DNA from: Paramecium tetraurelia
Lineage: Eukaryota
Reading direction: 5' to 3'
DNA length: 64,000 nucleotides
NCBI GenBank assembly: GCA_000165425.1
Contig: CT868152.1
Location: 372,001-436,000, forward strand
Shown here: piece after piece, positions 1 through 64,000 of the stretch
Position numbering within the stretch: the stretch's first letter is position 1
Layout: each line of letters opens with the position of its first letter
Notes under the pieces: model-generated
The model's database searches: none
What the model saw: the letters and a program-made list of their open reading frames with translations, nothing else
Told to the model about the DNA's origin: nothing
Made by a program: the position numbers and the translations under genes

Positions 1-282
1 AAAATAAAGAGATTTTTCCATAGATATATAATTTGCAAGAATTATTAAATCTAGTATACCATATTATTGTAGGAGAAAAAATAGTCTAAATTTAGATTAG
101 AACTTATGTCAAAATAGAAATGACAAAACTTACTTAAAAACTTAAGGTAATGTTCAAATTAGATATTTGAAGAAATTTAAGACTACATACTTAGTTTAAA
201 TTAAACTTTATCTAAGTTAGAGTGGAGACAACCTAATATATACCGAAAAATATCATATTCCCTTTGAATATATGATATAATA

Positions 283-1284
283 TCATATTGTTAAGTATAG
301 ACATCTACCTATTTTGACTTTATCTTTTATGACATCTTCCAACTCTTTTTTGATATATTATTTAATGGTTTATGGTTCATCTTCATTTAGGATATATTCT
401 TGGTGTTCAAACACATTATCTGAATAATAATTTTAGAGCTTGCCCTAAACAATAAAATTTTGCTACTAAGGAGTCTTTGATCCAAAATCTCTTTAGACTT
501 CTTTTCTTATTAAATCGATTACATCTGAAGCTACCTCATTCTCATATAAGAATTTAGGTTTCAAACCCAAATAAGTGACTGCTAAATTATTGGCTCCTTC
601 TCTTAAAATTTATGACTTGACATCATTTAATCCTTATTCTGTGATTAACTCAACAACACTGCCTCCCAAACCACAGATTGTACTTTTTAAGCAATTATGT
701 TGATATACTCCGAAAATACCTTGAAATATTGGCAAATTATAATACTATTGTTTGTTGCAACAAATGCATTTAAGTTACCAATAACAATATTTTCTTACAA
801 TTTTCCCACTAATTATTTACGTTTATCATCTATGTTAGTCTCAAAGTAAGCTTAGTTTTAGCTTTGCCTTAGAACTGATTCAATATTTGAACTATTGAAA
901 TCTTTTTCTTAATTAACAACTGTTTTAATAAAATTTGTCGAAAATTCTAAAAATTCATTAGTTCTGGCTACAAAGTCTGTTTCACAATTTATCTATATTC
1001 AAATAAATTTCATGGATACTTCAGCAAGGGCAGCTACTTTATTATTGGTATAAGCGACAATAACTCCTTGTTTAGTTTGATTGCCCGATTTCTTCTCAGC
1101 TTAAGCCAATCCTCTTTCTTTGAGATATTGAATGGCCTTCTCAAAATTACCATCTGTTGATTCCAAGGCTTTTTTGCAATCATTAATAGGAGATCCTAAC
1201 TTATATTTATTCAAAAATACCAGATGCTTCTCTCAATTGCTTAATGAGTGTGATGGATATATTTGTGTATATTTTTCTGAACAT
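283..1284 (-). CDS. TSFM: Mitochondrial translation elongation factor Ts
   Basis: Ciliate-code translation gives [50 protein letters not shown] and the EF-Ts signature NCETDFVAR. One ~25-nt intron at ~1196-1220. TGA at 283-285. Confidence 0.93.
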
Positions 1285-1846
1285 AAAAAATAAAATAAAT
1301 TTTGATCTCAAATATATTATAATTGTAATCTAATTCTTCTTATTTATTCATTATCAAAATAGAAATAGAATCTGATAGTTTGATTAAAATAAAAATAGAA
1401 TAAGGAAACATCTTATGAATTAATGTATTGGAAGAATTTAGAAACTGTTAAGAGTATCCTTTTCTTCAATTTTAATTTTATCACAATGATTCTAAAAAAT
1501 TTGAGGATATAGCATAGTTAATTATGCAAACATGGCTTGGTAAATGAAGTACTGATGAAAATTTATTATTGATTGGCTTTTGGATAGGAATATTGATTTA
1601 AAAACACTTATAGATTATAATTTCTGAATTAACAAATTCTCCATTTTTATAATATTAAATGAATAAGTTTAGAAGTTATTTGGTTATAGAAATATAAATT
1701 ACTACTATTATTTGTCTTCTTTTTATAAAGGAAGGATATAAATATTATTCTATCATCATTAAAGAACATGTTACAAATTTGAAATTTTTTTGTATTATCT
1801 TTATCCATTAAAATTTTTGATTTGAAGTTTTTTAATAAATTAATTA

Positions 1847-2855
1847 ATGGGAAATAAAGTGCCTAAGGCTTCAATAATGATTGGAGGTGCTGCAATTACA
1901 GCAGTAGCACTGTAGTATTTGTGAATATTTTAGAATTCTTAATTAGAGAAGATAAAGAAAAAATAGTAACAAAGGGCAGAATCAATTAGAACAGACTTAA
2001 ACAGAATAGTTTAACGAAGAGTAGGTTCCATAAGAGCAGACTTCTTAAAATGTTTAATAAGTAATTAATTCAACAGAAAACTAAAATCCTGAAGACTCAA
2101 ATAGCATCGATAGTATTTCATTCATAAACAGAGTGAATAAAGAATTGAAAGCATTTCAAGAATAATAAGTGCCTCTATCTTTTGATGTCTTAATGAAAAT
2201 TACTGAGGCAGGGTTCAAATTAGTGGCTAGAAATTACAGTTAAATGTAAAATAAGAATAGAAATGGTAATAATTTGCTAATTTTAGAGAGAAGATAATTA
2301 TTGAATATTCCTTAATAATACACTTTGAAGGTTTTAGAATTTAATAATGAGCTAGAAATACTCATTAATTAAAATCAATTGGATATTTGCAAAAAGCTTA
2401 GAATATCTTCTGAAATATATGAAAATAGCTTTGTTCTATAATTTTAAACATAAGCTGCATTAGAAAGGTTTATAGTGTTTTAATTTTCTATGAGATAATA
2501 ATTAATGTAATTATTTGTGATTACTCGATTAGAGCATCAATCCCAAGCTAAAAAGAAATCAACGAATCCTAATTAGCCTAAGTAGCAGATATTCAATTGA
2601 AAAAGCTTGATGACATTCAATTTTTCAAAAATTATCTTTAATAATTACAAGTAATAAAATTGTATATCGAAGGGTGAGGACCAACAATTTAGCTCAATTA
2701 TCATCACTGTTTTGTTATCGGATATTGTATATTAGTAACTCGGCTTTGAGGAGGAGGATATTTTGAAAGCAGTTCTTGCATATCCGGTTTTAAAGAATCA
2801 ACTGAGTTTGATTCAATAAAAGGTTCAGGCTGTAATGGAAATGTGCTTCCAATGA
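1847..2855 (+). CDS. Hypothetical protein with N-terminal hydrophobic anchor
   Basis: Begins MGNKVPKASIMIGGAAITAVAL, has several ~22-26 nt GTA..AG introns and ends VQAVMEMCFQ-TGA. No recognised domain. Confidence 0.7.
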
Positions 2856-3083
2856 TTTAATAATAAAGTATAATAAATTTAAATCCCTATCATTTTACTT
2901 AAATTTGATTCTTAACATACAACATTATTGATGCTATCATAATAATTGAAAGATTTTTCCTATTATTTAGTTTATCTGATTTTAAATGAATTAGAGTAGT
3001 TCCTACTCGTTAGGAATATCTGTTATTCAAAATATATTTTATGATAAATTAAATTATATATATAATTTATTATAAACCTTAAG

Positions 3084-4023
3084 ATGGATTTCACAGGACA
3101 ATTCAGACTCGACGAAGACTCGATGGCTATAAATATCTTCCAAACACCTATTAAAGGGTTAATATAAGGTATTTTTAAACTTTTCATCTCCATTCCCTAT
3201 AATATATTACCTGTTTATGGCGGAATATTTTCGCGCTTATACTACAATTTTGTGACAAAAAAATATATTTTTAGATTCAGAGGCTAATTGCAATTCATAA
3301 GCAAACACAAATCAGAAATTATTTGTTTAGACTGAACCTTTCGATAAACCAAAGATTTAATCAGATCTATTCAAAACTTAGAAAAAGTGGAGTCTAAAAT
3401 ATATCAGCAATCGAGTAATGAAGGAATTATCTCATGAAGCTATTGCTTATAGTGATATTTGCTAATAATTGACTGATGAAATGATTTAAGAATTAGATGG
3501 AAAATAAAATGATAGACAGAAAGAAATCAAAAATCTTAGAAGAAGAGTTTATGATGCTTTGAATGTCATGATTTCTATTGGAATAGTAGTCAAAGAGAAT
3601 AAAATGATGAAAAAGAATTCTGAAGCCTAAGTGAATCTAACAAAGTAGAATTTAATAATACGAAAAGTAAGAATTAAATTTAATTTTAACAGCAAAAATT
3701 AAAAGAATAATTATAAATAAAAAAAGCATCAGCAACAACATAAATTTAACAGCAAGACACTCTTAAAAAATTAGTAGAATTGAACAAAATGAGGGATGTA
3801 GATGAAAGTGAGAAGATCAGATTTCCATTCATTCTTGTCAAAACCTAATTAAATAATGTTGATGAAGTAATTAATTTCCATATCATTAAAATAGGATGAA
3901 TTAGTCTTAGAGTAAAACAAATAGATGGACTATTTGAAAGTATTTAGTAAAAATCAACTTGATCTCCAGCTAGATCTAACTGTAGTACAAAAACTATTTT
4001 AAAGCGAACACATGATTTTGTGA
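3084..4023 (+). CDS. E2F/DP-family transcription factor (DP-like)
   Basis: Winged-helix motif KNLRRRVYDALNVMISIGIVVKE, then a coiled coil and IRFPFILV. Introns at 3169-3274 (106 nt), ~3667-3692 and ~3867-3894. Confidence 0.92.
3169..3274 (+). other. Unusually long (106 nt) first intron of the DP-like gene
   Basis: GTA...TTAG boundaries. Removing it joins exon 1 in frame to the RRRVYDALNV domain; reading through hits TGA at 3333-3335. The short alternative 3252-3274 (23 nt) gives the wrong frame. Confidence 0.7.
3228..3236 (+). promoter_or_regulatory. Candidate E2F/DP binding site TTTTCGCGC inside the long intron
   Basis: Exact match to the TTTSSCGC consensus in CpG-poor DNA. A second imperfect inverted site (TGGCGGAA, 3218-3225) lies next to it. 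Confidence 0.5.
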
Positions 4024-4686
4024 AATATCTAATTTTGTTTTTATAAATCTATATCTAACACTTTATTTCATCAAATTTAATAAGAAATTTTAATAGGAAT
4101 TATAATGGAATAATTCCACTTACACAAAAAATGATTTGGTATATTGATCGAGTTATTAACTTCTGTTTATTAATTTCAATATTGTTTAATTCTTAATTTA
4201 ATCTTTTGGATTGTAATTTCAGAATAATGAAATAGGTTACTATGTTATGAATATAAAGAAATGTACTTTCATTTTTTCGTAAATGTAAAGACAAAAATAT
4301 ATATTTAGATTTTTCTTAACTTTTTGTTAATTTGGTTTTCCAGAATCTTTCAATGAATCGAAAGTCTATAACAATGCTATTTAAATAATAATGTATTAAG
4401 ATTGCATATTCGTTGTTCTAAGAAGGAATAAAATTAATATATTTTGATTATATTTTTTCTATATTTAATTAATAATTAAGAAGAAATGGATTTTATATTT
4501 AAAAAATTTTTGAAAAGTTAATAGTTAAATTATATATATAAAATGTCACAAATTTTGTTTTTTGGACCGGTCTCCTCCCAATATTTTGCTATTACACACA
4601 ACTGCAATTGAACACCAAAAACACTATAAAAGGTGTTAAATTCAACATTTTTTTCAATTATTTTTAAATTGATATACTTAAATTGT

Positions 4687-5494
4687 ATGACTTCCATATA
4701 ATAAAATTCTCAAGTAGAGGGACCTTAGGAATAAATGAAGAATAATACTCCAACATCACCAATAGACTCCGATTCCTCCGATTCTTCGTATGATTTCGTG
4801 AAGGATGTGAATTAAAAGTCCTATCTGAAAAGAACTATTGAAGAAGATTAGGAACTTCTCTCAAAATATAAAGGTAAAACTCATATATAAAATGAAATAG
4901 GCAAGCACGGGCTAAAGTATTAAAAAATATCAAATGAGTAACGATAACAACTAATCAAATAGGTAACAACTACAGGCTGTATGATAAAACATGCTGCCCG
5001 AGATTTGAATATTAATTTCTCGACTGCTAAGGCTATCATGCAAATTTTTAGAAGGGAAGGTAGAATGTCCAAAAAAAGGAAAAGGTGTACTGCTTAGTCA
5101 GAATTTAAAAACCCCGAGATATTAATTTAAGATGTTAAGGAAGGTCTAAAAAGTCAATTTGGATTGATGAAAGAGGAATAATGCTAGTAGAGACTAAATA
5201 ATGTGCAGGACAATTTGGATACAATTCATTTTCAATAAATGGAGGAGAAAAATAGAAATTAAGCTATTTTTATATAATAATTAAAAACATAGGTTAGAAA
5301 CTTAAATAAATTTTAGAATTTCTATTTATAAGGGAGAGCAAATTAATTATAACAGGAGATATAATAATTGAATTAAAATTATTCTTATTTGCAAATTCAG
5401 TATAATCAATAGCAATAAATGGTATAAAAAGTCCACTAATTTATATTAGGTCAGATATGCAATGCCCCAATATTAACAGTAGTTTCAATTTTGA
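4687..5494 (+). CDS. Helix-turn-helix (homeodomain-like) putative transcription factor
   Basis: YQKISNEQRQQLIKQVTTTGCMIKHAARDLNINFSTAKAIMQIFRREGRMSKKRKR is an HTH plus basic NLS, followed by a Q-rich tail. The 3' end depends on a predicted intron at ~5422-5449. Confidence 0.75.
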
Positions 5495-5666
5495 TTATAT
5501 TCAATATTGCAATAAGACAGTTATTTAATTTGGCATTAAAGATAATAATTATATCTGGTCCTTTTTTTTTTTGAAATTTTACACTTTAATATTCCAATAA
5601 TTATAATGATACTAATTAATAAAATAATTTCTGTAATGTTTCTGTTTATTAAATTAATAAAAAAAA

Positions 5667-7550
5667 ATGGATTTTGAAGAGGAGCACGCTGGAGGAGACG
5701 ACGTTGAAGAAATCTAAGATGGGGAAGATATATTCGGAGAAGATGCCGACATTTCAGTACATGATTCAGGAAGCAAGAAAGATGCAGTCATATTCTTGGT
5801 AGATTGCAAAAAGGCATTATTTGACATGGATCAGGATGGACAAGGCACAGTCTTTTCTAAGATATTATCTGCCTTTTCTAGCTTTATGAAGGCTAAAATC
5901 ATATCAAGTCCAGATGATCGTATTGGCATGATATTTTATAATACAGTAATTGATATCTATAAAATTAGAAATCTACTAATAATCAATTAAAATTCAATAA
6001 CATTACAGAAATCTATAAATTAGATGGACCATCAGCAGATATTATCAAAAATTGTTTAAAAATAGAGCAAAATTTTGAGAAGGATTATCAATTAGGCAAT
6101 AATGCACATTTTCATGAATGTTTATGGCTCTGCAATCATGAATTCAAAGAATTGTAAACATATTATCAATATTTATTAGAGATAAGAACAAATTCAATAT
6201 GCGTATATTTTTATTCACTCCAGATGATTTACCATATTTTAAAGATGTGAATGCCAGATCATCAGCTTTGAAATATGCCAAGTAATTGAAGGATGCAGAT
6301 GTTTAGATTGAATTGTTTCCATTGCCCAGTTAAAATGAATTCAAAATTGCTAGATTTTATGGTGAGATTATAACTGTTGATTTGGATGAAGTTAACAATG
6401 CTGTACTTGATACTTCAACTAAAATTATGGATTTGCATTAAAGAATTAAATAAAAGGAATTTAAGAAAAGAGCCTTGAATAGACTTATTATGGATATAGA
6501 TGATATTAAAATTGGATTAAAAATATATTGTTTAGTAAATAAGGCTAAAAAACCTTATGGCAAACCCTTAGATAGGAGATACAACTAATAACTGAAAAAG
6601 AAAGCATAATTCATTGATGAAGAAACAGGACAAGCACTCTTCCCTCAATAAATATCTACTCATTTGATTTTGGGAAATGAGAAAATAGCTATCCCAAAGG
6701 AATATATGGCTAAAATAAAAGGATTTGAAAAACCTGGGATGACTCTAATAGGTTTCAAATCTTCAAGTGCATTGAAGGATTATCATAATTACAGAGCCTC
6801 CTATTTTTTATATCCAGATGATGAACATGTTAATGGATCTTCTTAATTTTTTGATGCATTGATTCAATAAATGATATTGAAAGAGAGAATAGGAATTGTT
6901 AGATTAGTCCCTAAGTAAGGATCTTAGGTTAGATTTTGTGCTCTGCTTCCTTAAGCTGAATAATATGATGAAAATCATTTTTAGACACCTCCAGGATTGC
7001 ATTTGATATTTTTACCATATGCTGATGATATTAGAGGATTATCTTCAGTCAAATAGGAAGGAGCCGAGATCTCAAGATAGACATTAAATGCAGCTAAGAT
7101 TTTGGTAAATGCATTAACAATTCAAGATTTTGATTGTTCGAACTTCGAAGATCCTTCAATATAGAAGTAATAATAGATTATCTATATAGATTTTACACAT
7201 ATTTGTAAGGTTTAGCATTGTAGGAGCAGAACATTGAAGAACCTGAGGATTTACTTTAACCAGACTTCAAAGGAATGGAAAAATATAGAGATATTGTTAA
7301 TTTGTTTATGAGTAATGTAAGTCTGGAATGTTCTAACATGCCATCAAGATCTAAAGGATAAGGAGGTGGGAGAGGCCGAGGTAGAGGTAGAGGCAGGGGC
7401 AAGTAGGAAGAGAGTGATAGTGATGATTGCCATAAAGTAAAGGGGAGAGGCAGGGGATCCACTTCAAAACAAAAGGTCGAAGAGGAAGAAGATAGTTTGG
7501 AAGGAGAGGAAATCTATTAACCAATAAAAAAGAGAGGAAGAGGACGTTGA
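5667..7550 (+). CDS. KU70: Ku70, DNA end-binding subunit (NHEJ / programmed genome rearrangement)
   Basis: vWA start KDAVIFLVDC...KIISSPDDRIGMIFYNT. Core motifs include GMTLIGFKSS, FLYPDDEHVNGSSQFFDAL, PPGLHLIFLPYADDIR and FEDPSIQKFYTYLQGLAL. Three short introns. Confidence 0.96.
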
Positions 7551-7754
7551 TTATTAACTCATATAGATTATTTTTAATACCAAAATTTAATATTGTATGG
7601 AGTTTGCATTAAAAAATTTTATGAATCTGTTGACAATTTATTTGATACATTATTGATACCTATCTTGTTTATTAAAGATTTGGATTTAATATTTCAAATC
7701 GAATTTTCAAAAATAAAATAATTAGCAATTACTTTTTACTATAAATTTGTACGA

Positions 7755-8915
7755 ATGGGCAATTGTAATGTGTTGGATAAAAAAGAAGAATTTTAAGAAG
7801 CAAGTATTTTTAATGTCTTTAATTAGTGTAATCAATAAGAAATTATGAAATCTTAGATATACTTGGTAAAGGAGGATTTGGAAAAGTCATAAGAGTAAGG
7901 CGAAAAAAGAATAATCAACTTTATGCTATGAAAATAATGTCAAAAGCAAAGTAATTTCCGTCATGATTTAGAATCGTTGAGAAAAAATGCGTATCATCAG
8001 TATTAAATGAAAAGAATTTGTTAAAGTAATTGCATCATCCTTTTATTGTGAATATGCATTCCGCATTTTAAGATAGGGAAAATTTATATTTAGTCCTTGA
8101 TCTCCTTAGTGGAGGCGATTTGAGATATCATCTATTTAAAAATAAAAGGTTTTCAGAAGAAGAAGCATGTAAAATTTATAGTTATTCTTTTAGAGTTTTT
8201 TGCTGCTTGTATAATTGTAAGTCTAGAATATCTCCATCAAAATGGGATTCTTCATAGGGATCTCAAGCCTGAAAACTTGGTTTTTGATGAACAGGGATAT
8301 CTTCGGTTAACAGATATGGGAATTGCAAGAGTTTGGAGACCAGATAATGCTTCAGATACAAGTGGAACTCCAGGGTATATGGCACCAGAAGTGATGTGCA
8401 AATTAAAACATGGTATTGCGGTTGATTTTTTCGCTTTGGGTGTTATTCTTTATGAATGTATGCTTGGAAAAAGGCCTTATGTTGGGAAAACTAGACAAGA
8501 GATTAGGGATTAAATCCTATCCAAACAAATACAAATCAAAAGATCATAATTACCTGTTGCTTGGTCAATCGAGGCTGGAGATTTTATAAATTAAGTAAAT
8601 TTTTAATTGCTCATATTAGCTCATCTAAAGAAAACCTGAAAATAGACTAGGAACAGACAATCCTTCAGATGTTAAGAACCATCCATGGTTTAGTGCTTTT
8701 GATTGGGAAATGTTGCTTAAGAAAAAGTATAATCCACCCTATTACCCAAAAAAGTTCAAAGGGTATGAAGGATCACTAGAGGATACAATGGAGGATGAAA
8801 ATGACAAGAAATTCATATTACTCAGAAATAACACTCTATGTGGTATTATAGTTCATATACTTAAGAATAATTCAACGAGTATCGTTATAATCCTGAAGAT
8901 TGTATCAAGAAGTGA
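7755..8915 (+). CDS. AGC-group Ser/Thr protein kinase, N-myristoylation candidate
   Basis: MGNCNV start; LGKGGFGKV, YAMKIMSK, HRDLKPEN, TDMG, GTPGYMAPE and RLG...HPWF motifs. About 5 tiny introns. Confidence 0.93.
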
Positions 8916-8967
8916 TATCTTAAACGATTCTCTCTTTAACTAAATTATATTAAATAAATTAATAAGG

Positions 8968-9258
8968 ATGTCTTCTGCTTATATTACTATTCTTTCCTCA
9001 AATGGAATTGAATTTATAGTTGCTAAAGAAATAGCTGGTTTAAGCGAGATTTTTAGAAAGTAGATATCGAATGCAGATATGAGAGGAGAATCTCAGATTC
9101 TTTCAGACTTCACAGCAGACATCCTTGAAATAATCCTCTAATACCTACACTACAAAAATAGATGGCAATTAGAATCCCCAATAAATTTGCCAAAATTTTA
9201 AATTGCCAAAGAAAAAGCCTTATCGGTTTTATAAGCTGCAATTGCATTATAAATATGA
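8968..9258 (+). CDS. Elongin C / Skp1-POZ family small protein
   Basis: Intronless 96-aa ORF: MSSAYITILSSNGIEFIVAKEIAGLSEIFR...ADILEIILQYLHYK...LPKFQIAKEKALSVLQAAIALQI. Follows the Elongin C pattern. Confidence 0.8.
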
Positions 9259-9301
9259 AATAATTATATAATCTTATATATTAATTATGAATTGATACAT
9301 T

Positions 9302-10425
9302 TCAATCGATTTCAAAAAAAGAATTGTCAAAGTCAATACTCTGATTTTCATTTTCAAATTGATTGTTTGTATTTTCTAAATTGATTAGTTTTTCCTTCAA
9401 TTTGATTCCCTTTTATTTTTTTGCTTTTAATTCTTACTTCATTTATTAGTCTAACTATTTTTCTAATAATTCCTTGTTTGTGTTATTAGTCTTTTTTAAA
9501 CTAAATTATGTATTTTCACATTCTTTGAGCAACTATTGATTTTAAACTATTAATTTCTTATATTTCTCTATCTAAATTTAATTTTTCTTCTAGACCATAA
9601 TTATTTATTTCTTAAGCCTTTCTTCATTTTTAACAAACTCGTCATTTTAGTTTACCAAACTAAAATATTTTGATTTTCTACTGGAAAGTAGATTCGAAAT
9701 TTAATGAACTAAATTATTTTGATTTTTTTTCAATTCTTTTCTTTCAGCTTTATTAAGATAAATAAGATTATTTTCTGCATATTCAATTTATTCCATAATT
9801 GGTAGTCCAAGTATTTCTTAAGTAAGAGTAGATATACTGATCTTTTGTTATTATAAATGTATTAGTTTCTCATTTAATTAATTTTCTGTATCATCTTTCT
9901 CGATTTTAAATATCTCTTATTGAAGTTCATAAATAGTAAAATTCAAATTATTAATTCTTCTTTCCTGTGACTTTTCAAAATTTTCTTATTCATTATTAGT
10001 TGTTTAACATATTTACTTTTTTTTCTCTATTTATTATCTATTCACAAATTTTCTATTCTCAGAATAGGTATTTGCATCAGGATAGTTGCATAAATTTTGA
10101 AAATTGTTTGCTGTCTCCCTATCATTTTATTCAAGTTTTTAAATGAAATCATCTTTTTATTTTAATTGATCATCATTATCCTTAGCAATAATTAGAATGT
10201 TATCTGCACTCTAATGTTAATTTGAAAGGATTACCTTAATAATATCGAAATCCAATTAGTTTGAAATTGTAGTTTTATTTTTTTCCTCATCAATAAAATG
10301 TAAAGTGAAGCTATTTTTATATGCAAATTTGAAAGACTGTTGAATTTACTTTCTTAAATCTTTATATTTTGTAATATTTTCCAAGAGTTTTTTCGTATTC
10401 TTTATATTTGACTAAAAATATTCAT
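9302..10425 (-). CDS. Hypothetical coiled-coil (Q/K/E-rich) protein
   Basis: Long ciliate-code ORF from ATG 10425 (MNIFSQIQRIRKN) to TGA 9302, with heptad-like composition. Confidence 0.65.
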
Positions 10426-10482
10426 TATCTTTTAATGTTATTACAATATTTCACTTATATATATATAAAACTTTATTTCAAT

Positions 10483-11686
10483 TCATAAATTTTGATATCT
10501 GCTTTTTGGAATTGGATATGTAAAGAATTAAATTAGGTTTTTCTTCATCAAATTAAATTGAATTTGATCTTCACCAAATTGAAACTACTTTTTCTCTCTT
10601 CTAAAATCTTCTTCTGAGTGAATCTACTTGGTTGTTTTAAACTAGATAAGTGTTAAAAATTACTTTTGAAGCATTACTACAATTAATTGATGTCATGGGA
10701 AGCAACATACAGGATATCATTAACATAAATATGGAAATAAATAGAGTAAAGTATGGGTTCTCATAATAATGATACTTCTAGTATGTTTCTCTATTTTGAA
10801 AAATGGAAAAAGTGTAAACCAGAGGCCCAAATATCATTACTATTAATGCAAAGATATTTAATATAGTATGATGCTGCCAAAAGCCACATATGCAATAAAA
10901 TAAATAAAAGATAAGGACAGATGTTCCAAGAGTATCAAACATCTCAAACCATAGTGCTGCTGCTAAAGAAAAAGAATTTATAACTTTTTTGTTTTAAAAT
11001 GATAAATACAAAGTATAATCCCAACTAAGAATGCCAAAAGAGGAGCAGTAAAAGCAGCTATCAAGAAGTATACAAAATATCTCCAATTTCTAATGCCAAT
11101 GCATGTGCCAACCCAATAACAATGATGATCGAATCCATCGACACAATGATTACATTCTCGACCTTTTTATTTATTTATTATATTTACAATGAGATGCTTT
11201 AGGTGGTCTCTTAATGTTACATGTTGAGCAATGTCTCTCTCTATAAATTTTAGGTATATCATCTTGTTATGTATTATTTTCAATTTAAATTGCCTCCTCA
11301 TTACTTTCTGTTAAACTGCTTTCAGGCTGTTAATTATCACTAATTTGTCTCTTTAATAGCACTCCTGGCTCTATAAACTTAATTATAATCAGAAACCTGT
11401 AATTGCTGTCATTATCAAAGTAGTGATAGGTGTGAAACCATATACAACACAAATTGTATTTAAAATAATATAGCCATTTTAAATAGCAAGGGGAAATACA
11501 AATGCTATGTAGAGCAACATAGCAAAAATAATCAATAGAATTGTTGCAATCAAATTTAATGTATTTTTCTTAAGTTAACTTGAGTTTTACCTTGACACCA
11601 AAAAAAATTCCATAAACTCTGTTAAATGCATGAAATGACTCCTGCATATTTGTAAACTATTCGTCTGATAGTTTAAGATTATCCAT
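10483..11686 (-). CDS. DHHC zinc-finger palmitoyltransferase
   Basis: [16 protein letters not shown]...[27 protein letters not shown], with several TM segments and short introns. Confidence 0.93.
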
Positions 11687-12469
11687 ATTTCTCAATAGAT
11701 AATTTATTTTATAGTATTTTAATTAATTTTTGAGGAACGGAACATTTGGCTAATTTATTAAAAAGCAGTATTTGATCCTCTAATCTTTTTAGTATATAAC
11801 TTTGGAGTGAAAAAAAATATTCCTAGATTTCATGTAATAATCATAATCCTAATTAGGCATTCATCTGATGATAACAGCCAAATTGTATTTTCTCAGTCTT
11901 TATCCATCATAAATCAAATTTGATATATATCGGGATAATCCACATCAATATTAATATATACAACAATTGATTGGAATTTAGAGGATGTATATCTCAGTAA
12001 TAATAAAGACACAAAATAAAAATTATGTCTATCTGAGGTAATCTTGTATATTTATTCATAGCACCTTCAAAGAAATAAGTCTTTGTATTTACAAATTTTT
12101 AGTATTAACATCTTTGATTTATAATTGATTACTAATAAAATTTCTGGATATTAATATATTTTATTTTCAAATATGCAAAATCCGATATATTTATCTCATT
12201 CTTATATGAAATTAGAGGATTTTTTGTTCATTTACAGACTTTTGATTTGAAGAAAGATCTTCACTAATTAAATTAAACTTAGATCTTTACTAATTCAGTC
12301 AGAATTATCACATCCATTATTGATCTAGACTATTGAAGATCATCATATAAGACATTTATATAAGATTAATATATATAAGTATATTTACATACATCTATCC
12401 TCAATTTGAAGTATTAGAATATAAAAAAATTTAATAATATAAATAAATTTTAGTAAACCATTTAATAGA

Positions 12470-14432
12470 ATGAGTCAAGAAAATGTTGATGGGTCTATAG
12501 ATTTTGTTATAAGAAGTAGTAAAGAAGAAGACAAAGAAAATGATTTTAACGTGAAATATCGATAGCATTAAAAAAAAGGAAATGGTTTATTCTATAAATC
12601 TTTTGTTTAAAACTTGAGTCTTCTAAAAAGTTAAAAATAATTAGCATCATATCCATAATTTGTATTCATAGATAAATTCACAACATTAAGGAAACCATAA
12701 ATTAAAAATAAATCATGGAATCAATGGGATACTTACCTAGGGATCATTAATTTAGTATGTTTGCTAATATTTTATTTTTCATTGGTCTTTTCAAAGGAAT
12801 ATCCAAACGAAGAACTTTATGATCAATTTATTTTCAATTAAAATCAAGGAATTATAGAGGACATTATTGTTTTGAATTCTAGTATTTTATGCCCATCGGA
12901 GGTAATATAAATTATATGATTTTAGTATGAATCTCTTTTCAATTATAATTGGCCTGGCACTTCGGTAGGTTGCGATTGTACTTAAAAATTATCCCCATCA
13001 GAAATATCGAGTTAAGCAGTGTTTACAGAAAATTTTAAAAAGGAAAGGTAATGTGAGTAATCAGAATTGCAAAGAGGATGCAAGACAATGTTTGAAATTA
13101 AAGAGAAGAGCTTAATATTACTAAACGATAACAATTATTCAAAACGTAAATGATGAAATATAGTTAGCATTCCTACTATGTGCCAAAAGAAATTAGAATG
13201 TATCATTAAGATATAATTTTACTTATTGTCAATTAGAAAATAAGACTATATGCGGATCTGGAGAATAAACCTATTGTCTTCCCCCTGAAGTGGAATGTCC
13301 AATTACAGAAATCGGATTTAATACTAACTTTGATAACTAGAATTCGAAGTTTAAAGATAACCCAAAACTTGGGAAAAGTTTTAATGTGTCCAATCGTCTT
13401 CAATTTTATTATACCAAGAACTAAACCTTCATGCCTATTTCCTAAATTTAAATCACAGAGACTGAAGCAGTTTGTAAACTAAATTCGCAAAATAATATAT
13501 CTCCTAATCGATCTGATTATTACCTTATGAAGATTCAAAGGAAGAATTGTTAAGAGAACGACACTTAATTTAAAATTGTTAGTCGCATTAATGAGGACCA
13601 ATTCTATCTAGCCAATAATTTATTATACTTAAATCGCTCATTGTCTTATTTTAAGACAAATAGTTCTATCATTTGGTCCTTGCAAACTAAATCTTACACT
13701 TAAATTAAAGACAGTTGTTAATTTGGATCGGAAGATAAGATTTCTCAATATGAATAGTTTATAAGAAAGATAGATCTTGAGGACTATCGTACTCTAAGAT
13801 AAGTTAATTCTTTCCTAATCATACCAATTTTATTGTTGATTCTAAAATTCTTTCATCTAGAAATTGAAGACATTGATCTCAATAAGCTCAAGACAATCAA
13901 AAGATCTAAAATTATTGTACTTTTAACTTTAAGATTTGTTAAATTATCAATTCACCTTTCAATATCAGCATTGGTTTTAAATTATGATTTAAAATTAAGT
14001 CAATATATAGAACATTTTACTGACTTTATTAACTCATAGTGTATAGTTACTGAATTAGCTTCTAACATCTACGATTTTGAATAGCTTTCAGATTCAGTTT
14101 TGTTTAAAGTTAGTGAAGTATTGCTCGCAATTATTGTATAATTTTTTTTTTGTTTATACTTTCTTTTGTAAATTTGTAAGATTTTACCTATAAGAAGATT
14201 AAATACCCAGAGATAGATATCCGAACATGAATTTAAATAACAAAATTAATAAAACAATTAATAAAACAACTAATAAAACGATTAATCAAACAATTAATAA
14301 CGTAGAATAGCAAATCGATTTTATAAACCTACATAGGTTATTCCAGATAGAGAATCGGAGGATTCCGAAGACGCACATATTAGGGAAGATCAAAACAATA
14401 ATTAATTTTAAGAGATGGGCTAATAAAAATGA
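12470..14432 (+). CDS. Multi-pass membrane protein with Cys-rich extracellular region (ciliate family)
   Basis: N-terminal TM, then LCPSEYESLFNYNWPGTSVGCDC and YCLPPEVECPITEI, further TMs and a Q/N-rich tail. Confidence 0.75.
14241..14300 (+). repeat. Imperfect 12-bp coding tandem repeat (QNNQ units)
   Basis: About 5 copies of taaaacaattaa-like units encoding QNNQ/QNDQ/SNNQ. Confidence 0.6.
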
Positions 14433-14979
14433 TGAATGAATCCCAAATTAAACCAATATTGTATTATGGCTTAATATTTCAGTTTATTTGAATGTATTAG
14501 ATTTCTATCATTTGATTATGCTTTAAACTCTGTTTTATTCTTCAAATTTCTCAATTGTTTCATAAATTTGATATTATTAATCAAATAACATCTTCATTTA
14601 AGAATATGCAATCAAATTTCATATTTTTCTACTTATTTTTCTTCAAACTGTAAAGAGTTTACAAATTCAAAGGTGAGAAATACTTCTTTATGAGAGATAT
14701 TAAATAAATTTTAAAAATTTATAATTTAATGACATTTAATAGAACTTAGAAAGGCATTTTTTATATCCTATAATTTTTAAAATTTGTTAATTCTAGATTT
14801 AGACAGTACTAATAATAAAATTTCTAAAAGTCCACTATTCTTATTTAAATTAACAAGGGATTACTCTCCATTTAGTAAATTAATAGTTTGTAATTAATAA
14901 AGGCAAGCAATAATATTTTGAAAGATTCCTCACAAGACAAAAATAACAGATTTATTTATTTTATGAAATGCATATAAAC

Positions 14980-17180
14980 TCAAAATGACATAACAATTTA
15001 TTTAACATTATTTGATTTGATTTCTTTTAATAGTTTCTCCAATTGGGTTCCGTTAGTTTATTTAAATGCAATCAATATTTAGAGTTAAATATTTTCTAAA
15101 CTTGATTGAATTACGACATCTATTGATATTAAAATTAATAAACCTTGTTCTTAATCGATCATTTTTGTCAAAATGGTGTTTATTTCCTTAACGCTCTCGT
15201 AGGTGCAATCTTGTACTTGATCTAATTTTGTCTATTTTCTGAAAACATCGTTTATTGCGATGAGGACATTATAAATTTTAAACACCTTTATATTAGAGAT
15301 AAATTTACTTCTGGTTTCTATTTAATTAAGTCGTTTAACCAATTGACAACTTATAAATTACTGATAACTTCTAGATTCAAAAACTCCTTTAAGTATACTT
15401 TTAGATGAAAAACTGAATGATTCCACATTCTAAAAATTGTATTGAGCATGATTTCACCTAATTTTTCAGGTTTAATTATGTTTGGCTACAACAAAAATGA
15501 GAGATATCTTTTGCTTAAAACATTCAAATGAGTAATGGATTTGGATATACATTAGAATAGACATTCTATAAAGGTTTGAATGACAGCATCTGGATTTGGA
15601 TTGGTGATCTACTTTAATTATTCAAGCATATCAACTCCATTCAATTTTTGTTATAGATATGAATTAATCTTCTCTGCCAAACTATGTTATTCAATATCTA
15701 AAGGTTTAGTGATATCCGGTAATTAATTATACCAATCGATAATATTCTTGGGTACCAAATCTGTAATCTTCTCAACACTAACCAATAGAAATAGTTTTCT
15801 AAATATCATAATAACTAGGTAATTATTGAAGCTATCTGTTTCATCAGGGTTGTACTTTCCGAAATACTTATCCCAATTCAATTTAAAATTGGAATTGCAA
15901 AAATAATGTGATAAGCAATCACTTAGTTGTTCTACAATCAAGATATTATTTTGTGGGATTTAGTCAATGAATTGTTCTATAGTTTCATTCCATTCCTTTA
16001 TGCTATCTGAATTTCTCTAGCTTAAATGAGTTAGTAGTCCACTGTAGAAGGCGGAAGATAATTAGTCTTTTCTTGGAACTACTTCGATAGCCATATTTAA
16101 CAAGGTGAAAATCAAGGTTTATCTGAATTGAACTCTAATATGGATGATATTAAATACTCTTAAGTTGGTGACATTTTAATGCAATTCTAGTACAATTAAA
16201 ATTGGAATACGATTTACTATCTATTGGTTTTGAATAGATCAATAGTTTCATAGATCCATTATCTGGTGATTTCTATTTGAACATCAGTTTTATTGCTGTT
16301 TTGTGATCTAATTTCATCATTGAGAACCAAAATCTATTGAGGTCTCCAGATTTAGGTTCTTTTTACTATAGGGATCTTGAAACCTCTTCTCAATTGTCTG
16401 ACTTAAGTCATTTCATCAGGAAACAACAAATAAGGTCTTGGATATGAGGTTTTCAAGAATTGTTAAAATATTTAGGTGTGGGCATCCTTCTCTTAATTGT
16501 TTAAAAAGTTGCGTATGGATTGCCACAGATGAAATAATCTATCTTCAGTTTTTCTCTTGGTCATTAAGACTTCAACATTCTATATGATATTTTTGAATTC
16601 AATCTAATTCTTCTCCATCGCCTTAATCATAGCATGAGGGAGTGTTGTTAACAATATCTGGAGATAGAATGGAGATTGCTCATTCTCAGCCCCTCCTTCC
16701 AAATCATACAAGCATTCTACAAAACTCACAGTATTAAGCAAACCAACGTTCATCAATTCACTGAGAAATTTGAGGATAGTTTATCCCAATATAGGTGTTT
16801 CTTCTTAGGCAATTTAGGGAAGATGTTCAAGTAGTCCAAGTATGATCTAGTCTGTCAAGGATTGTGTGGTCTAATTAAAATATTGACTTCATTGACAATT
16901 ACCTATTTAGTTGATAACAATGCCAATATCGTAGCATATATTCCAGCTTTGAGTGGCAACAATTTTGCACATTAAATGAATGATTAAATCATCGCATCTT
17001 TCACTTCTTATTTGTTTTATTAATAATATTCCCCTAAAACATCAACTATTTTTTAGAGATCCTTTTTGAATGTATCTGCACCATCATCACCTGCTTTGCA
17101 TATCTAACATTATTCAATCTAATTACCAATTATCTTATTCTATTTATTTCTGGTGGTATTTGATGTGATATTTGTAGCAT
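14980..17180 (-). CDS. NCBP1: Nuclear cap-binding protein subunit 1 (CBP80, MIF4G-like)
   Basis: LICKAGDDGADTFKKDLQKIVDVLGEY...CAKLLPLKAGIYATILALL resembles the CBP80 N-terminus. About 720 aa, helical. Confidence 0.82.
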
Positions 17181-17225
17181 TTTAATATAAATTAATATTT
17201 AATTAAAATCAATTCTTCATAACTT

Positions 17226-18186
17226 TCATAATTAAATAAAACCATTCCAAATTTCTCTATCATTCACTCTCTTCATTAAATCCTTCTCACTCAATTAATC
17301 ATTAAATCCCACGAATATTTGTCCCATGTACAATTCACTATTATTTTTTATTTTCCAAATCTTTAAAATCAATGGATCATTCTAATATCCTTCATATTAT
17401 TGTTCATTCATAGGCACTTTAAAACTGAGTTACTAGAATTATTCAAATGTCACAGAATCTAAATTAATATCAATCAAATTACCTGTTCTATGTAATAATT
17501 GATCTTTTAAATGTGCTTCCACACAATACAAACATTCTGTCTTCTAATCTTTGTTTTATAACTATTTAAACTCTATATAATATGTATACTTCTTTGTTAA
17601 ATACGACTAATTTGAATGCGATTGGCACCTCTGTAAATATTGGTCCACAATCCTTTATTAACTTATTCGAAGTAGTCTTAGATTTGTTTTGATTTCTCAA
17701 TCTACTAGCATACATCATATTTTATTCGTGTTTAGCATAAGATTTATCGAATTCCTTTTTCTTTATCACAGATGGCAAGTGCAAGATCCTCTTCCCCAAT
17801 CTTATATTCTCTAACCCTATCTCATATGATTATTATTTTTGAGCTGTTGCAATTAAGGACTTCACTGTCTTTGATTCATGCACTTTTCTAGTTTTAGAAT
17901 CTGCTGTAATCAGTTTTTTTGCTAATACATTATCCGATTAATATCTAAACAATTGAGTTTACTGTTCCATAAATTTACGAGTCCTCTCCTTCTATTAACG
18001 ATAATATTTTATCTAAAAAGTTATATTTTACTAAAGTACTCATACTTTGTTCATTTATTCATGCTCACTCTGACTCACTTAAAGATTAGCAGTAGTATTT
18101 TATATCTTCGAAACATGTTTGATATATTATTACTCAACCAAATGCTCCTAATATGCATTCTTTAAAATATAAGTAGGAGATTTCAT
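17226..18186 (-). CDS. Hypothetical protein with C-terminal C2-like domain
   Basis: MKSPTYILKNAYQEHL start; C-terminal PLILKIWKIKNNSELYMGQIFVGF resembles the final C2 strands. One intron at ~17458-17482. Confidence 0.6.
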
Positions 18187-18251
18187 AATATTATTTATAT
18201 CATTTATAATCAATATAACAGATTTATATATATATTTTGAATACGTTAAAT

Positions 18252-21240
18252 ATGTTAACATCATCCAAGCTATTCAGCAGTCAATCGTTATTAGAATGTA
18301 TCAAATTGCAATTAATATTTAGAATGTCTTATGGATATTTCTTCCAAAATTTTACTTGACTCTACTATTGAATCAAATAGGGATTCAAAAAACATCATCT
18401 TCAGCAGAATAAAGGAGATCACTCTTGAAACCTTTTCCAAATAATTTACTGATGAGATCCATCATTTGTAGGCAGAACTTAGATCTGAATAAGCTCTGAA
18501 TGATTAAATAAGGAGAGAATTTTTAGAAAGAGAATAAAGGATATTATAAGAATGCGATTCTAAATAAAGAGAATTTCAATTATAGTAGATTAGAGAAATC
18601 TAAAATCTCTAAGATTTGCTAGAAGCTCAGGAATCCTAATTTTAAGTATTCATTTTTTCAATCAAATTAGAAATATCAATTATAAAATGAGAAACTCAAT
18701 AAATAAATCAAAGAGATGTAAAACAGGGATATGTAACTACAAAATGAGAATATGAAGAATAAAAGAAAACCTTTAACTGAGTGATCAACGAAATAAATCA
18801 TTGAGTTCGGATATAAATGAGTACAGGTAAAAAAATGAAGCACTGAATTAATTAAATCAGCAATTAGACAGATAAAATAGAGATTTTAAGTTGGATTTTG
18901 AGAAGGTTCTAAAAGAGCTATCCGATTTGAAAAAAAAATCTTAATAATAGATTGATCTTAATGTTGAACTAGATTAAGAGATTGAGTCATTAAAGAATGA
19001 TAATGAAAGACTTAAAAGTAAAAAATTACAAGATTAATAAAAGTCTAAGGAATTATTGGATCAATTGAAAGAGAAGAGCAATAATAAAATTAATGACTTA
19101 AAAAATAAATTAAATTAAGCTTAAAATATCCAATTATATTAGTAGCAATAATTAGAAGAATTTTAGGAATAGATTAAGGAATCTGAAAATTAATTAAATT
19201 AATTACAAATAAATCATAAATAATCGACAAAATCACTGGAACATTAGTATAAAAACTAATTCCAAGAAATAGAAATTCAATTTATTAAAGAAAGGTAAAT
19301 CATAGAAGATAATCTAACAATTCAATTTGAATAAATTCTTTTATCTAAAGAAAAATTGATATAAGAACAAAACAGAGAACTCAAGTAAATAAAAGAAAGG
19401 CTCTATTAATATAGTTTAGAATTTGATGGTTTACAAAGACAATGTCAGCATTCATAATAATAAGTTATATCATTGTAAAGTGAGATATAATAATTAAATG
19501 TACATTCAGAAGAAGTTCAAAAATAAAATAGGGAATTAGATTTAGAATTATCAAAAAAGGACTTAAAATTAAAAAATTTACAATTAGAATTGGATGATAA
19601 TAAAATTGCCTCAGAATAAGCATTAAATAATTTAAGGGCGAATTAAAACTAATTAAATGAAATTGAGAAGGAAAAGCAGCAATATCAAAAATTATTTCAA
19701 TCAATTTCTGATGGGTTGGAAATAGAAATTCCTGGCAGTTTTTCATATTAAAAATTAGGCTAAAAAGTTGAATTGAAATTAAAGCAATTAAGGGATGAAT
19801 AATCACAAAAACAAGAAGAATTAAAGAAAATTAAAGAGTAATATAATTTAGAGATTTAAGAAAAAGAATCAAAAATGAAGTTATTATAAGATTACTGTAA
19901 TGATGAAAATAATAAGATATAAAAACTACTTCAAGAATAGTAGTTGGAGAACAGAAAATAGAAGAATGAATTCAAGTAAAAGTTAGATGAATAAGCTAAA
20001 ATTATCATTGAATTGTAAAAGGATCAAATCGAGAGTAATAACTAATAAGAGCTATTATAAATATAAAATTAAGAATTAGCTTAGGATCTTGAGAAAATAA
20101 ATGAAGAGTTAATAGCTGCAAAATAAGACATTAATGAGTTACTGAATAGAGAAAAATTTAATTCTGACGATTCAAAATAAATAATAAATTAAATCTTAAA
20201 TGAGAAGAGCTAAATATAGTTATAATTAGAAGAAGCGCTCTTTAAGCAAAAAACATTTAAATAAAGAATTTATCGGGTTTTAAATAATTAAAGAGAATTA
20301 ATGAATAAATAGATTTAGGATATTAAAAATATGTGTATAAACAAGTTAAAGTAAGTAGAAAGTGAATGCAAAATAATATTACAAAGCCTATTTAAATAGT
20401 AATTAATGATAACAGAGAATAAAATATAATTGATAGAAGCAGAGAAGGAATATGAAATTGAATCAATGAATTAAGATATCGAATTAAAAATTGAAAACCT
20501 TAAAAAATAATTTAAATAATCTGAATTAATATTATAGGAGGAAAGCCTATTAAAATTGAAATAAAAACAATAATAAATTGAGTCACTTGTTATGTCAAAA
20601 ACTAATGATATTGAGTTACAAAATCAAATTTAATTGTTAACTAGGGAAAATGAAGAATTATAGAAATAGTTATTACTTTAAGAATAATTGTAAATCGAAT
20701 AAAAGTAAAATTATGAATTAGAATTATATAATTTAAACAAACTAATTAAAGAATAATAAGAAGAATTGTATATATTCATATTAATTTAGAATATCTTAAT
20801 AATAGTTTTCAGAATAAACTATGAATAGAGAAAGGCAATACTTTGAATAACGATATCTGGATCTTAAATCAAGACAGGATAAAAAAATGGAATAAATTCA
20901 ATCAGATTATCAACTTCAAATTAACCAATTGGAGAATATAATTTAGTTGCCCTAAAAATAGGTATCACCAAGTAGAGTAACTCAGAAATCTCCATTTCAA
21001 AAATAATAAATCTTAGCAAGTATCAGAAATATATATCATTTAGTCAATAAACAATTTCACAGTAGTAGTACAATCATCAGTACTGGAATTAAGACTCCAA
21101 ATAAGTAGATAAAATAAATTGATAATACAGAGAAAACGATAGAGGATTTGAGATCAGAAATATAGTAGTAGAAGGAGAAATTGAGTAAAATGAAATTGTC
21201 ATTTACAGAAAGTTAGAAAAAACCTTATAGGAGAGTATGA
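18252..21240 (+). CDS. Large coiled-coil protein (~980 aa)
   Basis: Continuous Q/E/K/L-rich ciliate-code ORF from MLTSSKLFSSQ to KKPYRRV-TGA, with two short introns. Confidence 0.8.
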
Positions 21241-21330
21241 TTCTCTATTACTTTTTATTTATTTAATACTAGCAGCAAAAGATATAATTTATTATTGTAT
21301 AAATACATATTGAAACAGATTCTTGAAACT

Positions 21331-23184
21331 TCAAGAAATATATTCATATAATAGTTCAGTTATTGTATCATTAGGAATTAATCTTCTAAATTTATTTTTT
21401 TTTTTGATCTTCGTTGATTATGATGAACTATCTATATTATTGATGTAATTAGGCAGAACCAAGATTGTTTCAGAATTCTTTTTCTTTTTAATTTATTTTG
21501 TGATGTTAGTTTTTATCTTTTTTTTAGATGTTTTTGATGTAAGTATTTCTTCTGTTTCTGAAGACACTTTGAAGTTATTTATAAAATCTAGAGGGATTTC
21601 TTAAATTAACTTCCTTTTTTGGCTAACTAATTTTTCAGAAAGAGATTAATTATAAAGCAAATCTAAATTTCCATTTATTTCTAATAAGTTTCTCTTCAAT
21701 TGATAAATAATATCGGTTCTCTAACATCTGATACAGAAANNNNNNNNNNNNNNNNNNNNNNNNNNNNNNNNNNNNNNNNNNNNNNNNNNNNNNNNNNNNN
21801 NNNNNNNNNNNNNNNNNNNNNNNNNNNNNNNNNNNNNNNNNNNNNNNNNNNNNNNNNNNNNNNNNNNNNNNNNNNNNNNNNNNNNNNNNGACATATATAC
21901 TTTGCACATTGGGCAAACCCAATCTTTATCTGACATATCATAGTCATCACATTCACATCTTAAGCAATTATCACACAAATACTTTAAGCATTAGACTTTA
22001 TCATCTAACAATCAATATATTTAAATACTCTCAATTATATAATTTGCAGAATATAAGTCTTGATAAAACTTTTACATATTCTGATTTGATATGCAATATC
22101 TTTATTGGTTCAGTAAATCGTCATTGTATTAATGTAAATTCATATCAACATGATTATAAGTGCATTGTTTTTAGTTACTTTTTTCAATCATTTGTCTACA
22201 ATAGTGGCACATCTAAAGATCTTAATTTTATTCATTCTATTGTAATTCCTGACCCTATTCTGTTAAATTTATGCGAACTTCTCTCAATCTTTAAAGAGAT
22301 TCAAATTATTATAAACTTAACTCTATAGGATTCGGACTTAGATACCTATCTAAACTAACAGTAATCATATTATCTATTAAGAGTAAAATCAGGTAATACC
22401 TTTTTAATTATAGCTAACCTTCCCTATACTTTCGGCAACTTAGTAGTCTTCATACATTTAAATCAAATTATAAAGTTAATCTAATTCTTCTTGATGATGT
22501 TAAACATGATTTCTATAAATTTTCAGGGTAAAGTCTCCTGTTTTCTAAATACTGTATTGATATCTTAATGATTTATTTATTTCCGAGACGTGTGTTTACA
22601 ATCTACAAGAATAAAAAGATAAATACCTTTCAATATTTGAAGTATTTTTTAATTGTACTTATGTCAAATCATTTTCTAATTCCATAATCACTTAACTTAT
22701 TTAATCTGGCCAATCTATTTAGAAATGCAAACTTTATAATTTTTATTCTTCTTAATTATAAATGTCAATTTGTCTTTCTTCTGGCATCTGATGGATTTTT
22801 TGAATCAATTTTTAGCATCTCTCTAATTCATCAACAAGTTTATCTTCACAAACTACATCAACCATCTCTTCAATCAATTATTTGATTGGCTCGGATGATT
22901 TTTCTCTTTACATTAATATTAAATGCAAACGATGCATTAGATTGGATTCATTTAACTATTAAATCTTGCTTTTTTTCTTCTTTGATAATCTTAAGACTTT
23001 TTGTATCAATTCTTTTGTTTACTAGTTAGCATAATTGGGAACTAAATTTAGGAATTAACAGTTTACTTTGTTTAGATTGTTTTATCACATTACTCAAAGA
23101 AACAGGTGCTTCTATCATGAAATATTCCTCATGAATTTATCGCCAAAAAGTAGAAGTGAATTAGGAATCAACATTTTTATCCAT
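21331..23184 (-). CDS. Protein with C-terminal Cys-rich PHD-like zinc finger and basic tail (spans assembly gap)
   Basis: LCDNCLRCECDDYDMSDKDWVCPMCK-[gap]-FCIRC, followed by a Lys-rich tail. The 150-N gap preserves frame. Confidence 0.65.
21740..21889. other. Assembly gap (150 N)
   Basis: Run of n characters. Confidence 0.99.
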
Positions 23185-23779
23185 TTTTAATATTAATTGT
23201 CATATTAATAATCACAATCACCTAAAATCTATAATTATAATAAAACAAATCAAATGTTATTAAACATAGCATACACATTTGATTGATAATCTAGAGTTTT
23301 TGAGTTGTTTAAATTTGTAATAATACCCGAAACCCTAAAATTGCAATTAAATATTAATATTAAACTTAAAAAGACAGTACAAAATTTAAGTAAAACCTAT
23401 TTAGGTTTTAACAATATTTAATAGTATTATTAAAGTACTACTTTGTTTGATTTCAAATAAAACTGCTTATTTCTAAATAACTATTTTGATGAAAATATTG
23501 AACAATTTATATTGATGTTTACAAAAGATGAATTCGCAAACAACCAAGCATTAAAATATTGAATATACCTAATTAATTGACAACTCTTTTTAAAATATTA
23601 AAGATTTTTTATAAGAAAAGCATTTAAAAATTTAATATTTCCATTCTTAGTTGAAGAATGCAAAACATAAAGAAATTGCAAAAATAAAAAAATTCAAAAG
23701 TTGAATTTAATCATAATAACTTAAATTTATTAGGTTTATTAAAAAATATTTATAGTTTAGAAATAAATTAAATTGGTAA

Positions 23780-24070
23780 TCATTATTGTTATTATCTCCA
23801 TTTAAATTCCTGATTGTTCTTTTATCCTTATTTAAGGATCTTTCCAATCATATCCTTTTTCCTATAAGAATAATCTTAAAATTATTCCTGAATTGTTAAT
23901 CGCAAAACAAACCCAGAAAATACCATCCCATCCTATTTCTAAAAATAGTATTTTTGAAATCACAATAGTTTGATAAAAATTAGTTGCACTCTTGTAATTG
24001 AGGTTGTGTATCTATTCTTTAAGTGAGTATTCTAGTTTAAATCGCTCTCTTTGAGCTCTTCCATAAAATT
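23780..24070 (-). pseudogene. Remnant of MFS transporter C-terminus (oxalate/formate-antiporter-like)
   Basis: Isolated frame SATNFYQTIVISKILFLEIGWDGIFWVCFAINNSGIILRLFLQEKGYDWKDPQ looks like the last two MFS helices. No upstream part of the gene is present. Confidence 0.5.
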
Positions 24071-24205
24071 ATAATTTTTATTTGAATTTAAATATATCTT
24101 TGAGATTATATCAAGGAGTGAATTAAAATGTAAAGATAATTATCATATAATTATAAATTATTATAAATCCTAATTATTATAAATTCTATAATACTATATA
24201 TATAT

Positions 24206-25492
24206 TCATTTAACTTCTCCAAATAACTATTTCATTACATTCTGAACATTTTATGGGATGATGAATTTGTCATTTATAGTGCTGTTAACCTGAACTTTGG
24301 ACAGCTCTGTTGGCAACTCATTAAAAATATAGTTCATTTGATTCTCTATTGATGTTTCTAATAAGAAAAATTCAGATTCAATGTATTTCACGTATTCTTC
24401 CAAAAAGTTGTTTCCTTAGCTGAATAATAAGACATAAATTACTTTTTAATATTAATAAATTGGATATCACTATTTGACATGATAAAATTATGAATATTCG
24501 CAAATTCTCTGGCTCCATTCTATAACTATACTTGAGAATAAAATGTTGTATCGAAATTCACAAATATGTAGCATTTGTATTCTTAATTACTTTGTGACAC
24601 ATCATTAGAATTTTAGTAATTTTTAAATTGATAGCCATCCAAACTGAAATGAATAAAAAACAATTGAATCTGAGGTTATTCTTATTCTTCTTTCTTCACC
24701 TAAAAAAATGGGGCTATTATGTTAGTGAATTAAAAATCTTTAAAATAATTTTAATAAAATTGTGTCTTCATTGTTGGCAGTAGTTCTTCTTACTATTTGA
24801 TTTGTTAAATTTAGTGATCTTGTTAGTTTGATAAATACTCTTAGAAGAATGACAAACTAAATTTGAGATTATCTTCTAAATCATAGATGAATAGGTATTA
24901 ATAAGGAAACTTTTTTCTTTCAATATCATTCTTATAATATCGCAAGGTTCTTAAAGTGAATACTCTCTCCTTCACAAGCATGTTATAATACCTAATATTC
25001 TATGTCAATTCTTACTGCAATCCTATTATTTAGTCCTTTAATTGTGAACCATCCTTATATCCTTAGAGATGTGCGATGGTAAACAATATTCCCCATCTAA
25101 TGAAGTGCAAGCCATATTAAAATTTTTCAATCTCATTAATTGAAAACTAGTTTTCTCCCTATTATTGAATTACTCTTCTTTACTTTCACATTAAATAATT
25201 CAATAAGTCCAAAATCTATTTCTATTAGCTTCGGTCCATAAACTCTGTAAAATTCTTTAAATTCTCTTAAATTATAAGACCTCTTCAATAGAGTCTTAAG
25301 ACTTTAAATATCAGACTTAAGACATCTGTATTTCGACTTTATCAATTAGACATTTATTTGTTTTTGAATTGGTTCAGGCACTTTATTCGACACTTAATTT
25401 GGCACTTAATTTGATTCCTTCTGCTTAACTCTTACTGTGACTAATCCGTCATCCCTAGTAAAATCGAATCCTTTCACATCATAAGAGTTCAT
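24206..25492 (-). CDS. Hypothetical protein
   Basis: MNSYDVKGFDFTRDDGLVTV start. A 25-nt intron (gtaaagaagagtaattcaataatag) restores the frame; ends QLFGEVK-TGA. Confidence 0.72.
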
Positions 25493-25804
25493 TACAATTA
25501 ATCAAAAATTTATAGTATAAAATATATTTTCTATACCAATTCTCAAATTAAATAAGACAAATCATTTCGATAAAAGTGCTTTTGAAAATTGATTATAATT
25601 TATTTAATTGCTTCTCAATCATATTTTAGGAATCTACTTTCCTTCTTAATACCTGATAATTAATTATATTTTAATTCATTATAAAGTTGAAGTAATCGAT
25701 CATATCTTTAAATTATTCAACCTTTTAGGTATTTATTAAGTTTGAATACAAAAAAATGTTTATTATATCTAACTAAATAGTTATTTTAATAAAATAATTT
25801 AATT

Positions 25805-26757
25805 ATGGGCGATATTGATATCAAAGATGATGAAAAGACTTTATCATTATAAAATTAAAATTTGACACAGATTGCAGTAAGTAAACAATCATCCAATAGA
25901 TCACTCTAAATAACCAATTTAATGCATCAAATAATACAATTAAATAAATGAGTGGAATATCTATTTTTCGCAATTTAAGAGTTTTAAATTTATCCAATAA
26001 TCAAATTAAAAAGATATTTGGCTTAGTAAATTTAACATAATTGTGTGCTTTGATTTTAAATAACAATTTTAAATTCAATTAATCTAAGGATTAATAAAAT
26101 GCTTAGAGTTGAATACCTTAATCTTATCTAACAATCAAATAATAACTGTATAAGGCATCTCACACTTAATTAAATTAGAGAAATTATAGTTATCTCATAA
26201 CTAAATAGAATTAATCAAAGAACCAAATATTATAGGATTTACATAACTGTAAATGTATGAATATTGAACAGTTAAGTGTTAACAATAACAAATTACAGGA
26301 AATCAGTGCATTTTTTTCATAATTGACAAAACTAAAGAGACTTGAGATAGGAAAAAATGAAATTAAAGATCCTTTATAAATACTTGTTCTAAGTGATCTA
26401 AAATTAATTCATTAAATGTTGCAGGTAATCCTTGTTCAGAAAAGCCTATTTCAATTGCAATTAAATTTCTAAGAATTAGATTCATCAATAATTTAGCAGC
26501 TGGGAAGTTTTGGAATAACATAAATCAAAAATTCCTTAAAAAATCATAGAAAAAACTGAAAAAGTTAAAAAAGGATTACTTAGCCAGTCGTTTCATATGA
26601 TTTAGAACAGTAATAAGAATAGGAAGCTGTGATAGTGTAAAATTCAAAAAGAAGTTCTATTGTGAAAATTGAAAAGAAAAAGTAGATTGATAAGAAATAA
26701 AAATAACGAATTAAAAATATTAACTTAGGTCAGGAGCCTGAAATAGAAAAGTGGTGA
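25805..26757 (+). pseudogene. Leucine-rich-repeat (SDS22-like) gene with frameshifts
   Basis: LRR units LRVLNLSNNQIKKI, LCALILNNN, LNTLILSNNQI, LEKLQLSHNQI and LNVAGNPC fall in different frames. Shifts near 26070 (premature TGA 26110-26112) and near 26408 are not explained by introns. Confidence 0.7.
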
Positions 26758-27052
26758 CTTTATATTTGTGTATTAATATTTTATATATGATTCTGTAACT
26801 TATTAACAAAGATTCAAATATGTGGCATATTGACATAATTTGGATAGGATGCATTAATAGTTAACTTATAGGTTCTTGGGTATTGAAATGCGATTTCAGG
26901 AATTTTTTAACGATTTCTTATTGTTTAAAATAGTTTTAATTATTATAATAATTCATTACTAAAAATAAGAAGTTTTCACTACTTTCTGACTAAAATTCAA
27001 GTTAAATTCAAAAATACTGAAATTTAATGTAATGACTATCATTAAATTAATA

Positions 27053-28141
27053 ATGGCAAATGAGACTTTTCGAATTACTCCTACTGGTACTTGCAGGATT
27101 CCATTTAGTTTTATGGGGAGCTAGCAATAAGAAATAAATTTAGAGTATATTATTGTAGTAATATATTAGAGTTATAAAAGAGAAACCAACAAGGGAACAA
27201 ACTCAAAGAGATTTTGTAGGTTAGACCTTGTCTCCCAATGCCTCTACAATAAAGAGAAGTTATAATAATGAAACAGATATCGAATTATAAAATAACCCAT
27301 TTTATATGACTCCTGTGGATTATGACTGTTCTAATTGGATCTATAAGACTCCACAATAATCGAATAAATAGGTTCCCAAGTGTAATCCACGAATTCAATA
27401 AAAAAATAGAACAAACTTACAAAGATAATAGGATTCATTGCATGAACAAAGTACATCAGTCAAAAAAATAACTACTTAAGAGTTTTCAGAAGTACAGGTA
27501 AAAGTGTTTGAGGAGAAGCAATGCAAATTTTGCAATGAATAAGATTGGTCTGTGCATTTGATCAGACCATGTTTATGTAAGGGAGGGTAGTAGTATGCTC
27601 ATCAAAAATGTGTGTAGAATGAAATTGAAGCTAATTATATGGATTTCAACAGGAGATAATTTATCAAAAGATTGCAGTGTGATTTCTGTAGATTCTAATA
27701 TGTAATTAAAACATACAAAGAATACAGTGTAATGAAATCCTTAAAAGACCCATTGAAATTCAATAAACTATTTTGGTTAATGTCATCAGGTGTTATTTTG
27801 GCTAGTTTAATTGTGGCGACAATAATACTAATTTCATTAAATGTTGGATCAATGAGACAATAGATTGAATCACTCATTCTCACAATAGTGGGATGTTTGA
27901 CTTGTGTATTATTGGTCATAATTTTGATATTCAACATTTTCGAACTGATTGTCATAGTAATAATTTGAATCTAATTTAGTTCGAATGGAAAGTAATGGAT
28001 AAGGATCATCAAAATATCGAAGATCATGGATTAAGAATGAGCTAAGATGAACTTAATTTAATGTTGGAATTGGCAAGATAAAAGTTGGATAAACAAATAT
28101 CTTAAGTCTATCCACAATAACAAAGCTAAATTCCTTATTGA
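27053..28141 (+). CDS. RING-CH (MARCH-type) E3 ligase with two TM helices
   Basis: CKFCNEQDWSVHLIRPCLCKGGQQYAHQKCV...LQCDFC followed by two hydrophobic segments. Confidence 0.85.
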
Positions 28142-28191
28142 GTAATCTATTTATTCACAATTTTGACCTTAACTATATATTATATTAAATA

Positions 28192-29208
28192 TCAGTAATT
28201 GCACACACATACATATATTGCTCAAGCCTGAAAGTAAGGATGTTACAAAGCCTCCTTTGCCGTTATTCTTCTCCTAGGATTGATCTGAAGCATTTTCAAA
28301 AGGAGATCAATCGCAAGTTCATTATTAGGAATATGGGAGAACTTGTTCAACCAAAACTTCATATCCTTCTACTCGTATCCCTTGAATCTCTTTTGTATCT
28401 CTTAATTATAAGACTAATGTTGGAATAGATATATCATCTCAATATCTTTTAGACTTCCCAAGGTTTAAAAGATACAATAGAGCTAATCTCCTTCATTCTT
28501 TCCTTCGAACAACACTTTTAAGTCCATCATCTCTGAAAAAATGCACCCAGCAGCTAAAATTAACAACATTACATTACCCCAGATGTCAATTTCAGCTCCA
28601 TAATTGGTGTGGGATAGGATAAGTTCGGGAGCCCTGTAGTATTGGGATACCACATAGGAAGTATTCATTCCACGTTGATCAATGACCTTTGCACTCCCAA
28701 AATCACATAGGACCAAATTGCCATCCTTGTCAACTAGAATATTTTCACTTAAATAAATTATTAAAATTACGGTTTAAGATCTCTATGAACTACATCTTTA
28801 GCTGATAAACTACACAATCCTATTATGATTTATCTCATTAGACTTTTGATTTGATTTGGTTGTAAGAACTATCTGTTCCTTATTGCCTAAGCCAAAATAT
28901 TTTCCAAGGAGAAATCCTTATATTCAAAGATGATATTTTGAACATTTATTCCTTCGTCGGTTTAAGACAAATATATGTCCTGTATATAATAGAGATCATA
29001 CTTCTATTTGAATGATGTTTGGAGACCCTTTGAGTAAGAGTAGTATTTCATATTCTCGACTTAATTGTTTAGAAATTTTTTAGATTCTCTTGATAGCAAC
29101 TTTTTTGTCATTGGTTCTATCATATGCTTCAAACACATATCCGAAAGTTCCATGTCCTATTATCCTTTAGAACTGATAGTTGGGCAAGAAAGAATATTAA
29201 ATGTTCAT
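28192..29208 (-). CDS. GSK3-like CMGC protein kinase
   Basis: IGHGTFGYV, VAIK, HRDLKPEN, CDFGSAK and NTSYVVSQYYRAPELIL motifs. Confidence 0.9.
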
Positions 29209-29219
29209 TAATTATTATA

Positions 29220-30068
29220 CTTCAAATTTATAAGACTGACTTCATTTTAAATATTTATGCAACTCACACTCCAGTTTAATTTTTTAGCTAAATCATTTTG
29301 AATTCTCATAAATATCTTTCTTTCGGTCAAATTATCATTGTCCAAACCCTCTAAAATTGGTTTCATTTCAATTTGCTATTGGCCTACCTATTTTTGCAGT
29401 TCTTCAACACTTTTCATAAATATAGTTAGAAGTGCTTATTTTCTTTTAATTCTTATGCTTTATAACTAAAAATAAGTAATTAAGTAATTATACTTATCCT
29501 AAATTAGATGATGCATTCAGAAGTCCTCTTTGATAAGTGCCAATTTCTAAATTCGTTAACCAAACTCATATAAAATTTATTTTCTTATTTTTGAATATCT
29601 CTAATCTATCCCTAAAACAAGTTAACTCAAATAGTAAAATAATAGTTCTTTTTAGTGTTTAGTAACTTCTTCTTCTTGGCCAATTTTAAAATTTTTTCAT
29701 ATTGGTTCTAACTAATCGATTTCAGTTTAAGTTCTTCTTAATAATGAATGATATCTTTATATTTAAGTAAATGAATAGAATTTAAATGATATGATTGCTT
29801 TTGCTTTTGAGAAATATTATTATTAAGATATAATATTATAAGTTGAATTTTCCTGTAAAAATCAATTTTACTTAATATGGCAATCTCAATTATGGTTTTA
29901 TAATGGGAATATGAACTAAAATAAGTGTTAGAGTGATTAAAGTAAATTTCATTGATTATTAGAGAATTTAATTTGATCTTCTTTGTCAAAGTATTTTCAA
30001 TAGTTTCAAATATTGAGGCCTAGAACAAATAATCTGAAATCAAATCTAGTCAATTTGAGTATATTCAT
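29220..30068 (-). pseudogene. Possible degraded coiled-coil gene
   Basis: Long coding-like stretches such as ELQKQVGQQQIEMKPILEGLDNDNLTERKIFMRIQNDLAKKLNW, but the ATG-30068 frame stops after 20 codons and the pieces do not join cleanly. Confidence 0.35.
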
Positions 30069-30161
30069 TTTGATGCTAAATATTTTTGGTGATTTTAATT
30101 CTAGGAATCGGAACTCTAAATCAAGTAATATAAAATTTTATTATTGCATAAAAAAATTAAT

Positions 30162-32255
30162 ATGGGAAATATTTTAAGAAATTAAAAAGAAATATCAAGA
30201 AATTTGGATAAAAGTAATTCATTTTATTTTATGTATTTAAGTTGCTTAAGGTTAAGTTTAGGATACACCTAATATTTTGATTAAGGAATCCAAATAAGGG
30301 AATGTTGATGTCATAAAACTCAATTTGCAGATAATTAATGCGGAAATAGTCTATGATTCTGTTGATAAAATTCAGTTGGATCTAACTTTCAGCAGCCATA
30401 TAAATTTCTAAATGATAGTTCATACATTTGTTACTGAAACCAAAGGAGGGAAACAGCAAAGGTTTAAATTTAAAATTCAAAGTTTGTAGATATGAAAAAA
30501 GCATGCCATCAAGTACATCGCAATAATTTAAATGTCCATCAGGATTGAACTACTAATTTCCTACTAAATACATAGAGTTCATGATTATTGATCTTCTAAG
30601 ATTTTAGAAAATGAGAATAATTCCAGACGCATAATATCACACTCTAATAATCGAAATGGTAAGTTTATATATCTATGAACATAAAGAGAGCTCTAAATTC
30701 AAAAAGCTTCCAGATAATTTACTTTTATCGTATAGATTGCAACGAATAAACCTATTAATGTGAATTGACTAATACAAAATAAATTCTGATACAAAAGGGC
30801 CGCTTTTTTGAAATAAATGAACTCTATGGTGTATAAAATACTCTATTCAATCCTGAATGGAACCCTAACACAATAGAAGACAAAGAATGTGTAATTTGTT
30901 TTTATAATATGATTAATACTGTACTCTTGCCTTGCAAACATATGTGCACTTGCTCTGTCTGCGCTGATCATATCATTATGAGTTAGAAAATTAAGCAATG
31001 TCCTCTTTGCAGAATCGACATCAATAATTACTTGGCTTTAGAAATTAAGGATAAGTAGAGACAGGACGTATAGTTACAAAAATACAAAGAGGAATAGCAA
31101 AAGTACTTAGAATCCATTAAAGATAAGAAGGAATAATAAGCAATAAAGCAAGGTTCAATTATGGAATAATTAAAATCTAAGCTAAAAGAAGAATAGATGA
31201 AATAACAACAATTAAAGATTAAGAATATGAAATATTTCAATGATCTTGATGATTTTAATTAGGATAATGAATAAAATGAAAACATCTATGGCAATTAGAG
31301 TTTTTGTTCATATGATGAAAACTAAAATGACCCAGATCACAATTAATTCAACAATTCAGTTAAAGATAACAGACAACTGAAATTCGAAGATGACAATAAC
31401 TTAAGAATATCTAATCAATTCGATGACGACAAGCAAAAGAGTACTGCTAATCAAAGAAGTCCTTGTGATAGAGATTTCTTAAGTAGCTATTAATAATAAT
31501 AGGAAATGAAAGATTCCAGATAAAACCCTCTCATAAACTAAAGTATCTCAGTTGAAAATGACATATCCTAAGATTAAGTTCACTCCCCCCAATAGCATTA
31601 AGTTTCATTGGAAGTCACAAACAAAGATGATGAATAAAATCTAAATCTATCTTCTTAATAACAACTCGCATAATAAAATGGGATTAAATTACAAGTAATT
31701 TAGGAAACAGCAAAAGAGTGTTAAGACATTATTATAGAATTTCAATAACATTAGGAGTGTTAACAATAAACTAATACTTAATTGATTGATTTTTTTGATG
31801 AAATTTCAGAATAAAATGAGGAATCTAAGCAATAAAATAGAATTAAATCTCTTTCTTAATTTGAATTGCACTAATAACCTTAATAGTTTCAATAATAATA
31901 ATAACAATAAAAACCAACAAACTTGAAAACACCTCAATAATATAATTATGGCTTAATATAAAATGATTTATAAGATGATATGAATTAATTCGGAGATAAG
32001 AATTTCCCTTAGTTTAACGATTTTAAATTAAAAACAAACTAATCTCAGATATCCAATGAGCAAAATCAAGATTTTTATAAATCAGTCAGATCAGCAGAGT
32101 ATATGTAAGATAATGAGTAAAGACTCGATCAAGAACATGGTATTCAGAAGCAAGCTTCGTTAATTGATTTGGAAGATAAACAAGAAGAATAGAAAGATCC
32201 TTCTGATTCGAAAGAATGTAGGAGTGAATAAATTTCATTGATAGCTTTTGATTGA
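30162..32255 (+). CDS. RING E3 ligase, MGRN1/LOG2 family, with long Q-rich tail
   Basis: MGN start; FFEINELYGV...KECVICFYNMINTVLLPCKHMCTCSVCADHI...CPLCR. Confidence 0.87.
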
Positions 32256-32286
32256 TGATGATAATTTTATGATTTTAATGACAAAC

Positions 32287-35200
32287 TCATATTTCAACAG
32301 GTTCTTATTGTTATGGTTCTTCGTCATCATCATAAATTTCAAGGAAACCTTCTTATCTTTAAGGAATAACTTTCTTTCCTTATTATGGGAAGCAGAAGCA
32401 TTAGGTTGTTGGTAAAACAAATTATTTGTCTTACATTAATTACTTTCTTTTCTCTAATTCTTCAACAACGTTGTCAATATTGGTCAATGAAACATTTTCA
32501 TATTAATCTCCAGCTAAACAGATTGGACTATTAAAATAAAAGAATCAATTACTCTTTCATTGGTGTGCAATCTTCAACTGGTTTAGGTGTTGGTTAATAA
32601 GTAATGTCACATGCGAAAAGATTCAATCCTTAAATGAACCCTTAGAAAGCATCTGTCAATTGATCTTTTCCATAGTAAAGAATAAGTGATGGAGCAACAT
32701 AATGATTGACATTCTTGAATGACAAAGCTCCCTTTCCTTATGAGTGTTCAACAATGACATCAGCTTATCTACTCTTTCTTGAATAAGCAAAGTAAATATG
32801 GAACCAATCTTTGACAAAGGTCTTTCCTTCAACAATCTATCTAACTTCTGGGTTTCCAGATCTAATATTTCATATATATATATTAATTACCCTAATTAAT
32901 CAGTGTAGGTATATGTGTAGAAGTTAAGAGTTTAATCTCTGGTATCGAAGTAACAACTGAGGGTATCAAAGTTAAGTGCATCTTCCCCAGCTAAAGTTGA
33001 TGTCAATCTGAATAACAATTAATCTTTTCCAGATGTCTTACCATTCCATTTGAACCATCCTTGAACAGAGTATTATTCAGTTGTTCCAAATCTGTCACCA
33101 GAATTAACTGGATTGCCATTGAATTATGAAGCCTTGGCTGAAACTGCTCTGATCAAACCCTTGCTTGAACAATCCTTTTATGGTTATGGATTGCAACTTA
33201 AACAGAATGGATTGTATTCTTCTAATGTATCAAAGAATGATCCTGATCCTAATCTTAAGACTGGTCTATGGAATTAACCATTGAATGAATAGTATCTATT
33301 TTATGGATCCTTTCCACCAACTTAGAATAACAATTATTCCATTCTTGGATGTGTAACTTTGGCTTCTAAGGTGATTGGAGCTTAATTTTCAATTTAATAG
33401 AATGCAATAGCCTTATATCTAGTGTAACTGAAATAGGTGTAAATCCAAACTCCTTCAATATCTCCAAATGGTTAAGCTAATTCAACTAATTTCTTAGCCT
33501 TATTATTAGCTGTGATGTAGAAGAAACCAACTTTTCCTTAGAAAATAGTTAATAAACCATCTCTAATATCTTTTGGTGTTTCTTTCTTGTTTGTAAGTCT
33601 GGCAATCAATGACCAATCTGGTCTTGCACCTTCATATTATCCACCTGCCAAACCAGTGTATCTGAACCAGAATCCATAACCATATTGAGTAGTGTCTTTC
33701 AAATCATCTTTGTGTAATTCGACATGAACAACTGGACCTTTATCATATTTAGCATTGATGATTCTGTTTGGTCCTTCAACACATCTCTTTCTTAGTGGGG
33801 TGGTGGTGTTGGTACTGGTCTCAAAGCTGGCTTAACATTTGTTAAGTATGATCCTTTACAGAAGAATACTTCAAGGTAGGCCATGAATCCACTGTATACT
33901 GGGAATTGTCTTTCTCTTCCAAAGTAGAAATAATGCTTTGGTGACACAAAGTGATTGACATTGACGAAACTCAAAGATTTGGCATGAACATGTTTGAATA
34001 AGACTTAAGCATATGCCTTTCTTTAATCTCTGCTGTATCCAAAGTAAACAAAATGCCAGTGTAAATGTTGATCTTAATGTTGGACATATTGATGAGCATT
34101 GGGATTACCAGATCCTTTCATATTAGCATATGAATATGTTGAGAAATGGATTTATCCTCCCTTTGGTTTACCTAACCAAGCAGACAAGACTCTTTCACCT
34201 AATAAGATTTATTGTTTTCTTATAGGTGTATTTGATAATCTGAACATGGTGTGCCAGTTCTCTTACAAATCAGTTTCTTCCCATTTGAACCAACCTTAAA
34301 CTGCATATTCATCTGGTAACAATAAATCAATAAATTCTTAGGTAGGTGGTGCATTGTTATCTTCAATATCAACATATTTGGAATCTCTTACAAATTAATA
34401 TGGAATCAATTTTTATGGTGCAACATATGGTTGAGGATTGCATGATATAGCATATTACAAGAATTCTTATTCATTAATCAAATATGTTCCAAATCCAATT
34501 GCTAAGACTGGTCTGCTGACTTGACCATTGAATCCTGGGAAATTGAAATATTGACCTCCCAAAACAAATCTCAAATATTAAGGAGTTCCTTATGATGCTG
34601 GTAATGTCACTTATTTAACTAATTGACTGTTTGATTGTTTATAGAAACCGATAGCTTATTATTCAAAGGCTGAGTAACTGTAATAAACATATGTCCAAAC
34701 GGCTTCAATATCTCCAAAAACTATGGCAGCAGTGGCTTCTTTTCTTTCTGGTTTGTCATGCTAAGCACTGAAGATGTATTATTCTTAAGTTTAGAATATG
34801 GTCAACAATCTATCACCAATCTTATCATCTCCATCCTATTAATTCTTTGTCAATTTAGCCACAAAGTAAGATTAGTCAGTCAAACCAGTTTACAATTATT
34901 CTGGGTACAATGTTAAGAATCTCATCCAAAAACCAAAACCATATTCATTGACATCCTTCAATTTCTTGACTTCAGTTTCAACAGTAGGTTAATCAGCAGA
35001 GATTGAACTTGTCAATATGATGTCTGATCCAACAACACATTTTGGTTATCTTTATTATGGGTAAGGAATGTCACAGCCGACCTCTTCAGGGACTGGATGA
35101 TCGTTTTATCTGTAATTTCCAGGGACGACTCTTTATTTTGACACCTTTCTCTATTAGTATCTGTCTCCACATTTATCCTTTATAACAATGACTCTCTCCT

Positions 35201-35864
35201 TCTATTCCTTAATTCTCTATTGGGGTTGTGGTTAAGGCTATTATTATTATCTTGGTTGTGGTTATGTTGTTTGTTAGTATTGATTTTAGACTCTTGAGAT
35301 TTGTTTTAATAAGTATTCAATTAAACCGTATAACATTGCCAATTGGGATCTCTTCTACTCGAATGATCCTAGATTGATATTAAACTGTAAGCATACTTGA
35401 TTCAATCACTCTTCTGATTTGATCAGAGATTTGTCTGCTTTAGTCAAATAAAAACTTTCTTTATGGACCGTTATATTGATTTTGGATTGTTTACAATTGT
35501 TCATCTAATGTCTCCAATTATTCATCATAAGAGGCATCCTCCATCAAATCGTTTGGGTTGGCTAAAGGATATTTATGGTAATTACCTGATATCATTTCAT
35601 TAGTGAAATCTGAGAGTTCTTGGAGTTGTTTCATTTCTGAATCTAATTAGCCATCTTGCAATAATTCAATGATCTCTCCCCATGATTCGAAATCTTATAG
35701 CATTTATACAAAATCTGTATTTTCGCAATCTAATTCATTTTGCTAATCCAGAAGTGTAGTTAGGTCGTAATGCAATGCCTACACAAAGCAAACTAAATAG
35801 TTTTTAAAGAAATGTTACCTTGCAGTAGAATAACACCTATCAAAACCAGATGTTTCGTTCTCAT
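32287..35864 (-). CDS. Large secreted protein with four ConA/LamG-like beta-sandwich repeats (A-B-A-B)
   Basis: Signal peptide MRTKHLVLIGVILLQVCFVQA, then an acidic helical region. Repeats start EYGFGFWMRF, EYAVQGWFKW, QYGYGFWFRY and QYSVQGWFKW at ~610-640 nt spacing. Confidence 0.85.
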
Positions 35865-35999
35865 TCTATCCGTTTTGAAAAAAAAATAATAAATAATTAT
35901 AAAACATCATTAATTATTTCATTATAAAGTTGGTGAATCCATTCTTGTCTGATTTATGCAATATTAGTTACAGTCTCCTCTCCTCACTATTCTTATCAT

Positions 36000-36368
36000 A
36001 TGATGCATCCCGATAGACTTATCTACCATCAAATGATAGTATGCTACATGAATCTGCTTAGAACAACATCTCACAAATTTCCTTAAAATTTTAGAGGCCA
36101 AGTTTTGTATTTTAATGTAGTTTAGCTTTAACTATCCACGTAATCAAACAATGAAGAATTGGAAATGAGTAACTCTCTAATAACACAAGTTGATTCTCAA
36201 GATAGTGATTGTCAATTCAACAATCTATTTCCAAAATTAAATGAGGATAACTAATGCTAGATATAAAAATAATTAGATAATCAATTTATTGATTAATTCA
36301 AATGTCTTAATTTATAGAATTCGAATTAAAATCATAAAAATTAGAACGCTAACGTAACCAAGATTTGA
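36000..36368 (+). CDS. Small hypothetical protein (~122 aa)
   Basis: Open ciliate-code frame MMHPDRLIYHQMIVCYMNLLRTTSHKFPQ...ANVTKI-TGA. Confidence 0.5.
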
Positions 36369-36425
36369 TATTTATGATCCAATTAATTGCATTTATTAAT
36401 TTCTATGTATTTAATATACTATAAA

Positions 36426-39296
36426 TCAATCAATACTTAATTTACTTATTTACCATCCCAACTTCTTTAGTTCTTCTACATCTTAATGCTCCTCTGATAC
36501 CATACTTCCTTAACTGTAAGGCTAAGATTTAAGATATTTATCAAAAGCATCTCTCACCTGTGAAAGTGAGACTGAGATTACCCTTTCCCTCATTTCATCC
36601 ACTTATTCAAAATTTAATCCAGTAATAATGTAATCTAATCCCTTATTCTAAGGTTCTATTGGTTGATCCAACCTCTAGAAAACCGTTAATTTAGCCTCTT
36701 TCAATTTTTACTCATCTAAATCCAATTGTATGTTGTCAAAGATTTTAAACGTATTTAATAGGTTTGGATCTCTGTAACTCCAAAGACAAAATGTCCCCAT
36801 AATAGATCTCACACTACAACCTGATCCATATGCTCCTCCTTTCTCTCTTATCTCTCTATGCAAATAACTATTTGATATGCAATCTCCCAATACTTATATC
36901 GCAGGAGTGTCTTCATGAGTAAAGTAAGGAATTTTAAAAGCTCTGGATGAGCAATTTACTTGTGATGGGATGAGCGATGCTACGCTACCAAACTTCTCGT
37001 TGAATTATTCAATATATTATGGCTATGGATCCATGTCAAATCCTGGATACTTATGTCTAATTGAATTTATGAACTATTCTAAATTTTAAATATAATTAGA
37101 TGATCCATCCTGATGAATAATCACTTCCAATTTATGCTTATTCATTATTGTGTATAGAATATCAGTCATTTGAAATTCGAAATCATCCACATACATTGAT
37201 TTTCTTTGATTATCAGCCTTCAAATAATGATGAGCATATTAGAGTTGGAATTTTGTGTTAAAATTTGTATCAGTTAAGTAATACTATTCTGAAATTTGAG
37301 AAGTTGCCAATTAAGCTGCATATTGTAATTATTCATCAAAAATTTGATTCTACAATGCCACCTTGTGATTCCTTAATAATGTTGCCAAATGAGATCTATC
37401 TTTAAATTTAACATTGCAACATAATTCAGACAACAATTCAAGTGTTTTTGAAACATTCGAATTTAAACAGGCTATGCTAAACATCAAGTATGTTCCTTTT
37501 TTTTGAACCGAATCATATGATACTTCCAATCCCAAAGTAAATTCACTAAACATCTAACTAATCTAGGAATGGGTGAAATTTGTTGTTCCAAATTTACCAA
37601 ACAATTAAATAAAGAAATCTATGTATTATCTAGTACCTTCAGATATTTCCCCCAAGTTAAACTTGAATTTAAAGAAAGTGAGCCCATTGGTTTTTTATAT
37701 AGTCTCATAAACTTTGACTCCTCTTACAACATCTTCATTAAATTGAACTCTCTCCACCTTGGCTGATATGTCTTATAGTTCTATAGTTGGAAGTATCGAA
37801 AAATCTGATTCCTCTCTATTGTCTAAGTCCTTATTCAATTTTATTATTTTATCTATTTCCTCCTGTGTAAGAGTTTTTTAGATTTCCTCCAATTGCTTAT
37901 TTTCATTTGATATTAGATTTTACAGATATTTTTTATCTGGCTAACCAAATAATACATATGGATTCATGAAATGATCCTTAATTAATTGTTGCAAGTAACC
38001 TTGAGAGATTTTAGATTTTAAGGTTGCCATATTTTTGTTGAATTCCAAATATTCAATATAGTTTTTTTGATTGATAATTGGATTAATCAAAAATTTCAAC
38101 AATTTCAAACCCATTTCTGAAGTTGGCATTTTGAATTACACTTCAATCTAATGTAATGCGGCATCCACTTTATCCTAAGGAAATTCTTTGGTTAATTATT
38201 CTAATATGTATTTGATCTTTTCTTGAATTTTATCCAAGCTTTTTCGATCATCTTCAACTCCTTAAAAGGAAATGCTGAAAACGTGGTTCTCTCCATATTG
38301 CTCAAGTCCAACATTTCTGCTAAATGATTCCGCAAGTCCCTCTTCAATTAACGAATACAATAATCCATTTTGATTATCAAAAAGTACATGAGATATAATG
38401 CTCAAGGCCAATTATTACACATAATCAGCCTCCTTGATGATTGTTTAAAACGCAAGGAAACATTATTTATCTCCATCTTAATATGGTAATGAAATGATAT
38501 CAGGAGGGGTTAAAGGTTTAATATCCTATTGAGATTATTGTTAATAATTCAACTTTTATACTTGGAGATATTGATTTACTAAATCAAAATTGGGTTGATC
38601 AATTCCATAGGAATAAAATATTGCCTTACTAGGATGAAATGTTTATTTGTAATAATCTAACAGAGCTTTATGAGTAAGACTTGGGATAGCTTTAGGATCT
38701 CCACCAAAGTTATGTTGATAAATTGAGTTGTTTAACAAGTAAGTTTACATCTCTTACCAAAACACACTCTCTGGATTCTGCATAGCTCCTTTCATTTCAT
38801 TATACACAATTCCTTTATATACTAATTTTCCTTTTTCAAAATCGAGTCTTGATCCTTCCTATCTAAAATCCAATTCATTTAACGTAGGCTTGAAAACTAA
38901 ATCCAATATCACATTCTATAGATTTTCAAAATCCTTCTTATTTAATGAAGCAAGTGGAAAGCAAATATAATCGGGGCCTGTCCACGCATTCAAATAGGTA
39001 TTTATGCTACGCTTGATCATAGCCATAAATGGGTCTCTGACTGGATACTTTTCGCTTCCACAACAAATCAAATGTTCCAAAATGTGTGGAGTTCCTTGAC
39101 TGTTTGTGGGTTCGGATCTGAATATTGTCGCAAAGGTCTAATTTTTATCTTAAGCTTCAAAATGAAGTAATTAAGCTGCTGATTAATGTTCATACAACTT
39201 GGCTGTTATCTGAAATTCTGGAATTTCATGCTGTGACTTCAACTTAAAAGATTATTGGTATAGCCTTCTATACTTTAATAATTGATTGCTAAACAT
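36426..39296 (-). CDS. PITRM1: Mitochondrial presequence protease (pitrilysin M16C, PreP/Cym1)
   Basis: GTPHILEHLICCGSEKYPVRDPF (inverted HxxEH), YLNAWTGPDY, GIVYNEMKG and REIREKGGAYG...SYRDPN. Confidence 0.95.
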
Positions 39297-40176
39297 AAAT
39301 AAAATATTAAAAATTATATAAGTAGGCAAAATTCTGAATCACTTCAAATTACTATTATCTATATTTGTTAACAATATTCAGCATAAATCAGTTTTAGCTA
39401 TTCTATTTTGCATAGTTGTAATAACAGTTTATAAATGTAATTCTAGTTAATGCAGATGGACAAAAGTACATTTTGAAAACGTTCCTATTATTTTAATTAG
39501 TTACTGGTTGAAGTAGGTTATTCTTCAAACTCATACTCAACTAATTCTATACTTCTTTATTTATTGGAGTACTAAATATAATTAATGTCCCTTTGGTTGC
39601 GAATTTTTATTGAATTTTAATAGAAAATATTGACTTTAAGCATAAGACAATTATAAAGGTGATTATAACTATTTTAATATATATTTAAGATATATCCATG
39701 TATTTAATTATTTATATCCAAGTTATTGAAGTCTAATAGAGGTTAAACTTAAATTTAAAAATTAGGTAATAGAAGACTTATGAATAATATAATTTTAATT
39801 TTATATTAATAAATTAATGTAAGTGTTACAAATTATTAGAACTATTTTTCATATTGTAAAATACGATAAGGGTTCTCAAAAACTTCAAATATGTATGTAT
39901 TAAGGTATTTTTCCACCCTTATCATACTTATCTTCTTAATACTAAATATCAAATTTACTTTGATCTTCTAATTTGACTCTTGATTATCATTAAATATTAA
40001 ATTTATAATCCATTAAAATTTAATGCTTTGATTATTTTCTTATAACTTTGTTCTGTTATGTTTAAAGGTTGCTTAATATTAATTACAAAATTTAAAGTAT
40101 GTAATTGAAAGTGAGTTTAAGAGGATAAAATAAACATTGAGGTGATGTATTAATTATTTGATAAAAATAAAATTTT

Positions 40177-42340
40177 ATGTTCTCGTTGTTGAGAAATATT
40201 AAGAGATTTATACGTTCCTACGATCATTTTGGGGTTTCCTTAAACTTCAACATTAGAAACAGGAAGCAATACCAGAGTGTTTGGGGAGGCATCATGTCAA
40301 TCGCCATGACCATAGTGCTTCTCTATATTTTTATAACTGGGTTGATCAGCCTATTATTAAGAGATAAATTTTAGGTAGTGATGTTGTTTATTTAGATCGA
40401 TGTGTAATAACTGCAGAATATGGATCCTGATTAATAGGAAATGAACATAACGAACTTTATGTTTGCCATTAAGCTTGATAATCCCTTCTCTCTTTATTAT
40501 CCAAATGAAAATAAAACACCGTTTTAAATTGTGATGAATTAAGTGCAAATATCCACATTAGCAGATGGATCGCGCAATAAAACAACGTTGCACCAGATAT
40601 TCTTTGAATAGTGTAGAGATACACATTTTAAGAATCTTAATTAAGAAGGCTTTTAGGAATTAAAGGCTGATTTAGGTTCTTATTTATGTCTCCCTCTCAA
40701 TTTTAGTTTGAAGCTAAAAGGCACATTTAATTCCAAGTTCTTCTTGTATCCTGCCTTAAAAGTGTCCATCTGCTATACAAAAGACTGTTATACTAAGGAG
40801 TAGATTGAGTATCTCGCTTAAAATAAATCTATTTTGGTCTCCTTATCCACACTAATTCAATCTTCTATTTACATGAGAAACAGCAAAGATAACTATCTTT
40901 TTAGGTATTTGAATTCAGATTTCTATCTCCAAACTAATCTTTTGGAAGAAAGCAAATCTGATATATTTTTTAAGAACAATAAAATCATCGCTGAAAACAG
41001 TCTATTGAGTTTATATAAGGAAGAGGAGAGGAAAGATTTTTGGTCCTTCCAATTATATAACTATCGAGAATTTAAGGTATCAACTTATTATCATTTAGGG
41101 GTATCATGCTTCTCCGAGCACTTTATTCTCATTGAATTTTAGAATAAGCCAAGATTATGAGTAACATAAAAAAACAGCAGAAACCATTGACTCCTTTTTG
41201 TCCTATTTTGGAGGTATATTAAAAATAATCTCAACCATCTTTGGCTTAGTTGCTCTATCATATAATGAAATGGGGTTAAAAATATCACTAGCAAATCATC
41301 TATATTAGTTCAATATCCCAAAGAGGAAAAATGGAAAGTTTGAGTTCTCGTATGATAAGTTATTAAGTGTGATCCAAAACCAGCTAAATAGAGTGAGTGA
41401 TCTATAATCAAAACTTAAACAACATACCAAAACCTTAGTGAGAACTAGTATGGTTATGAGGGTATGGAATAGTTAAAAATTCTAACATAATTCAATTTCA
41501 AATTAGTAATCATTGCAACGGGATTAGATAGAGACCCCATAGATTGATCAATTATAATTCTCAAAGTATGTGGAATAATTATAGGATTATAAAGGAAATT
41601 TCTTGCAAAGATTGATAACTGCTTTTAATTCCACAAGACATGATCTAAGATTAGGGATCAATTTTATTCTTTATTAATTATTGTGGTGCTCTTGTTGTGA
41701 GGAAGTTGAGATTACCAAGAAGATGCTTAGGGAATGTAAAACGGTTATTGATAAGGATCTTGATATTATTCACTTGTTGTAAAAGATTTAAGAGATAGAT
41801 AAATTAAAATCTATAATTTTGGAAAAGGATTAGATTAAAGTTTTCAGTTATACACCAAAACCTATTATTAACATCGATCCAACGTATCAGCATTAACCTC
41901 CGGAGGAAGCCAAAGGTATTGAATTATTCTAATAATTAAACCAATAGAGACAAAACAAAAAGATCAAAAAATATAATTATTCTTTAAATAAACCAAAGAG
42001 ATTAATGAAAATTTATGATTCTTATAGTAGATTGAAATAATAACACAACAATAAAAAAAACTAAAGGATTATTCAGCTTTTAGGTCCTACAATTGAAATG
42101 ATATTTTTAAAGTATTATGAAATCTAAAACATGGCCAAAGGAATGAATATTGAAACCACAGAAAACTTTGAGAATGGAAATCCTTAGGTTGAGTTCCAGG
42201 TGGAAGCACCCTTGCCAGAGAATTCTTAAAATAATACACACAGAGTGATTTAACCAAAATTAGATTCACAAATAATAAAATTTCATCAAATTACTCCAAA
42301 GAATTTGTTGGAAAAAGATGAACTTCTCCATTCAGATTGA
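40177..42340 (+). CDS. Two-TM membrane protein with large Cys-containing extracellular loop (ciliate family)
   Basis: YDHFGVSLNF...SVWGGIMSIAMTIVLLYIFITGLISLLL (TM1); YLCLP loop; IDSFLSYFGGILKIISTIFGLVALSYN (TM2); DLDIIHLLQKIQEIDKLK cytoplasmic motif. Confidence 0.85.
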
Positions 42341-42444
42341 AATTATATATTTATATTGTCAAATGTATATATCATTTGATTATCTTATTAGGGTTATGAT
42401 ATTTATATAATATTTTAATTACATACAAATTACTATACCGATTC

Positions 42445-44322
42445 ATGGCTAAAAAATCAGAATAAAGCATATGGTTAATAGGGGAAATTGTGAGTAAAAA
42501 TAAAGTAGATTTCAAAGCTTAGCTATTGACAAAAAATATGGAACATGACATGAGTGTGTCTCAGATTGAAGACAATGGAACTGATTATGTATTGAGATGT
42601 ATCAAGGGAATGTATAGAGGGATGTTTATATATCTGAATCTAGTAGAAAATGGAGAGACTATTGGAAGTGATGAAAGCTGTACTCTTTAAATGGAGGATT
42701 GTGGATTAGAGAAAACTCATGTGAAAATTAAATATAAATATAATGAAGAACAGAAGAAAAATGGATATCACTTGACTTGTTTTGGCCCAACTCTAATAAA
42801 AATTCGTTATGATTGTCCCGCTCTCATCAAAAATAATATGGAAATAACTATTGGAAAATAAATTTATATCATACAGACTGTGCAAGAAGGCTTTAATGAA
42901 ATATTAGAATGGCTTTCAATCTATGATCTCTAAGGATTGAAGCATTTTTTTTTCGGAAATAATATTCACAATCTAAAATAGCTAAAATAGAACAAGATAG
43001 ACCAATTAATCAGTTCGGTATAATCTTATAGTGCCACTCAAGATTAACTACTTAAATTAAGAGAGGCTTATAATCATATAGATGATTTCATACTTTAAAA
43101 TTATGATGCTTTCAAAATTAATTTATTGGACAAAAAGAAAAACATCATAGTCTTGCAATTTGGATGGTCTGGTGCAACAATTAGTTCGAAAACCCAAAGA
43201 TATTAGAAACCTCCTGATATTCTGCTTAAGAAATAAGAAATCGATGATTTAGAAGAAGACCCTGATTTTTAATTATAAATCAAATTCATCTAAGGAAAGT
43301 ATTGGATTTGGGGCTCAAAGACTGATACTTACAATACGTTCTATAAATAAAACAAAGAGGAAATCAGGGTGATTTAACCTGATGATGTGATCAAATTAAA
43401 TACTATTGAGTTAATAGTATAAAGATTTAATTACGGTTGTTTTTAAGATCCTGGAACAAAGAGAACTTAAGAAGATCGATATACCATTATATAGGATTTA
43501 CAAGTAAGCAGTAGAGTCCCAGTTTCATGTTATGCAATATTCGATGGTCATAATGGGAATACTTGTGCTAATTATATGTCTTAAAATCTAATGGATAATA
43601 TAAGAGAGGATTTTAATTAAGAATAGAAGGAATTTGATCATCAAAATAAATTCTTGGCTTTCCTTTATGAAAATATTAGATCTACTTTTAAAGAAACAGA
43701 CAATGATTTTTTAACTGAAGTTGTACAACCTAATGCTTCTATTGACTCAGGCTGTGTGGCTGTTGTCGTAATGATAATAGGTGATTACATAGTTAGTATA
43801 AATTGTGGTGATTCCAGAGCAATATTATCAAGATAAGGAGAGGCCATTAACTTAACAGAAGATCATAAACCAAATGTGCCTGCTGAATATGCTAGAATAA
43901 AAAAAAAAAGAGTTGAAGTAATTGGTGGAAGACTTGGAAATCTTGCTGTTTCCAGAGCTTTTGGAGATTTTGGCGAAAAAAAGAAATATCCAAAAAATAC
44001 AATCACTTCAAAACCTGATATCAGAGTGACTACCATTGATTATAAGACTGACGAATTTATATTATTATGTAGTGATGGCATTATTGATGGATTTGGAGAA
44101 ACATAGGAATCTGAATAGAATTTGCAATAAATATCACCAAGTCAAAGAGTAATTGATTTTGTTAGAGATATGTATAAAGAATAATAGATTGGATTATAAG
44201 ATCCTTAAGAAGCTGCATAATAAGTAGTATTAAGAGCATATTAATATAATGTCACTTATAGGAGATAATCAGATAATATGAGTTGTATTATCGTAAACCT
44301 CACTAGAGGAATCGTTTTTTGA
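42445..44322 (+). CDS. PP2C phosphatase with N-terminal FHA-like and SAM-like domains
   Basis: Intronless. Catalytic motifs RTQED, FDGHNG, NCGDSRA, DHKP, LAVSRAFGD, CSDG and SDN are all present. Confidence 0.9.
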
Positions 44323-44971
44323 ATTCTTAATAAATTTAATATTCATGAATTTTATATAATTTTAATAAAGAACTCAAGAATTCTAATTCTTAATATATAA
44401 TTTCTATTCTATCATTATTCTATGAATTTTTATATAAAAAATAGACAATATTCTGTCAAATAGAAGATATAAGTCTTATAAATAAACAAGATCAATTAAA
44501 TATATCAATAATAAAATATCTAATCCTAGAAATTAAATTAATTATTTTCATTAATTCACAAAAGGTTTATTTGTACCTTCTTGTATGTTATTATTTACTA
44601 CCTTCGAATGAGAAAGATAAATAGAAATTTAACAAATTTTATATACCATTTCAGTAAAATTTAATTAATTTGGGCTTAGAAAAAGCAAAATTATAAGATC
44701 ATTATAAAATTATCCTAAATTTATCTTTGAAAACATTTATCCTTAAAGCGTAACCATCATTTGAATATAAAGAGGATGTATTAAATTCATTGTTCTGAGA
44801 CAAAAGTAAAAAAAGGAATTTAAGGTTTTTGTTTAATAATTAATATACTATAAGGAAAATAATTTACTTCTATTCATTTAATATATTATATTTATATTTT
44901 ATTTAAGTATTGAGATGAATATCTACATAAGAGTTTACTTAATTTTTATAATTTTAATATATAAATTTTGA

Positions 44972-47900
44972 ATGAAAACCTCACTTCTTCAACTCGAGAG
45001 ATCTTATCTAGAAGCCATTACGGAATTTGGGGAACATTCTTAAAAAACCCAAGGAACACGTATCAGGCTTATTGAAATGCTTAACTAAACAGGCAGATAT
45101 CTACTTTTTCAAAAGCTTAGCGGGGAGAAGTATCTCTAAAGAGCTATAGAATTAACCAAATTGCTAAATATGGAAGAACAACTTATGGTTAAATATTAAA
45201 CATATATGTATTATGCTGAGTACCTTGAAAGCAAAAAGAATTATAGTATGGCGTATAATTTATTGGTACAGTTAATTCCTTTAGCAATGACAAATGAAAG
45301 GAATATTATAATGATATAAATTCAAATTCTTAATCATATAATTGAAAATGGAAGAGTGTGTAAAAAAAATAATATTACACAATTAAATGAATAATTGTTA
45401 AATTTAATGGAGTAGATTGGACTTAGTTTTTATTTGTATAAAGAATTTCCAAATAAGTTTCAAATAATTTTATTATAAGCATTATCATTCTAAGCAAAAA
45501 TATACTAGAAATAAAATAAGGATAAAGAGGCAACATAACTCTTTTTTTAGTCTTTTCATCTTTCTGAAGAATTGCTGGGATTTAATGATAAGAGAACATA
45601 AGAATATAAAAAGTAATATGAGTTATTGAGCGATAAAATATCAGTAAATTTAGAAATTTAGAGTCAAGAAGAAGAAGAGGAGGATAAAATATAGAAAATT
45701 CAAAATTCTCAGAAAGAAGAAAAGAATATTTTATCTTTTAGGGGCAAAAATACTTATATAAATAATTATATTATAAATGTAGATTCTGCCAGGGCACCAA
45801 AATTAGCCAAAAAGATAGATAAGACTAAAATTGAGAAACCTATTATTAGTTAAAGAGCTCCACCTAAGTTTAATGAATAGTAAATACAATAGTTATTTAT
45901 CTTAAAAAACCAAATTAAAAGACCATTGAGTTCGTAAGGAACTTCTAAAATGACAAGTCCAACTAGATGTTATTCAATATTTTCAAAGAACAATATGGAC
46001 AAAATATAAAATAGAACTCCCTCTGTAGAATAAAGCTTAATAAAATAACTGGAGACTGCCTAACCTAAAGATAGATTTAATGATCTCATACTTAATAGAC
46101 CTCAATATGAAGAAGTGAGGAAATATGAAATTGTCAAAGCTATATAATAAAGAAAAAGCAAATAAATAGCCTCCAATTATGTAATTTAGTTTATCCCTCC
46201 GTCTCAATCATCAAGGCCATAAATTAGAGAACCCTCCAATACTAATATTCTGTATAAAGTAGATAGCAGGAAACTTTCAAGTAATCCAAGCAATTCTAAT
46301 ATTGAAAGATTTTCTCAAAGGAAAATTCCAACAAATGACATACAACCCACTCAAAGTAATATTAGATTGGGTAGTAGAATCAATTTGACAAACGAAATGG
46401 ATGATGAAAACATTAAGTAATAGGAGGATGACCAAATTCATTCATTTGAAGAAGATCCTAAGAAAGTGATAACACATTCAGATCCAATAATAGCAAAATT
46501 TCTAGAGAAACATCCAATTGAGGTTTTGTTAGAAGCTGTTGATAGAATCAAGGTCAAAATGAAACACCATATCTATTATTCTAGAATGAGAAGAAACGAC
46601 ATCGAATTGAAACAAAATGAAATCTAGCCTATCAAATTACATCCACATACTAAACACTTTACAAGATCAAATACTTATGGACTTGAAATTATTGGTATTG
46701 TTGAAAAAAAAATATTAGAAAATGAAGCTAGCAAAGTTATAAATAAATTAATATCTCCAGCAAATTAATTGGACTGGTCTCCTATTCATTTTTATAATAA
46801 GCTATTTACAGATAATGAAACATCGAAATGGGTATTGTAGAATCCTAAAATTACAGTCTAAATCCTATAAAAGTCATAGGATAGATAATAATACCAATAA
46901 CTCAGTGTAGATTTATTTTATGCAATAATATAAAATTAAAAAAAGTCTACAACAATTTAATTGATAGCCTCGATAGAACTATCAAATCACATTAGAAAGT
47001 TTTAAGTCAGATTCATAATTGATTCTTTAGCTGAGCATTACAAAGAGATTTCTAGTTATGAAGACATGATGGATCTTTTTAATTAATTAACTAAAATTTA
47101 TTTCATTTAAGAAAATTTGTTAAATGAGTGGAAAGAAGAAAATCGATAATATACATTATATGTAGTAAAATAAAAGTAGATTCAAGATTCAACAATTAAA
47201 AACTTCTCTGAAAACCACAATGAATCGTAAAAAATAGACTATTATTAGGATTTACTCTAAAAAATTCTATTTTATGTAAGGAGAAAGAGTTATGTTAAGA
47301 CAATTAATGGATTTAAGTTTAAATCAGAAACTTAAGAACTTTAAGAATCGATTAAAATATATAATAATGAGATATACCAATAAAAAAATTAGAGAATTAA
47401 ATCTTACTTCTAATACAGAGATCTCAATATGACTTGCAAGGTTCAAGAATCAACAAAGTAATTAGCAATAAGTTACAGAAAATAAATGTAGGACAAACAT
47501 ATCATTATTCATGAAGATACCTAATATAGCCTTCTAAATGATAGTGATGCATAATAAGTGTATTAGAGAGGATATGATTTTTAATAACAATCTAGAATAA
47601 ATAATAACTTGGTTAGAGATAATGAAAAATTATCAAAATAGAATTCTAGCGATACACCTTATTCTAAATTTAGGCTATAATCGATAAAATAAAATGGTGG
47701 AATATCTTAATAATAGTTTGAAAACTAAGCAGAATTGAATGAAATATTTTCACTTGAAACTTAAGATTATCTTTAAAGATATTTTACTGAGTTCAAATTA
47801 AATGTCCCTCCAATTAATTATTATCCAACATCAAGTAATTTATCATAAAAATCATTAATCTAATCTCATTATTACTTTAAAAAAGAGTATCTTAGTGTAA

Positions 47901-50401
47901 AATGTAAAAAATTGAGTTACAAGCCCATACATTCTGACAATTATTTAATTTAAACTTAAATTGTAAAACTTGATAAATAATTCTACTACTTGACTCTAAC
48001 TAATAAATTAAAATTAGAATAAATTTTATGTAAAGATAAATGGGAAGATGAATTAGACATTTAACTAAAAGAATTGATCAATTATTCAATTGGCAGAACT
48101 GGATACATTATTGATATTATTAAATTACAAGAGAAATTGTAATAAAAATTGGAAATCGTTAATTGTAAGATTTAACTAAATTAAGAAGAGTCAGATGATC
48201 TATTGATCAAGAAGAACCTAAAGTTATTTAGATAAAATAAGAAACTATACTATGTTAAAGAAGCTATCTAATTTATAGAGGACGGATTAAAAGAAATTTC
48301 TCAAGATAGTGTAAATATAGAAGATGAATGTATAGATCATATGCCTTTATAAAAAAGAGATCCAGTAATAGATATCATCTTCTTGATTGGAGTTATGTAA
48401 AATAATTCATATGTGAAATATGATGCTCATTTGAAAAATTGCGAATTACTTAAGCATATAGATGGAAAATTAATGTTTGCAGAACCAGATCAACCCAGAA
48501 AACCAAAATTTCCAATAAGATTGATATTATCACATGAAGACATGAACAAACATATCGCTAGAATGAATGAGAATACAATAAGTAGTAAAGATATATTACT
48601 ATTTCCTCATTTTAATTCTCTATTTTTATTTAAATAGACATAATTTAATTACAAAACCATAAAGATGAAATTAGAAATCTCATCAGATTTTAATAAATTA
48701 CATAAAGATATTAGAAACAACTCAGCAAAAGCCCGACTATTTATTTATAAAAACAATAATAATAAACATGTGATCTATTTAAATTCTTAACAAACAGAGA
48801 GGTGGATTCATGCTTTTTAGATTGATGGAAGAATACAAGATATTCTATTTAGCTATAAAACAATGATGAAGAAAACGTTAACCGGAAGGAAGTTATAAAA
48901 AAATGAAAATAGATAATCAATATCTAAGGATATTAGATTCTTACTTATATAGGATAAATTGGTTAGTACTAAATAATATTTTATTCAAAGTAAAATTTCA
49001 GATTTGGGATAAGTATTTGTAACTGGAATTGTATTTTAAGATTTGCTATTAGTTAAAGTTATGCCAATTGGATATAAAACTAAGGTTCACATTTTTCTTT
49101 ACGCAATCTTGGATAGTGATGTCATTAAATTATTGAAATAATTGTGTAAGAATTTCATTTTGAAATCAACCTATACATATTCGAAATTATATTTAGTACC
49201 TATTACCCAAAACCTAATTCGTAAAAAATACCTATTGGGAAACTAATTTGGTGATAATCACTTTTTAATTGGATAGAAATCTTACTCAAGAGTGATTTAT
49301 AAATAGGTTAAGAAAATAGATAAAAATTATTTTATTATAACAGTAACATTATTGAAGAATTATTTTCAGATATACTTTTACAATTAGGGCAATTGTAGAA
49401 AATTTTATTACACAATCCATAGATCAGATTTTTTAATAATGAATTAGTACTTTTTGGATTCAATTTTTCCAGAGTAACCTAAAGAAGTAATGGAATAGTT
49501 GTTTAGGAATTGGAGATTCAAAGAAATTTCAAAGATTCATTCTCTAATCATAAAAGCACCTGAAACATTTAAAAATAGAACTGAATAGTATATAAAAACA
49601 ATAAAGGATACTAAAAAATATTTCAAAAGATCTGCTACTTCAAGTATGTAAAGCGTTAATAATTTAATGAGATCATCTACTTTGTAGTTGAATAATATGT
49701 AAGAGAATTCATTTGAAGAAAGCCTTAATAAGGGTTGTTGGTTATTTGATACAGTGTTACTACGTAATTAAGAGAGCATATTTGAGAAAAAGATATGGTT
49801 GGAGATCTTAAAATAGATGAGTATCAATAACAATTAAATCACTGTCGACACTTTCAAAACAACTTTGAATGAATTAGTGTATTCAAATGATAGACTCTGC
49901 AACTTTTTATGTTACATTCCATGCCAAGAAATTTAGCAATCATTTCGTTGGCAACCGATTAGGTTAAGAATCTATGAGTATGATACTTGTAAAGGTGTAG
50001 ATATCCCTTTGAGAATAAGAGGAAAGCAAGTCTAAATCTATAAATAATGCAATGTAATTTTAGAGAATTATTTACATTCTAAAATTTTGCCAGGCAATCA
50101 AGAAATTATGAAAGTCAATAAAAATAATGATAATCAATTAATAAAATATCAATTACTTTACAAGGGTGCATTTATGAAGCATAAGATGTTATTCATGGCT
50201 ATATATTTCACTAATGATATGTTTCATGTTTGTATTTAGAGTCGCGTATCTCAAATAATTCGAAAGTTGGACATCATTTAGGTTGAATTGAAGATCCCTC
50301 ACATTAGGTAGCTTTTGACTTTGAATCCTTATGAAGCAGGAAGAAGAATTAGTCTAATCTATAGAAATAATTTCATCAATGCTTCATTCTTGAATTTGTG
50401 A
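44972..50401 (+). CDS. Very large hypothetical protein (~1800 aa) with TPR-like N-terminus
   Basis: Long open ciliate-code frame from MKTSLLQLERSYLEAITEFGE to NASFLNL-TGA, with helical repeats in the first ~230 aa. Not every codon was checked for introns. Confidence 0.75.
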
Positions 50402-50419
50402 TTTAATTAATTAATTTAT

Positions 50420-50896
50420 ATGTCTGTATATAGTGGTTTTAGTACTCGTGCACTCGAAAGTGAATACAACCAATGCCTCCTCCAATTGATTACAATCTTG
50501 GCTAAGAGATGTGCTCAGGCCCTCTCTGTTCAATAATTGCAGGACGACACGAAATTCGCAGGAAACTTCGGAAAGTTATATGGTCAGATCAAGAAATTGG
50601 AAGAATATAAATATGCACCTCCAAAATATTCAGTCGCATTAAAAGAACTAAGTGAATAGATAGGGATCATACAGTTCAAATAAACTCTAGTTCCCTAAAT
50701 ATGCAAAAGAAAATTCACAATATAAAGTGCGAATCATTAATAAGTGAATTTACAAAATGTTACACCATCCAAAAGACAAACAAAAACAAGTTATCTCAGG
50801 TCCAATAGGTTAAAAACAGAGGATTCCGCATATAATAGAGCCATAGAGAAGAGTTTGAGGTATAGAGAGTTAGAGTTTTTATGTTAATTTGATTGA
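50420..50896 (+). CDS. Hypothetical protein (MSVYSGFSTR...)
   Basis: MSVYSGFSTRALESEYNQCLLQLITILAKRC...LEFLCQFD-TGA, intronless. Confidence 0.75.
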
Positions 50897-50922
50897 CTTT
50901 AATTAATATTAATATAAATATC

Positions 50923-51237
50923 ATGGAAGTCAAATATCGTCCACCACTTAATGATGTGTAATATTAATATCCTAACAACTTAGAAATGAATGCAATTGGT
51001 TGGAGAAAAACTTTGTCTCTTGCCTCAAAGAAAAGAGTGTGAAAGATGACCTTCCAAAAAGAGTATGCAAAGTGGAAAATGTATGAATTAAATTTATTTA
51101 AGATTCTTTGGTTCTTTTTGGAATGTCCAGAAAGATCATCACCTTATGAGAATGCTGAATCACTAAGAAAGATTTATATCAAACAAAAATTGGCTGATCT
51201 CAATCCGACAGTTCCTGAACCAAGAAAAAGAAAATGA
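50923..51237 (+). CDS. Small CX9C/CHCH-like protein, possible mitochondrial intermembrane-space or respiratory subunit
   Basis: After removing two introns: MEVKYRPPLNDVNECNWLEKNFVSCLKEKSVKDDLPKRVCKVENILWFFLECPERSSPYENAESLRKIYIKQKLADLNPTVPEPRKRK. Confidence 0.7.
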
Positions 51238-51329
51238 AATGCATTATCATTATAATAAATATAATAATAAAAATTATTCTAAAGCAATCTATTAAAATCA
51301 TAAAACTTTAGATTGTATTCATATTAAAA

Positions 51330-52400
51330 TTCTAAAAATATTCCACCGTCTTTGTCACTATTAAATACCTTTAGAGTTTGAATTCACAGCTTTTCTTTAT
51401 TATCTGACTTAATTGAACCAATTATTATTGAGATAAAGTTAAGTGGGTACACAAGCCAATATTGATTACTTAAATTTTGTTTTTCGTTTTACTACTCTTA
51501 AGTTTTTAATTTTTTGATTAAAGCAATTTTAAGTTTGTTATTTAAAATTCATTATCATTATAAGCTTGTTCGGCACTTAATCTTTTCTAATGACTTTGAT
51601 TTAAGATATTTTAATTAGTTTTGATATCCTTACTAATGTAAGACCAATCTTCAGGCTTATATTTTAAGCATGCTGCTATTACTCTTTTAGAATATCTGCA
51701 ATGTGAATAAGAAATGATTTAGCTGTATTAAATATCAGATTTTTCTTATTATTAAAAAACTTTCCAAGCTATATGAAATTTATCAACCTTTTCATAATTC
51801 TTTACCTGATTCTATGAGATATATCAAAATCTTTTGATTTTTAGATGAATCTGATATTTTTAATAAAGAAATTTATTTCAAACTCACTACCCATTTTTTA
51901 ATTCTAAGATTTAAAATAATACTTTTTAATCTAGTAGTTTTCAATATCATGGAAAATCATATTATTTTATATTATTCTTATAGTATTATGCTTTTTAAAG
52001 TTTCTTCATTTCTATTTAACCTTCCATATTATTTTCTTTTTTCTTCCCGAAACCTTAGAAATTATAAGTGCTTTTTCAATTCATTAGTTAACTTTTATTT
52101 TGCTCTTTTCGAATTTAATCTCATAATATTAGATATTAAGCCAATAATTATTTCAGTATTACATTTTGTTAGTTTCTAAGTTGTATTTTTCCAACAATTA
52201 TTCTAACTCTCTTGATATTTAATTGAAACCTACTTTTTTTTCTCAGAAAATATTATGCTAATCTTAAAATAAAATTCGAGCTTTTGCAGATGTACAGTAT
52301 TTATTTGATGATTCTTCTTGAGGATTCCTGTTCAATATTTATGATCTCATAAATTAAGTTTTAATAATCAAAGTAAAGTATAATTTATTCTGCAAGAAAA
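51330..52400 (-). pseudogene. Heavily decayed CDPK/CAMK-type kinase remnant
   Basis: KRVIAACLKYKPEDWSYISKD...KRLSAEQAYND matches the kinase C-lobe end, followed by an EF-hand-like FNSDKDGG fragment in another frame. No intact catalytic motifs. Confidence 0.55.
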
Positions 52401-52998
52401 TCAATAAGTATTATTTTTAAATAAGGTCTCTCTCTATATATATTCGATATATTACGTTCTTTAATGTATTAGATTAATGCATTTAAAATTCATTATTGGT
52501 TAAATTAATTCAAATTGAATTGGGACTATATATTTGTTATTTTTATTATTATTATTATTATTTTTACTTTTTATTATGAATTTTAAGATGTTTTAAAACA
52601 ACAAATGATAACTTAGAACTATCAATTATAATTTTACTTTCAAAGATCATTTTAATTTAACTTAATATAAGACGTTTAAGCTTTAATTTATTCAATCTAT
52701 CAAATCTTTCTCTTTCTTAATTGATATAGTTTGATTTCTTGAGATAATTGTATTTAATGAGTTAAAGTCATATTAATTTAAGAAACTTAAACTATAAACC
52801 TAAAGTTTGCATTTACAACCTTCTAAATCTATCGTATCAGAAAATATTGATGTAATTGAAAATAATATAAATTATTTTGCATTTGAATGGATTATAATCA
52901 ATAATAATTATATTAATATATTGTTCTAGAGTTTAATCTAATTCACATTTCTTAAAATATAATAAAATTTATGATTAATCAAATATCTCATAATTCTT

Positions 52999-53624
52999 AT
53001 GAATAATATAAGAGCGAATTAACTTCAACAAAAAGAAGCCTTTCTTAAACCAAAATTATATAAGATGCATCAGTCTAAGTTGAATTTTCAAACGCATAAC
53101 TAATGAAAATTATAGATGATATTGATAAAATTCATCAATAAGAGAAAAAAGCATTACTTGAGCAAATTAATTATTTAGAAAAAAAACTACAATAAACAAA
53201 GGTCAAACAATTGATTTAATGTATAAATGAAGTTAAGAACATATACTTGAACTAAATTGAAATAAATAAACCAATTCGTATGGCCTTGGATTCTCTAGAG
53301 TAACTGATTAATGAAAAGAAACATTATGAAGTATCAGATCTTAAATACCGCCTCCATCAAGCGGAGAAAGTTTTAAAGTTACCTACAGCTGAATTTAAAA
53401 CATACCCTGTAGATAAACTTGTAAATTCTATAAAGAAGTGTCAATAATTTGAATCTGAAAAGATAAGCTTAGGAAATATTTTGGAAGAATTAAATTAAGC
53501 CGATGATCAATGGAACTAAATTTAAAAGGATCTATATGACGAAAGCAGCACTTTGTTTAATTCATTATAAACAACTACCTAAAATATTTTTTATGAACTC
53601 TCTTTGCTAGATTGCAATAAATGA
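52999..53624 (+). CDS. Hypothetical coiled-coil protein
   Basis: MNNIRANQLQQKEAFLKPKL start; ends ELSLLDCNK-TGA. The length implies an intron or frame change that I did not place exactly. Confidence 0.6.
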
Positions 53625-54387
53625 TAGGTAATTTTATTCTTATTTATATTTGTAATGAATAGATAACTATTCTTAATATTTATTTATTTTTTAATCTTTA
53701 TTGTTAATTTTAATTCTGCATATTGATCACTTATTTTAAGCAATCAAAGTCATTTCATATTGAAAGCAGATGAATTGCATTATGTGTCTAATAAGTGATA
53801 TTCAAATATAAGATTATGAATTAAAATTGTAATTATAAAGAATAATAGTCATTGTTATTTAACTGGATTCTGTTGCGGCTATGAAAATATTTTAGTAATA
53901 AATTAGAGTAATCTGATATTAAAGGACAATATTATAAGAGTTATATTTTTCAAAAGTTCAAAAAAGTAATAGATGCCATTTTTTTTCTGAAGTTCACAAA
54001 ATTCTAGAATAAATGATTTTTCTTACAATCATAAAGGTTCCTACTTAGCATAAGGACAGTTTCACATAGAGCAATCATTTAAATATAAATAATTTTGAAA
54101 GCTAAGAATAAGTTAAAGAGTAATTCTTCCATGTTTTTTGGATAATATTAGATCTTCTGTGGTTCTTATTTTTATTCTTATTTATTCTGTATCATTTTTT
54201 AAATTGCTAAATCAGATAATTTAGATGGTTATCCAAGTTGCATCTACTTCAAGCTGACCATTATTAATTGGAATTATTTAATATATAAATTTGTACAAAT
54301 ATTTATTATTCCATATGTGTGTTTATTGGACTAAGAAATTGTCAGAAAAATATAATTCAAAATGTTTTAATATCTTTTTATTTCTAA

Positions 54388-55903
54388 TCATTTTGTCTCA
54401 CTTTACACTTCCCAATAATATCCTGAATTCTTTTCATCAATTTTTTGATCTTAGCCTACCCAATAATAATCAGCATTGGAATCTGGAAATTGTACTTCAT
54501 CAGGCTATTAGAGCAGAGGGTCTTTCAAGTCTACTACCACTTCAGTATTATCATCCATGTCATCAGCTGGATGTTGAATGGCCCAAATCTCAATAATCTT
54601 GATTTTGAGTTTCTTAACATAAGGAAGTACAATGGGACCATTCTCATAAGTATCATCAAATTGATTGCAATATGAATTTTCAATGTTCTTGTCAATCCAA
54701 ATTCTGCATCCTTCACCATTCTTACCTCCAAAGCCAAAACCCTTTTAAGAATCTAAATAGCAATAATTTTATTCTCCTTTTTTTGCCTTAAATATCTTGT
54801 AATAGGGATAGAGACTAAAAATACAATCATCTTTAGTTCCAAAATATTATTAAGTGTCATACCATTTTAAATTGGTAATAGCACCAAAAGTCTATTATTT
54901 CACTTTTTAATCATAAGTTTCCTCATGCTAAACCAATAGTAATGTAGGTAATTTACTATCTAAATATTATAAATGCTCAGAGATTACCTTTCATAGCTTG
55001 AATCATTTAATTAAAACCCCCTTGATGTGCAACACTTGAATACAGTAATGACAATTGTGAACAATTCTTTAAGACTGAATTTGTACTTAGAAATAATTGG
55101 AAACACAATTCATCAGTCAAGAAATACGATGGAGTATTCACAACAGGAATAAAATTCTAATGGTTATTTTTAAATTTACATTGATTTGCTTCCCCATAAA
55201 TTTTGCTTAAAAGTATAGTTTAATTGCTTCTTTCGTGCCTGGCATTTATTTTGTAACAAAGTCTACCAAACTAACCCAAGAAAATGAACCGGCTTCATTT
55301 TCTAATATAATTTTTTAGAGTTTTACTATAAAGCATATCAACCAATGTCTTGATGTACCTCTCATTCGTAGAAACTGCTTTTTTACCTATTTGATGCATC
55401 TTTATTAAATCCTTATGTATACTATCACTAATTACTTTAATCACTCCAATTGTATCTAAGTAAGTTAATTGTAGTTATGCTAATTCCTCCTTGGTTGTCA
55501 AAAACTTTGAATCCTATAAGGAAATTAACGACACGAGTTCAAATCTCTCTAGGTTCTTAAATGTGGGAATATTAGTTTGGACATCCTTCACCAACAATTC
55601 CACTTTTAATTAGATGAGAAATTACAAAATTCGAACAAAGGCTCCTTCTTAATCAATCCTGGGGATCCGGAATACGCTTCTAAAAATCTGAACAATTTAA
55701 TTCCATAAGTTGGGTTTTCACAGAAAATATCTTCGAATGATTTTTAGTTCAATCCTTTGGCATCACGTGTTCTTAAATATTCTTTTAAATTACTAGCTGC
55801 TTAATTCACAATAATAGTGGAACTGATTATTAAGTGCTTAATATTCTGCTTAATCAAAAGCCAATGGTACCGGATCCTTTCGACTCCCATAACAATTACC
55901 CAT
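54388..55903 (-). CDS. N-myristoylated TLDc-domain protein (MEAK7/TLDC1-like)
   Basis: MGNCYGS start; LSLLYSSVAHQGGFNQM...YCYLDSQKGFGFGGKNGEGCRIWIDKNI...DTYENGPIV...IEIWAI (TLDc). The ORF-track entry at 54534-54737 is off-frame. Confidence 0.83.
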
Positions 55904-56301
55904 TTATTTAAATAATATATAAATAAAACGATAATATATATAAATTTTATTTAATGTATGTATTTTCTTGCCGATTAGAAAATCAAATTAATAAAATTCT
56001 TGTTTGATAAACTAATGGAAGATCCAAAAGTGGCTTCATATTTATTATCTCATCTGTGGATTGATTAAAAAAAATACCTAGTCCTTTCAATTTTATCATT
56101 ATATTTTAATAAAATAAGATTTCATAATAGTATTATTCTTCTTTGGATCAATCAAACAAATTTAAATATTTTTATTTTGAATTACAAAAATGGATTCTAA
56201 ATAATTTATGATTTATCATTCATTTCTTTTGGGTCAAAATTAAATATTGATAAAATAAGTTATTTCAAAATATATTGATAAAAATTGGATGAATAGAAAA
56301 T

Positions 56302-58378
56302 TCATAATTGATCATTTTCCCATCTTCTAGCAAATAAAATAGGATCGTTAAATTGCTTTAAGTTTTCTTTGATTACTTCCTAAATAATTAGTAGATCTTT
56401 TGACAATAATTATTAATTCACAACTGATATATTACTTTATATTTATTATGAAAACCCTTTTGTAAATTATTCCAGATTGTTATTTAAGTATTAGTTAAAC
56501 TTTCGATCATGATGATTGTATAGTAAAGGGCTGACTTTCTCAAAGTATTTTTGAAAATTATCTATCAAACATTACAATTCTTCCTATATTTGAGAAGGAC
56601 AGTAATTCTTTATTGCATAAGCTTTTACTACCAATAGTTTTCTTAATAAGAAATAGCATTTCTGTTTATCTTCAGTGTTAATGGACTAAAATTATTTTAA
56701 AGCTTAATTTAGATATATCAAAAATTTATATGTAGGGCGAATTGTAGCTGTTAAAGACTCTACTGCTGCTTTGTATTTTTCTTTATCCTTTTAAGACTTA
56801 TTATTTTGCACATCAGTTTACCTATTAATAGATATTTCAGTTTTCACTCTTTATTTTAGATATTCTTTTTTTTTCTAAGGCTATTCATTTAACTTAGTTG
56901 AGAAATTTTAAAAATCTGTTAAAGACTAAGTAGTGGGAGTCTTTCTTTATTTTAATGGAGATTCAATTTAATTTCGAGGTTGTTTAATATGGATGGGTGA
57001 AGTTCCTTAATTTCTATTTGTAAATGTTTCAGTTATTTTTGGAGTAATTAAAGGAGAATTAGAATTCATCTGATTTTATGATTAGCAATTAGAAATTTGA
57101 TTATTTTTAATTGTATCATTAGTGCTATTTGGATTACTATGTTAAGGTGTATCACTATTTTCAGATGACGCTTAATTGAGATTAGCGTTTTAACTTGTGA
57201 TCTACATTGATTAAACCATTGGAATTTTGATTTATATCTTCTTTTTAGATTAATCTTTTATCTATATGGGAGATAGTTAAAATTTAAACTGGTAGTCCTC
57301 ATTATTACATAATGGATTTTATTTAATTTTATTTAATTCAAGTGTATGATATTCAAGATTATTATGAAATGAGAATGGTTCTGTTTCTTAATTAATATCA
57401 ACAGATTCATCTGGCATTGTTTTTAAGATTTTTTGCGAATTTTCAAAATTATCCTTATCACCAATATCATATCCACTTAACTTGCGTATGACTTTAAAGG
57501 GCATGTTTTTATGAGAATTATTGCATTTCAACTTTTTCGAGTGATTTAAAATGGATATAATTCCATCAATACTAATCCTCTTTTTCGGATCAATTTCTAA
57601 TACACCTAAAAGAATGTTCTAGATTTTTTTGATCAAAGCCTTATCGTTCATAATTTTCTAATGTATCTACTATTACTTACCGTATAGATCTCCATCTTAC
57701 TTTAGGTTAAATGGAATTTCCTTATATACCATTAAGTAAAGAACTACCCCTAAAGACCATATGTCTGACTTTTCTGAGTAGCAGTTGGACTAAACTGTCT
57801 CTGGTGCCATGTAGACTGGAGTTCCAACACTAAATCTTTTGACTATACTCTCGAAATCATTTTCAAATATAGCAAATCCAAAATCTGATAGTTTATAAAT
57901 TCCATCGGATCTTAGTATATTCGCAGGTTTTATATCTCTGTGAATGATTTCTAAAATGATATAAGAATAAGGTGTTACTTTGTTCATGGAGCGCTTTGAC
58001 TCCCTTAGCTATTTGGAGGAAAACATTAAGGATTTCTACTTAAGTGAAAGCTGTTTTTTCTAAAATGTTAGCCAGATCACCATCTCTACAATATTCACAA
58101 ACGATGTAGGTGTTATTTTTAGTTTCAAAAATCTCGTATACTTTCATCAAATTCTCATGTTCTAATTGTTTTAGAATTTTGATCTCATTTTTTAAAAGGG
58201 TTTGAGAAATTGGAGTTGTTAAGGTGGAGAAATTTATAACCTTTATGGCAACTACTTAACCGGTGTAAATATTAATGCCCTTGTAAACAGATGATGAATA
58301 GCCTTCTCCCAAGATGTCATTAAGGAAGTAGGAATATTTTTGGACTCTTTTTTGAATTTTTTATTTAACTTCAATCAT
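56302..58378 (-). CDS. ULK/ATG1-family-like Ser/Thr kinase
   Basis: YSYFLNDILGEGYSSSVYKG, VAIK, YIVCEYCRDGDL, HRDIKPAN, SDFGFA and VGTPVYMAPE, then an S/T/P-rich linker and a helical C-terminal domain. Confidence 0.88.
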
Positions 58379-58509
58379 TCTATTTTAGGCTCAATTTAAA
58401 TTGAAATAAAAATTATTTTGATGTCTAATTCATAAGAGGATAAATAATTCTTCTTAAAGATAATAGAAAATATAGTCATTCTAAGTGTTGTTTATTATTA
58501 ATTTTATAA

Positions 58510-58934
58510 ATGAATGCCCAAACAAAATCATCATTTAAAGAGCGTCACACATTAGAAGAAAGAATTAAGTTGTATTAGACCAAACAATTAGCTTACCCTT
58601 CGAAAATATTAATAATCTTAGAACAATTTATTGATTCCTCATCTACTTCCTAGTTGTAATAATAACATATAATTAAGAGATGCGCAGCTGATCCAGAGTA
58701 ATTAATGGTAACTTTTGAGGGAGACATTAGTTTATTATTCAAAAAGAAAATTCCAAAAGCTTAGCACATTTCACTTTTCTTCTTTATCAACAACGTTCTC
58801 CCCTAAAAAGGTAAATAATGAGTTTTATGAAATAAGATTAAACTATGGGATAATTGTAAAAAAAAATGTAAGATTAAGAGGACGGATTCTTATATATTCA
58901 AGTAAAGTCTTTGGAAACTCTAGGATCACTTTGA
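58510..58934 (+). CDS. ATG8: Divergent ATG8/GABARAP-family ubiquitin-like protein
   Basis: SFKERHTLEERIKLYQTKQLAYPSKILIILE...SLFFFINNVLPQKDQTMGQLQKKMQDQEDGFLYIQVKSLETLG-SL. One 26-nt intron at ~58811-58836. Confidence 0.85.
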
Positions 58935-58987
58935 GATGAACTTTTAAATTATATTTTTAAACTAATAATAATAGAAAAACAAAAAAT

Positions 58988-59506
58988 TCAATAATCATCC
59001 TGATCAAAAGAGAGTATTGTTGGTTTATTGGTCTTCTTTACAATTTCATCTATTTTTGACTTCTTTACTAAAGTAGGTTTCTACGTTTATGACAATTTAG
59101 CAAATTATTTTTTTAATTCTTCTTCTTTTTTCTCCCTTCCAGTTTCTTCTTCTTACTTTCCTATCACAGACTTAATGTTTTTTTCTTTTTGATCAATAAT
59201 CTTTTATTTCTTGGATCCCACATATTCAGGCTTGAATTTGGTCATATTGAATTCAAGATTGCCATCATTTCCATTTCCATCAATAACCTGAGCATTTTCT
59301 ACATCATAGTTATCCTCATCATCACTCTATTACACAATAAGTGGATCATTATTGTTATTTCTAACTTTCTTTTAAATTTTATCTTCTATCTTATAATCCT
59401 AAGCATCTATGTTGCTACCACCATTGACTCTCATCCTGAATTGCTCAATAAACTTCACTTGAGGCTTTTCAAATTCTAAATCAATTCTTTGATTTTTCTT
59501 TCTCAT
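58988..59506 (-). CDS. DUF4604 / KIAA1143-like small hydrophilic protein
   Basis: N-terminal FEKPQVKFIEQFR and C-terminal ILSFDQDDY fit the family pattern as I recall it. Confidence 0.55.
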
Positions 59507-59652
59507 ATTATTTTTTAAAAAATATTTTAGTATTAAATATATTGTAATTATTATCTTTTTCATAGGAAGTTATTCATTAAATCATATTTACAATTAATAT
59601 AATATAAAGATGCAATAGATTACTTATTTTTCTCGTTATATAAAAAAAATAA

Positions 59653-60550
59653 TCATTTCTATGTGTCTATGAAAACATAGTTTTTATTTAATTTTTCTAT
59701 ATCTTTCTCCAACAAAGCCAATTCTTTTTCGCATTGCTCCTTTCTAATAGAGTAGATTCAATATTTACTTTCTTTTCAACCCAACAGTATCAATCATTCT
59801 GATATGAGTAATTGATTAATATTCCTTATTCACAGATTCCCATTTCCTCTTCAATCCTAATTTTAAACGTTCTACTTCTTCAGGAGTCATCAAATATTTT
59901 TATTTGTCCCTCTCCTCTGCCTCATTCATGTGCATATTTCTTATGATTTCATATTCATTATTGATGCTGCTTTAGATTTTAGTTAAATAATCTGGTACTT
60001 TTCCATAATCTTTTTTTTCAGTCCAAGCTTTCTCTTCTGTAATTTATTTGGGAGCTGAAAGAATATTTTCAACTGCATTTGTAACAATAAAATTCTTATT
60101 TGATTTGAGTCCATGAATTGGTTTTTCATCTTTTTTTGGAACTGCCGCCTTGCATGATTGTGGATACTTGAATGATTAAACTATCCCTTAAAAATAGACT
60201 ATTACTCTCAGGCAATTAATTGGATCCCATTGTTCCAGTATTCTTCAACCTAAACATTGTAGAATCAGGCTTGTATGAACCTTGCTCTATATTATTAATT
60301 ACCCTTAGGTTTTCCAAGAGAATGCGATTGTCCCTTGTGAGTGTGAGGCCCTTTTACCAAATCAAAATCTCCATTTATGTTGTTCACCTAAATATTAATG
60401 AATAGCAACTTTAGGTCGACTGGTTGTATGATTGTTGAAGGTGCTGGCTGTTGGTACCAAACCATTTGGATAAGCTGATCTATACATTGGTTCCTTAGGT
60501 GGAGGCACATACTCCTTGGGAATCAAATTATATATGCTTTCCTGTTACAT
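59653..60550 (-). CDS. ENKUR: Enkurin (axonemal microtubule inner protein)
   Basis: MQQESIYNLIPKEYVPPPKEPMYRSAYP...KNFIVTNAVENILSAPK...KDYGKVPDYL...LKLGLKRKWE. Confidence 0.9.
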
Positions 60551-61135
60551 TTATTTTATTTTAAATCTCTTTAATTTAATTTTCTACAATGCCTTATTTA
60601 TCCAAATTTACGTATTTTCAAAAGAATTAAGAGGAAACCATGTTATGGATTTCTTAAATTATATAAGAATATTCAATATATGATGAACTTGATTTAAATG
60701 ATAATCATTATTTCCAAAATATTTTTGGTAGGCTTTGGAAATATTATAAGCCACTTAAATCAAAGTAAGTTTTTCTCTCCTATCTGATTTCCTTAAGTTT
60801 CTCCAAGAATACTTAAATTAAGCCTTCTACTTAGTTAAATATTGTAAAACTTATGATTAAAACAATAAATCATATTAAGTACAAATAAGAGGAGATTGTT
60901 GATACAACAACTTACTTTTGGTATTTACTGCGGTGTTTTTAAATATAGTTTATTTCTTACTATGAGTATTTGATAAAATAGAGGAATAGAGGGATTGAAT
61001 TTTGAGGACAACTTTCCCCTAATAAAAAAGATATGGGGAAGTAAGATTTGGTATTTTTGATAAGAAAAATTAAAATAAGATAAAAAGTGTTTGCAAGGGA
61101 TGTAATTTATTTAGTTATAATAAAATTATATTTAT

Positions 61136-62476
61136 ATGGGTTCGTGCAATTAATGCGTTTAAAGGCAAGAACCTTAGTAATAAGTAACCGTATAGTACAA
61201 TACTGTGAATTTATAACAGCACAATCATTAAATGGCGATAAGAATTTAGACAGCATATCGAGCATATATTTGTCGATAGATATTTAAGTAAGTGTTTAAG
61301 TGTGAGGAGTAGATAAGAATTGGCGAAGAAAAGATCAATGAATCAAAAGAGAAGTAATTCAACTGATGACTGTTTAATCGATCATCGTACAAACTCCTAT
61401 TCACCAAGAGTGAATCCTCATGATGGCCGTAATGTGTTGCCTATGATCGACTAAAATGCCAAAAGGAAGAGTCTTTCTCATTTTGGAAGGGAGCATAGTG
61501 CAAAATTATAGCCAAAGGAATCAGATTCTCTGGATGATGGCCAATCTGATTAAGTTGAGCAAACTCCATTATAATAGAGTTCGTCTCCTCCAAACAAATC
61601 TTTGCGGTCCTCATTGAACCAATCTAAGAAAATTCAATCGTTCAGATTTCGATGTGTGTTGACTCATGAAATATTGGAACCTCGGGATAAGATTAAAATA
61701 TAAACAAAAAATACAAGAATAAAGTTGGATGCTATCAAGTTAGTAGGAGGAAACATTTATATTGGAGAATGGTTGGATTAGGTGCCAGATGGCAAAGGAA
61801 AATATACTTTCTCTGATTAATCCTTTTACTAAGGTGAATTCAGTAAGGGTTGTTTACATGGTCGAGGGGAGTTCAAGAGCAAGGAGGGCAATACATATAG
61901 AGGACAATGGCATAATAATAGAATGTAAGGCTAAGGGATTTACACATACAATAATGGTTGTAAATACGAAGGTATTATTTGTTAGAGACTTTTAGGCAAT
62001 TGGGAGAGAGATCTACCCAACGGAGAAGGAATGGAATGGTATGCCAATGGATCTGTCTATGTGGGGAGCTTTTAGAACGGAGAAAAACATGGACTAGGAA
62101 AAATCACTTTCATCACTGGTGAGGTCTATGAAGGAGAGTTTGAGTTTGATGATTTTAATGGCAGAGGAGTTTATGTAATTTTGACAGTAGATTTATCTAG
62201 AGATGGCAAGATGGTAGAGTATATGATGGAAATTGGATTGATGGCAAAATGAATGGAAAAGGTAGGTTGACTTGGCCTGATGGAAGATATTATGAGGGAG
62301 AATATATAAATGATAAAAAAAATGGTTTTGGAATATTTCTATTTGCTGATGGTCGTAAGTACATAGGGTTATGGAAACAAGGACTGTAACATGGAGAGGG
62401 TGAATTCTTTAAAGGTCTAGGGCAAGAATCTACCAAAGGCATTTGGAAACATGGAAAACTAGTTAAACTTCTATGA
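61136..62476 (+). CDS. Acylated IQ-motif + MORN-repeat protein
   Basis: MGSCNQC start, IQ motif [15 protein letters not shown], a 25-nt intron at ~61288-61312 that restores frame, and about 8 YxGxWxxGxxxGxG MORN repeats. Confidence 0.88.
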
Positions 62477-62844
62477 TCTTAACTGCTATAAATTTTTCTT
62501 CTTTTTTATTATATTGAGAATCTATTTTTGTATTAAATCACTTAAGAGTTGTTACTCTCTTTAAATACATCCTTTATTTATGTTCATTTCAATAATCATA
62601 AGTTAAGTCGACTTTAGAATAATAGAATTTTTTTTATTCTAATTTATTTTGCTATGTGATAAATGGTTGTTCTTTCCCAAAGCGTAACTAACATATGTCT
62701 ATTATCAATTATGTATGGATAAAATATTGAGTATACAAATTTTACATATAAAGGCAGTTTTGATTAAACAAAAGAACAATGAAACCATGAAAGTTTATGT
62801 ATATTATTATATTATCATGTTAATAATTTTCCCAAATTGATTTC

Positions 62845-63540
62845 ATGAGTGTTCCAATTATTACCTAGTTTATTAATGTAACCCTAAGACGAGACTTCTA
62901 ACTTAGTTGTTCAAATTCAAGAGGAATGCAAAATTGAGATTGATTTCACATAATAAAGAAGAGAGCATTACAATGTATTATCAAAGCGAGAAAAAGATTA
63001 AGCAGTATAAATGCTTGGACCTAATCCTTTGTATGATGATTTTAAGAGGGTAAGCTAGGCAGTTGGAACTACCATAAAAAACCTTAAAAGATGGAAACGT
63101 TGTGGTACGGAGAGAAAAAAAGGTTGCGGTCGTAAAAAGCTTAATCCTCATGCTGAGAAGTAATTGATTGAATGGGTTATACAGAGAGTTCACTCAACAG
63201 GCCGAAAGATCTCCAGACAGGAATTAAGATGCAAGGCTCTATAATTATTCAAAAATCAACATTTTTGTGCATCCAAGGGATATCTGGATAAATTTGTTAA
63301 ATCCTACTAATTAAAACAAAGGATGAACGAGTAATATATAATATATATAAGGATAGGATCTTAAAAAGCATTGGAAAATTAAACACTAAGAACTTCTCTA
63401 AAAATCTATAATAAAATGACATCAAAATTGAGGAAGAACCACAAGCAGATACAGTTAAAAAAGAAGAAGAAGATGATATCAAAATAGAAAATCTTAGTTT
63501 ACAACCCAATAAAAGTTGCTCAGCATTTTAAACCTAATGA
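62845..63540 (+). CDS. CENP-B / Tc5-type HTH DNA-binding protein without DDE domain
   Basis: VGTTIKNLKRWKRCGTERKKGCGRKKLNPHAEKQLIEWV...ISRQELRCKALQLFKNQHFCASKGYLDKFVKSY. Stops after ~220 aa; one short intron. Confidence 0.82.
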
Positions 63541-63859
63541 ATTTGTTTTATATATTGTTATATATCTCATTATTGTTTCTTTAAAGAAAAAAAAATTGTA
63601 TTATTTTTTACTTTAATTTAAGCCTTGAATTTTCTTTTATAAAATGTCAATCAATAATTAAAATATTTACTAGCAATGTAATTGGTTGAGATCAAATTCA
63701 CAATCTGAAATCCATTTTAGAGATTGGATCAGCTTTAAATAATTTACTAGCTTTGGGCTAATATGATAAATAGATTGGGCAAATAAAACTAAAATTTTGA
63801 TGTAATCTAAATAGTCAATATTATGAGTTTATAATATTATTATTAATATTTTGATTAGA

Positions 63860-64000
63860 TCAATCAGTAACAGTGGCAAAAGTCTTATAAATTTGAATAT
63901 CAGTCAAATTACGACTGTGCCTTGCAACACTCTATCTTTTTAATTTGTCAGCTAATTTAACTTTTTCACTCTCTTTTTTGATCTATTCAACTTATTATTT
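63860..64000 (-). CDS. 3' end of a gene starting beyond the window
   Basis: Open frame QVEQIKKESEKVKLADKLKRQSVARHSRNLTDIQIYKTFATVTD-TGA. Confidence 0.55.

What the first reader, a model, noticed from the sequence alone, without database searches (positions are those of the whole stretch)
3169..3335. DP-like gene has an oversized intron containing an E2F site: candidate autoregulatory loop
Seen: every other intron I placed in the window is about 21-30 nt, but intron 1 of the DP-like gene is 106 nt. It contains TTTTCGCGC (3228-3236), an exact TTTSSCGC match, beside an imperfect inverted site TGGCGGAA (3218-3225). CpG-rich words are rare here, and by eye I saw no other TTTCGCGC. Retention reads through the intron and stops at TGA 3333-3335, before the DNA-binding domain. 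The intron also holds a 12-codon mini-ORF (3217-3255). Known: E2F/DP heterodimers bind TTTSSCGC, Paramecium promoters are very short, and PTC-containing transcripts are NMD targets. Inference: the intron was enlarged to house a cis-element through which E2F/DP regulates its own partner gene, possibly coupled to intron retention and NMD.
Basis: partly seen in the sequence, partly recalled or inferred. Interest (0 to 1): 0.78.

Follow-up and report, generated by a model that had tools for sequence, protein, structure and literature searches.

The report
Conserved E2F site in DP-gene intron
A Paramecium gene for the DP partner of the cell-cycle factor E2F has a first intron about four times the usual length, and that intron carries an E2F-type DNA site that old gene duplicates appear to have kept, so E2F/DP may control the DP genes themselves.

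Summary
The window is Paramecium tetraurelia macronuclear DNA and the gene is GSPATT00009745001, a DP-type E2F partner.

- **Intron:** 3169-3274 is 106 nt, GTA...TAG, with no internal AG.
- **E2F site:** TTTCGCGC at 3229-3236 is the only TTTSSCGC in 64 kb.
- **Retention:** it would stop at TGA 3333-3335.

The public protein model does not use this intron. It reads 3169-3251 as coding and splices out 31 nt instead. Models in four sister species disagree with each other in frame. Only the 106-nt intron joins the conserved exon 1 peptide to the conserved exon 2 frame.

I back-translated the models that read through the intron. All 9 of 9 that cover the site are compatible with TTTSGCGC at the homologous place. 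This holds in two paralog clades that are only 56-64% identical in protein. Inferred intron lengths are 106, 109 and 110 nt, and the site lies 37-38 nt from the 3' splice site. It heads a 32-nt conserved block.

No snoRNA features and no unusual RNA fold were found. The mini-ORF and the "inverted site" are not deeply conserved.

I got no RNA-seq evidence. Splicing, retention/NMD coupling and protein binding all remain untested.

Verdict: a real, conserved, probably E2F/DP-bound intronic element. Autoregulation is plausible but inferred.

The parts
3084..3168 (+). Exon 1 of the DP gene (28 codons plus the first base of codon 29)
   Evidence: The peptide MDFTGQFRLDEDS..FQTP.KG.. is kept in both paralog clades.
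3169..3274 (+). Intron 1, 106 nt, GTA...TAG, 26% GC
   Evidence: the only AG is terminal. It is the only splice choice that joins the conserved exon 1 to the conserved exon 2 frame. Not in the public model. No RNA evidence obtained.
3229..3236 (.). E2F-type site TTTCGCGC (TTTSGCGC)
   Evidence: the only match in the window. The homologous position is compatible in 9 of 9 read-through models.
3229..3260 (.). 32-nt conserved non-coding block headed by the E2F-type site
   Evidence: Letters fixed by clade-B codons match the window at 16/19, 16/19, 18/23, 18/23 and 17/21. In the 60 nt upstream the match is 43-45% (best of 13 shifts).
3218..3225 (.).
   Evidence: Present. Kept in clade A2 models (LWRN) but not in clade B. 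At least 2 mismatches from TTTSSCGC.
3217..3255 (+). 12-codon mini-ORF, not conserved
   Evidence: In clade B the same frame has no start codon and reads W where the window has its stop.
3333..3335 (+). First in-frame TGA if intron 1 is retained
3275..3666 (+). [quoted passage not shown]
   Evidence: PF02319, 45.4 bits against a cut-off of 25.7. DP-2 chain 1cf7_B, E 4.9e-8.
3667..3692 (+). Intron 2, 26 nt, 15% GC
   Evidence: The junction fits P0004.
3693..3866 (+). Exon 3, weak DP dimerisation-domain match
   Evidence: PF08781, 20.9 bits, below the cut-off of 24.7.
3867..3894 (+). Intron 3, 28 nt, 18% GC
   Evidence: The junction fits P0004.
3895..4023 (+). Exon 4 with stop TGA at 4021-4023

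Best explanation
The 106-nt first intron of this Paramecium DP gene is a real, anciently conserved long intron. It carries a DNA element recognised by E2F/DP-type factors. The element is TTTSGCGC at a fixed 37-38 nt from the 3' splice site, inside a 32-nt conserved block. Through it the E2F/DP network would feed back on, or cross-regulate, transcription of this DP gene family.

Shown:
- the sequence features;
- the DP identity of the gene;
- conservation of intron position;
- compatibility of every readable paralog or ortholog model with the site, and conservation of the block.

Inferred:
- the paralogs' intron lengths (106/109/110 nt) and the spacing of the site, which come from back-translation;
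- that the intron is spliced as drawn;
- that E2F/DP binds the site;
- the direction of the regulation;
- that the payload is the reason the intron stays long.
For: 1. DP identity. PF02319 scores 45.4 bits. The only solved-structure hit at E <= 0.01 is DP-2, chain 1cf7_B, with RRRVYDALNV aligned.

2. Gene model.
- In the exon 2 frame there is a TGA at 3253-3255 and no ATG before 3418.
- GT occurs in the intron only at 3169, 3213 and 3252, and AG only at 3273. Only 3169-3274 keeps the frame.
- All six models that read on in exon 1's frame (P0004, P0005, P0009-P0012) have G after exon 1, which fits G|GT.
- Orthologous models shift frame inside the stretch, as non-coding DNA would.

3. Conservation.
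- 9 of 9 models that read across the site are compatible with TTTSSCGC at the homologous place. The codons are FSR, IFAL, ILAL, FWR and FGA.
- 2 models splice the site out and 5 start downstream of it (16 proteins examined).
- The only other plus-strand compatible places in the 16 proteins are LWR (2 models) and FSR at residue 107 of P0019.
- Clades A and B share 56-64% protein identity. Yet the block's fixed letters match at 16/19 to 18/23, against 43-45% upstream.
- Inferred intron lengths are 106, 109 and 110 nt, with site-to-3'-end distances of 38, 37 and 37 nt.

4. Rarity of the word.

5. Context from papers.
- TFDP knockdown in P. tetraurelia lowers Orc1, Mcm4/5 and cyclin E homologues (PMC13198610, section 21 read).
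- TTTSSCGC is used in silico for Tetrahymena promoters, and an E2F/DP-CHR-like motif was found by ChIP (PMC8216455, passages).

6. One independent anecdote. Metagenome locus L021 has an intronless DP gene with a palindromic E2F site at 334-345, about 115 nt before the ORF start at 458.
Against: - No RNA evidence for the 3168/3275 junction.
- No DNA of the paralogs was seen. Clade-B letters are inferred from codons of public models, so 2-5 of the 8 motif letters per model are only 'compatible', not read.
- The models are related, so the 9 are not 9 independent events. They represent about four sub-lineages in two deep clades.
- P0009's model structure around the site could not be reconciled with a simple read-through.
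- Conservation extends 24 nt beyond the 8-mer, which an E2F site alone does not explain. By eye I saw no CHR-like TTYGAA at the usual spacing.
- The site lies about 145 nt downstream of the ATG, whereas Paramecium 5' UTRs average about 22 nt (PMC5485702). That is an unusual place for a promoter element.
- Across 80 metagenomic DP loci, TTTSSCGC in the 1 kb upstream of the DNA-binding exon was not enriched: 7 sites against 5.7 expected.
- The binding specificity of Paramecium E2F/DP has not been measured in anything I read.
Confidence: 0.55

Rival explanations
1. The conserved block acts in the RNA. It would be a splicing enhancer or silencer, or a structure, needed for or regulating removal of an intron four times the normal length. 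The E2F match would then be coincidental.
For: The block sits at a fixed 37-38 nt from the 3' splice site and extends well beyond 8 nt. Longer and GC-richer Paramecium introns are retained more often (bioRxiv 2024.08.09.607295; PMC8997360). Retention gives a premature stop.
Against: The fold is no better than shuffles: z = -0.92, and 35 of 200 shuffles fold as well. The one candidate stem shows no compensatory change between clades (my reading). An exact match to the gene product's own DNA motif by accident is improbable.
Confidence: 0.13
2. The block is the core of an internal promoter. Transcripts starting in or near the intron's 3' end would use the next ATG (3418) and make an N-terminally truncated DP that lacks the first helix of the DNA-binding domain.
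For: There is no ATG in any frame from 3217 to 3418. 4 of the 16 public models in sister species start exactly at that methionine (183 aa: P0013-P0016), and a fifth truncated model (P0017, 158 aa) starts further downstream.
Against: ATG-free gaps of 200 nt or more are 31 of 1163 in the window, so this one is unremarkable. Alternative start sites are reported as extremely rare in Paramecium (PMC5485702). The truncated models are equally explained by a failure to call a long intron. Exon 1 is conserved as a peptide.
Confidence: 0.12
3. The intron hosts a small non-coding RNA, as the known ~80-nt Paramecium introns host snoRNAs.
For: Long Paramecium introns described so far contain snoRNAs (PMC5485702). 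ACA triplets are present.
Against: No Rfam match was better than E = 3.9, all far below the gathering scores. There is no C box within 1 mismatch and no CTGA on the sense strand. The fold is not unusual. Only 32 nt are conserved, and the 5' half is not.
Confidence: 0.05
4. The stretch is coding as in the public model (exon to 3251, 31-nt intron 3252-3282), and the motif is just codons.
For: The P0004 model exists. With TGA as the only stop, the frame is open.
Against: That model needs GTGAC..GAG splice sites and skips an internal TAG. The 'coding' peptide is not kept. Orthologues and the ohnolog read the same DNA in other frames, while DNA-level conservation persists.
Confidence: 0.05
5. The conservation is not functional. 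It would be an artefact of inference from degenerate codons, or of local gene conversion.
For: No paralog DNA was read. Compatibility tests are permissive: 7 minus-strand 'compatible' places occur in clade-B coding sequence.
Against: Letters fixed by codons match at 78-84% in the block against 43-45% upstream. The clade-specific C/G difference is the same across species. The flanking exons are only 56-64% identical, which argues against conversion.
Confidence: 0.05

Closest known systems
E2F sites in the promoters of mammalian E2F-family genes (E2F1 autoregulation; recalled, no paper read here)
   Same: A gene of the E2F/DP family carries the family's own consensus site close to its 5' end, giving a feedback loop.
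   Different: Here the gene encodes the DP partner. The site is inside an intron about 145 nt past the ATG, and no binding or expression data exist.
Ciliate E2F motifs: TTTSSCGC scanned in Tetrahymena promoters, and the E2F/DP-CHR-like motif of Anqa1 ChIP peaks (PMC8216455, passages; it cites Zhang 2017 for 714 genes)
   Same: Same consensus, same phylum, and a composite element larger than the 8-mer.
   Different: Those sites are promoter-proximal (within 1 kb of start sites). No CHR-like TTYGAA was seen here, and no intronic case is described in the passages read.
snoRNA-hosting long introns of Paramecium (~80 nt; PMC5485702, passage)
   Same: A rare outlier intron in a genome of 25-nt introns, apparently kept long because of a payload.
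   Different: No box C/D or H/ACA features and no Rfam match. The payload looks like a DNA site.
Metagenome locus L021: intronless DP gene with a palindromic E2F site upstream
   Same: A DP gene of another AT-rich (35% GC) microbial eukaryote with an exact E2F site in its 5' region.
   Different: The site is upstream of the ORF, not intronic. The organism is unknown and this is a single case.

Membership tests
DP (TFDP) subfamily of E2F/DP winged-helix factors | E2F_TDP DNA-binding domain (PF02319) | tested here: met
   45.4 bits, cut-off 25.7, E 6.6e-12 for exon 2.
DP (TFDP) subfamily of E2F/DP winged-helix factors | Closer to DP than to E2F; RRxYD DNA-contact motif | tested here: met
   the only hit at E <= 0.01 is DP-2 (1cf7_B), with RRRVYDALNV aligned. 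The contact role of the motif is recalled, not tested.
DP (TFDP) subfamily of E2F/DP winged-helix factors | DP dimerisation domain (PF08781) | tested here: inconclusive
   exon 3 alone scores 20.9 bits, below the 24.7 cut-off (E 3.4e-4); not listed at E <= 0.01 for P0004, P0013 or P0011.
DP (TFDP) subfamily of E2F/DP winged-helix factors | Heterodimerises with an E2F and binds DNA | not testable with these tools
PMC13198610 lists 16 TFDP homologues but gives no binding data in the sections read.
E2F/DP binding site | Matches TTTSSCGC (narrower form TTTSGCGC) | tested here: met
   exact match at 3229-3236.
E2F/DP binding site | Conserved in orthologous and paralogous genes | tested here: met
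   Indirect, from codons of public models: 9 of 9 that cover the site are compatible, and the block matches at 16/19 to 18/23 fixed letters.
E2F/DP binding site | Promoter-proximal position | tested here: inconclusive
   The site is 145 nt downstream of the ATG, inside an intron. The start site is not known for this gene.
E2F/DP binding site | Bound by E2F/DP; motif enriched at canonical targets in this genome | not testable with these tools
   No genome is held and no ChIP data were found.
Paramecium spliceosomal intron | GT..AG ends (GTA..TAG) and removal restores the conserved frame | tested here: met
Paramecium spliceosomal intron | Length 20-30 nt (about 98% of introns) | tested here: not met
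   106 nt here. Clade-B paralogs are inferred at 109-110 nt. The norm is from PMC5485702.
Paramecium spliceosomal intron | Spliced junction seen in RNA | not tested
snoRNA-hosting long intron | Box C/D or H/ACA features, or a family match | tested here: not met
NMD-visible intron (premature stop on retention) | Retention gives an in-frame TGA | tested here: met
   TGA at 3333-3335. The length is 3n+1.
NMD-visible intron (premature stop on retention) | Measured retention that rises on NMD knock-down | not tested
   No reads were laid.

The most novel reading that the evidence does not exclude
In a genome that has shrunk its introns to about 25 nt, one DP gene family has kept a 106-110-nt 'regulatory intron' since before an old whole-genome duplication. 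It holds a composite 32-nt element: an E2F site plus a partner site. Occupancy of the element by E2F/DP (or a DREAM-like complex) inside the transcribed region would set DP output. It would do so both by transcription and by shifting the balance between splicing and retention. Retained transcripts stop at 3333-3335 and would go to NMD. That would be a transcription-factor dose sensor coupled to splicing.
Probability: 0.1. Interest if true: 0.85.

Novelty: new variant of a known kind. Interest (0 to 1): 0.6.

Why it matters
- **A recognisable cis-element in Paramecium.** In the papers I read, the only cis-regulatory DNA discussed for ciliates was in-silico or ChIP-derived promoter motifs. This would be a deeply conserved non-coding element with a recognisable factor, and it can be tested directly by microinjected transgenes and RNAi.
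- **Misannotation of a gene family.** A whole family of DP genes appears to be wrongly modelled in five species. The 2017 annotation and mapping settings capped introns at 100 nt (PMC5485702, Methods passage), just under the 106-110 nt found here. Whether that cap caused the NCBI models is my inference. Other long, payload-carrying introns may be hidden in the same way.
- **Evolution of feedback.** It would extend E2F-family feedback, known from animals, to ciliates and to the DP subunit.

Tried and rejected
- **RNA evidence.** There is no splicing, start-site or retention evidence.
- **Genome.** No whole genome is held, so no genome-wide motif counts were possible.
- **Relatives' DNA.** The metagenome search gave 80 DP loci, with 29-67% identity on the best segment and no close Paramecium relative. 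No orthologous intron DNA was obtained.
- **General enrichment.** TTTSSCGC upstream of DP loci was not enriched: 7 sites against 5.7 expected over 80 loci, and 2 against 2.14 for the 45 loci with GC <= 0.45.
- **RNA family and fold.** Rfam found nothing. The fold had z = -0.92.
- **snoRNA boxes.** Absent.
- **CHR element.** I saw no CHR element 4 nt after the site, by eye only.
- **Mini-ORF and TGGCGGAA.** Rejected as deep features.
- **ATG-free stretch.** Unremarkable.
- **Earlier scan notes.** Nothing relevant.
- **Supplement of PMC13198610.** It could not be read. It may hold gene IDs and expression values for this gene.
- **Literature searches.** 'Paramecium + E2F' gave 79 papers and 'Paramecium + E2F + intron' gave 21. 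Neither listing showed a title on an intronic E2F site. One search was badly framed and says nothing.

Full report
**What the window is.** The sequence is 27% GC and reads open only with TAA/TAG as glutamine. Exon 2 of the gene is 100% identical to a Paramecium tetraurelia macronuclear protein (P0004), listed as GSPATT00009745001.

**The gene.**
- Exon 2 carries the E2F/DP winged-helix domain: PF02319, 45.4 bits against a cut-off of 25.7.
- Its only solved-structure relative at E <= 0.01 is human DP-2, chain 1cf7_B (E 4.9e-8), with RRRVYDALNV aligned.
- The DP dimerisation domain is only weakly matched: 20.9 bits against 24.7 for exon 3, and not listed for full-length models.
- A 2026 paper counts 16 TFDP homologues in this species, six of them with both domains. 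It shows that knocking down two others lowers Orc1, Mcm4/5 and cyclin E homologues. It contains no motif or intron analysis in what I read (PMC13198610: abstract, sections 16, 21 and 24, term searches). Its supplement could not be read.

**Checking the observation.** Every coordinate holds.
- ATG at 3084; exon 1 runs to 3168.
- 3169-3274 is 106 nt, GTATTT...TTTTAG.
- TTTTCGCGC lies at 3228-3236 and TGGCGGAA at 3218-3225.
- The mini-ORF is 3217-3255.
- The first in-frame TGA on retention is 3333-3335.
- The gene's other introns are 26 and 28 nt, at 15% and 18% GC. Intron 1 is 26% GC.
- TTTSSCGC occurs once in 64 kb, with 0.62 expected; 47 of 100 shuffles have at least one. The count alone is not significant. 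The placement is, at roughly 0.001 for this 106-nt stretch by my arithmetic, computed post hoc.
- CGCG occurs at 3 places and GCGC at 6.

**The gene model.** The public model does not contain this intron.
- P0004 (284 aa) reads 3169-3251 as protein and removes 3252-3282. The lengths fit exactly: 168 + 384 + 174 + 126 nt.
- Models from four sister species treat the stretch in incompatible ways:
  - some read through in frame 0;
  - some read in frame +1;
  - some switch frame;
  - some splice out about 70 nt;
  - five begin downstream, four at the methionine at 3418 (183 aa) and one further on (P0017, 158 aa).
- Clade-B models even read the start of exon 2 in the wrong frame. Their ILKTPAILKQILIRNCF is the shifted reading of a peptide that other paralogs show as ..E(D/G)PCDSQ.NTN.KL..
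- What is conserved is the exon 1 peptide, a G after it in all six models that read on in exon 1's frame (fitting G|GT), and exon 2 from D.E..C.SQ.NTN onward.
- In the window the exon 2 frame is closed by TGA at 3253-3255 and has no ATG before 3418.
- GT occurs in the stretch only at 3169, 3213 and 3252, and AG only at 3273. Only 3169-3274 joins the two conserved parts. That gives a 259-aa protein (777 nt, my arithmetic).
- I put about 0.9 on this intron being real, but I have no RNA evidence.
- The 2017 Paramecium pipeline ran its intron caller and its mapper with a maximum intron length of 100 nt (PMC5485702, Methods passages). An intron of 106-110 nt could not be called by it. Whether that explains the NCBI models is my inference.

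**Is the site conserved?** I could not obtain paralog DNA: no genome is held and there were no close relatives among the metagenome contigs. But the faulty public models translate the homologous introns, so their residues constrain the DNA.
- Of 16 proteins, 9 read across the homologous position. All 9 are compatible with TTTSSCGC there. The codons are FSR in the window's own model, IFAL in the ohnolog and its orthologue, ILAL, FWR (two models) and FGA (three models). Two models splice the place out and five start downstream.
- Elsewhere on the plus strand, the 16 proteins give only LWR (two models, also in the intron) and one FSR.
- On the minus strand, seven compatible places fall at one homologous coding position in clade B. 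This shows that compatibility alone is a permissive test.
- In clade B, 5-6 of the 8 letters are fixed by the codons. The first S is G where the window has C. If the two clade-B frames are assumed to describe the same letters, together they leave only the TTTGGCGC form (my reasoning).
- The tree has two clades, A (9 rows, including the window) and B (7 rows). Each has 100% support, and protein identity between them is 56-64%.
- Over the 32 nt from the site onward (3229-3260), letters fixed by clade-B codons match the window at 16/19, 16/19, 18/23, 18/23 and 17/21. In the 60 nt upstream the best of 13 shifts gives 43-45%.
- Clade-A2 and P0009 rows score lower in the block (12/16, 12/16, 11/17), because their models leave it after about 25 nt.
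- Inferred intron lengths are 106 (window), 109 (two models) and 110 nt (three models). The site ends 38, 37 and 37 nt before the 3' end.
- P0009's structure I could not reconcile with a simple read-through.
- The TGGCGGAA word and the mini-ORF are kept only within clade A. TGGCGGAA is at least two mismatches from the consensus.

**What it is not.**
- No Rfam family comes near threshold. The best E-value is 3.9, and the one match overlapping the intron has E = 9.1.
- There is no C box within one mismatch and no CTGA on the sense strand.
- The RNA fold is ordinary: z = -0.92, with 35 of 200 shuffles as good.
- The known long introns of Paramecium, about 80 nt, host snoRNAs (PMC5485702). This one does not look like them.
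- A retained IES is unlikely, because the stretch is present in the annotated (presumably macronuclear) genes of five species; IES end features were not tested.

**Most likely mechanism (0.55).** I think this is a DNA element bound by E2F/DP-type factors, kept inside a long first intron, through which the network regulates this DP gene family.
- For this reading:
  - The word is the exact consensus of the gene's own product family.
  - It is rare in this genome.
  - Its position and spacing are kept across an old duplication.
  - The DNA-contact motif is retained in the protein.
- Against it, or open:
  - The block is larger than an E2F site. I saw no CHR-like word at the usual spacing, by eye.
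  - The site lies about 145 nt past the ATG, in a species with 22-nt 5' UTRs.
  - Binding specificity is unmeasured.
  - 80 unrelated DP loci show no general upstream enrichment (7 sites against 5.7 expected). One AT-rich locus, L021, does have a palindromic site about 115 nt before an intronless DP ORF.
- Rivals are an RNA-level splicing element (0.13), an internal promoter for a truncated DP (0.12), a hosted small RNA (0.05), coding as annotated (0.05), and no function (0.05).
The intron is 3n+1, a premature stop follows, and it is GC-richer than its neighbours. Longer and GC-richer introns are retained more often in Paramecium. It is untested here.

**Novelty.** Feedback through E2F sites in E2F-family genes is known (recalled). 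A conserved intronic E2F-type site in a ciliate DP gene, in an intron four times the norm, was not described in the papers I read, nor suggested by the titles listed in my searches (listings, plus the passages named above). I rate it a new variant of a known kind, with interest 0.6.

Noticed in passing
window 3084-4023 and proteins P0004-P0019: Public protein models of this DP family in five Paramecium species disagree at the N-terminus. Some read through in different frames, some have odd short introns, and five truncated models begin downstream of the intron (four at an internal methionine). All are consistent with a missed 106-110-nt intron. The 2017 pipeline capped introns at 100 nt.
   Followed up: partly
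window 3217-3418: There is no ATG in any frame for 201 nt. The next ATG is the in-frame methionine used as the start in four sister-species models (183 aa). Gaps of 200 nt or more are 31 of 1163 in the window, so this is not remarkable on its own.
   Followed up: yes
L021 334-345 and ORF 458-1516: A metagenome contig (35% GC, standard code) has an intronless DP-like gene preceded by a palindromic double E2F site (TTTCGCGC read on both strands) about 115 nt before the ORF start.
   Followed up: partly
L055 1075-1086 and 1526-1537: Two further palindromic double E2F sites lie 1.0-1.45 kb upstream of another DP-like match (at 2531) on a 113-kb metagenome contig.
   Followed up: no
window 4737-5574 (+): The next gene downstream encodes a basic protein with a stretch (..AARDLNINFSTAKAIMQIFRREGR..) that looks to me like a helix-turn-helix DNA-binding motif. 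It was not scanned against any library.
   Followed up: no
clade-B proteins, residues around 212-221 (ERE[IT], ERQI): One coding position in clade-B DP genes is codon-compatible with a minus-strand E2F site. This would need rare CGS arginine codons, so it is probably a false positive of the compatibility test.
   Followed up: no
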